64,000 nt of DNA, taken from IMG/VR virus record IMGVR_UViG_3300022555_000046. One strand, written 5' to 3'. The position numbers and the translations under genes are program-made. The notes under the pieces were generated by a model. It did not search any database, had not been told where the DNA came from, and saw only the letters and a program-made list of their open reading frames with translations. This stretch comes from a virus. Positions 1 to 64,000 of this stretch are shown here, piece after piece (within the stretch, counting starts at the first letter, position 1; each line of letters opens with the position of its first letter).

Positions 1-1243
1 CGGGACGGAAAAGGAAAAGCACCAGATCGGCATCCTGCTCAATTGATCCAGACTCACGGAGGTCGCTTAGTAATGGGCGTTTATCGCTACGCTCCTCGGA
101 CTTTCGTGACAATTGAGACAAGGCAATGATGGGAACCTTCAATTCCTTGGCCGTTCTTTTGAGAGCAGCGGATATCTCAGATATCTCCCGTTCCCGGTTT
201 GCCTTATTGTGTTCAGAGCCACGCATCAACTGAAGGTAGTCGATAACTATCAATTGGACCCCGTGATGAGCCACCATTCTCCTTGCCTTGGCCTGAAAGT
301 CAAAGATAGATAAGGCGGCTGTGTCATCAAGGTAAAGAGTGACATCCAGAATGTCACTGATCTTCTGTGATATCCTTGTAACCTCATAGTCCTCGAGGTC
401 GAAGTTACGCAGTTTTGATGAAGATATGTGAGACTCCCCAGATACAACTCTTTGAATTAGCTGGTCCTCGCTCATTTCCAGCGAAAAAACGCCAACAGGT
501 ATCTTGAATTCGACAGCGGCATTTCTGGCTACGGTTAATGCAAAGGAGGTCTTCCCCATGCCGGGGCGGGAGGCAATGATAATCAGGTCTGTTTTTTGCC
601 ATCCCCCGGTGGTACGGTCCAACTCACGGAATCCGGTAGGGACACCACTCAACTTTCCTTTGTTCTTTAGTCCAGCGGAAATAGACCTGTAATATTCCAT
701 CAAAGGATCGTTAATCTGGCGATAGGACTTCTTGGCGGTTCCGACACGAAGATCAAGAACCGCTCTTTCAGTGTTATCAAGAAGATCAAAGATGTCGGTC
801 GTGTCTTCGTAGGAGTCTTTAATCATCTGTGATCCAATCCTGATCAACTCCCGGGCGTAGAACTTTTGAAGGACGATCCTTGCATGATGCTCGATATTAG
901 CGGTAGACGAAATCCTGTTGGTAAGCATAAGGATGTAATAGGCACCCCCGGCAACTTCCAAGTCTCCCGACTTTCTAAGTTCCTCTGTAACAGTAAGTAT
1001 ATCAGCGGATTCATTTCTTGCGAACAGCCGCTTTATGGCTCCATAAATAAGCTGATGAGACTCCTTGTAGAACGCCTCTGGGCACAGCATGTCAATAATC
1101 TCCAGCAATTTAGCTGGCTCCAACATCATTGATCCAAGCACAACCCCTTCAAGGTCAAGTGCTTGTGGGGGTATCTTCCCATGTTCAAAGACAACATCGT
1201 TCAGTACCGACATGTGGGGATTTCTCTTATTTCGCTGCTCCAT
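1..1243 (-). CDS. dnaB: Replicative DNA helicase DnaB (3' end truncated by window edge)
   Basis: Not in ORF track (runs off the window). Manual translation from ATG 1243: MEQRNKRNPHM..HGKIPPQALDLEGVVLGSMMLE, Walker A ASRPGMGKT (~545-575), DYLQLM, LSQLSR, SDLRESGSIEQDAD; motifs checked are all in frame with the ATG. Confidence 0.97.
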   Translation of the reverse strand, partial: MEQRNKRNPHMSVLNDVVFEHGKIPPQALDLEGVVLGSMMLEPAKLLEIIDMLCPEAFYKESHQLIYGAIKRLFARNESADILTVTEELRKSGDLEVAGGAYYILMLTNRISSTANIEHHARIVLQKFYARELIRIGSQMIKDSYEDTTDIFDLLDNTERAVLDLRVGTAKKSYRQINDPLMEYYRSISAGLKNKGKLSGVPTGFRELDRTTGGWQKTDLIIIASRPGMGKTSFALTVARNAAVEFKIPVGVFSLEMSEDQLIQRVVSGESHISSSKLRNFDLEDYEVTRISQKISDILDVTLYLDDTAALSIFDFQAKARRMVAHHGVQLIVIDYLQLMRGSEHNKANREREISEISAALKRTAKELKVPIIALSQLSRKSEERSDKRPLLSDLRESGSIEQDADLVLFLFRP

Positions 1244-1919
1244 CTTTGGCTCCTTTCATGTTTCTGATTCTGGCAAGTGTTTTGGCGTTCACGTCTTCCG
1301 GTAACTTAGCTTGGCCAGCCTCTTGGTTCTCGGGTTTAAACCAGACAGCGATCATTTTCCCTTTCCAGTTCAATACAGGATGATCCCGAGAGTCCTTCCA
1401 CTCCTGCTGGTTATAGTATCGGAAGGCTCTCCGTGCGGTTACCGCAGAATATCCACTTAAGGTAAAGTAGGAAACAACCTCGTCTTCTGTCGGGGGAACG
1501 AAAGTCTTTTTAGTTTTCGGCTCCTTCACCCCTTCTTCTCCCGGCAGGTCATCAATAACCACCCGGGATGAGGATAAGTTGTTTTTGCGTGACTGGGTAA
1601 ATTTCTTCCGTCTGAGCATTTCATACTCCCAACGTTCGTTGAAAAAAAGGCCGTTGACATCGGTCTTAAACTTCCTGCTTAGTCGGCACTCCCACATCTT
1701 GTCGAAGTCTGGTCCGAGGACCTGACGGATATCGTCCAGAGATAGGTGCCCGTTATTAAACTGAGTCACAAGAAGATCGAGATATGCGCCCTTCTGTTCC
1801 CGGGTAAATAACAGGGTTCCTTGGGTCCAGTCTCCCGGGTAAAAAAGTAGCGCAGGGTCTTTGCTTTGGTAGGTATTGTCACTCACCGGGATGTCCTCCA
1901 AGTTGAAGTGGATGCTCAA
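1227..1919 (-). CDS. Phage replication initiator, DUF1376/YdaU-like (true start possibly GTG 1886)
   Basis: N-terminal DPALLFYPGDW..GAYLDLL..Q pattern; C-terminal PPTEDEV..F..YY..W..WK helical domain; directly upstream of dnaB. Confidence 0.75.
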   Translation of the reverse strand: MSIHFNLEDIPVSDNTYQSKDPALLFYPGDWTQGTLLFTREQKGAYLDLLVTQFNNGHLSLDDIRQVLGPDFDKMWECRLSRKFKTDVNGLFFNERWEYEMLRRKKFTQSRKNNLSSSRVVIDDLPGEEGVKEPKTKKTFVPPTEDEVVSYFTLSGYSAVTARRAFRYYNQQEWKDSRDHPVLNWKGKMIAVWFKPENQEAGQAKLPEDVNAKTLARIRNMKGAKDGAAK

Positions 1920-2592
1920 CCTTGATAAACGAGGACTTGATCAAAGCAAGATTATCGTCATTTTCGTTGGCTGTCAAGGACACAACCGGAAATCTTGACT
2001 TGGCTCCCGGTTTCTGACTCTTCGCAAAAGTGACCGAAAGATCAAAGATGACTCCGGTGATGGTCCCACGGTTTGCCTGTACGGTGTCAAAGGCTCCCCG
2101 TATTGAAGGGATAGAAGATAAAGCACCTTTTGTATTGAATTCCCAGAATCCTGCAACTGAGCGAATCTTTGGCAGGATAAACCGCAAGGTAAGGAGTATC
2201 TCCCACCCCTTTTTACTCCTGCTTTCTTTGTACGTCCGTGCCATAAGGTCTGGGACCTTATCAAGGGTGTATGTACTGTATTCTTTTCCTGTCCATACCT
2301 CAAAGGTCTCCCCGTCTCCTTTGGCAAACAACTTACCATCATTGTCACGGAGTTCATAACGCTCCCGGCAAGAGGTGTCAAGGTCTTCGTCAAAGAAAAC
2401 AATCTGAACCGTAGATGGCTTATCTCCGTACTCTTTCTGGAAGTATGAGGCGTATTTGCTGTCAGGGATGAAGTAATCAACACTCTCGGGGTATCCAGTG
2501 CTGGCGTTCTTTCTTCCTGTTTTCAGGAACCCGAGCCGGGGAAGAACGATCCTCCCCGGGTTTTCTGGTCTTATGATCCTACCTTTTGTCAT
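1879..2592 (-). CDS. Gp3-like (recombination directionality factor-like) protein, probable annealing partner of adjacent nuclease
   Basis: LPRLGFLKTG..YPESVDYF pattern; adjacent to PD-(D/E)XK nuclease. Confidence 0.6.
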   Translation of the reverse strand: MTKGRIIRPENPGRIVLPRLGFLKTGRKNASTGYPESVDYFIPDSKYASYFQKEYGDKPSTVQIVFFDEDLDTSCRERYELRDNDGKLFAKGDGETFEVWTGKEYSTYTLDKVPDLMARTYKESRSKKGWEILLTLRFILPKIRSVAGFWEFNTKGALSSIPSIRGAFDTVQANRGTITGVIFDLSVTFAKSQKPGAKSRFPVVSLTANENDDNLALIKSSFIKVEHPLQLGGHPGE

Positions 2593-3608
2593 ATTTCAAT
2601 CCCCTCCGCAGTTATTTTTGGTGTACTCCCTTTCTTTTCTGCCTTACGGACAGCGTCAAAAAGGGTGACTTCGGTGATGTTCCCGCCAATTCCCTTGTCT
2701 ATATCCAATATACCGGAGATGACGGTAAAAGTGCGCTCCCTTCCCTCGTCTTCGATCATTGCGATCTTTACGAGATGGGGAAGTTTGCGCTGTGAACGTG
2801 CATTTGTCTGGTCCTTCAACTTGAAGGTAGGCGTCTTCCCACGCCAGTCCTGTGGTGCCCAGTTAAACAGGCGGTCGATCTTAAGATCAGGATACTGAGC
2901 CTCCCACAAATTTTGGTAGGCTTTCAACTGGATTTCGTGAGCCTCGAAGAATCCCTTTTTACCGGACTTGAAGTCGATGATGGCACGGAAGGTAAATGTC
3001 TTTTTGGACTCCTTCGGATCGCCTTTCTTTGCATTCTTCCCATCTGCCTTGTAGACCTCTCCCCAGTATCCAGTCTGAGCCACGTCAATCATGCAGCAAA
3101 GATCAAGGGCACCAGCGTACCCATCGGTCGGGTGAGCCAGCATGATCTCAATGGCGATAGGACGCACGTTGTATTCAAGCATAAACTGAGCAAATGCCAT
3201 GATGTCCTTCATCAGAGAGTCACACCATGTCAAGGCCAGATCAATGCTTATCCGCTCTTTCTTGGCATAGTCCGAAACAACGTCAGGAAGTTTGTCGAAG
3301 TCAAATTTGCGATCAATCAACAGCATCTGAATGCAGATATGCATCAGGGTGCCGTAGTTTGCACGCTCCATCTTCTCTTCTTCTGCCTCGTCAACTCCCT
3401 TGGAGGCGATCCATTTGATAAGGGCGAACGGGGTGGGGAGAGTGTCACGGATCAAGGTGGTTACGCTGACATAGAACGAGGGGTTTCCCTCCTTGTCAAA
3501 CGTGTAATAGAGCCTTGCTCCTCCGATCTGGAGGCGATAAATAGGTTGCGGCTGTGCCACAATTGCGTCACTGTTAAAGTACAGCGGGACTAACTGTTCG
3601 TTTACCAT
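2589..3608 (-). CDS. PD-(D/E)XK exonuclease (phage recombination nuclease)
   Basis: YGTLMH, E..L..YAGALD, IIDFKSG..HEIQLKAY motifs. Confidence 0.8.
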   Translation of the reverse strand: MVNEQLVPLYFNSDAIVAQPQPIYRLQIGGARLYYTFDKEGNPSFYVSVTTLIRDTLPTPFALIKWIASKGVDEAEEEKMERANYGTLMHICIQMLLIDRKFDFDKLPDVVSDYAKKERISIDLALTWCDSLMKDIMAFAQFMLEYNVRPIAIEIMLAHPTDGYAGALDLCCMIDVAQTGYWGEVYKADGKNAKKGDPKESKKTFTFRAIIDFKSGKKGFFEAHEIQLKAYQNLWEAQYPDLKIDRLFNWAPQDWRGKTPTFKLKDQTNARSQRKLPHLVKIAMIEDEGRERTFTVISGILDIDKGIGGNITEVTLFDAVRKAEKKGSTPKITAEGIEI

Positions 3609-3619
3609 TGTTAATTAAG

Positions 3620-4165
3620 TTAATCATTGTCATATACTACTACTGGCATTATCAATCCGACAGTTCTGCCATATTTGTCGGTGAGCGTAATCGACTTTTG
3701 AGGTCCATTAAAATGAAGTCTCATATTGTCATCTTTCAGAATCTTGTAAATCTTATTAATCAACTTAACGCTCATCCCGATCTCGGTAATTGGAACACGC
3801 TCATTATTAGCATCAAAAAGATCGTCAAGATTGTCAATGATTGTTTTCCCGGCAGCGTTTCTTTTAAGAATATCGTTCGATTTCTGAAAAGGGACAACGC
3901 ACTTGTAGTCAAACAAATATACTCCCTCTGGGGTTACAATCATGTCTTCGTTGCAACAAAGCCTAAACTGGCTGGCAGTAAGCATGGTCCCATCTTGGGG
4001 CAGGTCTGATCCAAAGAATAGTTCCGACAGCGGGGTTCTGATCGCAATATACGAGTCAGTTGCATAGGCGTATCCATTCTGGAAATACACATTCCCCATC
4101 CACTCCCGAACGTCATTAACTGAACAGGCAAGATGTAGCTGGTTTATTATCCTGTGTCCTGCCAT
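3620..4165 (-). CDS. Short DNA polymerase III beta-clamp-like protein
   Basis: GYAYATDSY and terminal GLIMPV resemble DnaN domain motifs; 181 aa only. Confidence 0.55.
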   Translation of the reverse strand: MAGHRIINQLHLACSVNDVREWMGNVYFQNGYAYATDSYIAIRTPLSELFFGSDLPQDGTMLTASQFRLCCNEDMIVTPEGVYLFDYKCVVPFQKSNDILKRNAAGKTIIDNLDDLFDANNERVPITEIGMSVKLINKIYKILKDDNMRLHFNGPQKSITLTDKYGRTVGLIMPVVVYDND

Positions 4166-4167
4166 AG

Positions 4168-4446
4168 CTACCCCCTGCTTGATGCAATAGAACTCTTCCT
4201 GAATTCAAGGTCCTCTTTTCTGGCCGCAATCTCAGAGCGGATGATCCTTATCATGTCAGCCCTTTCGACCCCTGTTCTGAGGTCTGACTCCTTGGGGATA
4301 CTGTTAATCCCCTCGATAATCAGTTCTCCCTTACGGATACCCTCATCGGCTATCTGTTTCTTCACCTTCTTACGGAAGGCACTTTCCCGGGACTTCTTTT
4401 CCTGCTGCTCGGGCGTTAATTCGACTTTTACTTTCTCTTTTTTCAT
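4168..4446 (-). CDS. Hypothetical basic protein
   Basis: ORF with ATG 4446 preceded by GAAGGAG; in operon orientation. Confidence 0.6.
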   Translation of the reverse strand: MKKEKVKVELTPEQQEKKSRESAFRKKVKKQIADEGIRKGELIIEGINSIPKESDLRTGVERADMIRIIRSEIAARKEDLEFRKSSIASSRG

Positions 4447-4645
4447 CTGGTTTTCTCCTTCAAATTTGGTGTATAAAATAAACGAACCCAGAGGGTCATC
4501 GTATAGTGAATTAAGCGTTCGCCAGTGTAGGCGATAAGATTTAGCAGTATTTTCATTGCCCTGTTTTGATCTTATAGATAAAATAAACAATGCTTATTAA
4601 AAATACCACTTCAAGGACGAACAAAAGTGAATACATCGCCCTTCT

Positions 4646-4683
4646 AAAAAGGTAGAGGTGCCACGAACGGTGATACCTCCACC
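4646..4683 (-). terminator. Intrinsic terminator
   Basis: Minus strand GGTGGAGGTATCAC-CGTTC-GTGGCACCTCTACC followed by T5, just after the TOPRIM gene. Confidence 0.7.
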
Positions 4684-4707
4684 ACATTATTTGCCACCAT
4701 AGCTTTC

Positions 4708-5805
4708 TCATTTCTTTCTTGTTTCAATAAATGAAAGCAATGTTTTCTTGCCAGCAGCCTCCTCGTCAATCATGTCCTCGAAGGCCCCCATGTCAATGTT
4801 GTCCTTAATGTTTTTCTCCACAAGAGAGGTGAGGGTACTCGGGGATAGGGCGTCCACTTCCCAACAGGTTTTCCCGAACTTAGCGATATACTTATCTGCC
4901 CGGGTGTCGGTCAGTTTGGTTGGGTTGGGGGGAAGATTAAACTGCTTAATCTGGGACATTGTAAGGCCGATTGGAATGATCTGGAAAAGTTCCTTGGCGG
5001 CAAGGCTGGCCATGTGCAGTTCTTCATCTTCATATCCATCCCCCGTGTACCCACGCTCGATATCCTGATGCTTGAAGTTGATATCCCTCAGTTTTTCCTC
5101 GTCCCACTCACTGGCCTTTTCAGCCAATTCACGCCTGAAGTTTCCACTGGTAAGCATGAGTTCAATACGCTCACGGATATCCCTTACCATATCCAGCCCA
5201 CTGGGATCATGGTCCCCGAAATACAGGATGGAAAAGGTTTTACCTTCCCTGATTGCATTGAGAACACGCTGATATGCATTGTAGGCGGCAGATGAAGATG
5301 TGTATCCTTTATTCACAACCAGCCTTACATGATACTTCTGGGTGGTCTTTTTGAGGATACCAGACAAAGCGTCTTTCTCGGTCCAGAGTTCAACAACATT
5401 GGTTTGTGTCTTCTGACGATCCAACCTGTATTGATTTGCTATAATTTTCAGGGCATCATCCACTCCATCCGCATAAAACGGGATATACGGCACACGCCCA
5501 CGGTCTTCGATTGCCTCCCAGTCAATGATCCCGGCATATCGGCAGTCATCCAAGATAGTCCCCAGTTTCTTGTATGCCGTGTCGTGATTGACATACGCAT
5601 CGGGGAAACGGGTGACCATCTGATAATGCAACTGGCGAAGTGTCAGCACATATCCCTGCTGGCGGTAGTCACGAACAATCTTCGTGATCTGGTCAACAAC
5701 ATCCTCCTTGAGGGTGTTCCAGAAACGGGTAGTCCCGTCATCGTACTTACAGGCAACATTAACCTTGCCTGTAAGTTTACGGTTTTCAAACTTTTCGCTT
5801 GCCAT
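4708..5805 (-). CDS. Topoisomerase VI-A/Spo11-like (Mini-A-like) TOPRIM protein
   Basis: TLRQLHYQ (candidate catalytic Tyr), ELWTEKDA (TOPRIM Glu), FGDHDPSG (DxD), WEVDAL. Confidence 0.75.
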   Translation of the reverse strand: MASEKFENRKLTGKVNVACKYDDGTTRFWNTLKEDVVDQITKIVRDYRQQGYVLTLRQLHYQMVTRFPDAYVNHDTAYKKLGTILDDCRYAGIIDWEAIEDRGRVPYIPFYADGVDDALKIIANQYRLDRQKTQTNVVELWTEKDALSGILKKTTQKYHVRLVVNKGYTSSSAAYNAYQRVLNAIREGKTFSILYFGDHDPSGLDMVRDIRERIELMLTSGNFRRELAEKASEWDEEKLRDINFKHQDIERGYTGDGYEDEELHMASLAAKELFQIIPIGLTMSQIKQFNLPPNPTKLTDTRADKYIAKFGKTCWEVDALSPSTLTSLVEKNIKDNIDMGAFEDMIDEEAAGKKTLLSFIETRKK

Positions 5806-5806
5806 G

Positions 5807-6700
5807 TCAGATCAATTTTATGGTGAAAATCTTGGTGTTCAACGGGCAGTCGGTCGGGCGTTTATCGTCCTTCCGCTCCTTAGTTACATCGTCCCCGGTA
5901 ATACCGCAGATATCCATCGGCTTTACCTTCGAGGCATTAGAAATAAACGCAGTTGTATTAAGGCAAAGTCCACAGTCTGAGCAACATGTGACGTTCATCT
6001 TAACCTTTGATTTAGATTGTTCTGACCGGACTTCCTGCTCGATGTCATCGAGTTTGATTTTCAGTTTGTCCTTCTTGGTTTTCTTCCCGTCCTTCACGGC
6101 CTTGTTGATAACCTCAGAAACCTTGTCGGCCTTCACTGCCTTCTTGATCTTGATGGCCTTGGACGCAGATACATTGCCCTCCTTGATATGCTCCTGAACG
6201 TCCTGCGGGAGGTCCAGAATGTCAAGTGTCTGACTGACATGACTCAGGGTTTTGCCTACCTTCTTGGCGATCTCGGTGGCCGAGAATCCAAAGTTGATCA
6301 GGCGGGTGTAGGTTACGGCCAGTTCGTATGGTGTGAACGGCTTTCCGTCATTCTCGATAACCATCAACAACAGGCGGTCAATCTCAGATGGCTTATCCAT
6401 CTTCATTACCGGGACACGGGCAATTTCAACGCCCTCTTCCAGCAACTGGTTAACAGCGGTGATCCTGCGATGGCCAGCAATAACAAAATACTGTTCTCCT
6501 TTTTTGTAACAGAGCAGAGGAACCTTCACCCCGTTCTCCCTGATGGAGTCGATAATGTCTTCGATATTATAATCTATGCGGGTATTTGCCCCTTCCTCAA
6601 TTACGATTTGTCGGGGATCGACCATGAACAGGTCTCTTTTTGTTGTCTTGAAGAGTTCCGTGCGGAATCTTTCGTCATTCAGGTTACTCATTGCTTTCAT
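5807..6700 (-). CDS. parB: ParB/Sulfiredoxin-domain protein with HTH and C-terminal Cys-rich extension
   Basis: SIRENGVKVPL..IAGHRRITA..IEND ParB motifs; FSATEIAKKVGKT HTH; probable start ATG 6700. Confidence 0.85.
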   Translation of the reverse strand: MKAMSNLNDERFRTELFKTTKRDLFMVDPRQIVIEEGANTRIDYNIEDIIDSIRENGVKVPLLCYKKGEQYFVIAGHRRITAVNQLLEEGVEIARVPVMKMDKPSEIDRLLLMVIENDGKPFTPYELAVTYTRLINFGFSATEIAKKVGKTLSHVSQTLDILDLPQDVQEHIKEGNVSASKAIKIKKAVKADKVSEVINKAVKDGKKTKKDKLKIKLDDIEQEVRSEQSKSKVKMNVTCCSDCGLCLNTTAFISNASKVKPMDICGITGDDVTKERKDDKRPTDCPLNTKIFTIKLI

Positions 6701-6722
6701 TTTTCTTGGGTTAATAGCTGGA

Positions 6723-6926
6723 TTAAATTTCTTCATTGCATTTAGGACACTTGTCAACAGGCTCAACATCTTGATCGCTATCCGGTTTATACGTATGATA
6801 GGCGTCCATCCTTCTTCCCTGCCATCCACATGAACGACATTTTATGGGAGAAGGATCGGTGTGTCTGCCAAACACAATACGATCCCCGTGCTTTATCTCG
6901 ATTATTTTGAGCAGTGGATTACTCAT
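6723..6926 (-). CDS. Small zinc-ribbon protein
   Basis: CRSCGW..CPKC. Confidence 0.65.
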   Translation of the reverse strand: MSNPLLKIIEIKHGDRIVFGRHTDPSPIKCRSCGWQGRRMDAYHTYKPDSDQDVEPVDKCPKCNEEI

Positions 6927-7156
6927 ACTTCGATCAATTTTAATTCGGTGGATAATTCTTGTTCCTTTGCGATATCCTTAAGATCGTCCAATTGTGGGCG
7001 AAACCCAAGGCGAAAGGCCGGGAATGGAAATCTTCTCAGGGAAGACACCGGGACCAGTAATGGCTCAAACCGATGATTCCTGCGATTGAATATCCAAGGC
7101 TCCGTTCCTTTCTGGGTGGTGATGTAAATTGTCATTGGATCATATTGAGGCGTCAA
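6923..7156 (-). CDS. Hypothetical protein
   Basis: ORF overlapping neighbour by 4 nt. Confidence 0.55.
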   Translation of the reverse strand: MTPQYDPMTIYITTQKGTEPWIFNRRNHRFEPLLVPVSSLRRFPFPAFRLGFRPQLDDLKDIAKEQELSTELKLIEV

Positions 7157-7258
7157 AATTAATGGTTAATACTTTATTTGGCTCTGGAATACCATTGAGA
7201 TATTCCCGGGAAATGATTGAGATTGACACGAAACTGCTTTAATATTTATCCGTTCTAA

Positions 7259-7429
7259 TCAGAATCCTGCCGGGAGGTAAAAAAGTTCGTCCTTGAAGAT
7301 AAAGCAATCGTGCCTGAACTTTCTTACGATCTTTCTTCCCCCTGATGGGGCGATGCGAACCTTATCTGGCGGCACCCTCTCAATAGTGACCTCGGTCCCT
7401 TTGTTTCCTTTTACGATAAATGATGTCAT
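7259..7429 (-). CDS. Hypothetical protein
   Basis: ATG 7429 preceded by AAGGAGAG. Confidence 0.5.
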   Translation of the reverse strand: MTSFIVKGNKGTEVTIERVPPDKVRIAPSGGRKIVRKFRHDCFIFKDELFYLPAGF

Positions 7430-7440
7430 TGTCTCTCCTT

Positions 7441-7578
7441 TCAGTTTAAGCAACAAACAAATGGCGTGTACTGTACTCTTCTTCCGTTTACACTAAGATA
7501 AAACAGATATACCGTGGAAGGTATGGTGGGATGGGGTACGGCCATCCCAAGGTACTTATAATAAAGCGGCTTAATCAT
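7441..7578 (-). CDS. Small hypothetical protein
   Basis: ATG overlaps the stop of the upstream gene. Confidence 0.4.
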   Translation of the reverse strand: MIKPLYYKYLGMAVPHPTIPSTVYLFYLSVNGRRVQYTPFVCCLN

Positions 7579-8230
7579 CTTCCCCCTCCTCAAACATTTT
7601 ATGGAGGTCTGCCGCCTTGTCTGGGACAACCCTGACCAGATTAAAACCACGATCCACGAGGCGTTCCAACTCCTCTTCGCTTTCCTTCCCGGTAACCACA
7701 TACTCGATGCGACTGGGCTTGAAGGCCGAGAATATGCCGGGGGTATTCTCTTTCCCCGGGTGCATGATCGCCTTGGGATGAGCCAGCAACACCCACGTTT
7801 CGCCTACCTTGAATTCCCGGGGTATTTGTGCGATCCGCTTGGATATCCCCATTGTAACAGACTCCAAGGAGAACGCCTTGGCCGTAGGGTAAAACTTTTC
7901 ACCTACCCACATGAGGCCGTACCGTTCGATGTTGATATTATAGAACGGACACCCGAGACAAAGAAGTTCAGAGAATGCATGTTCCTGCATCGCCAGTTTT
8001 GCCGCCCATCCTTCAGTCTTTGAGCAATCCTTCCCGTCCAGCAACTGCCGCCCGATCCACTCAAACCCACGACTTTGTTTGATCCCTGCATTGCAGCAAG
8101 GGCACACAGTAAGTGGGATTGGAAGTTTGTCACAGGCGAAACCTGCGGCATCACAAATGAGGTATATACCCCCGGGCTTGCGGTAGCCACAGCCACGCTT
8201 ACCCTCGACTTTTGTTTCTATTGTTATCAT
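7571..8230 (-). CDS. Cys-rich hypothetical phage protein
   Basis: RGCGYRK..C..CPCC..CLGCP pattern; 219 aa. Confidence 0.7.
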   Translation of the reverse strand: MITIETKVEGKRGCGYRKPGGIYLICDAAGFACDKLPIPLTVCPCCNAGIKQSRGFEWIGRQLLDGKDCSKTEGWAAKLAMQEHAFSELLCLGCPFYNINIERYGLMWVGEKFYPTAKAFSLESVTMGISKRIAQIPREFKVGETWVLLAHPKAIMHPGKENTPGIFSAFKPSRIEYVVTGKESEEELERLVDRGFNLVRVVPDKAADLHKMFEEGEDD

Positions 8231-8505
8231 TTTTCCTCCTGTTCTTTAATGATTGTGTTTAAATTACTTAGTTCGTCCAGCAGCGACTCGATCTTGGCAT
8301 TCAGCTTACGGATGTCATCATTAAGGTCATCAATCTCTTCCTGCTTTTCTTTCATGCAGTCAGGACATGCATTTACCTTTAGCTGCGGGGACTGGTGACC
8401 CTTCACCGTTGTTTCGTTACACAGTCCACACCCACAGGTATTGCAATACACCTCAAAGTCAACCTCGATCTTGATTTCCTGCTCGGTTATTATTGTCGGC
8501 ATCAT
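8227..8505 (-). CDS. Zn-finger plus coiled-coil hypothetical protein
   Basis: CNTCGCGLC..CPDC then heptad-rich tail. Confidence 0.65.
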   Translation of the reverse strand: MMPTIITEQEIKIEVDFEVYCNTCGCGLCNETTVKGHQSPQLKVNACPDCMKEKQEEIDDLNDDIRKLNAKIESLLDELSNLNTIIKEQEEK

Positions 8506-8513
8506 TCCTCCTT

Positions 8514-9011
8514 TCAGCAATAATGGTGATTAATATGATTAGTGTCCGACTCTCCTACATAGAAATCCTGACGTACCACAAAATCCTTCTGGTGGTCATA
8601 CAGGTCCCAGTTGTGATTCGTTATTTCATCGTATTCCTTCTGGTCGATCTCGGTCCCGCTTGAAAGGACTGAATAGTACCAGCCGCCTTCTTCGGGTCCT
8701 CCATAACGGTAATCAAACTGATACCGTACCAGTTTATAAGGGTAAAACCCCATCCCCAGTGCATTGACAAGCGCAATAAACTTAATCAGATTAACAGGCT
8801 TGATACTGCTGCTGGACTGAATGTTTGAATTGATTTCCACTGAGTCCGACAACACTCTTCCCCCTACCTTCTTAGCACGGTTAATGAGTTCCAGAACTGC
8901 ATCTGGATGGAGTGTGCTGTAACATCCCCTTTCAGTGCGGATAACAAGCACGGTGTTTATTGTTTCATTTCCATCCCCGTCATCGGGGCTGGTGATCATA
9001 ATTATTTCCAC
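8514..9011 (-). CDS. Hypothetical protein
   Basis: 165-aa ORF in operon orientation. Confidence 0.6.
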   Translation of the reverse strand: MEIIMITSPDDGDGNETINTVLVIRTERGCYSTLHPDAVLELINRAKKVGGRVLSDSVEINSNIQSSSSIKPVNLIKFIALVNALGMGFYPYKLVRYQFDYRYGGPEEGGWYYSVLSSGTEIDQKEYDEITNHNWDLYDHQKDFVVRQDFYVGESDTNHINHHYC

Positions 9012-9136
9012 GGTGTCTCCTTTCTTGAATTATTTCAATAGACTATTATTTCCTGACATGTCCTGACATATCCCCCGGGAGTGGGGTGACAGGCTCAATC
9101 TGAACCTTCCCTCCCCATATCGCAGGAGAATGCGTT

Positions 9137-10459
9137 TTAAAGGGCATCTATCTGCGCCTTCATCTTCGCCTTGAGTTTACTTATCTCCTTCAAGGACTCA
9201 AAGTACAGGTCAAACAGATGATCCTGAAACAGACGGGTGCAATCATTGTATTCAGTAATGAGATGTTCCTGCTCTTCGATAATGATCTTGGCGATTTCCT
9301 CTACTGACTTCACATCAATTTTGGTTGATATCAGTATCTTCCCCTTCACCGCTTGCGCCCATGTGTCGGGCTTGGCAAAGGTAACGAACTTGATATCCGG
9401 TTCGCCCAGTCTTTTTAAATAAGGAGTTCCCCTGAGAAGGTTCAAAGCCTCGCACACTTTTTCCTTGATGGTGTCATCGGTGTGAACATTAGGATTAAAA
9501 GGCTCTTCCCCTCCGTCCATTCCCATTATCTTCACACTTTTATGGGTGACCTTTATTGCCTTAAGTAGGTTGAAAGGGACCATCAAGGACGATGCTTGAT
9601 CTTCCGGTGAAAATATGCCAGCGTGTTCCTCGGGCATTACCTTGACATCTTCCACTGCTGTTTTCCATGCCTCGGAGAACGTGGCGAACTCAAAATCCAA
9701 GCGATGTTCCAGATAGGCGGGATTCTTCATCCCGGCCATCAATAGCTTGATCATGTCTGGGTCCTTGCACTGTGCCCATCCCTTGGAGATGATCCATCTC
9801 ATACGCCAGTCCCCGACCAAAACACGGCTTTCGTTGATTGGGAATTCAGGGGCGTCATAGTTGAAAAGACTTTTCTGCTTGGGGTCGAAAAAGCAAAGAA
9901 TGCCTTTTCTGAAAAGTCTCAGGCCATCCATTGTCGCAGGGTAAATAGTGATTTCCTCATTCGACTCAAGGGCGTCCTTCCGGTTCATGGTAAAGTAGTT
10001 TCCCAGATTGGTGTAAAAGTCAGATGTCTGCTCATTGCACTCAATGAAGAACGAGGTGCATCCCGGGGTGGGACGTGCCAGATCAATGTTGTCAAGCGTG
10101 GCACCAGCATCTTCATCAAGGGCATTGCTGTAAATCTCCCTGATTGGGGCAAACATGTTATCCCAGTCGGCTCCTCCCATGTTTGTGGTCATGGATGTTT
10201 CTTTGCCGTTGATACAGATAACTTCAAAGGTTTCCCCCTTGAATACGGTGGGGGTGGTGGTAAACTTAATCTCTTCCTTCCCTGAAAATACACGGAAGGA
10301 CACGTTATTGCGGATCAGGCTGGCGATGGCGTATTTGTTACCAGAGCCATATTTGCCAATTTTAGGGCGATCATCGTCCTGTTTTACTGATGCTCCTATG
10401 AGCGAAAAGGCCAGCACGTCAATAAGGCCAGCGGATTTGATACGGATGAACTTTTTCAT
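9137..10459 (-). CDS. Circularly permuted GHKL-type ATPase with C-terminal zincin-like region
   Basis: IGASVK..IGKYGSGNKYA (G-boxes) precede IREIYSNALDE (N-box); C-terminal EEQEH..D..RLFQ; start ATG 10459. Confidence 0.7.
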   Translation of the reverse strand: MKKFIRIKSAGLIDVLAFSLIGASVKQDDDRPKIGKYGSGNKYAIASLIRNNVSFRVFSGKEEIKFTTTPTVFKGETFEVICINGKETSMTTNMGGADWDNMFAPIREIYSNALDEDAGATLDNIDLARPTPGCTSFFIECNEQTSDFYTNLGNYFTMNRKDALESNEEITIYPATMDGLRLFRKGILCFFDPKQKSLFNYDAPEFPINESRVLVGDWRMRWIISKGWAQCKDPDMIKLLMAGMKNPAYLEHRLDFEFATFSEAWKTAVEDVKVMPEEHAGIFSPEDQASSLMVPFNLLKAIKVTHKSVKIMGMDGGEEPFNPNVHTDDTIKEKVCEALNLLRGTPYLKRLGEPDIKFVTFAKPDTWAQAVKGKILISTKIDVKSVEEIAKIIIEEQEHLITEYNDCTRLFQDHLFDLYFESLKEISKLKAKMKAQIDAL

Positions 10460-10539
10460 TTTGTGGGTTTTTGGTGGATAAATTAATTTAGTCCCCGTCC
10501 CGCTCCGGTAGCAGGATAAGCGGATTCGGGGGCATTGCA

Positions 10540-10683
10540 TTACTGCTTGACTGGTCGAATGCTGTATGACTTGTTAAAACATTGTTTGGCGTACTGTTTG
10601 GCCTTCGCCTTACTTTCAAACATGCCAAAGTCAATCTCTTTGTACATGGCGTGAAAAATCAACCTGCATTTCTGTGCCTTCAT
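10540..10683 (-). CDS. Small hypothetical protein (47 aa)
   Basis: Manual translation MKAQKCRLIFHAMYKEIDFGMFESKAKAKQYAKQCFNKSYSIRPVKQ; start overlaps the upstream stop. Confidence 0.5.
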   Translation of the reverse strand: MKAQKCRLIFHAMYKEIDFGMFESKAKAKQYAKQCFNKSYSIRPVKQ

Positions 10684-11030
10684 TTAACGTCCTCCATTTT
10701 AGGGTGAATAATTTCAGATATAGCACAAAGTCCGTCTATTTTACGATACGACCAGATAGGTCCAGCCTTTGACCCTCCGGTAAGGATTCCAGATATCCCG
10801 ATTCCTTTTGTCTCTTCGGTTATATCCTTAATCTCTCCCCGGGTAGCAATAAGCATAGATGGGTTCATGTTGGTGTAAATGTTTGCGTCCGTTACCCCAG
10901 ACAATAAAAAGTCTGGGGATTCGTGAACAGAGTACTTTTCAAGAGCCTTAAAGTCATCCCAGTCAGTGACCGTGATAACGATGGCGAGGTGCCCGAATTT
11001 TCTGATAAATACGTTGTGCTGTGTAGACAT
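10680..11030 (-). CDS. Hypothetical protein
   Basis: 116-aa ORF preceded by AGGAGG. Confidence 0.6.
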   Translation of the reverse strand: MSTQHNVFIRKFGHLAIVITVTDWDDFKALEKYSVHESPDFLLSGVTDANIYTNMNPSMLIATRGEIKDITEETKGIGISGILTGGSKAGPIWSYRKIDGLCAISEIIHPKMEDVK

Positions 11031-11043
11031 TGCTTATCCTCCT

Positions 11044-11328
11044 TTAGTTTAAGAATACTTTTGTTTTGATCCAGCTCATTACCTGTCCAGCGTAATAGCT
11101 GGAAGTAAGATCATTCAGGAAGTCATCCAGTTTACGGAAAGCACCGCCATCCCGGGACGCAACCTCGAGACGTGTCCATTCTTTCGCATTGCTCTGGTTG
11201 CTGGACCGTCTTGATCCTACTTTGTAGTCCCATTGTTTGCCGATAACCTTTACGGTCTTGGCTGTTGTTTCAACTGTGATGATGCCGCCTTTGCAGTATT
11301 CACCGATCTTCCATGTTTTTGTTGCCAT
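11044..11328 (-). CDS. Hypothetical early protein
   Basis: 94-aa ORF with GGAG upstream. Confidence 0.65.
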   Translation of the reverse strand: MATKTWKIGEYCKGGIITVETTAKTVKVIGKQWDYKVGSRRSSNQSNAKEWTRLEVASRDGGAFRKLDDFLNDLTSSYYAGQVMSWIKTKVFLN

Positions 11329-11340
11329 TTTTTTGTCTCC

Positions 11341-11691
11341 TTATTTTGTGTGATAATTTTGGTGCTGATAAATAACGTTACTTTTATCTCTGGACTGTGT
11401 TATCTTAACAATACAGTGAGTGAGGATACCGCCACCGCCCATTGATCTTGCATTGTGGATCAGGAGAGGTATTTTTACCGTACCACAACTCCTGCCGATG
11501 GTCCCGGCTACATCGTAAATGTCTCCCCAGTCTTCCCCGGTCTCTACATTACCCCAGTGAAACCGGACCCGGGTGCGGTTGTTTTTGATGTTTTCAAGAA
11601 TGTGAATCATTTCATCCGACGTCTCCTCGTTGTAATATGTGTCAGACGATGATACCTTGTACGTTCTGCCGTTGTGTGTTTCTGTTTTCAT
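11341..11691 (-). CDS. Hypothetical phage early protein
   Basis: GRSCG..KIPLLI..RSMGGG.IL..CIVKI pattern. Confidence 0.7.
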   Translation of the reverse strand: MKTETHNGRTYKVSSSDTYYNEETSDEMIHILENIKNNRTRVRFHWGNVETGEDWGDIYDVAGTIGRSCGTVKIPLLIHNARSMGGGGILTHCIVKITQSRDKSNVIYQHQNYHTK

Positions 11692-11819
11692 TGCTTTGTG
11701 TATTAGGTTATTAATTACGTTAACTATGCCATTTGCCGTGGGTCCTTGATCCCGTTATCTGTTATCCTGTCGGATTCTTCTGACACTTCTCAGGCGTGGA
11801 AAATCTCCACGGCAATAGT

Positions 11820-11865
11820 GGGTGGCGGCTCGGGGACTCTCCGCTGTATTCCCATTCACCCGGGG
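11820..11865 (-). ncRNA. Structured RNA motif, copy 1 (candidate pseudoknot)
   Basis: Repeat with 13784-13830 showing compensatory changes in two helices. Confidence 0.55.
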
Positions 11866-11868
11866 TAA

Positions 11869-12096
11869 TTACGAAACCCTCAACTGTCCTGCGGTTCCGT
11901 TTGAATAATAAACCTTACCAGTCTGGATATCCAAAACCTGATAGTCGTAAAACTCTGGGGATACCTCCCCGTTCCAACTGGTCAGGTTAGAACCTGCACT
12001 GCAAGCATCATCCAGTCCTGTAAATGCAGCATGAAAATCCCTTACCCCTCCTGCGGGGTAATACTCGAACATGCAGAATAACCAATACCTCTTCAT
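11869..12096 (-). CDS. Hypothetical phage early protein
   Basis: MKRYWLF..YYPAGG..DF pattern. Confidence 0.65.
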   Translation of the reverse strand: MKRYWLFCMFEYYPAGGVRDFHAAFTGLDDACSAGSNLTSWNGEVSPEFYDYQVLDIQTGKVYYSNGTAGQLRVS

Positions 12097-12141
12097 GGTA
12101 CAAAGATTAGGTTATGTGGCAATATTGCCAATTGTTTTAGT

Positions 12142-12333
12142 TTATTCTTCCTGCTGGTCCAGCACATCGACTGGTGGCGTGTAATCCTTGAACCTCTTGG
12201 AGGACGTGTGAAACACGCTCCTTGTTGAGGGATCAAACAAACAGGACTCACCAACCCTGATGATCCTTCCGGTCTCAGCACATACGCTCTGCGCCTTACT
12301 GGGGACGATTCTGACTTCTTTCTTGATCTTCAT
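12142..12333 (-). CDS. Hypothetical early protein
   Basis: CAETG..I..GE.C.FDP pattern. Confidence 0.6.
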   Translation of the reverse strand: MKIKKEVRIVPSKAQSVCAETGRIIRVGESCLFDPSTRSVFHTSSKRFKDYTPPVDVLDQQEE

Positions 12334-12351
12334 AACTACTCTTTTAGGGGG

Positions 12352-12597
12352 TTAAAATAAAAATACGTGATACGATAAATTCTTGGTGGCTAATGAATAA
12401 TAGATGTTTGCGACAATTTTCTTGTCGTTCTGAAGGGATATCCCGATGGTGGGATTTTCTGGCTCATAGGGCACAATGTCGATGTATCTGGTGCCAAAGA
12501 ATACCGTTGTGGCTCCGATCTTCAACCAATCATTCTGAGACAGTCTTTTGGTGATGTATTCTGCCAATTGCTTTGATGTCCTTGGAGGATTTTTCAT
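12352..12597 (-). CDS. Hypothetical protein
   Basis: 81-aa ORF. Confidence 0.55.
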   Translation of the reverse strand: MKNPPRTSKQLAEYITKRLSQNDWLKIGATTVFFGTRYIDIVPYEPENPTIGISLQNDKKIVANIYYSLATKNLSYHVFLF

Positions 12598-12866
12598 TGC
12601 AGTAAAGATTTGAAACCAGTGTACACATTCTGTCTGTAAGCATTCGATGCATGGTCCAGCACTGAGGCGGTGAGGATCGAGGTAATAGAGCAGTTCCGTG
12701 CCTCGATTTCTGTCAATAATCCTTCAAAGGTGTGCCCTTTTTTAAGAGCGCAAAGAAGGTCCAGTCTTGATTTAATGGGGGCTGGATTCCATACCCCGGT
12801 GACCCTTGCTTGGATGTGGGCATCTGCGATGGCCTTCACATCCTTCTTGATTCTGTTTTTCGTCAT
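12594..12866 (-). CDS. Hypothetical protein
   Basis: Start ATG 12866 after AT-rich leader. Confidence 0.6.
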   Translation of the reverse strand: MTKNRIKKDVKAIADAHIQARVTGVWNPAPIKSRLDLLCALKKGHTFEGLLTEIEARNCSITSILTASVLDHASNAYRQNVYTGFKSLLQ

Positions 12867-12883
12867 TTTATCAGTATTAAGGT

Positions 12884-12936
12884 TTGTCCCGCCCCGGGTA
12901 TCGAACCCGGGCAATAGACCAGATCAGCGAGGGGGT
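12884..12936 (-). ncRNA. T-arm-like mini element
   Basis: CCCGGG-TTCGATA-CCCGGG T-loop-like hairpin followed by GCGGGAC; intergenic. Confidence 0.4.
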
Positions 12937-12938
12937 GA

Positions 12939-13409
12939 TCATTTTACCTGTATTGCAGGCACAACACTTACATTAACATATCCACGGCTGCGAAAACCAC
13001 CAGCCGCCTTTTCAGCATTAACAGCACTCTGGGACCATCCCAGAACGGATCGTTTTATGTTCTTAGCCGCCTTCTCGTACTCGTCAACGTGCTTATTTAT
13101 TGTTTCTTCAATATACGCTACCCTGTACGGGTTTTTGGCGATAAACTCATTGCCCTTGTCAATCGTTTCTTGATCGTAGCAACAATGGGATTTGGTCCAC
13201 TGGAATTGAATATCCACCACAGAGGCATTCGCACATTTGTTGTAATAATCCCAGTCTGACCCAAGTCTCTTGATACTGTCAGGAGACTGAGTCATCCTTA
13301 TGCTTTTCAGATAGTCCCACTCCCCGATAATGGCGTGGGTATACATTTTAGGGGAAGTCCTTTTTGCTCCCGGGACCTCTTTACAGGTGAAAACGTGTTT
13401 CTTTTCCAT
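12939..13409 (-). CDS. Hypothetical protein
   Basis: 156-aa ORF. Confidence 0.65.
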   Translation of the reverse strand: MEKKHVFTCKEVPGAKRTSPKMYTHAIIGEWDYLKSIRMTQSPDSIKRLGSDWDYYNKCANASVVDIQFQWTKSHCCYDQETIDKGNEFIAKNPYRVAYIEETINKHVDEYEKAAKNIKRSVLGWSQSAVNAEKAAGGFRSRGYVNVSVVPAIQVK

Positions 13410-13420
13410 TGTCTTCGTTA

Positions 13421-13504
13421 TTAATTATTGAATACCAGTACGATGATTGTCAGGAGGGTTCCAGCGATAAGCATAAGGATTCCCTCAGTGTGTTTGCCTC
13501 TCAT
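13421..13504 (-). CDS. 27-aa single-pass membrane peptide
   Basis: MRGKHTEGILMLIAGTLLTIIVLVFNN; start overlaps the upstream stop. Confidence 0.45.
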   Translation of the reverse strand: MRGKHTEGILMLIAGTLLTIIVLVFNN

Positions 13505-13740
13505 TATTTGATCGGCTTAAAAGTGTCGGTGATGATGTACATGTGTCCGGTCCCTTCCGCTCTTCCTACGAGATTGAACCCGAGGTGGAACAGGTAGTTT
13601 TCGGCATCTTCCAGTCCGGTTTCACCGTCACGGGCGATCCTTACTGATTGTTTGAAACGCTCAGAGGTGATAATTACTCTTGCTGGCAGGTGTTCCGTTG
13701 CTCCAACGGTTCTGACCTTGATAATGTTGAAATTTGGCAT
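13504..13740 (-). CDS. Hypothetical early protein
   Basis: IKVRTVGAT..PARV.ITSERF pattern. Confidence 0.65.
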   Translation of the reverse strand: MPNFNIIKVRTVGATEHLPARVIITSERFKQSVRIARDGETGLEDAENYLFHLGFNLVGRAEGTGHMYIITDTFKPIK

Positions 13741-13783
13741 GGTTTTGGGTTTTTGAGGTTTGTATTAAGTTGATTAACGTGGT

Positions 13784-13830
13784 GGGCGGTGGATCGGGGA
13801 CTCTCCACTTGCATTCCCGTTCGCCCGGGG
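13784..13830 (-). ncRNA. Structured RNA motif, copy 2 (candidate pseudoknot)
   Basis: Covarying repeat of 11820-11865. Confidence 0.55.
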
Positions 13831-13837
13831 TGATTGG

Positions 13838-14035
13838 CTATCCTTTAGGATACCCAGTGCCATACTTGTAGTCATTGTTATGCAGCGAAGTGATAAATTT
13901 ATCATTCGCCTTCTTGCTTTTAAAGATCGCAATACCAAAAAAGGGCGATCCGTCCCGGTGTGTTGCTACGCCATCATGGGAGTTAACCACGTATTTGGAG
14001 CGGCCTACATGCATCATCGTGTTGTACAGTTTCAT
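13838..14035 (-). CDS. Hypothetical phage early protein
   Basis: VGRSKYVVNSHDGV.TH.DGS.FF.I.IF pattern. Confidence 0.65.
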   Translation of the reverse strand: MKLYNTMMHVGRSKYVVNSHDGVATHRDGSPFFGIAIFKSKKANDKFITSLHNNDYKYGTGYPKG

Positions 14036-14049
14036 TGTTTATCCTCCTT

Positions 14050-14361
14050 TTAAATGAATTGATACCATGTTTCAACTGTTGATACCAGTACACATTCCTG
14101 ATTGAAGGTGTCCCGAAACCTTTCTGCTATTTCCTTGGCGGTCAGGCCAGTGATGGCCTTATCCATGTTGATAAAGGAAACAACCAGTGATACTTCCTGA
14201 ACTTGTTTCCAGTATCCGATCTGTTCTGACACTGAGAATGCGTGTATTTCGTATTCTGCAAGCATCTTCGCAATTGTTACCTTGGCGGCATCTTTAGCTA
14301 TTGCATCGCCTTCTTTGGTTGTCATCCCGACAAACCAGTTGTATTGAATCGCTTTCTTCAT
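14050..14361 (-). CDS. SAM lyase (T3 SAMase)-like / DUF3574-like protein, first gene of leftward early transcript
   Basis: GYWKQVQEVSLVV..AKEIAERFRDTFNQECVLV matches the G-x-[YW]..E-x-[ST]..Q-[DE]-C-V-L pattern I recall for phage SAM lyases. Confidence 0.6.
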   Translation of the reverse strand: MKKAIQYNWFVGMTTKEGDAIAKDAAKVTIAKMLAEYEIHAFSVSEQIGYWKQVQEVSLVVSFINMDKAITGLTAKEIAERFRDTFNQECVLVSTVETWYQFI

Positions 14362-14391
14362 TGTGTGTGGGTTTTAAGGGTTAATACTTGT

Positions 14392-14461
14392 ACCTATCTG
14401 CTGGAATCGAACCAGCATCCCCGGGGCAAACCCCGGTGTAATACCGTTATACTAAGAAGGT
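14392..14461 (-). tRNA. Degenerate tRNA-like element (not a canonical tRNA)
   Basis: TAGTATAACGGTATTAC D-arm and GCTGG-TTCGATT-CCAGC T-arm; anticodon arm one nt short, acceptor stem bulged, no encoded CCA. Confidence 0.5.
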
Positions 14462-14938
14462 CTTCGCAGGATCATTGAAACGGGCACCCAACATACGGGT
14501 GATCCTAATCAGTAAGACAACCACCGGACCAACGTGGAACGGTTAATTTAAGCGGAAACGCTTGTGCCCTCTGCATCATCTGCGGTGGGCTGGAGGCGAA
14601 TGTCAGGAGTAATGCTGACTTCCGATTATAGTGTCACTTAATATGATCAAGTGAACCTGCTACCCTTTATTCTCTGGTGTGAGTCCCCGACTTCACTCAT
14701 GGTTACTGTTTCTGGATCATTGCACTGACTCACGTCTGGACACCTGCTGATTCACATCAGGGGGCTTGATCTGGGTTTTCTTGATCCCAGTGTACCGTTG
14801 TGACCGTTGTTACTGGGGTGTCAATCTTTCACCGTGGGAAGGAGGATTTCAGGAAGTCAAAGAACTTAAAGTGGGATCATTCTAAATCACGGGACGAATC
14901 CCGGGGGTCAAATGGTGACGCAGTAAATAAAGAACGAT
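14462..14938 (-). ncRNA. Long structured 5' leader / candidate ncRNA
   Basis: ORF-free ~480 nt after promoter; UUCG and GNRA-capped hairpins; boxA-like GTTCTTTGAC at 14856-14865. Confidence 0.5.
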
Positions 14939-14942
14939 GCGG

Positions 14943-14973
14943 CAAAAATAATATGAATAGAGACGCTTGTCAA
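14943..14973 (-). promoter_or_regulatory. Bacteroidota-type promoter for leftward early genes
   Basis: TTGACA (14973-14968)-N17-TATTTTTG (14950-14943). Confidence 0.75.
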
Positions 14974-15151
14974 GCATTATCTTTTATTCTGATTCTAAAT
15001 AAGGAAATACCATGTCAGGAACTGTCAGTAAATACTACGATATGTCATCTAATTTAGAATGATAATAAATTTCATACACGACAAAAACAATTATTGTGGC
15101 ACAGTAGTTGTGTAGGTGTGTGAAATAGATGAAAAATATCTCTGGAAACCC

Positions 15152-15182
15152 TTGACAATACTGGTATAATGTTGTATATTTA
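15152..15182 (+). promoter_or_regulatory. Putative promoter
   Basis: TTGACA-N17-TATATTTA. Confidence 0.5.
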
Positions 15183-15272
15183 CAGTCTTATATGGACACA
15201 GTCTACGGTCAAATAGACCCTTTTCGACCCCTGTCCGTTGTAAGGGCGAAAACCTAACAAATTGAGTGTTTT

Positions 15273-15482
15273 ATGTTCATTGAAGGACTGATTGATATAG
15301 AATGGCTGAAATCCGCTGGTATCGTGCGTTTCGAGGATGAGCCAGAACCAGTGCTTAAGATTAGATCACTGATTTACAAGGCTGATCAACTACGCTGGAT
15401 TGACTGGGACAATGCAAGGGACGTACAGGAGGCAAGAAACATCATGGAAAGCAGTGGAGTAGCTTACAGGAGTAGGGGTTGA
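15273..15482 (+). CDS. Hypothetical protein
   Basis: 69-aa ORF downstream of promoter. Confidence 0.5.
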   Translation: MFIEGLIDIEWLKSAGIVRFEDEPEPVLKIRSLIYKADQLRWIDWDNARDVQEARNIMESSGVAYRSRG

Positions 15483-15507
15483 TGGCTATTGGTGATAGTT
15501 AAGCGAT

Positions 15508-15954
15508 TCATACCTGTTGAGCAGGTTTCTTGAGTTTACGCTGTCGTTTATAAGGTAACATCTCATACCCTTGCATTCTTCCCCGTATACGATCCATTCT
15601 CCGATCGAAGGCGGTCCAGAAGGCGTTCATCCAGTTGTTACCCTCGTGAGTCCATCTATATTGACCTTTGTCCAGATCATTGCTCTTTGTATAGGTTTCC
15701 AGATATCCCCGCTCCTTCAGGTCCTTTAATCCACGCTGGAGGACTGCCCTACAAAAGAAGGTTGAGTAATCAAGGTAGTAGGGACGAAACGCCCGGGCAC
15801 CTGATCCGGTCCCTAACCACTTCAAAACAACTCCTACCTTAAGAACCTCGGGATTCATTCCAGTCTTCCCCTTCCATTGCTCAGTATTCAGCAGGTATAG
15901 TTCATATCCTACAAACGTGTACCACAATGCATCCTGTTGTGAGATATATCCCAT
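15508..15954 (-). CDS. Possible winged-helix DNA-binding protein
   Basis: LKDLKERGYLETY wHTH-like segment; -7 box TATCTTTG at 15994-16001. Confidence 0.5.
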   Translation of the reverse strand: MGYISQQDALWYTFVGYELYLLNTEQWKGKTGMNPEVLKVGVVLKWLGTGSGARAFRPYYLDYSTFFCRAVLQRGLKDLKERGYLETYTKSNDLDKGQYRWTHEGNNWMNAFWTAFDRRMDRIRGRMQGYEMLPYKRQRKLKKPAQQV

Positions 15955-16188
15955 GACTCAATCGCTTAAATGCCACTCATGTATTTGTTGAGGCAAAGAT
16001 ACTCATTTCATTGATTGAGAGACATAACCGGGGAAGAGCAGGTGAACTTTTCTGTGTAAATCTCAGAAAACACTGGAAATCAGCGGCTAATGAGCATCTT
16101 TTACCCCTGTTTTACCCTTCTTACACCTTGATTTACAGGTATAACATAACACTTCAATTGATATATGTCAATATACAGCCATCTTATG

Positions 16189-16216
16189 TCGTCTGATAAT
16201 TAATATTATGTTAAAT
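16189..16216 (+). other. dif-like XerC/XerD recombination site
   Basis: TCGTCTGATAA-TTAATA-TTATGTTAAAT; XerD arm identical to E. coli dif, 6-bp spacer, XerC arm ends in ATAA. Confidence 0.7.
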
Positions 16217-16504
16217 AGTATTTGGAATGCCACATTCTGTAAGGGTTACAGCCCCTCCCCTACCCTACCGATGTCAAGGCAATAAACAGCATCTGGGAGG
16301 AAAATGGTGATGTTTATGTGCTTGATCTTGTCATCCAGAGCAGGAAGAAACTGAGTTGAAGAAACCCTTCATATGATCTCTGTAACTTACTGGACCAGAG
16401 GTGGGTGGGGGTCGGGAAATCGAGTTTCGGTTTGGGATGGCACCCCCCGGGCAACGTCACAGTGACTCCCCAAACATATCCAAACACCCCACCAATATCA
16501 GCGA

Positions 16505-16575
16505 CACCTTTTTATATATTTCTATTACTGTTTCTATTTCCATATGGGGGACCATATGGCTCTCCATATGGGGAA
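16505..16575 (-). repeat. Iteron-like 3x CATATG (12-bp period), copy A
   Basis: CATATG at 16541, 16553, 16565 plus AT-rich flank; inverted copy of 22017-22080. Confidence 0.6.
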
Positions 16576-16858
16576 TGTATTTTCTATTGTATTGATAATC
16601 AATGGTAAAGTGCCAACCCTTCACCGCATGGAGAAAAGTTGTTTAGCTGTTTCAAACAACCAGACAACCCAGAAGGTGCTGGTAGTGAAACAGATAGCCG
16701 GGATGTCAACGAAATCCATTGCGTGAACATGATCATTTTCCCGGGATCAGGAAAATGATAACGAGTGTAAGTGCTTGATCTATAACTGTAAAATGCCATC
16801 TCTCCACCGTGTGGATAATTTATTTTCGATCTCGTGTCGGATGTACATATATTGTACG

Positions 16859-16866
16859 TATATTTG
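16859..16866 (+). promoter_or_regulatory. Promoter -7 box for rightward middle genes
   Basis: TATATTTG; -33 region divergent. Confidence 0.5.
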
Positions 16867-16870
16867 CATT

Positions 16871-17270
16871 CAGGTTCTGGACCGTTGCTGTTATCGGGCG
16901 AGACATGTCGAACCTCACGTTCTTTGAAACCCCCGTCTGATTGATCAAGACCGACTGATTTCGTGGATTGATCGAAAAGGACCGACCCCCGAAACCGATC
17001 CATGAGCCTCGCCAAAGGTTTGTGGCGGGAATGATTGAGGGGCGGTGGCCTTGGCACGGCACGGGGGTGACAAAGGACATACGAAATCGTTCTTCGTCTC
17101 CCGGCAAGGTTCCCAATCTATCTCCCGATCCGGTCCATCCCGGGAGTTGAAAGTAGTAGGGGCGAAAAGCCGGGAGAGCGGAACGGTGGGGTCCAATGAA
17201 GTCATGGAAAAAAGGAGAGAAACTTACGTTTAGAAGGAAACTCGCACATATCACAATATCTGAAGAATAG
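16871..17270 (+). ncRNA. Long structured 5' leader / candidate ncRNA
   Basis: boxA-like GTTCTTTGAAA at 16919-16929; perfect long-range helices 16929-16936/17061-17068 and 17097-17105/17169-17177. Confidence 0.5.
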
Positions 17271-17282
17271 GGAGGAGCCGAA

Positions 17283-17525
17283 ATGAAAGCTGGCATAAGA
17301 AAAACAACTGAAGGGCTAAGGTCTTACATGAAGAAACACGGTTATACAGGGTTATTATTTTCGGATGAAAACTGCGGATGCTCAATACATGACCTTGTAC
17401 CATGTGGCGAAGATCATTCTCAATGTGAATTTGGATGGGAAAGGGAGTGTTCGGCAGAAGAAACAGATCAGGGGTATGATTTTATGATAACTAATATAAA
17501 ACCCACAGAGGAGGAAACAAAATGA
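17283..17525 (+). CDS. Cys-rich hypothetical protein
   Basis: CGC..DLVPC..C; GGAGGAG upstream. Confidence 0.65.
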   Translation: MKAGIRKTTEGLRSYMKKHGYTGLLFSDENCGCSIHDLVPCGEDHSQCEFGWERECSAEETDQGYDFMITNIKPTEEETK

Positions 17526-17764
17526 CGCATCCCCATCAGCAAATTATCTCCGTAATAATTACTATTTTAAGTATTTACCTTATAGTAATTATTGTGCTGT
17601 CAATCATTTGGATCAAAAACAAAGATAGGCGCAGGGAGCCTTTTATCCAAGATGTTTTTTATAAGAATGGTGTAATGTTTGCTGTTTCCGCAATAGTAGT
17701 ATTTATAGTAGTAATTACCTTAATAGGGCTTACCTCTGTTTTGGTAAATGACTTAATTTTCTAA
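17522..17764 (+). CDS. Two-TM membrane protein
   Basis: Two hydrophobic segments. Confidence 0.65.
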   Translation: MTHPHQQIISVIITILSIYLIVIIVLSIIWIKNKDRRREPFIQDVFYKNGVMFAVSAIVVFIVVITLIGLTSVLVNDLIF

Positions 17765-17765
17765 T

Positions 17766-18074
17766 ATGAAATTTATCGTATCCACAAGCAGATTTCGCAC
17801 GGCAGTATCAAAAGCCATGTTAAATAATACAGTGTCGGTATTCTCCCAATACGGGAAACTTACATTTGTAGGGTTTACCAATATGTGTTTTAATTTTGAA
17901 ACCACAAAAGAACACATACACGAGACTCTTGGTAGTTGTCCGTTTAATGAAATTCAATGGGAGTCCGTCCGTAAATTTCTGGGAACACTGGAGGATCAAC
18001 CAATCGTTGTCGACCTTGACTGGGATGGAGATTATTTGGGAATTCAGTTCAGTCAATTTGTAATAAAATTCTGA
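17766..18074 (+). CDS. Hypothetical protein
   Basis: Tightly packed ORF. Confidence 0.6.
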   Translation: MKFIVSTSRFRTAVSKAMLNNTVSVFSQYGKLTFVGFTNMCFNFETTKEHIHETLGSCPFNEIQWESVRKFLGTLEDQPIVVDLDWDGDYLGIQFSQFVIKF

Positions 18075-18370
18075 TGGCACACACCAATTTAAGAACCAGA
18101 ATAAAACTTATTGCCGAACGGCAGTATGGCTCAAAAATCGACAGCACGGCTATGGTAGATGAGATCATGGAGTTGGTTATGATCTTTACGAAATATAAGG
18201 AGGTGAAGGAAGAATCTCCTTGTGATCATCCGAAAAACATATTACATCAGTACCATGACCTTTCGGTGATCTGCGAAAAATGCCATGAGGTTATCTGGCA
18301 GGTGGACTTCAGTAAGCCAAATACGCTCGCCCAGTTCAGAGGAGTAGATAATCCAATGTTCGCCAAATGA
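18074..18370 (+). CDS. Hypothetical protein (possible Zn site)
   Basis: CDH..H..CEKCH. Confidence 0.6.
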   Translation: MAHTNLRTRIKLIAERQYGSKIDSTAMVDEIMELVMIFTKYKEVKEESPCDHPKNILHQYHDLSVICEKCHEVIWQVDFSKPNTLAQFRGVDNPMFAK

Positions 18371-18383
18371 AAAAGGATAGACG

Positions 18384-19451
18384 ATGAAAATAAAGGGAAT
18401 GAATAAAGACGGACAGCCATTGCTAAAAGACTATATAAATCTTGGTAACTATCTAAAACCCAAATTCTACGACATTATAAGAAAAAAATTTGATCACGTA
18501 TTTGAGGATGAACCACAGATAGAGCCGATTGATCTTGAACTTTCCCCGGCCATCAAACAGGCACTTTCAGGACTTCAAAAGGCAATGGACGATATCCAAC
18601 TTTACTGGATGAATATAAATCAGGCACTTAAACCAAAAACCATGAGATACATCTTAGTTAAAGACCACGAGACCAGAGGGATAAAACTCGACAGAGGCAT
18701 GGTCTTCACCAGAAAAGAAAAGGAAACAAATCACCCCGGGAAAACCGATGTGTATTACGAACACGAGAAAGTGAGTTCCTTCGGGGACGGTTTTGTTATG
18801 CGACTTTCTCCCTATGAGGTGGAGAATAATCCGATCTTCCAGCAGGTGATCGAACGTGATGACTACCCGGGTCCCGCTGGTGCTAAATGGAACCTTGGAA
18901 GAGAAAAACTGCCAAGGGATATCTACCTGCATTACTACCTTGGAAGGATTGTCTGGCACAAAGATATTTATAACGGTAAGGAACATATGAAGATCGTTGG
19001 ACTCAGACCAAATCTGGTCGAACTCGAAGGAGACTACTCTGGAGGGACCAACAATGTTTGTCAGAGTAGTTGGATGCCGATGGCCGGGGTTCTTTTTGAG
19101 GAGAACAAAACATCAGCCATCGGACCACTCTCACATCCTGAAACACCATACTTCCCGATTGTCAGAGGACACACCTTATATAAGATCGGGATGAAGGCCG
19201 TAGTCGAATACAGCACATACATCAGGGTTAAATGTAATGGAACGTGGTATGTCATAAGACACACAGCAGAAGGGGCGATATACAATTGTTGCGATGCCTG
19301 TAAACCGGATGACAACGATGTTATATACAAGTTAATTCGTGATGCTTATTTCATGCAGAAAATGATCCACACAGAATGGATTAAGGTCGGCCTTAATGTC
19401 TATGAGGTTGACCCCTGTCAGGAAGAAGAGGAAGTTCGATTACTTAAATAG
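18384..19451 (+). CDS. Hypothetical protein, probably multi-domain
   Basis: 355-aa ORF; no family recognised. Confidence 0.7.
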   Translation: MKIKGMNKDGQPLLKDYINLGNYLKPKFYDIIRKKFDHVFEDEPQIEPIDLELSPAIKQALSGLQKAMDDIQLYWMNINQALKPKTMRYILVKDHETRGIKLDRGMVFTRKEKETNHPGKTDVYYEHEKVSSFGDGFVMRLSPYEVENNPIFQQVIERDDYPGPAGAKWNLGREKLPRDIYLHYYLGRIVWHKDIYNGKEHMKIVGLRPNLVELEGDYSGGTNNVCQSSWMPMAGVLFEENKTSAIGPLSHPETPYFPIVRGHTLYKIGMKAVVEYSTYIRVKCNGTWYVIRHTAEGAIYNCCDACKPDDNDVIYKLIRDAYFMQKMIHTEWIKVGLNVYEVDPCQEEEEVRLLK

Positions 19452-19452
19452 A

Positions 19453-19623
19453 ATGAACTGCAAGTACAAGAAAGACACACCATGCACGGACGATTGCCAT
19501 CAGTCCCGGTGTGTCTTTCGATACGAAAAGATGTTTTACAAAACAGGTGAAACAAGTTGTATGAAACCCCACCGACTGCGTGGTAAAAACAAGAAAAATG
19601 GCAAAGCCAACAAGAACCATTAA
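19453..19623 (+). CDS. Small Cys-rich basic protein
   Basis: MNCKYKKDTPCTDDC..C..C. Confidence 0.45.
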   Translation: MNCKYKKDTPCTDDCHQSRCVFRYEKMFYKTGETSCMKPHRLRGKNKKNGKANKNH

Positions 19624-19936
19624 GGTATATTTAGCCGCCCCATATTCACACGGGGACCGGGAGGCGAATCTACGTAGAAGTATTGACATAGCGGAGGAAC
19701 TTATGGTCGCTGGATTCGTGGTATTCAATCCCCTTCTGGATCGTTACCATCAGGCTGTACACAGACATGAACACAGTTTCTGGATGGAACAGGGCAAGGC
19801 GTGGATCGACTGTTGTGATATGGTTATGAGAATACCCGGGCAAAGCCTTGGGGCAGACGAGGAGGAGGATTATGCCGAGAAGTTAAACATCCCGGTACTC
19901 CATAATGTTAACATGATTAAGTCGTATTTCATATAA
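19598..19936 (+). CDS. DUF1937/DUF4406-like nucleoside deoxyribosyltransferase-fold protein
   Basis: VYLAAPYS..VFNP..W..CD..W..SLGA.EE.YA pattern. Confidence 0.7.
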   Translation: MAKPTRTIKVYLAAPYSHGDREANLRRSIDIAEELMVAGFVVFNPLLDRYHQAVHRHEHSFWMEQGKAWIDCCDMVMRIPGQSLGADEEEDYAEKLNIPVLHNVNMIKSYFI

Positions 19937-19944
19937 AAACCGAC

Positions 19945-20202
19945 ATGGGAAAGTGTGATGAGTGTATTAAGTTAATGACGAAAGTAAGGGTAGGAACCTT
20001 CTGCAATGACTGCAAGGGAGTCCTTCCTTATATCTCAAGAGAGTCCATTAAACTAAAGATTGAGAAGATAAAGAGTTTGGAGAAAGATTCTATTATGGAA
20101 GTGTTTGGGGCAGGAAGAACCAAGTCGTTTATAGATGGTTTTAATATTGGAATAAAGGCAGCGTTGGAGGAATTAAAAGAAATTAGCGATGATAAAGAAT
20201 AA
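19945..20202 (+). CDS. Hypothetical protein
   Basis: CDEC..CNDC. Confidence 0.55.
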   Translation: MGKCDECIKLMTKVRVGTFCNDCKGVLPYISRESIKLKIEKIKSLEKDSIMEVFGAGRTKSFIDGFNIGIKAALEELKEISDDKE

Positions 20203-20815
20203 ATGGAAACGCAAGGAACTCTGGCTTGAATCGGAGACGCTTGATAAACTTTCCGAGATGGCCTCCCGGGAAGGACGTAGTTTAAAGGATTTTTGTGAGA
20301 GGATTCTTTATTTCGTGGGAAACGGAAGTTACATCACACGTTCCGATGGACGCATAGAAATTCCGAGTCCCGGTAATTACACCACTTGGATACATGAAGA
20401 CATGACATATAAGGTTAGGTCTATCCCGGGGTGGGATTCAAAGGATTGGGATATCGAGGAAAAGATAAATGATGAAGTCGGAAAGACCGCTCCTCTTCTT
20501 GGTTATGTTTCCCAGTTAATGGAAGAAACCCCAAATCACCGGATGCCTAACGGCAGGAAATTAACGGATGAGGACATAAATCTGGCACAGGAGGTCGTTT
20601 CTATGGCAAACCAAGGAATTATCCATCCAGCGGTTTCTCACATCACTACGCCCAATCACGTTAAGTTTTCTGACAAGATTGTGATTGACGATATGGAGTT
20701 ATTGAACTCCGAGAAGAAAATGAAAATAGCAAGGGGACTTGCGATAATTGAAGAGGTTAAGAACAAAAAGAAAATTAAAAAGAATGGAGGGAAAAATGAG
20801 AAAATTGCTGACTAA
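20189..20815 (+). CDS. Protein with N-terminal ribbon-helix-helix-like domain
   Basis: LESETLDKLSEMASREGRSLKDFCERIL. Confidence 0.55.
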   Translation: MIKNKWKRKELWLESETLDKLSEMASREGRSLKDFCERILYFVGNGSYITRSDGRIEIPSPGNYTTWIHEDMTYKVRSIPGWDSKDWDIEEKINDEVGKTAPLLGYVSQLMEETPNHRMPNGRKLTDEDINLAQEVVSMANQGIIHPAVSHITTPNHVKFSDKIVIDDMELLNSEKKMKIARGLAIIEEVKNKKKIKKNGGKNEKIAD

Positions 20816-21152
20816 ATTTTTTGAATATGCAAAGCGTCATTACTCCAACCCCTCGGAAGATACCGTGGAATTCTTTATGAGAACATTATCTCTCTCACCG
20901 TCAGAAACGGTGGTTGAACTTCGCAGACAGGCCGGGAACACCACCCGCCAAGTCGATGACGCAATTCAGAGGCTGTTTGCCGGGGAATCTATTAGGGCTA
21001 TTGATCACTGGAAGTTTGGATCATCCGAGGAGGCAAACACAAATTACTTCAGGAGGATACTTCTACGGATCGAGCATGAACATAGCTGGCTGATCAGGTC
21101 AAACCTTCTGGAGATTGACGAAATAGAACTCACGATCAAGTTACACAATTAA
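20796..21152 (+). CDS. Hypothetical protein
   Basis: ATG 20796 preceded by GGAGG. Confidence 0.6.
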   Translation: MRKLLTKFFEYAKRHYSNPSEDTVEFFMRTLSLSPSETVVELRRQAGNTTRQVDDAIQRLFAGESIRAIDHWKFGSSEEANTNYFRRILLRIEHEHSWLIRSNLLEIDEIELTIKLHN

Positions 21153-21172
21153 TTTAATTAACCACACATAAT

Positions 21173-21508
21173 ATGACTACAATGAACACCTTAACGATGA
21201 CAACTTTCATCGTATTAAATATACTTCTTTATTCGGTTGTCGGTTATTTTTACTGGTACAACCATGTCCGTGAAAAGAAACGGAATCAGTGGAATTGCGT
21301 GAAGAAGAAAGGACTTCCTCCACCGAACAAACCCGTTATTGTTACGAGCGGGGATTGCACTATCATGTATGTAGCTGAGTGGTATATAGATGAGTTTGGA
21401 AAGACGAGATGGCAATGTTCCTCTCCTCCAGCATGGTTTATTCCTGAACATCATTTTCCAACACATTGGATAAATCTTCCAGATAAGATCGGAGGCTCAA
21501 ATGGATGA
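21173..21508 (+). CDS. TM plus DUF551-like protein
   Basis: N-terminal TM; W..VKKKGLPP..V.V..THW..LP pattern. Confidence 0.6.
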   Translation: MTTMNTLTMTTFIVLNILLYSVVGYFYWYNHVREKKRNQWNCVKKKGLPPPNKPVIVTSGDCTIMYVAEWYIDEFGKTRWQCSSPPAWFIPEHHFPTHWINLPDKIGGSNG

Positions 21509-21890
21509 TACACTTAAATTGATCGACAGAATAATTGGTCACCTGAAGGATAATAGTAAGGACACTCAATATCCTATACCTTACATCAGGACTGAAGAGG
21601 CTAACTTTGGATCACCCTCTCTTCCAAGGGTAATTATCTCAAGGAATTCCATGTATGATATCTTGCGAAATCCATTAAGGCAATTCCTTATTGGTGCTAT
21701 TGAAATTTCAAGAGAGGAGGTCGCAAAAGAGTTTGAACAGCGGATGGTTTTTATAGACAAGGCATCTGCTGTGCCGGGAATCGACCCGGGTATGTTGATA
21801 AAAACCGCTGCCCTTATTGAACAGTATGTCACGAAAAAAAATAGTCCCAAGAATTCAGATAACACTGGTATTTCGGACAAAGAACGGTAG
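21501..21890 (+). CDS. Hypothetical protein
   Basis: 129-aa ORF with GGAGG upstream. Confidence 0.6.
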   Translation: MDDTLKLIDRIIGHLKDNSKDTQYPIPYIRTEEANFGSPSLPRVIISRNSMYDILRNPLRQFLIGAIEISREEVAKEFEQRMVFIDKASAVPGIDPGMLIKTAALIEQYVTKKNSPKNSDNTGISDKER

Positions 21891-22016
21891 GTTGTTTATT
21901 GACTGTTATGGAGCAATAACCATTAGCAGGTTATTCACCAAGAAACAAATGATAAGGCTAACGACAGATCAGATAATACGGGTTATGAATGAGTTGGCTC
22001 CTCCTGTTAAAAATAA

Positions 22017-22080
22017 TCCCCATATGGACTCCCATATGACTTCCCATATGGAAACAGAAACAGAAATATAAATATTAAAA
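22017..22080 (+). repeat. Iteron-like 3x CATATG (12-bp period), copy B
   Basis: CATATG at 22021, 22033, 22045 followed by GAAACAGAAACAGAAATATAAATATT. Confidence 0.6.
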
Positions 22081-22083
22081 GAA

Positions 22084-22506
22084 ATGAGTAATTACAAATT
22101 AATAAACAATAGGGTTGAAAGGCTTTTGTCTGAACATCCTGAACTTCGTGACGATGATCGTAAACTTCAGGTGGCTATATGGAAGGAAGATATTTTCGGA
22201 AGAGAGGAATTACCGTTCTCCCAGTTGTTCGTTCTTCGTGATGACCAAGGAAAGTACGTTATAACAAACCCTGAGTCTATCAGGAGATCACGGCAAAAGG
22301 TTCAGGAGATGTTCCCACGCTTAAGGCCAATAACTGAAAAACGTGCTGATACCGAACCGGACTGGCGGACTGAACTCGGATACACCTCCCCGGGATCAAC
22401 CAAGCCGTACCCGGGAGATAAAGAAGATTACAAGGGGGATGATTTATTTGGAGGTCCTGAAAAAGGAAAGAAAGGATTTTCCATCCCCTCGGATGAAGGA
22501 GAATAA
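22084..22506 (+). CDS. Hypothetical phage protein (possible HTH)
   Basis: LLSEHPELRDDDRKL..W..PESIRRSRQKVQE..P.LR pattern. Confidence 0.7.
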   Translation: MSNYKLINNRVERLLSEHPELRDDDRKLQVAIWKEDIFGREELPFSQLFVLRDDQGKYVITNPESIRRSRQKVQEMFPRLRPITEKRADTEPDWRTELGYTSPGSTKPYPGDKEDYKGDDLFGGPEKGKKGFSIPSDEGE

Positions 22507-22532
22507 AAAACCCGGGGAGACCCGGGTTCTTA
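22505..22532. terminator. Bidirectional-type terminator between convergent units
   Basis: A6-AACCCGGG-GAGA-CCCGGGTT-CTT. Confidence 0.7.
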
Positions 22533-22549
22533 CCTTTGGTGTTCAGCGA

Positions 22550-22633
22550 TTATTTACAACCACATTTTCCACCTTTTCCTCCCTTGCCACCTTTGGTGGG
22601 TTTTCCTGAAGGTTTACCTTTCGATCCAGCCAT
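22550..22633 (-). CDS. 27-aa Gly/Lys-rich basic peptide
   Basis: MAGSKGKPSGKPTKGGKGGKGGKCGCK; flanked by its own promoter and terminator. Confidence 0.65.
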   Translation of the reverse strand: MAGSKGKPSGKPTKGGKGGKGGKCGCK

Positions 22634-22667
22634 TTGATTCTGATTTTAACATTAATGAAAAAGCGCA

Positions 22668-22698
22668 CAAATATACAAAATGAATTGATGGATGTCAA
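22668..22698 (-). promoter_or_regulatory. Promoter for the 27-aa peptide gene
   Basis: TTGACA-N17-TATATTTG. Confidence 0.75.
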
Positions 22699-22699
22699 T

Positions 22700-22724
22700 A
22701 AAAAACCCGGGAATTTTCCCGGGT
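22700..22724 (-). terminator. Intrinsic terminator of minus-strand operon
   Basis: ACCCGGGAAAATTCCCGGGT hairpin followed by T6. Confidence 0.7.
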
Positions 22725-22780
22725 CTCCCTGTTCACAAACAGGTCACGCATCCATGTGGCTCATCTGCCTCGGAGTTATC

Positions 22781-23305
22781 TTAAAGGGGCATAGGCTGGA
22801 ATCCCGGGGAACTCACTACCGTACCGCCTTCCACTGATTTTTCATATTCCTTAACATTCTTGATTCGATTTAACTCCCATCCGAGCCAGTGCTTTGCCTC
22901 AATCATGGAGCATCTTGAGAAGATCAGATGGTTTTCAGTCCACACCCCGGGAATGTCATACATTTCGCTTGCCGGGAAAACCCTGTCAAACCGTGATAAA
23001 AACTCTTCAATCTCCTTGCGAAACAATTTTACGCAGGAGGTTTGGGTTGCGCTGGACACGTCAATTCCATCCCATATGGTTTCAAATTTATGTTCAGCCT
23101 GTTCCTCAATTACAGGACTTGATGGGTCGGTTGAACTTCCGTAAGGGGTTGGGGTTCCGAGTCCTCCAAGTACCATCCCGAGCCACGCCTTGGCTCTCTG
23201 GAGTTGCCTCATGCACAGCGTAATCTCCGCTGAATTGTTTAACCGATATGTTGAGTTGATTAGCTTGTCGATTTCAAGCCTGAGTGTTCTAATTTGTTCT
23301 TCCAT
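22781..23305 (-). CDS. Hypothetical protein with internal repeat
   Basis: Two similar units ending ..RAKAWLGM.. and ..EAKHWLGW... Confidence 0.65.
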   Translation of the reverse strand: MEEQIRTLRLEIDKLINSTYRLNNSAEITLCMRQLQRAKAWLGMVLGGLGTPTPYGSSTDPSSPVIEEQAEHKFETIWDGIDVSSATQTSCVKLFRKEIEEFLSRFDRVFPASEMYDIPGVWTENHLIFSRCSMIEAKHWLGWELNRIKNVKEYEKSVEGGTVVSSPGFQPMPL

Positions 23306-23313
23306 TTTTTATG

Positions 23314-23646
23314 TTATTTGTGAGTTTTTAATTGCTTGCCAGAGCGTTCGATTATTTTACCTAACTTGAAAACAAAGTAGTCCGTTCCTTCTACTGCGCC
23401 CCAACTTTGATTGCCTTGATTAATGGCAATATCGAGGACCTCGACTTTCATGGAGGGGGCGTCTCGTTGGTATCCATTACGGAAAGTGATCGTGGCGAAC
23501 GGCTTAAACACACATCCACGGGCATCGTCAAAACGCAGAATAAGTCGATCATACCAGTACGATTTGATCTCCCGGTATTCTTCCGTCTTGACCCCTGACT
23601 CGATCATCTCGAACCACTTTGCTTTCAAAGTTAAAGGCAGGTTCAT
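23314..23646 (-). CDS. ASCH-domain protein
   Basis: LTLKAKWFEMIESGVKTEEYREIKSYW..TFRNGY. Confidence 0.85.
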   Translation of the reverse strand: MNLPLTLKAKWFEMIESGVKTEEYREIKSYWYDRLILRFDDARGCVFKPFATITFRNGYQRDAPSMKVEVLDIAINQGNQSWGAVEGTDYFVFKLGKIIERSGKQLKTHK

Positions 23647-24161
23647 TTTGCTTGTTTCATTGAGGTTCCGTTCGACATCGGTTTCGGGTCTTTCACCGGG
23701 GGTTTTCTTTCCCTTTTTTTAGTGGTTTCGCCTTTCGGTTTTATGGAGGCACTGGCCTTGCTTACCGGAGATATTTCTTTAACAGCCTCCACAAACTCTT
23801 CGGCATTAGGATTTTCCGAGGATGAAGACTCTTCGGGTCCCGGGATCATCGACTGGTCTGTGGGTCCCGTTGGGGCGTCCATCACTGACGGGGGGAGTGG
23901 CTCGCCATCCCCTGCCTTCGCAGTGTTTGGGAGTTCAAATCCTTCGGGGACTTCCTCGACATAGGTTGATAGGTCCTGATATTTCGAGGTCCCATCAGGG
24001 CTGTCACCAACCAAGATGATGGTCTCCCCCTTGATATCTATTTTCCTCTCCTCGTTGGCCTTTTCGGTTGCGTCACGGTCAAGAATGAATAACGCCTTAT
24101 TCACAAAGAACGCTCCAATAAGGAGGATGTTCATGGCCTTTAATTTTGATTGTGTTTTCAT
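23643..24161 (-). CDS. Hypothetical low-complexity protein
   Basis: 172 aa, Pro/Glu/Lys-rich C-terminal half. Confidence 0.6.
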   Translation of the reverse strand: MKTQSKLKAMNILLIGAFFVNKALFILDRDATEKANEERKIDIKGETIILVGDSPDGTSKYQDLSTYVEEVPEGFELPNTAKAGDGEPLPPSVMDAPTGPTDQSMIPGPEESSSSENPNAEEFVEAVKEISPVSKASASIKPKGETTKKRERKPPVKDPKPMSNGTSMKQAK

Positions 24162-24177
24162 ATATTTGTATTTGAGA

Positions 24178-24399
24178 TTAAAGACAGAACCGAATATCCT
24201 GCCATATCTTTAACGGGGTTGGAGCGACCTCTCCGAAGTCCCCGGCACTTCTTTTTTTATAGGTGATTACCAGTTTTTGCTGGACGTTCTTAAAACGAAA
24301 TCCCCACACTGCGTAACCTTCCAGACGTTTAAATCCCCAGATAAACTTCCGTGTTATTCTGGTTTTCCCTGTCTCGTATTTTGCTGATACTGGTGCCAT
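24178..24399 (-). CDS. Hypothetical protein
   Basis: ATG 24399 right after the YopX stop. Confidence 0.5.
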   Translation of the reverse strand: MAPVSAKYETGKTRITRKFIWGFKRLEGYAVWGFRFKNVQQKLVITYKKRSAGDFGEVAPTPLKIWQDIRFCL

Positions 24400-24400
24400 G

Positions 24401-24808
24401 TTAATTGAGTTCAAAGGTATTAAAAGTATCCGAATAAACATTGCCAATTATTTCCTGACAATGGGAGATTAAGACCGGATTAAATCCATTTGGGTCCTTG
24501 AGCCACCGAACGATAAACGATCCGTAATGGTATTCAACCACGCCTATGCTTTCGAGGTGTCTGACGATATCTCCTTCGTAAACCTCGGCCTTTCCCGGGG
24601 TAAACACTCCCGTGAACTGATACCTATCGTATGTGCCGGGGGCTTTAATATAGTCATCGAAGGTTCCTTCAAATACCTCTGCGTCCATCTCGGATACTCC
24701 GGTATGAGCCTGATGTTGCCATCCTTTTTCTGAGGTGGTCCATTCGTACCCGATAAGGGTGCGGGACTCACGTTCAACTACCTTGAATTTAATCGGTCTC
24801 GCAGCCAT
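24401..24808 (-). CDS. YopX-family protein
   Basis: IKFK..QFTG..EVYEGDIV..EIIGNVY. Confidence 0.85.
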   Translation of the reverse strand: MAARPIKFKVVERESRTLIGYEWTTSEKGWQHQAHTGVSEMDAEVFEGTFDDYIKAPGTYDRYQFTGVFTPGKAEVYEGDIVRHLESIGVVEYHYGSFIVRWLKDPNGFNPVLISHCQEIIGNVYSDTFNTFELN

Positions 24809-25155
24809 TGTGTGATTCTTTTAAGCCAAGGAGTAGGCGTAAATACTTCTTTGTACTTTTCGGTATCCTGTTCCCCTTTAGCGTACTCGTCAACTGAATA
24901 GGATGGGGGACACAAGGACTTTATCTTTGATTGCTTAATTGGCCTACCGGAAAGTGTTTTCTTTTCCTTCTGAGCATGGATAGGTGCCTTGGAGCGATCT
25001 TCATCCACGACACCACGGAGATGCATTTTGATCCTTTTGTTGTGGAGGGTTCTTAGGGCTCTCCACATCTCCATATCCATCCCCTCCGGTCTTTCAATAG
25101 GGAAGTCATCGGCAACCTTAATAGACGGGTCTATTTCAGCAACTGGCTTTTTCAT
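24778..25155 (-). CDS. Hypothetical protein
   Basis: 125-aa ORF. Confidence 0.6.
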   Translation of the reverse strand: MKKPVAEIDPSIKVADDFPIERPEGMDMEMWRALRTLHNKRIKMHLRGVVDEDRSKAPIHAQKEKKTLSGRPIKQSKIKSLCPPSYSVDEYAKGEQDTEKYKEVFTPTPWLKRITQWLRDRLNSR

Positions 25156-26342
25156 TCTCCCTCCGTGATTGTGGCAACAACATCCCCCATCTGCATTACC
25201 AGATGTTTCACCTTCTCGGTCTCGCCATCGACTCCTCCTTCTTTCGGAAGGTCCAGTTCGACCTCAAATCCAGCGTACTTCCCGTACAGGATTCTTTCCC
25301 CGGGGTTCACCCACATACTGATGAAAGAAGTTCCGGTATCCCTGCCGGGACCTACTGAAACAACGGTTCCACGTTGCGGTTTTTCCTGCGCCTGATCGGG
25401 GATGATGATCCCTCCTTTTGTGACTCTCTCGGCCTTGTCTGGGAGGACCAGAATGCGGTCCTGTTTTGGATTTAATACTTCGGGCATACCTGTAATTGTT
25501 AGTGAGATAAATGATGAATCGAATAATAAACAAAGTCCATCCTTTACGGAATTGACTATGGTAAATCCTTTTGGATTGTATTTAACACGTTCCCCAACCT
25601 TCACAAACGAATTTTCGCTTATAGCAACCACGGTTCCGGTTGTGGGAACTTCCCGGTGTTCGACAGGGATCAGGATTCCGTCAGCAGCAAATTGCTTGGC
25701 TGGATCAGGCTTGATCATAATCATATCGCCAACTGGCTTAATATGCTTGTTCTCAACAACCGCCTGAACCCATCTGCTTTGAACGACTATCCTGTTGCGC
25801 TCCAGACGGGTCATGGACGCATTCTTATGGAAGATAATGTTCTTTCCAGCGAACTCTCCTGCCGTGCAGTAGGCGATGTTTGTCATCTCAAGAGCGGTAG
25901 ACACCAGACACTTTGGGAGTTTACGAAGAGGTTCAACCTGATTATAGTCGTTCAACATTGTTATAACACCCTTCTTATCTTCCTTAAAGTAAATGAACTT
26001 CGGTTTTATAAACACCGAACACACCTTCTCTCCCGACTTTGTTACACCGAGAATAAAATTCCGGTCATCGGACTCAGATGCCTCATTAAACCACTTTCCG
26101 AGATTAATAACAACTCCGAAATACTCCATATGAACGATGTCTCCTTTGTTCACCCCGGGCATGCAGGAATGTACCACGGTTCCTTTTGTGGGAACCCAGT
26201 CAGCGGGATGGAGGGATGATTGGTTGGGGAGCAGGATTCCGCTTTTTGTCTCAGCACGAAACAGGCTGTCGGTCTTCTTGAGGCCAATTCCGTAAGCAGT
26301 GGACTTGGTCATTAACTTAATTAACATCCTGTCCGACTTCAT
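25152..26342 (-). CDS. groES: Tandem GroES (Cpn10)-like fusion protein
   Basis: C-terminal canonical GroES (PKQDRILV..TKGGIIIPD.A.EKPQRGTVVSVGPG..GERILYGKYAG) preceded by further GroES-like units. Confidence 0.8.
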   Translation of the reverse strand: MKSDRMLIKLMTKSTAYGIGLKKTDSLFRAETKSGILLPNQSSLHPADWVPTKGTVVHSCMPGVNKGDIVHMEYFGVVINLGKWFNEASESDDRNFILGVTKSGEKVCSVFIKPKFIYFKEDKKGVITMLNDYNQVEPLRKLPKCLVSTALEMTNIAYCTAGEFAGKNIIFHKNASMTRLERNRIVVQSRWVQAVVENKHIKPVGDMIMIKPDPAKQFAADGILIPVEHREVPTTGTVVAISENSFVKVGERVKYNPKGFTIVNSVKDGLCLLFDSSFISLTITGMPEVLNPKQDRILVLPDKAERVTKGGIIIPDQAQEKPQRGTVVSVGPGRDTGTSFISMWVNPGERILYGKYAGFEVELDLPKEGGVDGETEKVKHLVMQMGDVVATITEGE

Positions 26343-26476
26343 GCTTTCTGTTTTTTAAAGAATGAATCCATGATAACCTCCAGCATACTTGAGAAAGATC
26401 GCCTTTCTTTGTCTGCCTGTTTCTTTACCCTGTCACGAAGTTTTGGGTCTACCGTGGCTGTTATATTCACTTTCAT
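26339..26476 (-). CDS. Ribbon-helix-helix (CopG/Arc-like) regulator
   Basis: MKVNITATVDPKLRDRVKKQADKERRSFSSMLEVIM. Confidence 0.75.
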   Translation of the reverse strand: MKVNITATVDPKLRDRVKKQADKERRSFSSMLEVIMDSFFKKQKA

Positions 26477-26494
26477 AGTATAGTTATTGGTCTG

Positions 26495-26584
26495 CAAATA
26501 TATATCATAAAATAACATAATGCAAGTTTGTTGATAAAAAAATAATATTTTATTTGACAACGATATAAATTAGTGATACTTTTG
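26495..26584. promoter_or_regulatory. Divergent promoter pair
   Basis: Minus: TTGCAT-N17-TATATTTG (26525-26495); plus: TTGACA (26554)-N17-TACTTTTG (26577-26584). Confidence 0.7.
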
Positions 26585-26588
26585 CGCT

Positions 26589-26801
26589 ATGATTCTACAA
26601 CAGACATATATGAACAGGGAGTTGGTTAGGGTTAATAAGGCATTGAACAGGGCTACCAAGAGTGGCAACTGGGATAAATGCTTTGGCCTTTTAGCTACCA
26701 GACATAGTCTGATTGTCGAAGACAGAAAAAAGATTGTATATTTGCCTCAAAGGAGAGCAAGTGGAATTCACAGAAAAAGAACTGTCGAGACTGCCGTTTA
26801 A
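26589..26801 (+). CDS. Small hypothetical protein, probably leaderless
   Basis: ATG 5 nt after the -7 box; the 3' end overlapping the next gene is uncertain. Confidence 0.45.
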   Translation: MILQQTYMNRELVRVNKALNRATKSGNWDKCFGLLATRHSLIVEDRKKIVYLPQRRASGIHRKRTVETAV

Positions 26802-27399
26802 GGTTATCGGTGACATTGACTACTTCGCAGAGTACCCTTCGTTAAAGAACTATAAGGCTTTCAACGATGAGATTCTTGGAGGGCTGATGATTCCCTTCAA
26901 CAACCTGTTTCGGTATGTGGTTCTTCTTTACACCCCGAACACCCCCCTGATGAACATCACGGACCACAATAAGCGGAAGGCTGTGGCTCTCCAGATGTCC
27001 GATATTGATGGTGCCAAGAATATCGACCTTGTTTCTTGTAGGAATCCATTGTACAACATGATCATCATGGGGTATCTCAGGTTAATGAAGTCTCACCGAT
27101 GGGCTAAATTATGCGTGTTTACCGATGCCTATTATAATCAGTGTGCTAAACTTCAGGCTGGACTTATTGAGCCGGGAGAACGAACCAAGGAGTTAAAGGC
27201 CAATATAAACGATCTGGAGGCAGACATTGAGGTTATGACCAATGAGTTTGTTAACTTCGATAACTCTCCGAAGTTAAGGGACGCTGTGACTCAGGCCGTG
27301 GAGGACCAGCATAATGAGTTGCTCCCAGAAACAATAGCGTCACTCATATCGGAGGGGGATGATCCCACCCGGGAATGGTCTCCATATGCAAGTAGTTAA
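26761..27399 (+). CDS. Gene upstream of TerL, putative small terminase/packaging-associated
   Basis: Position overlapping the TerL start; GTG 26761 after AAGGAG; -7 box TATATTTG at 26737-26744. Confidence 0.55.
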   Translation: MEFTEKELSRLPFKVIGDIDYFAEYPSLKNYKAFNDEILGGLMIPFNNLFRYVVLLYTPNTPLMNITDHNKRKAVALQMSDIDGAKNIDLVSCRNPLYNMIIMGYLRLMKSHRWAKLCVFTDAYYNQCAKLQAGLIEPGERTKELKANINDLEADIEVMTNEFVNFDNSPKLRDAVTQAVEDQHNELLPETIASLISEGDDPTREWSPYASS

Positions 27400-29602
27400 A
27401 GATGTATTAAAGCAGTATCTCCCGGCAGATAAATTTCTTCGGGTAAACGACAGGGACCCAAACCTTGTCCCGATAGACATACCACTTCCGAAATGCCCAC
27501 CACTTCATCTTATTGACGGATATGGACTACCTGCAAAGGAGCAGAAGTTCAAGCGTGAACAGATGCCGATAAATCTGGCGAAGATCGTTAAGTACTGCGA
27601 TTCCGTTGACGACATCTGGACGAAGTTGTATGCCAGACAACGGGAGATGAAGTCTGAGATAGACTGGATAAAAAAGCAATGGTATTATCGCAGACACGGA
27701 TATTGGTTTTTTAACAACGGAAAACCAACCTATATAACTGGCACTCACCACTTCTATCTTCAGTGGTTTAAGATTGACGTTGGTTCCCCGAAGTACAGGG
27801 ATCGGTCCAGAAAGCACTTTCTGTGCATGGACTTCCTTCATAACTACACCTATGACTTTAAGGAGAAAATTTACGATGTAAAAGGCAATCGCCTTCCTAA
27901 TAAATTTGGTGACGAACTGGAAGACACCGGACACCGCACAATGTTTGGTCTTGTCTATCCAAAAATGAGAAGAGCGGGTGCGTCCTACGAGTCTTTGGCT
28001 TGGATGCTTAACCGGATCACCATGACCGAACGGGCGCACTCTGGTATTCAGGGACCGGATAAGACCCACGGATATCGGGCGTTCAAGAAACTGGTATTTG
28101 CTTGGAGGAAATTACCATTCTTCTTCCAACCGAAGTTCACCGGAGACAATGACCCTGAAGTAAAACTTAACTTCATTAACAAAACCACCGGGGACTTTAA
28201 TGCCACTCTTGGACTTGAGACCCAGTTGACTTTTGCAACCACGAACAATGGCCTTCATTACGACCAAGAGAAACTTCTTGACTACCTTCGGGAGGAACCC
28301 GGGAAGACAAAACTTGACAACATTTACTTCTCGTGGGATAAGATAAAGAATACGCTGGCTCAAGGGGACGGTGCTGAGATCGTTGGATTTGCCTTGTATC
28401 CATCAACTGCCGGGGAGATGGAGAAAGATGGCGGGGAGAATTATTTCTATATGTGCCGGGACTCCAATTACTACGAGCGGGTTCCTTCTGGGAGTACTAA
28501 AACTGGCATGGTTCTTATCTTCATCCCGGGAGATGAGGGGCTGGAGGGTTATATTGATGAATATGGAATGTCTGTTACTGACACTCCAACTGAGGAACAG
28601 GCGGCATTCATCAAGCGTAAAATCGGGGCAAGGGAACACATTCTGGGCGGCAGGTTGCATTATCTCCAGAGAATGACACCAGAGGGCAACGAAAAATATC
28701 TGGAGCATTGTAGGCTTTATCCTCTATCAATAAAAGACTGTTTTGCTACCTCTGGAGGTGGAATTGGGTTCAATGAAATAATCCTTGATAAGCGGATGGG
28801 TGAACTTCGATTCGACCAGACTGCTACCAGACGTGGAAATTTTGACTGGGAAGATGGAGTGTTTCTTGGTAAGGTGATCTGGAATGATGATCCGAACGGA
28901 AGGTGGACCGTCTCCAAGCTACTACCAGACGATAAAACGAATTTAAGATTCTGGGATGAGGCTCGTGGAAGTTGGATGCCTGTCAATCCCGGCTCTCACA
29001 TGCACTGTTCCGACCCCTTCAACTTTGACGAGACTGAAGGTAGTCGGCAGAGTATGGGAGGAGGAATTTGTATAGAACGGAGAAAGCATATTCAGGGAGA
29101 TAGTGTGCCTATACAGAAGTGGCTCACACCGGACGTTGTTTGCACTTATTCATTCCGACATGCTGATACCACTCTGTTCTGCGAGGATATGTTGATGCAG
29201 ACCCTTTATTACGGGGGGAGACATAATCCTGAGTCGAATAACGAGATGGTCAGGAAGTACTTCAAGAAACATAAGTGCAATGGATTCCTTTATTACTATA
29301 AAGACGAGGATGGTAAGTTTAATAAAACCGCTGGATATTCCCTTAATACAGATATGCAAACAAAAATCCTCGGAAGTTCAGTTGACTTTATTGAACGTCA
29401 TGGTCATCGTTGTAATCATCTGGAACTACTTGACCAGTGTAAGAATTTAAGGGGAAGGAAGGACATTACAAACAAAGACCTTGTTGCTGTTTTCGGAGGG
29501 GCTACCCACGCTATTCAGGAGGATTATCGGGTTGAGGAAGTTGCAGACGAAGAGGAGGATCAGTGGGACCTGAGTCCTTGGGTAAAAAAAAGGAGGGGTT
29601 GA
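27386..29602 (+). CDS. terL: Terminase large subunit (crAss-like)
   Basis: PKMRRAGAS Walker A variant, LREEPGK Walker B, PSTAG C-motif, nuclease CSDPF..E.N. Confidence 0.85.
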   Translation: MQVVKDVLKQYLPADKFLRVNDRDPNLVPIDIPLPKCPPLHLIDGYGLPAKEQKFKREQMPINLAKIVKYCDSVDDIWTKLYARQREMKSEIDWIKKQWYYRRHGYWFFNNGKPTYITGTHHFYLQWFKIDVGSPKYRDRSRKHFLCMDFLHNYTYDFKEKIYDVKGNRLPNKFGDELEDTGHRTMFGLVYPKMRRAGASYESLAWMLNRITMTERAHSGIQGPDKTHGYRAFKKLVFAWRKLPFFFQPKFTGDNDPEVKLNFINKTTGDFNATLGLETQLTFATTNNGLHYDQEKLLDYLREEPGKTKLDNIYFSWDKIKNTLAQGDGAEIVGFALYPSTAGEMEKDGGENYFYMCRDSNYYERVPSGSTKTGMVLIFIPGDEGLEGYIDEYGMSVTDTPTEEQAAFIKRKIGAREHILGGRLHYLQRMTPEGNEKYLEHCRLYPLSIKDCFATSGGGIGFNEIILDKRMGELRFDQTATRRGNFDWEDGVFLGKVIWNDDPNGRWTVSKLLPDDKTNLRFWDEARGSWMPVNPGSHMHCSDPFNFDETEGSRQSMGGGICIERRKHIQGDSVPIQKWLTPDVVCTYSFRHADTTLFCEDMLMQTLYYGGRHNPESNNEMVRKYFKKHKCNGFLYYYKDEDGKFNKTAGYSLNTDMQTKILGSSVDFIERHGHRCNHLELLDQCKNLRGRKDITNKDLVAVFGGATHAIQEDYRVEEVADEEEDQWDLSPWVKKRRG

Positions 29603-29630
29603 CAATGGGGGTTCAAAAATCATATATTTG
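29599..29630 (+). promoter_or_regulatory. Late promoter
   Basis: TTGACA-N18-TATATTTG. Confidence 0.7.
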
Positions 29631-29639
29631 CAAAAAAAC

Positions 29640-30242
29640 ATGAAACTACGAGCGGGAGTAGAACATTTTGTTTTTGAGATTCAACGTAGTCACTATGACA
29701 ATATTCCGACAGATGACATAAAGGAGTTTACTACGGACGGGACGATGTTTATCTTCAGGTTTGCAGCCCTTATGATAAAATTTGATTATTCTACCATAGA
29801 GCAGTATAATGGAGATTCTGTTATTCCATCTTTTCAGGAACTCGTCCCGATACTTCACGACATGATATACAAGGCAAAGAAACTGGACGCCCTTGATGAT
29901 GTGAAGGAGGCTCTTTATGGAATGGGAGATGGGGTGTCTACAATTGGTTATCAGGTTACGGCATCACCTGCATCGTTTAACGCTGTTCCCGCTGGATGGA
30001 GTCTTGTCAAGGTGATTGTTGTGAATAATGAGTTACATGATGTTTCCGTGTCACTCGGCACGACACTTGGCGGGACCGACCTTCTTGATGTAGAAACTGT
30101 TGCTGCCGGGGCAAGAACTACCGTTCGTTGTGGTAAGTTGTATTCGCTCACATCAAATACCTCCGTTTATTTTTCCACCCCAGACGTTGTGTTTGTTGGG
30201 TTAACCCTGATAGTTGAAACTAATAAAGAACAAACGACATGA
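29640..30242 (+). CDS. Putative virion-associated protein
   Basis: C-terminal beta-rich domain with LGTTLGGTDL; late region. Confidence 0.55.
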   Translation: MKLRAGVEHFVFEIQRSHYDNIPTDDIKEFTTDGTMFIFRFAALMIKFDYSTIEQYNGDSVIPSFQELVPILHDMIYKAKKLDALDDVKEALYGMGDGVSTIGYQVTASPASFNAVPAGWSLVKVIVVNNELHDVSVSLGTTLGGTDLLDVETVAAGARTTVRCGKLYSLTSNTSVYFSTPDVVFVGLTLIVETNKEQTT

Positions 30243-33200
30243 AAAAGCTGATGTTAATCATATTAATGATCCCGATCTTGGTTTACTCCCAGATAGAATC
30301 ACTTGAAAAGCTGACAGTAACCATTGTGAAGGTCCCGAACGCTGTGCCGCCAACAATTAAGACAAATTTGTTATATGCCTATGGAGGCCATCTTTATTGG
30401 AGCGGGGCGAGGATTGACAGTGTATCTTCTGGTGTTGCGCCTACTAATTTCTGGACCGAACAGGCAGGGGCAACGAATAACGCTTATTATAATCGCTCCG
30501 GTAATGTTGGAATCGGGAAGACAAATCCTACTGCGCTACTTGATGTTAATGGAGACGCTTTAATTAACGGGTTAGTCGCTGGAACTGGGGGAGGGTTTTT
30601 ATCACTAAGAAACACAGTCTTCGGGAACACATCCCCTCCATTTTCTGGCGCAGGAGACCAAGTATTAATTGGGTATAATGCAGGGAAGTCAATAGTGGGG
30701 GCACAGTCAAATGTTATAATCGGGTCTTTTGCCGGGGATAAGATTACAACCGCCAGCCAAAACACGATTATCGGATATGCCGCAGGAACCGAAAATGTGT
30801 CTGGGGGGCAAAATACAATTATGGGCAAAGATGCGGGGTTTTGGGTTACGGCAGACAATAACTCCTTCTTTGGCATGAGGGCTGGAATGAACACAACAAC
30901 AGGGTATTGTAATACAGCCGTTGGATCAGTAGCCATGAATAATAATGGCTCTGGGCATTCTAATGTTGCGATTGGAGCCTCTTCCCTTTTTAGTAATACA
31001 ACAGCAAGTAATCTTGTGTCAATAGGAGATAGTTCGCTTTTTCATAGTACTGGAGGAGGGAATACGGCTGTTGGAAGTAAGTCGGCTTGGGGGAACACGA
31101 CTGGGTGTTACAACACGGCAATAGGGCATCAGGCTATGTATAATGTTACCACTGGATATCAGAATACAGCACTCGGAGAAATAGCCTTGTACTATCTTAC
31201 ATCTGGGAAAAATAATGTGGCTGTTGGAATGGCGTCTGGGGGAGGAGGAATTGGAGACGCTAACACTTCTGTCGGGGCATCGTCTTTGTCTTCTGTTACA
31301 ACCGGAATGTCTAATGTCGCAATTGGTGCTTGCTCTCTAAAATCTAATCTAAGCACTTGCAATCTTGTTGCCGTTGGAGATAGTTCTTTGCGATCAAACA
31401 CAAGTGGGTATTATAATACGGCAATTGGGAGTAAGTCTTTGGAGTATAATACTTCTGGAATTTATAACACTGCTGTTGGCCAGAAGAGTTTGTATGCAAA
31501 TAGTATTGGGTCGTATAACACCGCTGTCGGAGTACAGGCGTTAGACGTAAACTCTGTCGGAAACTTTAACACTGCTATGGGGATGTATTCATTAACTGCA
31601 AATATAAGAGGAAGTGGGAATACGGCATATGGGTTTCATTCGTCATACGCAAACGAAACTGGATATAGCAATACGGCTGTCGGGTCGGCTGCGTTACATA
31701 ACAATACTGCGGGTCACAGTATAGTGGCTATTGGCGATAGTGCCCTTTTTTATAATTACGCCTCAAATAACGTAGCTGTTGGGTACAAGTCTGTATATAC
31801 AAACACTTTTGCATCGGGAATTACGGCTGTTGGATATTCGGCAGGATATTCTGCTACCGGACAGTATAATACATTTATTGGAGGGTATTCTGGGGTGAAC
31901 GCAGGTTCTGGAGAGAATAATACCTGTGTCGGATATTCATCTGCTGGATCGTCATCTTTGGGAGCCAGCAATACCTTTATTGGTGCGTTTTCAGGACAAT
32001 TAGCCGGGGGTGCCAATATGAATACCGCTGTCGGGTACTATGGGCAAAGTTCAAATACGACAGGGGCGTATAATGTTTCTCTTGGTGCTGGATGTTTTAA
32101 TCCCATATCAATTGGTGCCGGGAATTACACTGGAGACGGAGGTGTTGCTGTTGGGACAAATGCGCTGAGTTGCAAGTTAGACGGGGGACAAGATATTGCC
32201 ATCGGATATGGTGCAGGGTCAATATATACAGGATCGGCATCGAGACAACATGGAAGTCAATCTATTTTTATTGGGTATTTGACAGGGTCGTATGCGGCAA
32301 ATTGTACAAACGAGACTGTTATAGGGAATATATTATATGGTCACGGATCAAACACTGTTACCATCGGAAACTCTTCTATAACAGATACTTATTTATCTGG
32401 AAAGGTACGTACCGGATCGTTAATGGTTGGTCCGTATAATGTTTCCGTCACTGCCGATTGTAGTATTCCCCCGGCAAGTTCAATGGTGTATCCCGGTGTT
32501 GGAATACCTGTTTCAACAGGATCAGCGTGGGCGTCATCTATTACCGATAATTCCGCTAACTGGAATACCAGTTTCGGATGGGGAGACCATTCTACGTTTG
32601 GGTACTTGGTTGATCCAATGACCGCAACCGGAGATATTATATTTCGGAGCAACAGCGGGGTTGATGTTGCACTTCCTCACGGAAATGATAATAACATTCT
32701 TGTTACAAAAAAGCACACGGCAACACTCCCGGAAGTTGACTACTATGTTCCATCATGGGTTTCCCCTCCTTGGTTAAGTATGGGATACCTTACCACAGAG
32801 TCTGACCCGAGTGTTTACGCTTGGGCTAAAGCCGCAACAAAACCAGCATACACTTATACCGAGGTCGGAGCCGCTCCGTCCTCGCATGTTTCAAACACCT
32901 CAAATCCCCACTCTGTTACAAAGGCACAGGTTGGACTCGGTTCTGTTGAGAACACGGCCTTGAGTACATGGGCAGGAACATCAAGTGTTACAACACTTGG
33001 GGCGATTGTATCCTGTACTTCATTTGCAACATCTGGATCGGTCGGAATAGGAACAACCTCCCCAACGGGATTGATTAACGGAGTCTCAAGTTCTGCAAAT
33101 GCCATAAACTTCGATATGTATAGCAGCACCGCAACCGTAAAGTCAAATGTTGTTATGCGGAAGGCTCGTGGAACTCCCGCATCCCCCTCCAGAGTGAGTT

Positions 33201-33661
33201 CAGGGGACCAGCTTGGAGCCTTTACCTTCATCGGGGGATATGATGCGTCAGGGACCTTTACTTGGCCTTCTGGGGCACAGGCAGGTCTTTTCGCAAAGGC
33301 AGAAGAGGATTATGTTGGCTCTACAAATCTTGGCGCATACTTTACGATAGAGACAACAGGGGCTGGAAGTGGCAGCAGAACGGAAAAAATGAGAGTTACC
33401 GGAGGAGGGACCGTAGCCATTGGAACTACCGCCCCGTCAACAACCGAGATACTTGATGTAAACGGAAATCAAAGAATATCTGGGTATCAGAAAATTATAA
33501 AAGTGGCCGCTCATCCCACGATTGCGTCTGGGGAAACAGCAGTATACACCAAGGGAAATTATTACGTTGTTGCTTATAATGACGGAGGAACTATGAAGTA
33601 CAGGTATATGGATTTGACCAGTACGAACGCAACATGGACCTACAATACGGTGGCTCCATAA
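30239..33661 (+). CDS. Fibre/adhesin-like protein with NTAxG repeats and N-terminal signal peptide
   Basis: Many ~14-aa N[TV]AxG repeats; GNVGIG/GSVGIGT motifs; MKKLMLIILMIPILVYSQ N-terminus. Confidence 0.75.
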   Translation: MKKLMLIILMIPILVYSQIESLEKLTVTIVKVPNAVPPTIKTNLLYAYGGHLYWSGARIDSVSSGVAPTNFWTEQAGATNNAYYNRSGNVGIGKTNPTALLDVNGDALINGLVAGTGGGFLSLRNTVFGNTSPPFSGAGDQVLIGYNAGKSIVGAQSNVIIGSFAGDKITTASQNTIIGYAAGTENVSGGQNTIMGKDAGFWVTADNNSFFGMRAGMNTTTGYCNTAVGSVAMNNNGSGHSNVAIGASSLFSNTTASNLVSIGDSSLFHSTGGGNTAVGSKSAWGNTTGCYNTAIGHQAMYNVTTGYQNTALGEIALYYLTSGKNNVAVGMASGGGGIGDANTSVGASSLSSVTTGMSNVAIGACSLKSNLSTCNLVAVGDSSLRSNTSGYYNTAIGSKSLEYNTSGIYNTAVGQKSLYANSIGSYNTAVGVQALDVNSVGNFNTAMGMYSLTANIRGSGNTAYGFHSSYANETGYSNTAVGSAALHNNTAGHSIVAIGDSALFYNYASNNVAVGYKSVYTNTFASGITAVGYSAGYSATGQYNTFIGGYSGVNAGSGENNTCVGYSSAGSSSLGASNTFIGAFSGQLAGGANMNTAVGYYGQSSNTTGAYNVSLGAGCFNPISIGAGNYTGDGGVAVGTNALSCKLDGGQDIAIGYGAGSIYTGSASRQHGSQSIFIGYLTGSYAANCTNETVIGNILYGHGSNTVTIGNSSITDTYLSGKVRTGSLMVGPYNVSVTADCSIPPASSMVYPGVGIPVSTGSAWASSITDNSANWNTSFGWGDHSTFGYLVDPMTATGDIIFRSNSGVDVALPHGNDNNILVTKKHTATLPEVDYYVPSWVSPPWLSMGYLTTESDPSVYAWAKAATKPAYTYTEVGAAPSSHVSNTSNPHSVTKAQVGLGSVENTALSTWAGTSSVTTLGAIVSCTSFATSGSVGIGTTSPTGLINGVSSSANAINFDMYSSTATVKSNVVMRKARGTPASPSRVSSGDQLGAFTFIGGYDASGTFTWPSGAQAGLFAKAEEDYVGSTNLGAYFTIETTGAGSGSRTEKMRVTGGGTVAIGTTAPSTTEILDVNGNQRISGYQKIIKVAAHPTIASGETAVYTKGNYYVVAYNDGGTMKYRYMDLTSTNATWTYNTVAP

Positions 33662-33699
33662 CAGAAACAAATCCTAATCAAATAACCAAAACAATCAAG

Positions 33700-33774
33700 A
33701 TGAAAACAATAATTGCAACAATTATGCTGGTGATGCTTATACTCCCGGTATTCAGCAGCGATGAAAATAATTAA
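33700..33774 (+). CDS. 24-aa signal-peptide-only ORF
   Basis: MKTIIATIMLVMLILPVFSSDENN; A-rich leader. Confidence 0.45.
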   Translation: MKTIIATIMLVMLILPVFSSDENN

Positions 33775-33782
33775 AATTTATC

Positions 33783-33814
33783 TTGACAAGCCTATTTTGA
33801 ATTACGTTACTTTG
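33783..33814 (+). promoter_or_regulatory. Putative promoter
   Basis: TTGACA-N18-TTACTTTG (one mismatch to TAnnTTTG). Confidence 0.45.
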
Positions 33815-33841
33815 TATCGTTCTTCTTAGTTTTTCTCCTTC

Positions 33842-33878
33842 AGGGGGTGGTGGACCAAAAATCTACCACCCTTCTTTT
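33842..33878 (+). terminator. Intrinsic terminator
   Basis: GGGTGGTGGA-CCAAAAA-TCTACCACCC-TTCTTTT. Confidence 0.75.
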
Positions 33879-33897
33879 GTTAAATTAATTAACATAC

Positions 33898-33929
33898 TTG
33901 ACATTGGTAGTTTTTTATTTGTAGATTTG
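33898..33929 (+). promoter_or_regulatory. Portal promoter
   Basis: TTGACA-N18-TAGATTTG. Confidence 0.75.
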
Positions 33930-33977
33930 CAGTTAAAGTTTTACTTTAAGTGAAAAACAATCTAAGCAGATAAACAG

Positions 33978-36473
33978 ATGATTGTAAATATAGCGAATTT
34001 CAAGTCCTCTAATTTCCCCCGGCCATCAGACGAAGTGGACCCTCTATATAAAGAGACTCCTGAATATGGTTTTGATTGGAGTTCGTATATTTACGGTCAG
34101 TATATTGCGGGAAAGGCATTCGTCACGCCTGACGAGCAGGAGTCGATCCAGACAAACCGGGACTATGCCGCTGGAAGACAAGACACGGAAATATACCGTG
34201 ACATGCTGGAACAGCGTCAGGATGGTCCCAGATTCATTGGAGATAAGGAGTACGACTCCTTACTTAACCACAATGAAACAATGATGTCCGTTGATTTTTC
34301 CAGAATATTTTCCCCTATCCCTAAAATCCTCCTTAATATTCAGGGGGTAATTGAAAAAACAGAACATGAGATCAAGGTTGCCGCAATTGACGAAAAGTCT
34401 ACATCCCTGAAGTCGCAACTGAAATGGGAGTCTTATGTTGAGGGGCAGAACAAGCCTATGTTTGACTGGGTCAGGTCCACGCTCGGTCTTCCCGGGCAGG
34501 ACGATAAGTCTCTCCCGCAATCCGTTGAGGAAATGGAGTTAATGGAGAAGATCGGCTCTTTTAAATTAGCATACGAGATTGGTATTAAAGATGCCTTGAC
34601 CGCCACTGCAAATATCTCCAAGAACAAGAAGGTAAAGCGAAGAGTTATCCGTGACTTATTTGAAAATGGGAAAGCCGCTACCTTCTGTTATGAAGACGTT
34701 GGCGGGGTAATAAAATACAAATATATTGACTTCAGTGAGTTGATTATGGAACCCGCTGATGACGAGGATTACTCTCTGTCTAACTGGGGTGGAATTGTTG
34801 AAAACTGGACCATCGCAGACCTAAGATGCAGACTTGACGTCCCTGAGAAAAAACTTGCCGAACTTGCCCGTGCCCAGACGAAGAAAATGGCTGGAATAAA
34901 CTGGAGTACAGAGCGGAAGGATGGAACTTACTATTATGACGATGTTAAAATCCCGGTACTTGTATCTTACTGGAAGAGTGTTGATTCTGATTATGTAACC
35001 AATCACACTGACGGAAGGTCATATAATGAGCCTTGGAAATACTCCAAGTCGAAAGACGGTAAAACAGCCAAGATTTATCCTCCCAGAATGTATAACACGG
35101 AACATCGTGTAACCAGTGTTCATAAGAGAAGGGTTCTTTATAGCACAAAATGGATCATCGGTTCGGATATTGTTTTTGACAATGGAAAAGTAACTGATAT
35201 TCCTTTTGACTTTCACGCCAAGGACGTCCGTCTTCCCTTCGTTATCTACCGCATCCCCGGCATCCCGCTGGTTGAACTGATGATTCCTATTGCCGACCAG
35301 ATTCAATTAACATACCTTGAACTTCAGAACGCCCGGGCGAAGGCCGCTCCCAGTGGGCTAAAGATTGAACTGAGTTCTATTGAAAACCTGAAGGTCGGGA
35401 AAAAGACCCTGCATCCGCTGGATGTAATCAAGATACGAACCCAGACAGGTCACATGCTTTATCGACTGGCTCCTCCACAGATGGGAAATCCGATTGGGAT
35501 TCAAAATCCTATTGAGGAACTTCTTGGAGGTTATGAACCAGCGATTATCAGTGCGGTCAAGGCTCTTGAAATGTTTTATCAGGAACTTGAGCGGGTTACC
35601 GGAATCGCAGACCTTTCCACCGGGAAAAGCCCTACTAACGATCAGGGACTTGGCGTTAGTCAGATTGCGCTCGAAACAACAAATAACACCTTGTCTCCGA
35701 TATACACTGGATGGGTGACCATGAAGGAAAACATGGGAATGTATTGTGCTATAAAAATCCACTCAAAAATATCTGGTGCCACCGGGATAGACTCTCCTTA
35801 TTTTGAGATGCTCGGACCAGCAAAATATAATGCCATCAAGGGTGCCGGGAAATATCCTCCTGTTTATTGGGGGATTGATATTCAGGCCAAGATCGACACT
35901 CTTACAAAGCAAAAAGTTCTTGAGTCAGCACAGGCCGCTCTTTCTGTTGGGAAGGACGGGATTCCAATTCTTACCTACTCTGAATATCTGTTTATTGTTG
36001 ATAAACTTCAGGAAGGCGCAAATGTTGCGGATATCAGGGCATTCATCGCCTACAAAGAACAGAAAGCAAACGAACTGGGGGCACAGAGGGCACAGGCGTC
36101 ACAGGCTCAACTTCAACAGGGTCAGGCCGCAAATGACAAGGCAAAAAGTGATGCCCAGATTCAGCTTGAAACAACTTTGTCTTCTTTAAGGATAAAAGAA
36201 AAAGAGGCAGAGGCTATTATTCAGGCCAAGTTGCTCGCCCTTGAATATGCACTTAAGGAGAGGTTGCAGACCAATCAAATCAGGACTCAGGCAGATGTAG
36301 ACAACGGGCAACTTCCAAGTGGTCAGCCAAATACGAATGGTCCGGTGAATACCGAAGGACAGCCTCCAGCAATGCCGGGAGGTATGCCCCCGGGGGCTAA
36401 CGCTCCTGTATCTGGACCAATTGTACCGCCCTCACCACAGGCGTCTCGACCGATGGCCCAACCAGTTCAATAA
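33978..36473 (+). CDS. Portal protein (crAss-like)
   Basis: 831 aa; RDYAAGRQD..Y, PIPKI, ARAKAAPSG, GV..LA...TNN patterns; between TerL and capsid genes. Confidence 0.8.
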   Translation: MIVNIANFKSSNFPRPSDEVDPLYKETPEYGFDWSSYIYGQYIAGKAFVTPDEQESIQTNRDYAAGRQDTEIYRDMLEQRQDGPRFIGDKEYDSLLNHNETMMSVDFSRIFSPIPKILLNIQGVIEKTEHEIKVAAIDEKSTSLKSQLKWESYVEGQNKPMFDWVRSTLGLPGQDDKSLPQSVEEMELMEKIGSFKLAYEIGIKDALTATANISKNKKVKRRVIRDLFENGKAATFCYEDVGGVIKYKYIDFSELIMEPADDEDYSLSNWGGIVENWTIADLRCRLDVPEKKLAELARAQTKKMAGINWSTERKDGTYYYDDVKIPVLVSYWKSVDSDYVTNHTDGRSYNEPWKYSKSKDGKTAKIYPPRMYNTEHRVTSVHKRRVLYSTKWIIGSDIVFDNGKVTDIPFDFHAKDVRLPFVIYRIPGIPLVELMIPIADQIQLTYLELQNARAKAAPSGLKIELSSIENLKVGKKTLHPLDVIKIRTQTGHMLYRLAPPQMGNPIGIQNPIEELLGGYEPAIISAVKALEMFYQELERVTGIADLSTGKSPTNDQGLGVSQIALETTNNTLSPIYTGWVTMKENMGMYCAIKIHSKISGATGIDSPYFEMLGPAKYNAIKGAGKYPPVYWGIDIQAKIDTLTKQKVLESAQAALSVGKDGIPILTYSEYLFIVDKLQEGANVADIRAFIAYKEQKANELGAQRAQASQAQLQQGQAANDKAKSDAQIQLETTLSSLRIKEKEAEAIIQAKLLALEYALKERLQTNQIRTQADVDNGQLPSGQPNTNGPVNTEGQPPAMPGGMPPGANAPVSGPIVPPSPQASRPMAQPVQ

Positions 36474-36500
36474 AAACTTTAAGTAAAATAATATAAGTAC

Positions 36501-36532
36501 TTGACATTGGTGTAATAATAAACGTAAATTTG
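36501..36532 (+). promoter_or_regulatory. Capsid operon promoter
   Basis: TTGACA-N18-TAAATTTG. Confidence 0.75.
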
Positions 36533-36567
36533 AACCCGAGTAATTTTTAACTTAAATTAATTAACAA

Positions 36568-37665
36568 ATGGCAAACGAAGGAGCAACCGGACCTGATGGA
36601 AAGAAGAACGCTACCATAAGGTTTGAAACTCATTCTTCTCTGGAGAAGGATCAGTATTTCAAGGGGAAACACCCCTCTCAGCAAAAGACAGATGAACCTC
36701 CCGGGGGACCTGCGGGAGCAACGGCACCTGCCGACCAGAAAAAACCGGAACCTACCGGACCTGCCGGGGCAACCGGACCAAAGACACCTGAAGACCTTAT
36801 GCTTGGAAAGGTCGGGGAACCGGACTGGAAAGCAAAGGCACTCTCTCTTGAAGAGCAGTTAAAAGCATTAAACGAAAAGGGTCCAGCAAACCCCCAGATC
36901 ACCAATCCAAAGTTGTACAAGTTGCAGGTTATCGAATCCCAGACTCCTGAAGAGGCACCGCTATTTCACAAAATTGCCTACGGTACGGCAACGTCCGAAG
37001 AGTTGTGGAAAGCAGGTTTTCTCCGTGATCATCCGCAGTATAAGGAAAAACCGGAGGACGTCCAGATGTATCTTGAGCGTAAACACCCACTGTTATTTGG
37101 GGATGACGTTGATACATCCACCAAGGAGTACCAGTTCGCAAAAATGGATTTCGACTTAGAGGCAGACAGAGTGAGGCAATCACTCCAGAATCGCTTTGAC
37201 GAAATCAAGCTCCCCGAGGCAAGTTATGCCAAGGAGGATAGCGCACAGGAAACGAACGCACTTGCTACGGCATGGCAACCTGAGTTTGCTAAGATCAAGA
37301 CTGGATTTGAAAAACTTTCAATCAGCGTACCTACCACAGACAAGGAGGTTGAGTTGGTTGAGGTTGAGATTCCTGTTGAAGATCAGCAGAAGTATCTTCG
37401 TGCTGGCGCATTGATGGTTCTGAGTGAAAAATTACCTGCCGGGGCTGAAAGCCTTGAACGGGTACAGAAGTACATTCAGAAACAATACATTGCTGACCAT
37501 CACATCGAACTCATGCAAAAGGCAATGAAACAGTCTGCTGCCAAAATGGAGAAGTTGATGTTGGACAAAACAACCAACCCGAATCGGATTAAAACCCCTG
37601 CTGGATCGAATGACGGGGACAGCAATCCGATGGAGGCATTTATTAAAAAAGTTACTAAATCTTAA
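36568..37665 (+). CDS. Putative scaffolding protein
   Basis: Acidic, helical, directly upstream of capsid gene; GPAGAT repeats. Confidence 0.6.
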   Translation: MANEGATGPDGKKNATIRFETHSSLEKDQYFKGKHPSQQKTDEPPGGPAGATAPADQKKPEPTGPAGATGPKTPEDLMLGKVGEPDWKAKALSLEEQLKALNEKGPANPQITNPKLYKLQVIESQTPEEAPLFHKIAYGTATSEELWKAGFLRDHPQYKEKPEDVQMYLERKHPLLFGDDVDTSTKEYQFAKMDFDLEADRVRQSLQNRFDEIKLPEASYAKEDSAQETNALATAWQPEFAKIKTGFEKLSISVPTTDKEVELVEVEIPVEDQQKYLRAGALMVLSEKLPAGAESLERVQKYIQKQYIADHHIELMQKAMKQSAAKMEKLMLDKTTNPNRIKTPAGSNDGDSNPMEAFIKKVTKS

Positions 37666-37670
37666 AGCAA

Positions 37671-39074
37671 ATGGCTAAAACCGATGCGAACAGTTACCCG
37701 GGAGCCGGGATTAAAACTGAAGAGGTAGTATCCTTCATGGATTACTTGGAGCCTCAATATTGGAATCAGGTTGGTGCCCGTTATGGGTATCAGTTTGACG
37801 GAATCTATCAAATCCTCCGTGCCCTTGGCCGGGAAACCCCTGTTGCCGCTGATGAGTGGTATGCATACGAGGAAAACCGCTACCAGCGTTCAATCACTGT
37901 TGGCGATGTTGACACCGCTGCCCCGGGCGCAGGTGGAACTGTTATTGTCACCTTACACGCTGACGATCACGAAAACAACGGCAAAGTATCCTTCCCCCGT
38001 CAGGGAGAAATGGTCTTGACCGCTACCGAAATCCCCTGCTGGATTATTCTTAAAGAAACCGTTGGCCGTGATAACGCACACCGAATCACGATTAAACCCT
38101 TCGATTCAAGTGATGATCTCGGTGACCTGCATTCACAGAAGTTGATTATATTCTCCGGTGCAAAAGCCGCTGGTACTGGTCAGCCTGACGGAACCTATGT
38201 CGGAAAGACAAGGCGTAAATTTGTTGCTCAGATTCTGCCCGAGTCAATCGGTCAGGAAGGAACTCAGTTTGTTAACACCGAATGGGTTCAGGCAATTGAT
38301 GACGGTCGTGATTTTAACGGCTGGTACAACCCCGGCCTGATGATGGCTGAATATCGTCTTAATCGCAAGATTGACGGAGCCTTCACATGGGGTAAGGAAA
38401 ACACGAATAACATCACTCAGACCACTTCCCGTGGTTCTGTTAACTTGGTTAAGACAACCAAAGGTGTTGTTCCTTGGATCACCGAACTTGGCAAGGAGAT
38501 GACTGTCACCCCGGGTGCCTTTAACATCGCTGACCTTGACGAAATCACCCTTTATCAGAAACAGCAGGGTGTTACCTCGAATGTTGGGATCATCTTTGAA
38601 GGTCCTGAAATCGCCATTGATATCCGTAACGCCACCAAAGACTATGTTGATGGAAACGGAACGGATTACACTACCATCGTCAACCAGTATTTTCAGGGTG
38701 ACGTACAACGTGCCATGAGCATCAACTTCAAGACTATTGGTCTGGGAGACATGGTGTACATCCGCAAGGAGGTCCCGGCATGGAGTGATCCTACTGCTTA
38801 TGCGGAAACCGGATTCGGCATGCCGAAATACGCTATTGTAATGGCCTTGGAAACCTATAAGGACCCTGAGACCAGTGAATTGATGCCTAACATCGGATCA
38901 CGCTACCGTGCCCTTGGCAGTTACAGCCGCAGGATGGAAGTATGGCAGGACGGTGCGGCAGGTGGAAATCCTTCAGGATACATCGGTGATGTTGACGAGA
39001 AGATGCTATTCCTCCGTGCCCACGTTGGCTTACAGGCGTTGAAGATGAATCGTGCGGTCATTATGAGGCCGTGA
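37671..39074 (+). CDS. Major capsid protein (crAss-like)
   Basis: 467 aa after scaffold, followed by strong terminator; TTKGVVPWI..G pattern. Confidence 0.8.
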   Translation: MAKTDANSYPGAGIKTEEVVSFMDYLEPQYWNQVGARYGYQFDGIYQILRALGRETPVAADEWYAYEENRYQRSITVGDVDTAAPGAGGTVIVTLHADDHENNGKVSFPRQGEMVLTATEIPCWIILKETVGRDNAHRITIKPFDSSDDLGDLHSQKLIIFSGAKAAGTGQPDGTYVGKTRRKFVAQILPESIGQEGTQFVNTEWVQAIDDGRDFNGWYNPGLMMAEYRLNRKIDGAFTWGKENTNNITQTTSRGSVNLVKTTKGVVPWITELGKEMTVTPGAFNIADLDEITLYQKQQGVTSNVGIIFEGPEIAIDIRNATKDYVDGNGTDYTTIVNQYFQGDVQRAMSINFKTIGLGDMVYIRKEVPAWSDPTAYAETGFGMPKYAIVMALETYKDPETSELMPNIGSRYRALGSYSRRMEVWQDGAAGGNPSGYIGDVDEKMLFLRAHVGLQALKMNRAVIMRP

Positions 39075-39089
39075 TAAGATTGCTGAAAC

Positions 39090-39121
39090 GGGAACTGCCT
39101 TCGGGCGGTTCCCTTTCTTTT
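39090..39121 (+). terminator. Intrinsic terminator after capsid gene
   Basis: GGGAACTGCC-TTCG-GGCGGTTCCC-TTTCTTTT. Confidence 0.85.
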
Positions 39122-39158
39122 AATTAACTGGAGAAGAACAACTTTAAAGAACGAACAT

Positions 39159-40115
39159 ATGTTAGTATCAGACGGAAAAAAATTAGACAAAGCCGACAAA
39201 TCGAATTCAGTTGTTAAGTTCTACAACGACTGCATGGAGGCATTAAAGACAGTCAGGGATGACAATAAAATCATCTTTGAGGCACCTGCCAGAAAAGTAA
39301 CCATTAATCAGGAGGGAAAACGTGAGAATTCCGCAGGTGGATGGGCTTTATACCGGGAGAAATTGATCTTCGGAAAAGAAGAGCATGACATTCAATATTA
39401 CGAAACATCGTTCCCTGACGCCAAAACAGGGGCAGAAACATTCAGGCCAAGACGATACAGCTTTAACGGAGCCATTGATCCGCTGCTTGTCGATCAGGAC
39501 CCAGACAAGGTATTTTTCCTGATCTTCGTTTCCCGGCACTGTGAAATCATGCCAGAACTGGAGGCTTTCCAGAATAAGCTGAAGAGGGACAACCGGAATA
39601 TCTACTGGAGAGTCCAGAATAAAAAGGCCGAATCTCGTGTTAAGGTTGATTTCAAACGTAAACTTCTGGCCGTTGAAAACGCCATTTACGAAGAAAACGG
39701 CCTTTCAATGGACGTACTTCGTGTCATTGCCAAGAACTTCCAGATCGGGAGTGTTGACAGGCTTGACCCAAATCAGTTAAGGGATGCCCTTGCTGAAAAC
39801 GTGCTTGCCACAAACGCCAACGGAAGGTATGACCTTAAGAAAATTGAGGCATTCCTCGACCTGCTCCCGGCAAAAGGGGAGAAAAAAATAAGCGATACCG
39901 CAAAGATCGTTGCCTTGGTTTCCGATCTTGAGGCGCACAATATCCTTGTGAACAAAAAGATTGCCGGGAATAAGGCGGCATGGTTCTTAGGTGACCAGCA
40001 ACTGGTGGTCCATTCTCCATCAAAGAAGAAGGAGGACGCCCTCGTTGACTACCTTACGTTAAATCCTGAAGAGAGAGAAATGCTTGAACAAAAAGTCGTG
40101 GAATTAACCATCTAA
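39159..40115 (+). CDS. Hypothetical protein downstream of capsid gene
   Basis: 318-aa ORF in structural module. Confidence 0.65.
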   Translation: MLVSDGKKLDKADKSNSVVKFYNDCMEALKTVRDDNKIIFEAPARKVTINQEGKRENSAGGWALYREKLIFGKEEHDIQYYETSFPDAKTGAETFRPRRYSFNGAIDPLLVDQDPDKVFFLIFVSRHCEIMPELEAFQNKLKRDNRNIYWRVQNKKAESRVKVDFKRKLLAVENAIYEENGLSMDVLRVIAKNFQIGSVDRLDPNQLRDALAENVLATNANGRYDLKKIEAFLDLLPAKGEKKISDTAKIVALVSDLEAHNILVNKKIAGNKAAWFLGDQQLVVHSPSKKKEDALVDYLTLNPEEREMLEQKVVELTI

Positions 40116-40125
40116 AAGAAATAAA

Positions 40126-41823
40126 ATGTCGGTTCCAGCACAATTTATCCCATTGAGATATGGGCTGATCATTAACCTTGATACCAAGGCCATCACCTTC
40201 GAGGACATGCTTAAGACAAAATACCTGTCTGTCTATGGCGTTGCCATCTCGGATGTGAAGGGGCTTATCAAGATTTCCCATCCGTCTTCCGGTACTACCA
40301 TGTACAAGAATTCAGGGTGGAATGCCGATGATTACACCTTTCCTGACATTGACGGATCGAACCCTAACTGGACGTTTGCCAACGGTATAGATCATATCCG
40401 TATGCCTCTTGGAACGGATGGAAAACCACTGCACGGGACCATTCTTGTTGAATACAAGGTCCAGACCGGAGTGTACGTAAACACGTCATCCAAGGAGTAT
40501 AATTACCAGTTTGTTCAGCCAGTCATGTCTATTAACATGGATGTGAATTGCGAGTCAGCCGTTCTGGTAAGTGAGTACGCTACGGTTCTTGTTGTTGGAG
40601 GGGTTATTCCGATATCCATTCTTTCACACAAGGTTGTCCCCCCTGATGGGGCGGTCTGTGTTGATCCCGGTACAACGGATGACACTATCCGCTATATCGG
40701 AGGCGATCTCTTTGATCCCGCTAAGCAAATCTGGAGAGGGGAATACCAGACCACTATCGCCAATCAACTTACCTACAACATGGAAAAGTGGGATTCCTAC
40801 AACTGGATTGTGATTACCTGCATTCTTCAGGGGTATGAGCATCTGGAAGTGACCTGCAAGGACTGTGGTTGTGTGATGATCAAGTGCATACAAAACCTTC
40901 AAAGACTATGGGAGGAATCTATTGGTGTTGATCCGGTTCGTGAACATGTGTTGCACAATAAGGTAACTATGGTTCTGAACGCATGGATCGACTATCAGGA
41001 TGCTATTTCCTGTGGAAACGATCCTTCCAAGTTCTGTGAAATAATTTCCAAGGTTGTTCAGGGCGAAGCCTGTCAGTGTCTGGAAGACGATGATTCTATT
41101 CCTACCCCGGTTCAGCCTCATGGAGGAAGTTCAAACAGGGGTGCCACAGGTCCGACAGGACCCTCACAGGGACCAACCGGACCGACTGGACCGACTGGAC
41201 TTACCGGAGTCGCTGGACCCACGGGGAACTCTATAACAGGTCCAAGGGGACCAACAGGACCTCGTGGACCAACCGGAAGAACCAAGACCGGACCAACCGG
41301 ACCACGTCCCGATCCCATAGAAGGACCGACAGGACCCCCGGGTGTAACTGGAGTGGAGATATTTAACGGGAACGGAGTTCCTTCTGATCTGGTTGGCAGA
41401 AATAAGGATTATTACATCAGGAAGGATGTTCGCAGTATCTACTACAAGGCTGGTGGCGTGTGGCAACTTACAACAACACTGGTTGGACCAACCGGACCTA
41501 CTGGAAGGACCGTAACCGGACCTGCTGGAATAGGAGCGGCAGGTCCTACTGGAGTAGGGTTAAGAGGTGCCACTGGACCTTCTGTAACTGGACCAAGGGG
41601 ACCGACCGGACTTCGTGGACCAACTGGAAGAACTAAGACCGGACCAACCGGAGGAAGAGGGACCACAGGAGCAGTTGCCGTTACAAGATCGACCCGTGCC
41701 CCGATATTCGGAGACACTCCTCCGTGTTTCGGAGCCATGTGGATAGACACGGCTAATAGAAATATCTATGTTGCAATCGACACCTCTGGATATTCAGATT
41801 ACAAACTTGTGAAAAACTATTAA
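40126..41823 (+). CDS. Collagen-like fibre protein
   Basis: G-P-T triplet tracts (~41130-41665) interrupted by IFNGNGVP..G..DYYI..W; Cys-rich N-terminal region. Confidence 0.75.
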   Translation: MSVPAQFIPLRYGLIINLDTKAITFEDMLKTKYLSVYGVAISDVKGLIKISHPSSGTTMYKNSGWNADDYTFPDIDGSNPNWTFANGIDHIRMPLGTDGKPLHGTILVEYKVQTGVYVNTSSKEYNYQFVQPVMSINMDVNCESAVLVSEYATVLVVGGVIPISILSHKVVPPDGAVCVDPGTTDDTIRYIGGDLFDPAKQIWRGEYQTTIANQLTYNMEKWDSYNWIVITCILQGYEHLEVTCKDCGCVMIKCIQNLQRLWEESIGVDPVREHVLHNKVTMVLNAWIDYQDAISCGNDPSKFCEIISKVVQGEACQCLEDDDSIPTPVQPHGGSSNRGATGPTGPSQGPTGPTGPTGLTGVAGPTGNSITGPRGPTGPRGPTGRTKTGPTGPRPDPIEGPTGPPGVTGVEIFNGNGVPSDLVGRNKDYYIRKDVRSIYYKAGGVWQLTTTLVGPTGPTGRTVTGPAGIGAAGPTGVGLRGATGPSVTGPRGPTGLRGPTGRTKTGPTGGRGTTGAVAVTRSTRAPIFGDTPPCFGAMWIDTANRNIYVAIDTSGYSDYKLVKNY

Positions 41824-41834
41824 AATAAATCAAA

Positions 41835-43220
41835 ATGGCTCTATGGTGCGAAAACGAAAAGCCACTTAAAATAACCTTTGCGAGAAAAGAGATGGGGCTG
41901 GATGTGTATCTTTACCTCCCGGGTCCATCTCTTTCTGTTGTTGATTTCGATGTAAGGACTGAGGGCACAATGGCGTTCGCCATAAATACCGCCTACCCCC
42001 GGGTGAAACCACATATCTGGGTCGGAATGGATAAACCAGAGTGTTATGACCCAAGGTTAATGTACGAGGGATTCCCGAAGATTTTCAGAGGATCGTATTT
42101 CAGGCAGGTATATCGTGGCAAGTCCATCAAGGAATACCCACAAACATACTTTGCAGACTTGGCTAAACCCCAGAAGGGAATTGAAGACATGTTTCTTTTG
42201 AATGGAGACGATGTTACATTTGTTTGGTTTAAGCATACCCTTGCCGTGGTTCTCCATACCATACTCTGGATGGGGGGAAAGAAAATACATTTTGTCGGAT
42301 GTGATCTGGGAGGAAAAAAAGACTATCACGATGACAGGGTTCTTTCCGATGAGCAAAGGGTGTACAATAGGCTGCTGTACGATCAACAGGCAACGTTCTT
42401 GAAAGAATTCACCTCTATTGGAGAAAAATATGGGGTGGAGTGTATTTCATGTACACCGGAATCCCCTATAAATGATTTCATGCCGTACAGGAAGGTCCAT
42501 GAGGCAATATCTGACAGTAAGGCGGTAGTTGGTCCCACTCGGGATGTTAAACACGCTCTGGAGGTAGAAGAAAACGAATTAGAGGAAATAACTGACTCTA
42601 TAAAGTGGAAAGAGCCGATCAGGGAGCGTGGGGTCTTGGTTATGTGCGACAAAAATCAGGAATGGATGCTCGGCTGGTGGTTCGATAACTACATCAGGCA
42701 TAATCATCTTCCTATACAATTCGTTGACATCGGAATGACGGAGGGAGGGGTCAGGTTCTGTAAGGCTCGGGGAAGTTATGTTAAGATGAAGGATGTTCCT
42801 TTAAAGAATTGGTTTAAGAAACCATTTGCCTTGAAGTTATCTCAGTTCAAGAGAACGGTTTACATGGATGTTGATTGCGAGGTACGAGGATCAATATTCC
42901 ATTTGTACAAAAAATACCCAAAAGGATTTGTGATATCAAAAGACCTTTTCACAAAACAGTCTCCCGGCAAAGACCCCGTAAACTCAGGGGTGATAATTTT
43001 TAACCATGCCGACAGTATAATTGACAAGTGGGGAAGTAGTGTTATAAAAAACCATACCATGTACAGGGGAGATCAGGAATGTCTTGATCTTGTAAGGTAC
43101 AATTATGTCGAACTGAGTCCTGTTTATAACTGGACGAGGGTAATGGGAGATAATAGTAATGCATTAATATTCCATTATGTTGGGGCGATAGGAAAAGAAT
43201 TTATAAAAAAACAAATATGA
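41835..43220 (+). CDS. Two-domain glycosyltransferase (Maf/DUF115-like plus GT8-like GT-A)
   Basis: LPGPSL..AIN..WMGGKKIHFVGCD in N-terminal half; KKP..YMDVD..VNSGV..GDQ..YNW..FHYVG in C-terminal half. Confidence 0.7.
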   Translation: MALWCENEKPLKITFARKEMGLDVYLYLPGPSLSVVDFDVRTEGTMAFAINTAYPRVKPHIWVGMDKPECYDPRLMYEGFPKIFRGSYFRQVYRGKSIKEYPQTYFADLAKPQKGIEDMFLLNGDDVTFVWFKHTLAVVLHTILWMGGKKIHFVGCDLGGKKDYHDDRVLSDEQRVYNRLLYDQQATFLKEFTSIGEKYGVECISCTPESPINDFMPYRKVHEAISDSKAVVGPTRDVKHALEVEENELEEITDSIKWKEPIRERGVLVMCDKNQEWMLGWWFDNYIRHNHLPIQFVDIGMTEGGVRFCKARGSYVKMKDVPLKNWFKKPFALKLSQFKRTVYMDVDCEVRGSIFHLYKKYPKGFVISKDLFTKQSPGKDPVNSGVIIFNHADSIIDKWGSSVIKNHTMYRGDQECLDLVRYNYVELSPVYNWTRVMGDNSNALIFHYVGAIGKEFIKKQI

Positions 43221-43222
43221 GG

Positions 43223-43254
43223 TTGACAAGCCTGACTTAATTGTTGTAGATTTG
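43223..43254 (+). promoter_or_regulatory. Tail operon promoter (leaderless)
   Basis: TTGACA-N18-TAGATTTG; ATG 5 nt downstream. Confidence 0.7.
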
Positions 43255-43258
43255 CCAT

Positions 43259-43969
43259 ATGAACCTTAAGGACGTAAATTCTGTTGTTTCGTTTTGGCTC
43301 GGAAAGAAAAAGCCGGGATTCACGCTTACCAAGCCTGAGTTCGAGCGTCTTCTGCATCTTTCCCAGTTGAAACATTTGAAAAGGAAGATAGGACTCCCTG
43401 AAGAATATCAGCCCGGGGCACCCTTGCCGAAACAGGTTTACGAGATATCAAACGTCATTATGGACGATCTGTCTCCGTTTAAGAGAGTTATGGGGGGAGA
43501 TGAGATGGCTCTTGCTATTGACATGGCTGGATACACCAATGTCCCCAAAGATTTTTATTACCCTTCCACCCTCCAGCTTAAGTTGATTAACTCGAAAACA
43601 GGAAAGTTAAGGTATCGCAAGATCAGTATTGTAACTGACAAAGAATGGGCTGACCGTCTCGGTTCTTTTAGCGCAGAACCAAATCGGTATTTCCCGGTTG
43701 CGAACTTTCAGAATAAATTTATTCGTTTTTACCCAAAGGACTTAAGGTCGGCAGACTTTGTTTATATATCAACTCCGGTAAAGCCAGTGTACGGAGTCAC
43801 CTATGGGAGAGGGTTTGCTGAATACGTCCCATCAACATCCACTGAACTGGCGTGGAACGATACAAATATAATTGATATTATGGGGATTCTTCTTGGAGAG
43901 ATTGGGGTAAATATCCCGAACTCGGACCTGATAAATATCTCCGATAAGGCAGAAGTAACAGGAACGTAA
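43259..43969 (+). CDS. Tail ring/adaptor-like protein
   Basis: Paralogous pattern to 46197-46997 (F..L..DL..F..Y..P..P.Y..ELxW..GxN). Confidence 0.6.
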   Translation: MNLKDVNSVVSFWLGKKKPGFTLTKPEFERLLHLSQLKHLKRKIGLPEEYQPGAPLPKQVYEISNVIMDDLSPFKRVMGGDEMALAIDMAGYTNVPKDFYYPSTLQLKLINSKTGKLRYRKISIVTDKEWADRLGSFSAEPNRYFPVANFQNKFIRFYPKDLRSADFVYISTPVKPVYGVTYGRGFAEYVPSTSTELAWNDTNIIDIMGILLGEIGVNIPNSDLINISDKAEVTGT

Positions 43970-43994
43970 TTATTAACCACAAAACCAAAATCAA

Positions 43995-46151
43995 ATGAAA
44001 AAGTTCGCTTTATTTTTACTCATGGCTGTTTTTAGTATGAGTGTTTTCGCCCAGAAAATTATTGAAACGCCCTCTGTAAGTGCTAAGTTCAAAAAAATAG
44101 GCACGGCAGGGGATATTATTGTTGAAACAGGCACAAAGGCAATGTATATTGTACTTGCCGGGAAAACCGTTGGCACGGCTGATAACATTACCACTTCAAT
44201 TGCCGGGACCGCCAGAATTGCGGCATTGTACTACGCTACCGGATCGGCCTATCTGGATACCACGAACAATAAGAATGTTCATGGGTATCTGACGTTTTAT
44301 AAACCTCCTTGCTCGAACCTTGCTGGAGCAACGTCAAATGTTGGGTATGGGACCGGGACACTTAACGCCATCTCCTCTGGAGCCGTGTCTACCACTGCAT
44401 TTGGGTATCAGGCGTTAAAGAACATGACTACTCCGCAACAGAATAGTGCGTTTGGCTCAAGTGCTTTATATTACAATACCACAGGTGCCGGGAATTCTGC
44501 CTTTGGAGCATCCTCTCTGTTTAATAACTTGACTGGGGGTATGAACTGCGCCTTTGGGTTAAATTCTATGTTAACCAATACCACCGGAACAGACAATTCG
44601 GCATATGGAACAAATTCCATGTATTGGAATACCACGGGGTCCAATAATATCGCTGTTGGGAAAGAGGCTTTAAAGGCAAACACAACCGCATCTTATAATT
44701 CAGCCGCAGGGTTTCACGCTCTTACCGCAAATACCACAGGAGCAAATAACAGTGCTTTTGGGGCATCTGCACTGGCGGGAAATTTAGCGGGAGCAAGCAA
44801 TTCTGCTTTTGGATCGTCTGCATTAAGCGCAAATCAGGGAGGTGCATCTAACACAGCCACTGGTATGGCGGCATTGCAGGGGAATATCTCCGGTAACTAC
44901 AATACGGCAGTCGGGGAAAATGCTCTTACCTCAAATACGACCGCAAGCAGCAACACCGCAATCGGATATCATGCTATGTACGGAAATATAACCGGGACAA
45001 CCAATGTTGCGGTAGGCGAACAGGCTTTAAAAAGCAGCACAGGAGATGGAAGTACGGCAGTCGGATACCATGCTATGTATGCAAATACGACCGGGACAAA
45101 TAATACCGCTGTCGGTGATCAGGCTTTATTGACTAATATAACTGGTATATACAATACTGCTATCGGAAGAATGGCCTTATACAACTCAACTTTAGATCAT
45201 AATACCGCAGTTGGGGCGAGTGCCCTTACATCCGCTACTACCGGACTTCAAAACTCTTTTTTGGGAAGTTTATCTGGTCAAAACATTACATCTGGAGGCT
45301 CTAATTCAGGGGTTGGGATGTCTGCGTTAAGTTCAGTAACTACGGGTATTGGAAATTCTGCACTTGGGATGTATGCCCTTACAAACTTATCTACATCGGG
45401 AGGGTATAATACCGCTATTGGGTGGGAGTCTGGAATGGGGATTAAGACTGGTTCTAATAATATTACTATCGGAAAAAATGCAGGTCCGAGCGGAACAACG
45501 TCTTCATCCACAAACAAGCTATACATTTCAGGCGCACCCGGGGGAGCGGATACTGCTTTCATATACGGAGATATGACTGGGGATAAGGCTACGGCAACAT
45601 TACAGCTTAATTCAGCAGTAACAGCGTTCAAATCCTGTTCTTCTCCTATCGTTGCTGCCACAACCACTCTTACCCTTCCCGGCACAACCACGATCACAAA
45701 AACAACCGGAAACGGTAACTGTGCAACTGCAAGTCACTCTCTCGCTGTAACCGACACAGTGTATGGAACAACCGTATTTGTCAATGGTAATATCATAAAA
45801 CGAACCCTTGTGCCAAAGGCGTTTGACTCCACTGGAACGATTACAGCCGCTCAACTATTAAGGGGGGTAATTACCTCTACTTCTGGGAGTCTTCAAAACA
45901 TAACCATGCCTACGGCCACCACTCTTGCTGCCTTAATCCCGAGTTGCGGAAGAGGAACCTACGTGGATTTTATTATAGATAATTCGGCTGGTGCCCAGAC
46001 TATAACAGTTGTTCCTGACGGAAGTATGCCAGCTATAACCTCTCCTATCACAGGGGGCGCAACACTGACGGTGTCTGTGGCAAATGCTGTGGGCGGTTTC
46101 CGATTGTATTTTACAAGTGGCACGGCTGGCAAGCTGTTAAGACTGTATTGA
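43995..46151 (+). CDS. Second NTAxG-repeat fibre/adhesin-like protein with signal peptide
   Basis: MKKFALFLLMAVFSMSVFAQ; tandem N[ST]AxG repeats. Confidence 0.75.
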   Translation: MKKFALFLLMAVFSMSVFAQKIIETPSVSAKFKKIGTAGDIIVETGTKAMYIVLAGKTVGTADNITTSIAGTARIAALYYATGSAYLDTTNNKNVHGYLTFYKPPCSNLAGATSNVGYGTGTLNAISSGAVSTTAFGYQALKNMTTPQQNSAFGSSALYYNTTGAGNSAFGASSLFNNLTGGMNCAFGLNSMLTNTTGTDNSAYGTNSMYWNTTGSNNIAVGKEALKANTTASYNSAAGFHALTANTTGANNSAFGASALAGNLAGASNSAFGSSALSANQGGASNTATGMAALQGNISGNYNTAVGENALTSNTTASSNTAIGYHAMYGNITGTTNVAVGEQALKSSTGDGSTAVGYHAMYANTTGTNNTAVGDQALLTNITGIYNTAIGRMALYNSTLDHNTAVGASALTSATTGLQNSFLGSLSGQNITSGGSNSGVGMSALSSVTTGIGNSALGMYALTNLSTSGGYNTAIGWESGMGIKTGSNNITIGKNAGPSGTTSSSTNKLYISGAPGGADTAFIYGDMTGDKATATLQLNSAVTAFKSCSSPIVAATTTLTLPGTTTITKTTGNGNCATASHSLAVTDTVYGTTVFVNGNIIKRTLVPKAFDSTGTITAAQLLRGVITSTSGSLQNITMPTATTLAALIPSCGRGTYVDFIIDNSAGAQTITVVPDGSMPAITSPITGGATLTVSVANAVGGFRLYFTSGTAGKLLRLY

Positions 46152-46196
46152 GATATTCTGTTTTCAGAATTCTTAATCAACTTAACGCCATGTCAA

Positions 46197-46997
46197 ATGA
46201 CCATCAAGGAAATATATCAATATTGCGAGGACCTCGCCAATAAAGACCAGAAGGGGAATGCCTTCGGACCTGATCAATTCAATAACACAATGAACTTTGT
46301 GTCTCTTGAATTATTTCAGGGGTTCTTTAAGATGGCGCAGGAAGTAGCCGTGGAAAAGGGTGTGCCTCTAAGTGAGGTTATCTTCTCTATGAACGATCTT
46401 CGCACGTTCATAGCCATTGTCTCCATACCGAGCGTGAATGTATTTCCTATTGACAATACGTTCGTATCTGTTGTGGCACCGTACCCCGCTAATTACAGGT
46501 ATTGGCTTTCCTTGATGGCAAACAATGTTCCGGTGGAAATAAGGCCATATTCTGAAATCAGCAACTACCGGGGAGGAATGTTGAATGTAAATCCTGACGA
46601 ACATCCTCTGGCGTTTGAAGGAGGAGGTGGTTTCGAGATTATACCGAACGACCTTCAGAAGATTTCAATGACCTATCTCAGAAAGCCAGCAGTGCCGTTT
46701 TACGATTTCTGTACCACCAGTGATGACCTGAAGATTTTCATGCCAGTTGGCTCAAAAATAAGGTATCTGGGTCCCACTGACTATTTTGTTCTTTACGATA
46801 AAAACGGAGATGTGATCTGCTTGGATGTCTATAAGGAAGGTATTGCAAATCCTTCTGATACTTATCTTTCCAGAACCGTGGAATTGGACTGGACCGACAC
46901 CATGCATCCAGATATAGCAATGTCTGTACTTGAGAAAATGGGGATCAACTTACGTGAACCCGGGATTGTTCAGTGGACTCAATCAAAATCAAAATGA
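46197..46997 (+). CDS. Tail ring/adaptor-like protein
   Basis: Paralogue of 43259-43969; YLRKPAVP..ELDW..MGINL. Confidence 0.6.
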   Translation: MTIKEIYQYCEDLANKDQKGNAFGPDQFNNTMNFVSLELFQGFFKMAQEVAVEKGVPLSEVIFSMNDLRTFIAIVSIPSVNVFPIDNTFVSVVAPYPANYRYWLSLMANNVPVEIRPYSEISNYRGGMLNVNPDEHPLAFEGGGGFEIIPNDLQKISMTYLRKPAVPFYDFCTTSDDLKIFMPVGSKIRYLGPTDYFVLYDKNGDVICLDVYKEGIANPSDTYLSRTVELDWTDTMHPDIAMSVLEKMGINLREPGIVQWTQSKSK

Positions 46998-47545
46998 TCA
47001 AGATAGAACTCATCGAAAAATGTCATTCTAAGAACCCGCAGGTCCTTCCTCAGATTATTGAAGGACATTGTGGGACCGTCTATAATCAACTCCTATTTGA
47101 CACCGGGATGGGATCGGATTATGATATCCATGCCAAGCAATACCTGAATGTTCCGGTTTTGTACGATGAGGCTGTTAATCAGTTTTATTGTGAATACCCG
47201 CAAGATATCTGTGTCCTTCCTGACGGAGCCGGGGTGAGAAGAATAAACCGAATGAAAGGGCAGGGTAGGGAATTTGTCCCTATTCAGAAATCGGCCATAC
47301 CTGCATTCAATAATCTCGTAGTCAGTAAAACAGACAAGACAATTGGGTATTCATTAACCCAAGAAAGAATCGAACTGGAAAGGAATCCCGGGGTTAAGGA
47401 ACTTAAGATGTCGCTGGTTATTCCTTTTGAACGTTTCGACTATGAGGATCAGGTCCATATACCCAAGGGGCAGGACGCTAAATTTTGGGCGGCTGTTGAT
47501 CAGTTAATAAATGGCACACCGCCAGTAAATAAAGTTAATGAATAA
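46994..47545 (+). CDS. Putative tail ring protein
   Basis: Position in tail module; overlaps upstream stop. Confidence 0.5.
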   Translation: MIKIELIEKCHSKNPQVLPQIIEGHCGTVYNQLLFDTGMGSDYDIHAKQYLNVPVLYDEAVNQFYCEYPQDICVLPDGAGVRRINRMKGQGREFVPIQKSAIPAFNNLVVSKTDKTIGYSLTQERIELERNPGVKELKMSLVIPFERFDYEDQVHIPKGQDAKFWAAVDQLINGTPPVNKVNE

Positions 47546-47553
47546 CCATACAA

Positions 47554-48267
47554 ATGGATAGTCCAGCCTTAATACCGATCTCCGCTGTTGTCGATTCATA
47601 TCTGAATGTGACTGGTAATTATAGTGATGCCATGTTTCGCAGACTATTACAGGTAGTTTGTGAAAATTACACTCACCTGAATATTAACAGCACCTCGATA
47701 TTTCAGACTCTCAGGACAACGGTTGGTAGGACCAATATCGTGGCGGTTCCGAGCGACTATATTGATTATGTAAGGATCGGAGTTCCTGTTCATGGGGAAA
47801 TCTATACCTTGACCAAAAACGACAAAATTCTCCTCCCCACATTAATGTCATGTGGGGAGGACGTTAAGGACCCCGGCTCTTCTTCTTACACCGAAAAGCC
47901 GTGGTATCCATCTTTTTCATCGTCAGGTGGAAGGAACTTCCTTTATTACAACTACGACAAAAAAGCCAGAGCAATTGTATTTAAAGGAGATGCAGTTGGC
48001 CGTGAGGTGGTTATTCAATACATTTCTTCTGGAGTAAGCATGGATGGAGACACCTTGATCCCGGTGCAACTACTTTTAACCATGAGGGCATTTCTTCACT
48101 GGACACTTCTTAGTTTCGATGTGAAGATGCCTGAAGTTAAGGTAGTTGCAGCTAAGAGAACATTTTACGAACTTCTTGCGGAATATGAGCGAATGGATAT
48201 GTCCTTCACAGCAGACGAGTTTATTGACGCTATCAGGCAAGGGTACAAACAAACAATCAAATCATAA
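47554..48267 (+). CDS. Putative tail ring protein
   Basis: PSDYIDYVRIG..IQYISSG..IP pattern; tail module. Confidence 0.55.
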   Translation: MDSPALIPISAVVDSYLNVTGNYSDAMFRRLLQVVCENYTHLNINSTSIFQTLRTTVGRTNIVAVPSDYIDYVRIGVPVHGEIYTLTKNDKILLPTLMSCGEDVKDPGSSSYTEKPWYPSFSSSGGRNFLYYNYDKKARAIVFKGDAVGREVVIQYISSGVSMDGDTLIPVQLLLTMRAFLHWTLLSFDVKMPEVKVVAAKRTFYELLAEYERMDMSFTADEFIDAIRQGYKQTIKS

Positions 48268-48271
48268 ATGT

Positions 48272-48517
48272 ATGGAACTCACTGTAAGTGCAACAGGAAT
48301 AACGATCACCAGACACACCGGATTAACCAGCAGTGTCGAACTTCATATCCCGGCAAAACTCATTTATGGGTTTAAGAAACAACGGAATGAAAAGGTTTAT
48401 GTGAAGTGGGACCAATTAACTATCTTGGATTGCTCCGCTTACAGTATTTACAATGGGGTAGCTGTTACGCCAACGGCCATACAGATAATGAGCGACCTCG
48501 TTACTATAACCTCATAA
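48272..48517 (+). CDS. Hypothetical protein
   Basis: 81 aa, tightly packed. Confidence 0.5.
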   Translation: MELTVSATGITITRHTGLTSSVELHIPAKLIYGFKKQRNEKVYVKWDQLTILDCSAYSIYNGVAVTPTAIQIMSDLVTITS

Positions 48518-49041
48518 TGACCATAGTCGTGGCATATCAAATTTCAGCATCGTTAATTGCTTTCTGTATCTGGATTATGGAAGGGTTTCTGGATGGACGG
48601 AAAGAGGCGTATTATGCAGCCAAGGCAAAGGAGCATCAGGATAAGCCTGATTACAATATCTATGACGGTATTATGAACTCCATACTATCCGAGAAAAGAT
48701 GGCTTTACCTAACCACACGACTTGTTATGACTTACCTGCTTGTGATCGGAATAAAGATCACCGTGCTGCTTAAGTACGAAGAGGTTTCATATCATCCATT
48801 GATTTCAGCGATTGTGTTTATCACTATTCTTCTGGCTCCCGTCCTGTCGTATCCGTTCATCCATGATGCAACCTTTTACACCATGATGAACAGGCGCATC
48901 CCGGGATATTATCCCAGATCGTGGAAAACTAACCTTGACCAGTCTCGTTTCAGCGTTAATTATCCAACAAGACTCTATCTGTTTATTATAGCTGTATTAA
49001 TGCTCGTCTCGCAAATCATTATTCATGTACACTGCTCTTAA
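48517..49041 (+). CDS. Multi-pass membrane protein
   Basis: About four hydrophobic segments. Confidence 0.6.
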   Translation: MTIVVAYQISASLIAFCIWIMEGFLDGRKEAYYAAKAKEHQDKPDYNIYDGIMNSILSEKRWLYLTTRLVMTYLLVIGIKITVLLKYEEVSYHPLISAIVFITILLAPVLSYPFIHDATFYTMMNRRIPGYYPRSWKTNLDQSRFSVNYPTRLYLFIIAVLMLVSQIIIHVHCS

Positions 49042-49367
49042 TGGAAACGATGAACCCTCAAGCGTTAAACATATTTCAACTTGCAGGATGGTCAATCGCC
49101 ATATGGTTTGTGATAAGATCAATTTGGAAATATGACGCCAACGAAAAGAAGTTAATCGAACTCGCTATAAACTCGGCTACTCACTGGGAGCAGTGTGCGG
49201 CAAATTACAGAAGTTCCACCACTCACTTCGACACCACCGATGCGACCATGTGTAGGATCGACAAAGATGTGTCTACACTTAAAAACAATGTCACCAGCAT
49301 AGAAATAAGGCTGGTGAGAATTGAGGAAAAATGCAAACTAACAAATCACGCACATGATAAAACTTAA
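49041..49367 (+). CDS. TM plus coiled-coil protein (lysis module)
   Basis: One N-terminal TM, then heptad-rich tail. Confidence 0.55.
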   Translation: METMNPQALNIFQLAGWSIAIWFVIRSIWKYDANEKKLIELAINSATHWEQCAANYRSSTTHFDTTDATMCRIDKDVSTLKNNVTSIEIRLVRIEEKCKLTNHAHDKT

Positions 49368-49641
49368 ATTCTGGGAAGACCAACTCCCGAACGGACAGGT
49401 CACCCAATCGTCAAGCAGACTGATCTTTCTGAGTGGATGGCTTTTTTTGTATGCCCTCATCACCTTTGAGGTGCTGTCAGTAACCTTCTGGAATGGAAAG
49501 ATGGATTATGCCCTTATCGCAATGATCGCAGGGTTTGCCACAGGCCAAAAGATGTATCAGAAAGCCGTGGAGTCAAAAGACATCAGTCCTGACACCCCTA
49601 TTGTACCGGAGGTTCCGGTTACGAAAACAGACGCAGCTTAA
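49354..49641 (+). CDS. Putative holin
   Basis: Two TMs, SSSRL motif, charged C-terminus. Confidence 0.55.
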   Translation: MIKLKFWEDQLPNGQVTQSSSRLIFLSGWLFLYALITFEVLSVTFWNGKMDYALIAMIAGFATGQKMYQKAVESKDISPDTPIVPEVPVTKTDAA

Positions 49642-49651
49642 TTGAGTTAAG

Positions 49652-50242
49652 ATGAAAAAGCTACCGTGGGGATATATTTTAGCCGCCTGTCTTTTTATTG
49701 TCATCGGGATTCTTTTGACACAGATGTGTAAAAGGACCCCTGAGACGACTCCTGTTGCCAAGGTGACAATAGACTCTCTTGTAAAGGTGAACGCATTCCT
49801 GATCGAAGAAAACAAGGCAAAGTCGGACAGTATTGACAGGGTGGTAAAGGACAGGGAGGACAGGGTCGCTGAAAAGGAGAAAACGATACGGTTGATCACG
49901 GAAAAATACAACCGTCTTCGCCAACAGGTTCCTCCCGGGAGGGACACGGTGGTTAAGGAGATTCAGTTTCTTAACGGAGAGGAGTGTCTGGAGAAGATGC
50001 CTATTCTTCAGGTTCAATTATGTATTAAAGATTCCGTTATTGATGACCTGAAACGGAAATGCATATTTAAAGACACGGTGAACATGGCTCTTCAGAGGCA
50101 GTTTGATCGGTCAATATTGTTAAATAAAAGCCAGCAAGGGCAGTCGGAGAAGGACGCCAAGAAGGTTAAACGATTTAAGCGACTCGGTATTGCCGGGGTG
50201 ATTGTGGGTGTGGCAGGTGTTATTTACGCAACTTTACATTGA
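49652..50242 (+). CDS. Putative spanin
   Basis: N-terminal hydrophobic segment ending in Cys, coiled coil, C-terminal TM. Confidence 0.5.
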   Translation: MKKLPWGYILAACLFIVIGILLTQMCKRTPETTPVAKVTIDSLVKVNAFLIEENKAKSDSIDRVVKDREDRVAEKEKTIRLITEKYNRLRQQVPPGRDTVVKEIQFLNGEECLEKMPILQVQLCIKDSVIDDLKRKCIFKDTVNMALQRQFDRSILLNKSQQGQSEKDAKKVKRFKRLGIAGVIVGVAGVIYATLH

Positions 50243-50243
50243 A

Positions 50244-53200
50244 ATGACTAAGGTAAATCAGGTAATTATTCCACATAAAATGAATCAGGACGTTGATGAA
50301 CGTGCCCTGAAGTCAAATGAATGTCGATACAAGCTGAATCTTCGCAGTGGAACGACAGAGGGGAGTAATTCTGAAGACTCTGAGCCTATCGGAAGCACGA
50401 GAGAGATTCCTAATCCGTTTTACAACCTCGGAGATGTTGACAATGGATCGCATGAAGACATTTCAACAAGCACTGTATTCTTTTTTGTTTACAATGCCAA
50501 TAAATCTTTTGACAAAATACTTCGATACACTCCAGCGGCAAACAAGTTGGAGCGTGTGTTACAGCACCGATATCTTAACTTTAGGCTTGATCGAAAAATT
50601 ACAGATGTCGATGTGGTTGATGGACTACTTTATTGGACGGATGGCGGTTTTGTTTCGTTCAAAGATAACGACTTTACTCCCCCCAGAAAGATAAATATAG
50701 ACAAGGCCATAAAGTTCTCTCGGGAGTTTTTTAGCATGGCTATGGGGAATCCAAACAGGCAATGGGAATATAATTATTGCAGAGAGGCTAAGTCGGTAAC
50801 CGGACAGAATGATCATTACGGCAAAACGGCATATATAGGAGTCTTCCCGTCTCTTTTTAGTGTCGGAAGATACATGGTTGCTTGGACTTTGGATGGAGGT
50901 GAATATGGGTACAGGCATAAGCGCACATCGGGTATAGGTAAAATACTGGACCAAGGCTCCGTTGGTTCTCTTGAATACATTGTGACCGACAGGCCGTGGA
51001 GAGAAGGTCCCGACATCACATCTCTTGCAAAATACGGGTACTCCTTGATATTTCAGACCGGAATGTATTTCGGTATAGATTATCAGGTTTTAGACGCTAT
51101 AAAATACCCCCCGGCATACCCTCCGTCATACGGATACTGGGGTTCTGGATCGCCCAAAGAGACGGGTAATCTAAGGGACCATGTTTATCAGTTTTGTTAT
51201 AGATACATTTACGATGATCGTGAAACAACCGTGCTGTCTGCTTTTAGTGGGGTTTCTGAAGGGGGTACAAGTGAAATGTTTGACGGGAGTTACATTGATG
51301 GTAAGGAAAACGGGATTCGCATAACGCTGGATACTGGGTCAATTGAGGTAGTTGCGATAGAATTGTTCTTCAGGACAAACGAAACTCAGGAATGGAAGAG
51401 GTTTTACAGGATTGAAAAATACGACCAGAATGGCAATGTTTTGATCGAAAACGATATCCCGTACGTGTTCGAGTTTTTCAATAATTATGTCACCCAGAAT
51501 CTGGCAAAGGAGGACGCAATTCGCCCGTTCGATTACGTACCGCAGATCGCAAGGGGACAGGAACTTATTGAAAAGAATAGGATTCTTTATTATGATTACT
51601 GGGAGGGGTTTGATAGGGTTAATCCAAAAATATCCCTAACAACAGTTTCTCGTGCGTTGTCATTTGCAGACTATCAAGAGGCGCATGATTTTTATCTGGC
51701 AGATATAATTATAAATAATCCAGACGAAAGTTTATCCAGAGAGTTTTTGTGCATAGTCGTAAGGTTAACGGACCTGATGCAAAGGGATCGTGGCCTATGG
51801 TATTTCTCAGCATTTGACGAGAATATAATCCCAGATACCATATCAGCGATATACATGTCTTCCCCGGGGGACTATACGGCAAACATTATAAGCCATTGGG
51901 TGGATGGGATACGATTACAATACAGGACGTATCCGGTATTTTCAAAATATAATATGCCCATGTTAAATGACTACACAACAAGGGATATGAATGGGACTAC
52001 CGGGAACCCTTTGGGACAAGGGATTCTGTCGGGGGATCGTATAGCCATTGCCGTAAATGATTATGCCACTCCTTGGCCGGGGCTATATGGTCCTAAAATA
52101 ACAGAGTCTGTAAGTGTCGGAACGACCAGAAAAGCGTCTTTAAAGCATAGGTCGTGGTATCAAGCAGGAGTTGAATATTATGATGGACCTTCCAGAAAGG
52201 GAGCGGTTGTTCTTTCGGAAAACTCAAGACTGTACATACCCCCGGGAGATGCCGGGGATCGGGCAATAGACGCAGTGTCGTTACGCATGGCCATAGGGCA
52301 TGTTCCCCCGATGGAGGCAGATACATATCAGGTGGTTATCTCAAAAAGGTTATCCATGTCGTATTTCGATTATTTTAGGGTATATTCCATAAGAGAAACT
52401 CCTGCCGCTGTTGGTATAATAACTATGAACACGCTTGACATTACGGTGAATCCAGACATTCTGGATATGAATGAGGTGTTTAAAAAAAGTATTGTAAAAC
52501 CATATGTCTGGGAGCGTGGGGATAAAATAAGATTTGCGTATTATAGAACAAGTCAATTGGCAAATACACAAGGATTATATTACTATAAGAATTTTCCAGA
52601 CACCCTCTCTTTCGACATTATTAATGCCGAATACAAGGAAGTCCCAAGGCAGGGGAGGCAGGTCATCCCTATATACGAGGAAAATCAGAAGGGGGAAACT
52701 ATATGGACGGCAGAGGGAAATAAGGTAGAAAATATATTTTCCCTTCAAATTACCATACCAGCATTTAAGTATGGCAGTATAGATGGATTTAAAGACCTTG
52801 CGAAGATAGGCCCAGAGGAGCAGATTTTTGTTGAAATATTCCGTCCAAAAAAGGAGAATGAAGATAATTTATTTTATGCCATTGGTCCGAGGATTCCAAT
52901 TTCACAGCCACATACCGATTACAGGGCGCACCAATCAACAAATTCTTCGCAGGATGATGTCGATCAGACAACGGTAAACGGAGTGTCGTTAAACGATGCT
53001 ATACTTACCGTTTCGGGCGGGGATGTGTGGGTAAGAAACAGGCTTACCGGGGTCATACAGAACCCAGTTCCATTCCCAATAGAATCTACAAACTATTCCG
53101 ACTTTTACGAAAGCGAATTGCCTTGTCTTGGGAATGTAAATGTGGAAAACAGAAACATGAAACGCCAGAATTTCCCCACTGCATACAGGTATTCCGGTTT

Positions 53201-54263
53201 GTATATTCAGGACACTCAAGTTAATCAACTTAATAGTTTCTCGTCAGGTGACTCTAATATTCTACCACATAAATTTGGCAGAATAGCAAAAATGATTGAG
53301 GTCGGAGAAGTGTTAAGAACATTGTTGCAAAATAAGCCCATCTCCCTATATGTGAGTGCCGTGTCAATGAAACAAGGAACCATTGGAGGTCAGCAGGTTG
53401 TTGCATTATCAGATAAAGTTGTTGGGGGACAGTTGATTCATCCAGAAGACTTTGGGACCATAAACCCAGAAAGTGTAACGGACTCTGGAAGTTACACGTA
53501 TTTCTGGGATATGTATAGCGGGATATGGTGCAGATGGTCCACAAACGGAGTTCGTCAGATCGTTGGAAAGGACAGTGAGTCTGGGTGGGACTATGGAATG
53601 TCAACGTATTTCAGAAACAAAAGCAGGTCCCTAATAAAATCTGGAGTTGCCAATGTGAATGTATATTCAGCATTCGAGAGCGAATATGGGAATTTAATTG
53701 TTACATTTGTTGACCATATTAACCCTATTAATAATGCCACCCTGATGTTCCATGAGCCAACCAATTCTTGGACAACTTGTTTGTCCTTCATTCCTGATGG
53801 ATATGGGACTTGTAATCTTGTGTTTATGAGTTCAAAGGGAGGTAGGCTGTATCGTCACAATATAGGCGTTACAGATATGGACAACGCTCCAAATATTTTT
53901 TATGGAGTTCAATACAAAAGCGAGGTTATTGTTGTTGCTAACGTGAATCCAGACAAGATTAAGTCGTGGGATTCTATGGAAGTGTTTTCGTATGGAAACT
54001 GGGAGTCTCCCGAAACCGGGGATGTGTACGTGATTACGGATGGAAGTCACATGCGAAGCAGGTTGAAAAGTTCGGCATTTAAACGCAGAGAAGGCGTTGG
54101 TGTTGTGTCATTTTTGAGAGATATGTATACTCATGGAAAGGAGTCGTTGTCTGATTTGTTTAATGGGAGAAAACTCAGAGGACATACTATACGAGTAAGG
54201 CTTATAAGCGATGATGGAAAACCTATAATGGGAGTAAATATTAACGGTACAATATCTGAATAA
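50244..54263 (+). CDS. Tail muzzle/nozzle (stabilisation) protein
   Basis: 1339 aa; MNQDVDER..N, LYWTDG..PRKINI, YQFCYRYIYDD, LRGH patterns typical of crAss-like tail stabilisation proteins. Confidence 0.75.
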   Translation: MTKVNQVIIPHKMNQDVDERALKSNECRYKLNLRSGTTEGSNSEDSEPIGSTREIPNPFYNLGDVDNGSHEDISTSTVFFFVYNANKSFDKILRYTPAANKLERVLQHRYLNFRLDRKITDVDVVDGLLYWTDGGFVSFKDNDFTPPRKINIDKAIKFSREFFSMAMGNPNRQWEYNYCREAKSVTGQNDHYGKTAYIGVFPSLFSVGRYMVAWTLDGGEYGYRHKRTSGIGKILDQGSVGSLEYIVTDRPWREGPDITSLAKYGYSLIFQTGMYFGIDYQVLDAIKYPPAYPPSYGYWGSGSPKETGNLRDHVYQFCYRYIYDDRETTVLSAFSGVSEGGTSEMFDGSYIDGKENGIRITLDTGSIEVVAIELFFRTNETQEWKRFYRIEKYDQNGNVLIENDIPYVFEFFNNYVTQNLAKEDAIRPFDYVPQIARGQELIEKNRILYYDYWEGFDRVNPKISLTTVSRALSFADYQEAHDFYLADIIINNPDESLSREFLCIVVRLTDLMQRDRGLWYFSAFDENIIPDTISAIYMSSPGDYTANIISHWVDGIRLQYRTYPVFSKYNMPMLNDYTTRDMNGTTGNPLGQGILSGDRIAIAVNDYATPWPGLYGPKITESVSVGTTRKASLKHRSWYQAGVEYYDGPSRKGAVVLSENSRLYIPPGDAGDRAIDAVSLRMAIGHVPPMEADTYQVVISKRLSMSYFDYFRVYSIRETPAAVGIITMNTLDITVNPDILDMNEVFKKSIVKPYVWERGDKIRFAYYRTSQLANTQGLYYYKNFPDTLSFDIINAEYKEVPRQGRQVIPIYEENQKGETIWTAEGNKVENIFSLQITIPAFKYGSIDGFKDLAKIGPEEQIFVEIFRPKKENEDNLFYAIGPRIPISQPHTDYRAHQSTNSSQDDVDQTTVNGVSLNDAILTVSGGDVWVRNRLTGVIQNPVPFPIESTNYSDFYESELPCLGNVNVENRNMKRQNFPTAYRYSGLYIQDTQVNQLNSFSSGDSNILPHKFGRIAKMIEVGEVLRTLLQNKPISLYVSAVSMKQGTIGGQQVVALSDKVVGGQLIHPEDFGTINPESVTDSGSYTYFWDMYSGIWCRWSTNGVRQIVGKDSESGWDYGMSTYFRNKSRSLIKSGVANVNVYSAFESEYGNLIVTFVDHINPINNATLMFHEPTNSWTTCLSFIPDGYGTCNLVFMSSKGGRLYRHNIGVTDMDNAPNIFYGVQYKSEVIVVANVNPDKIKSWDSMEVFSYGNWESPETGDVYVITDGSHMRSRLKSSAFKRREGVGVVSFLRDMYTHGKESLSDLFNGRKLRGHTIRVRLISDDGKPIMGVNINGTISE

Positions 54264-54264
54264 A

Positions 54265-62400: not shown

Positions 62401-64000
62401 AGACAGACGGTCCCAGTTACTCAAAGAATTTGGCGTTCAAGTGGAAGACGGACAGGGTGGGGAAGATCAACGTGCGCTTTGGCAACGAGCCACCGAAAGG
62501 GATGCGGAATACCGGAGTGTGAATGGCTTAACCCCGGTTAATTACAAGGACGTACCTATTGAGGAAAAGGTCATCCCGGCAGAAGTTCCTTTAATGAAGG
62601 AAATTCAAGCCCTTCAGGAGGCCACCAAGAAAAATCCCGCCCCAGAGTCTCAGAAGAATGTACAGTCTATTATTAACGGGCTGGCAAAGAAGGCTGTTAA
62701 TGGACTTGATGCGGTTGTGGTACAGTCTCAGGAAGACCTTCCTGCCGACATAAGGGCTGGAATTGAAGGGAATGCATCTCCCGGGGCAAAGGTAAATATC
62801 AGGGGTGTTTATGACCCTTGGAACGGGAAGATTTACTTCATTGCCGACAATCTTAAGAATGAGAATGATGCCGTGGCCACATGGGTTCACGAGCAGGGGA
62901 TTCACCGTGGCCTCAGATCGCTGATTGAAAAGCCAGAGGAATTAGATAAACTGCTTGGGAAAATATATGACTCCGTGGGAATGGATAAGATATCCCAAAC
63001 CATCGACAGGTCGTATATTAATTCGTTTAACAGCGGTAAGATCGGGAAAGAAGGTTTGGCCGAGGAGTATCTTGCCAAGATTGCCGAGAAGATCATTACC
63101 AAAGAGGACCTCAATAAAATGGAGAAGGGAATATGGCAGCAGGTTGTCGATTTTGTTCGCAATGCCATAAAATCCTTTATCGGGAAAGACGTGGCTCTTA
63201 CAGATAACGAAATTGCCGATATCATCAAGGCCAGTACCGCCTCTGTATATGAAAGAGAGTCTCCGTTCTTCCCAAGTCAAGGAGGTAATGTCATGCCTCA
63301 CATGGATGAGTTTATGACCGGGGAAGAGTCTTTCAGAAGTATAGGAATAAACCCAAATAAGACAAATAACCTCAGAAAAATATATGAGAAAATAAATGAG
63401 TATTACGAGCGTAAAAAATGGAGGGTAACCGACAGGCTTAAGTCGGAAAAGGATAAAAAAGGAGACGAATTAGCCCGTATAATTGCTCACAACAAGAGTG
63501 TTAGGCACCAGATCATCCCCAGACTATCTAAGTTTATCGCCTTAGAGGTTGAACACATGATAGACACATACGGAATGTCAGACCGTAGCGGAGTTGGCTG
63601 GTATACAAAGCAGTACGAAAAGGCTATCGACACACTCAGTACTGTGTATCCAGAGTTAAAAACAAACGAACATGGGGAGCGTGACCTATTCACAATGCTC
63701 ACGGCCATTACCAGCGATCAAACCGAGGTTAATGACAATCTTCAGGCTGCTGTTGAAATATATGAGGCTTACAAAAACAATGGCTCTAAAAAAATACCTT
63801 ATGCTACCGGAGGTGGGACAAAAACAGAATCTTACGACCTTAATATAGATAGGATAAACGAACTACTTGAGAGTCCTGAATTTGATGGAGACATCAAAAA
63901 ATTAAGCAAGTGGTTGATGGAAAAAAAGACCGGAACTAAGTTTCGTAAAGAGGCAAAAGAACTTGGAATTAAATACAATAGCGGGTGGGAAGATAAGATG
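56489..64000 (+). CDS. Giant polyvalent virion-type protein (>2504 aa, truncated): YDYRGAW domain, TPR, Gly-zipper region, B12-binding-like plus radical SAM, SAM-lyase-like, metallopeptidase, HhH-like
   Basis: Manually translated from ATG 56489 to window end with no stop; GCLFHCAFC at 61043-61069; HEQGIH at 62888-62905. Confidence 0.9.
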   Translation, partial: MDENTKLPPIDLSGLTGANKGASLPPIDLSGLKKKEEPVNPSDAFSMDAGKNLGGGSPISPIQPSSSEDGTSKAAPGPVVPKEVKPVPQPTPGFNTTKLSPKDEEGFQKFWNENPRVQAWKQDQRLTKGGEDSPDNPDYDYRGAWKSGITPVATKNPSTKKWELNWGNFGSDGQDLKSPNNPTKWKSDYQQAVGVDPDKIGITEARAKAEIAPITSEQEYQDGLDKPKDPVQIERENMWLNQSYLMPRIAMKDAADKGDLTTVVQMLSNLEKTRPADPYANQLPYWAAKKAAENDARNVIVQSGIVDGSPTPDDVKGILARDPSIYDKYGVSGFLDKALALNPDDPTLNGQKVVMAANSGNWKDALLYADKLMSLPPDPNKLAQMEREHMALGAKTKAMQNLSREEQGSNTPEHTKIMNDEVDKLTDQRTVLGDAIKEEQNQWYNRRSSMDYIVAQGVGNSLIGKGVQAFLPPGSTDPAFDPWAGYTPSTTESVAAGFVSLLIDSGPMLPVAGWGTVGKGAAEFGMEGLGAFSVGAKPAEMAVDWAIKKNALKAAEKTIAQFVANGMRESTARKAVAYLSDEMINGATASVIKNAAVSAGSLSAYGMMSETATQLADPKNTLKSINWSQVLKRGGEDFLLGGAVGAIGAGTEIGKGSVGEWGADTGLSKQSISTLKANVSAAGFATEVGVFTVGGTMFDPKKQLSDLTFKDFVLSAIPLVGLKIPHILISGTEWVKAQNFDKGKVNEGVFRVELTPDEISLMYDYKGRPKGRTDKNGNYKLNAFPSSDEVINSLNNDPNQLQWFLRSGSIPIETKAKLMYAIEGLMPDTGTPVVSRIDTKSDGGKSVLIAYNAADEPVFARKYGDADAAEKDAMRFTTLIMERQKRTDANSMTVQQKVNISQRLKAGEADVATLKMGLDKYETPWDRTPLEQKEVDRFDAEVAKEKEIEAKRQDALYKSAKKKMEDGEALSREESNIVKLRDENPLSLDDAVQRVRNLVEPPPIETGLLPKKGESEPVIKPEIPIIPATGSRIEWDKPDDGSDPILGSYKLDDDNHVQIEQVTTQYQKPSRIGRLLGKDGQFVPVSPYWEVNVTGDKFGESTGIHRAETRVGAEKIANEIINKNTDENVNSENAIRVLSPDGRRQTVNPGTILGGGETTQEGNRLVSGETGEVKPSSVVFLDGKAFVVKGISGDKFDLGDGNIVDKSKVLVVGDEGSGKPVKSLLDRPVSEVNPVDINDKSLNDEVKYRTNRLNVEVLDHETAAVSAQVLNMMSDPANAGKSLNEVIDQAVGEYEAFRKVDKEPINGADPVISKDAKGSETTTPSFSLNDAVRNSPKNKGNNLWVRMDPGKDNSDRVLLVQFSNSDLLNRGRLTGDPTELYYDKLYRTRPGFDRTFDFWEIPLWMSRLSHIVDKSDVYVVRDMDEAIKFIKEAGYDRVAFSTLMINEPHISRIAEEIPGQKISVGGYTEFKSLSEKPNVTVYKTVSEFAVQNGYPDVHGYSYRHFRGTRVIPRLSMSEGCLFHCAFCSEIPRVITETPKDIIDSQVESIKDLDARLIYLDDKTFGQSKNHTYLTEIYKRIKEVNPDFEGFIIQTTAGQMLKFDNQFLEDAHIKYVELGIESFNDPILRRLHKPALEKQMELAAEKLRENKINFIPNLVVGFEGKDKVGDTETDWSETPESYARTADYLNKNLDIISHINVNSLALYDGTELSDNIGANIEGNNNQNVVEKPYQKNPSVHRQAILDFTKIASKALDRVPYGPEPLAKPDMINSLNPDGTISAIFVAPYRDLKITSVEDATSVRERPEYKAYIKGMHELGRIMKVEIKNIDHTIGIFEGIPEVSNRVEVNAKTLDEAEQFAALLGVMSHETQKATIASRYVEPDAPSDGVSDRIIELEFKVDNVEGVLKALKDAGLDATLLDEKGRVQILDFYDNKNEEFNSQVDKFATNLKENGITIEDQTARPVDSRYVTEDRRSQLLKEFGVQVEDGQGGEDQRALWQRATERDAEYRSVNGLTPVNYKDVPIEEKVIPAEVPLMKEIQALQEATKKNPAPESQKNVQSIINGLAKKAVNGLDAVVVQSQEDLPADIRAGIEGNASPGAKVNIRGVYDPWNGKIYFIADNLKNENDAVATWVHEQGIHRGLRSLIEKPEELDKLLGKIYDSVGMDKISQTIDRSYINSFNSGKIGKEGLAEEYLAKIAEKIITKEDLNKMEKGIWQQVVDFVRNAIKSFIGKDVALTDNEIADIIKASTASVYERESPFFPSQGGNVMPHMDEFMTGEESFRSIGINPNKTNNLRKIYEKINEYYERKKWRVTDRLKSEKDKKGDELARIIAHNKSVRHQIIPRLSKFIALEVEHMIDTYGMSDRSGVGWYTKQYEKAIDTLSTVYPELKTNEHGERDLFTMLTAITSDQTEVNDNLQAAVEIYEAYKNNGSKKIPYATGGGTKTESYDLNIDRINELLESPEFDGDIKKLSKWLMEKKTGTKFRKEAKELGIKYNSGWEDKM
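59865..60053 (+). CDS. Nested 62-aa ORF in +1 frame inside the giant gene
   Basis: MKTSIVKTPSGYLVQTDEGKPLTPALSLEEAKQRKKAIDSY..; preceded by TAATAAAAACACAG, like other starts in this genome. Confidence 0.45.
   Translation: MKTSIVKTPSGYLVQTDEGKPLTPALSLEEAKQRKKAIDSYQGRLAKLNQAPLSSSMEKPLL

Follow-up and report, generated by a model that had tools for sequence, protein, structure and literature searches.

The stretch of DNA upstream of the leftward early genes of this lake phage, which most likely infects a member of the Bacteroidota, is best explained as an untranslated leader at the 5′ end of the leftward early operon, that is, as a leader that would mimic the rRNA-operon (rrn) leaders of the host phylum, recruit Nus factors, and probably be cut off at a terminal tRNA-like module. 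We give this reading as a whole a probability of roughly 0.55. Within it, the interpretation of one leader element as a boxA is well supported, because the phage genome contains two copies of the element, each lying 60–85 nt downstream of a TAnnTTTGC motif and each starting one of two divergent ORF-free leaders. Transcription, Nus loading, processing, and the identity of the host are predictions from the sequence, and are worded as such below. The features are listed in Table 1.

Table 1. Positions of features in and around the leftward leader, and of the rightward leader, in window coordinates
Feature	Position	Strand	Remarks
Operator-like repeat, other copies	14990–15000; 15052–15062	−; +	Exact matches
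Predicted early leftward promoter: TTGACA (14973–14968), 17-nt spacer, TATTTTTGC (14950–14942)	14973–14942	−	Consensus scan and TAnnTTTGC family
C-rich, G-poor RNA tract, C/G 1.5–2.0	14785–14914	−	Weakly rut-like; top 5–16% of genome windows
Hairpin CGGGA-UUCG-UCCCG	14903–14890	−	24 nt upstream of boxA
Operator-like repeat ATTTAGAATGA	14877–14887	−	Inside predicted transcribed leader, at about +56
AAUGAUCC repeats	14881–14874; 14721–14714; 14476–14469	−	Leader
rrn-type boxA AAGTTCTTTGACTT	14854–14867	−	Core GTTCTTTGA at 14865–14857
Leader body (14485–14790), further local hairpins	14790–14771; 14699–14680; 14654–14634; 14501–14485	−	Without coding signal
Hairpin CTGAT-GTGA-ATCAG	14760–14747	−	Leader body
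Hairpin GAC-GTGA-GTC	About 14736–14727	−	Leader body
Hairpin GTCAG/CTGAC	14619–14602	−	Leader body
Hairpin AAGCG/CGCTT	14563–14550	−	Leader body
tRNA-like module ending the leader	14461–14390	−	Rfam tRNA, 37.4 bits (cut-off 29)
Initiation region, A/C-rich	14389–14362	−	5′ of first ORF; without Shine-Dalgarno site
First ORF after leader, 103 aa	14361–14050	−	ATG at 14361; orphan protein
Rightward mirror-image leader	16859–17282	+	TATATTTGC at 16859–16867; hairpin AGGTTC...GAACCT; boxA ACGTTCTTTGAAAC, core at 16919–16927

Extent and Coding Status of the Leader

The phage genome (73.6 kb) was circularly assembled from lake metagenomes, and the 64-kb window analyzed here—the whole stretch of DNA under study—represents its reverse strand. 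The leader is about 480 nt long, is read from the minus strand, and borders a control region of 2.9 kb that is poor in genes. About 477 nt of it are without coding signal in any frame: stop codons are numerous in all three sense frames from 14980 to 14362, and the codon-usage log-odds, trained on the long genes of the phage, are negative in six of six frames (−0.16 to −0.27), unlike those of the neighboring small genes, 11 of 12 of which are positive in their own frame. The first-pass annotation had described this stretch as lacking a credible ORF, a description with which both the stop codons and the log-odds agree, and the conserved micro-ORFs that it had raised as a contrary outcome find no coding signal in any of the six frames. 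A pseudogene or micro-ORF reading was also dropped, given the absent coding signal and the presence only of unconvincing ATG-ORFs of 5–24 codons lacking initiation signals. The GC content of the leader (0.46–0.53) is coding-like, in contrast to the AT-rich promoter zone. GATC is not enriched in the leader relative to the genome level, and a reading based on GATC enrichment was accordingly abandoned.

The 103-aa protein and a 148-aa neighbor have no relatives among 5.8 billion proteins, and the former gives only a weak, sub-threshold match to Pfam S-AdoMet_lyase (21.2 bits versus a cut-off of 28).

Promoter and Probable Host

A strong promoter with a start near 14938 had been proposed from the letters alone. 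Its sequence holds up: TTGACA-17-TATTTT at 14973–14945 (−) scores 10/12 against the consensus and ranks, together with a promoter-like element in divergent orientation at 15152–15180 (+), above every other consensus match in 15.3 kb. Transcription is predicted to start near 14938. The site is also legible as a Bacteroidota-type promoter, TTG-N20-TATTTTTGC, and appears better read in this way than as a generic sigma-70 promoter. TAnnTTTG is the −7 promoter motif of Bacteroidota, and its instance TATWTTTGC is present in the phage in six copies, compared with 1.4 expected, mostly heading transcription units; several of these copies, including that of the leftward promoter, have TTGACA 19–20 nt upstream. 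The arrangement TTGACA-N19/20-TAnnTTTGC is common to the leftward promoter and to plus-strand sites at 29594–29631, 33893–33930, and 43218–43255, each located just upstream of structural genes, and these sites look like a promoter family of the phage.

The assignment of the host to the Bacteroidota, which we regard as most likely, is based on these TAnnTTTGC motifs, on the scarcity of Shine-Dalgarno sites, and on the terminase relatives, which belong to phages of the Flavobacteriia. A Shine-Dalgarno-like site was found in 11 of 54 phage genes, with most starts preceded by A-rich tracts; strong sites are nonetheless present on 20% of the genes, which counts against a Bacteroidota host. The terminase relatives are those of phages of Flavobacterium, Cellulophaga, Tenacibaculum, and Maribacter. 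The nearest terminase relatives, some of them on short contigs, are at most 46% identical. A terminase scan of bacterial genomes for the host returned nothing, and ESM Atlas look-ups with a 69-aa protein and the ParB-like protein pointed to neither a host nor a regulator.

An rrn-Type boxA in Both Divergent Leaders

The boxA of Bacteroidota rrn operons was defined in this work by conservation alone. To this end, 102 Bacteroidota rRNA-operon leaders were collected with the start of 16S as the anchor, and the 450 nt upstream were scanned for 9-mers. The commonest 9-mer, GTTCTTTGA, was found in 47 of the 102 leaders, at a density of 1.06 per kb versus 0.012 per kb in flanking DNA (an approximately 88-fold difference) and at a median position of −134 from the 16S start, with the motif TAYCTTTGC typically lying 44–120 nt upstream of it. 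The boxA takes the form AGTTCTTTGA[AC] in Bacteroidia, Chitinophagia, Cytophagia, and Sphingobacteriia, and a variant form, AGTTCATTGA[AC], in Flavobacteriaceae, where the 9-mer GTTCATTGA replaces GTTCTTTGA; both variants come after the TAYCTTTGC promoter motif. Looking in the rrn leaders for a hairpin immediately ahead of boxA proved too permissive a test, with the control reaching 97%, and was discarded.

In the phage, the boxA-like element GTTCTTTGAC pointed out in the first-pass annotation was confirmed at 14865–14856, and its 9-mer is identical to the core of the Bacteroidota rrn boxA. The sequence G[TA]TCTTTGA occurs exactly twice in the whole 73.6-kb genome (147 strand-kb), at 14865 (−), 85 nt after TATTTTTGC, and at 16919 (+), 60 nt after TATATTTGC. 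Each copy is on the same strand as its promoter motif and at an rrn-like distance from it, and stands at the head of one of the two ORF-free leaders pointing away from the control region. The number of boxA 9-mers in the phage is by itself not significant, and the argument therefore rests on position: from motif frequencies, we estimate the probability of the joint placement of boxA and promoter motifs by chance to be roughly 1e-3 to 1e-4. When extended, the matches to individual rrn leaders reach 13 of 13 nt for the left boxA and 14 of 14 nt for the right, with AGTTCTTTGACTT and CACGTTCTTTGAAA found letter for letter; the similarity between phage and rrn leaders stops after 12–16 nt. A second boxA-like word, GTTCTTTAT, is present at 14927–14935 (−), right at the predicted transcription start.

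Neither copy conforms to GYTCTTTAANA, the boxA consensus of E. coli and other gamma-proteobacteria (PMC5725501), with the left copy (GTTCTTTGACT) differing at positions 8 and 11 and the right copy (GTTCTTTGAAA) at position 8. The phage boxA resembles instead the G-containing, UCUUUGAAA-type boxA that is bound by NusB of B. subtilis (PMC13753749).

The Rightward Leader and Parallels in Other Phages

The rightward leader, about 420 nt in total, has about 355 nt without coding signal between boxA and the gene at 17283. It is G-rich, with a minimum free energy (MFE) z-score of −1.64. A 158-aa ORF called antisense to it (16820–17296) has no coding signal and looks spurious.

Comparable arrangements were found in two distant relatives. 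In Cellulophaga phage phi46:3, the boxA has the Flavobacteriaceae form, AAGTTCATTGACAT, and lies at 21089–21097 (−), outside ORFs, beside a gene-poor region, and 127 nt upstream of a leftward operon. In an IMG/VR record (G004), a leader of about 390 nt (1386–1779, +) opens with TTTG-19-TACCTTTGC, a perfect rrn-like form of the promoter, followed 106 nt further on by AGTTCTTTGA; after boxA, about 270 nt are ORF-free and are followed by a run of small genes. The G004 leader is thermodynamically unremarkable (MFE z-score, −0.36), and it has nothing in common with the two leaders of the present phage beyond boxA. In four of six distant relatives, boxA-like 9-mers occur only inside ORFs. A scan of IMG/VR for TACCTTTGC-N34-64-AGTTCTTTGA gave 25 matches, about the number expected by chance and nearly all within ORFs; thus, the promoter–boxA module is not shown to be widespread in phages. 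A search of the literature for papers linking the exact motif to boxA returned nothing relevant.

The tRNA-Like Module and Other RNA Motifs

The leader had been said to end in a tRNA-like element, and the score on the Rfam tRNA model together with the MFE structure, which is a cloverleaf, corroborates this. The D and T arms are intact, the acceptor stem is bulged, and the sequence does not encode a CCA end. All that is left of the anticodon arm is a 6-bp stem with a UUUG tetraloop, in which ARAGORN reads a 2-nt "anticodon"; because of this arm, the element is classed from its sequence as tRNA-like rather than as a tRNA, a decoding loop of seven nucleotides being absent. A decayed tRNA array was considered and dropped, there being no additional tRNA-like matches.

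Five other tRNA-like genes on metagenome contigs share the collapsed anticodon arm, with CCGGGG and CCCCGG enclosing a 4-nt loop (GAGA, GAAA, CACG, CGTA, and AGGT), and most of them adjoin normal tRNA genes. This recurrence suggests a class of non-decoding tRNA mimics. Further RNA-like motifs lie within the early operon: a motif of about 50 nt is present in two copies, at 13831–13781 (−) and 11866–11818 (−), with paired changes between them (GGGCG/CGCCC versus GGGTG/CACCC, and GTGG/CCAC versus GCGG/CCGC), and a T-arm-like hairpin, CCCGGGTTCGATACCCGGG, is present at 12911–12893 (−). Each of these elements is located just upstream of an early-operon gene without a Shine-Dalgarno site. The repeated motif (55-nt bait) had no matches in IMG/VR.

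Does the Leader Body Fold as a Large RNA?

Each of the hairpins listed in the first-pass annotation was found at its place. The same annotation had gone further, proposing a large non-coding RNA (ncRNA) comparable to GOLLD and ROOL, or an antiterminator RNA. In a fuller version of the ncRNA proposal, which goes beyond that annotation, the phage would have copied the whole logic of an rrn operon at the start of infection: an rrn-like promoter would drive a stand-alone structured ncRNA of about 480 nt and of a new class, boxA and the Nus factors would serve as its folding chaperone, RNase P would release it, and it would act early in trans, serving as decoy, sponge, or scaffold; the mirror-image leader would give rise to another RNA of this type. 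The order of promoter, boxA, ncRNA, and tRNA(-like) element does parallel that of promoter, boxA, 16S, and tRNA in rrn operons; the GC content of the body is coding-like rather than spacer-like; and a second long leader lies across the control region. In addition, perfect hairpins of at least 5 bp number 8, as compared with 3.1 in shuffled sequences (p = 0.018), although 8% of genome windows also reach 8, and hairpins with GNRA or UNCG tetraloops number 3, as compared with 0.34 expected (p = 0.004). Several similar tetraloop clusters are present elsewhere in the genome, on the other strand.

The thermodynamic data do not favor such an RNA. Against dinucleotide shuffles, the leader as a whole has an MFE z-score of −0.21, its two halves score −1.09 and +0.05, and the antisense strand is as stable as the sense strand or more so. 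In sliding 120-nt windows, the z-score is mostly between −1.4 and +0.7, and the one window reaching −2.3 to −2.9 falls within the tail of the distribution for coding windows. Covariance-model searches with Rfam identified only the tRNA-like element, both in the 64-kb window at the gathering score and, with regard to anything relevant, at E ≤ 10 in 14200–15300. Thus, with neither an Rfam family, nor excess folding stability, nor strand asymmetry, the reading as a large folded RNA is not supported, and the folding models show a leader body of local hairpins only, with no global fold.

No DNA homologues of the leader were found in phage records, plasmids, IMG/VR (exact 31-mer), or five complete genomes of distant relatives (all E > 0.1); protein-anchored locus searches with the 103-aa protein and a 467-aa protein uncovered no related loci; and the phage genome contains no paralogue of the leader. 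The gathering of homologues that had been suggested, which also covered metagenomes, recovered only identical copies: the contigs on which the 103-aa gene was found do not differ over 5.3 kb, and the leader region is without variant letters across lake samples from three studies. This identity can be counted in favor of an ncRNA, and the lack of homologues, and hence of covariation, against it; the three long leaders—the two of this phage and that of G004, with its unremarkable z-score—share only boxA. Overall, we consider the stand-alone ncRNA, including its elaboration as a copy of the whole rrn operon, to be unlikely.

Equally doubtful is the notion that the body is a neutral spacer, for example a remnant of lost early genes or a recombination junction, in which boxA makes read-through safe and the hairpins are incidental. 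Such a spacer would fit the missing thermodynamic signal and the fact that conservation cannot be shown, as well as the 8% of genome windows with as many hairpins; the neighboring genes, all orphans, also suggest a fast-evolving region. It is at odds, however, with the absence of residual coding signal in every frame, with the enrichment of tetraloop hairpins, with the rarity with which phage genomes keep 400 nt of useless DNA, and with the three independent occurrences of leaders of 390–480 nt behind boxA, twice in this phage and once in G004.

Operator-Like DNA Repeats

Part of the leader bears marks of a DNA element. The sequence ATTTAGAATSA is present in three exact copies within 186 bp (14877–15062) and is absent elsewhere in the 64 kb, compared with approximately 0.06 copies expected. 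The copies are located at about −119, −54, and +56 with respect to the predicted start; those designated B and C are part of a longer, 18-nt inverted repeat (ATTTAGAATSAKAATAAA), and the two on the minus strand are spaced by 113 bp, a layout that recalls operators acting by looping. The trio looks like an operator set, so that part of the "recurring ATGATCC/GGATCA" reported in the first-pass annotation would be a DNA site. That recurrence itself stands, with three copies of AATGATCC on the RNA strand—half of the six in the window, two of them further down in the leader body—and partly belongs to the operator-like repeat. Three closely spaced, iteron-like CCATATGG(G) repeats are also found at 16541–16575 (+), within the gene-poor control region that separates the two leaders.

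That the body as a whole acts as DNA, with ATTTAGAATSA and the three AATGATCC sites binding a phage regulator or a ParB/KorB-like protein for looping repression, partition, or replication control beside the iteron region at about 16.5 kb, would suit the exact copies flanking the start site, the concentration of AATGATCC on one strand, the position at the edge of the control region, and the ParB HTH/KorB-like protein encoded by the phage, but is decidedly unlikely. The operator motif does not reach beyond nt 60 of the leader; the match among the AATGATCC copies is just 8–9 nt long, and the intervals between them are uneven (160 and 245 nt); nothing resembling a palindromic parS site was seen; GATC stays at genome level; and neither boxA nor the tRNA-like end is explained in this way.

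Proposed Mechanism

In the rrn-mimicking leader that we favor, the 5′ end would imitate a host rrn leader, with a TTG-N20-TAnnTTTGC promoter followed 85 nt later by boxA (GTTCTTTGA). The nascent boxA RNA would load host NusB–S10 together with NusA, NusG, and SuhB, and through this loading RNA polymerase would come to elongate as on rrn operons, fast and resistant to Rho; the complex so formed could then cross about 400 nt of untranslated RNA and a long early operon interrupted by RNA modules. The divergent rightward unit would be opened by the same boxA device. At the other end of the leader, the tRNA-like module is a probable cut site of the RNase P/RNase Z type, parting leader from mRNA. With the ATTTAGAATSA repeats on either side of the start, part of the 5′ leader may also work as DNA.

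Convincing intrinsic terminators needing anti-termination were not found in the operon; the C-rich tract is only mildly unusual, and Rho dependence is not legible from sequence. Furthermore, the proposed mechanism does not account for the retention of approximately 400 nt of non-coding sequence.

Comparison With Known Systems

One close likeness is to the rrn leaders, in which boxA acts with NusB–S10, NusA, NusG, and SuhB: the 9-mer is identical, the distance from the promoter motif is comparable, the orientation is sense, and untranslated RNA and a tRNA shape lie downstream. The phage boxA differs in preceding protein-coding early genes, no boxC or RNase III stem was recognized, and Nus binding is putative. 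As with nutL and nutR of phage lambda, a boxA is located downstream of the early promoter in both divergent units. However, no adjacent boxB-type hairpin was seen at lambda spacing, and in its sequence the boxA follows the host rrn version rather than the weakened one of lambda. There are no hairpins within 10 nt after either boxA; the nearest ones before it are at 24 nt (left) and 3 nt (right), and two GUGA-loop hairpins lie 100–130 nt downstream of the left copy. Searches of the neighboring ORFs, which are short orphans, for an N-like protein in Pfam and PHROGs gave no match.

A role for boxA beyond rrn operons is established, as in the 5′ UTR upstream of suhB in enterobacteria (PMC5725501). 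The phage element resembles it in its 5′-UTR position on a transcript other than rRNA, where it would likewise influence Rho-dependent termination, but it misses GYTCTTTAANA (having G at position 8), its leader is much longer, and its context is that of a phage. With the t-elements and tRNA punctuation of plant mitochondria (PMC1920247), the terminal module shares a non-decoding tRNA shape, a location at the junction of non-coding sequence and mRNA, and a suitability for cutting by RNase P and RNase Z; it differs in its bacterial phage context, in its bulged acceptor stem, and in the lack of an encoded CCA, and its cleavage is putative. GOLLD and ROOL are likewise several hundred nucleotides of non-coding phage sequence adjoining a tRNA-like gene, but the present leader is without Rfam match, excess folding energy, or conserved relatives.

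Significance

Anti-termination dependent on boxA is textbook knowledge for E. coli rrn operons and lambdoid phages, but to our knowledge is essentially unexplored in Bacteroidota and their phages. A phage with exact copies of the rrn promoter motif and boxA of its host phylum on both early units, and no recognizable N/boxB partner, provides a testable case, and this combination suggests direct hijacking of the rRNA elongation machinery by the phage. As a by-product, the boxA of Bacteroidota rrn operons has been defined, AGTTCTTTGA[AC], together with the Flavobacteriaceae variant AGTTCATTGA. The Cellulophaga phage carries the boxA variant of its own host family; if this pattern is general, boxA variants could help to assign hosts to uncultured phages of Bacteroidota.
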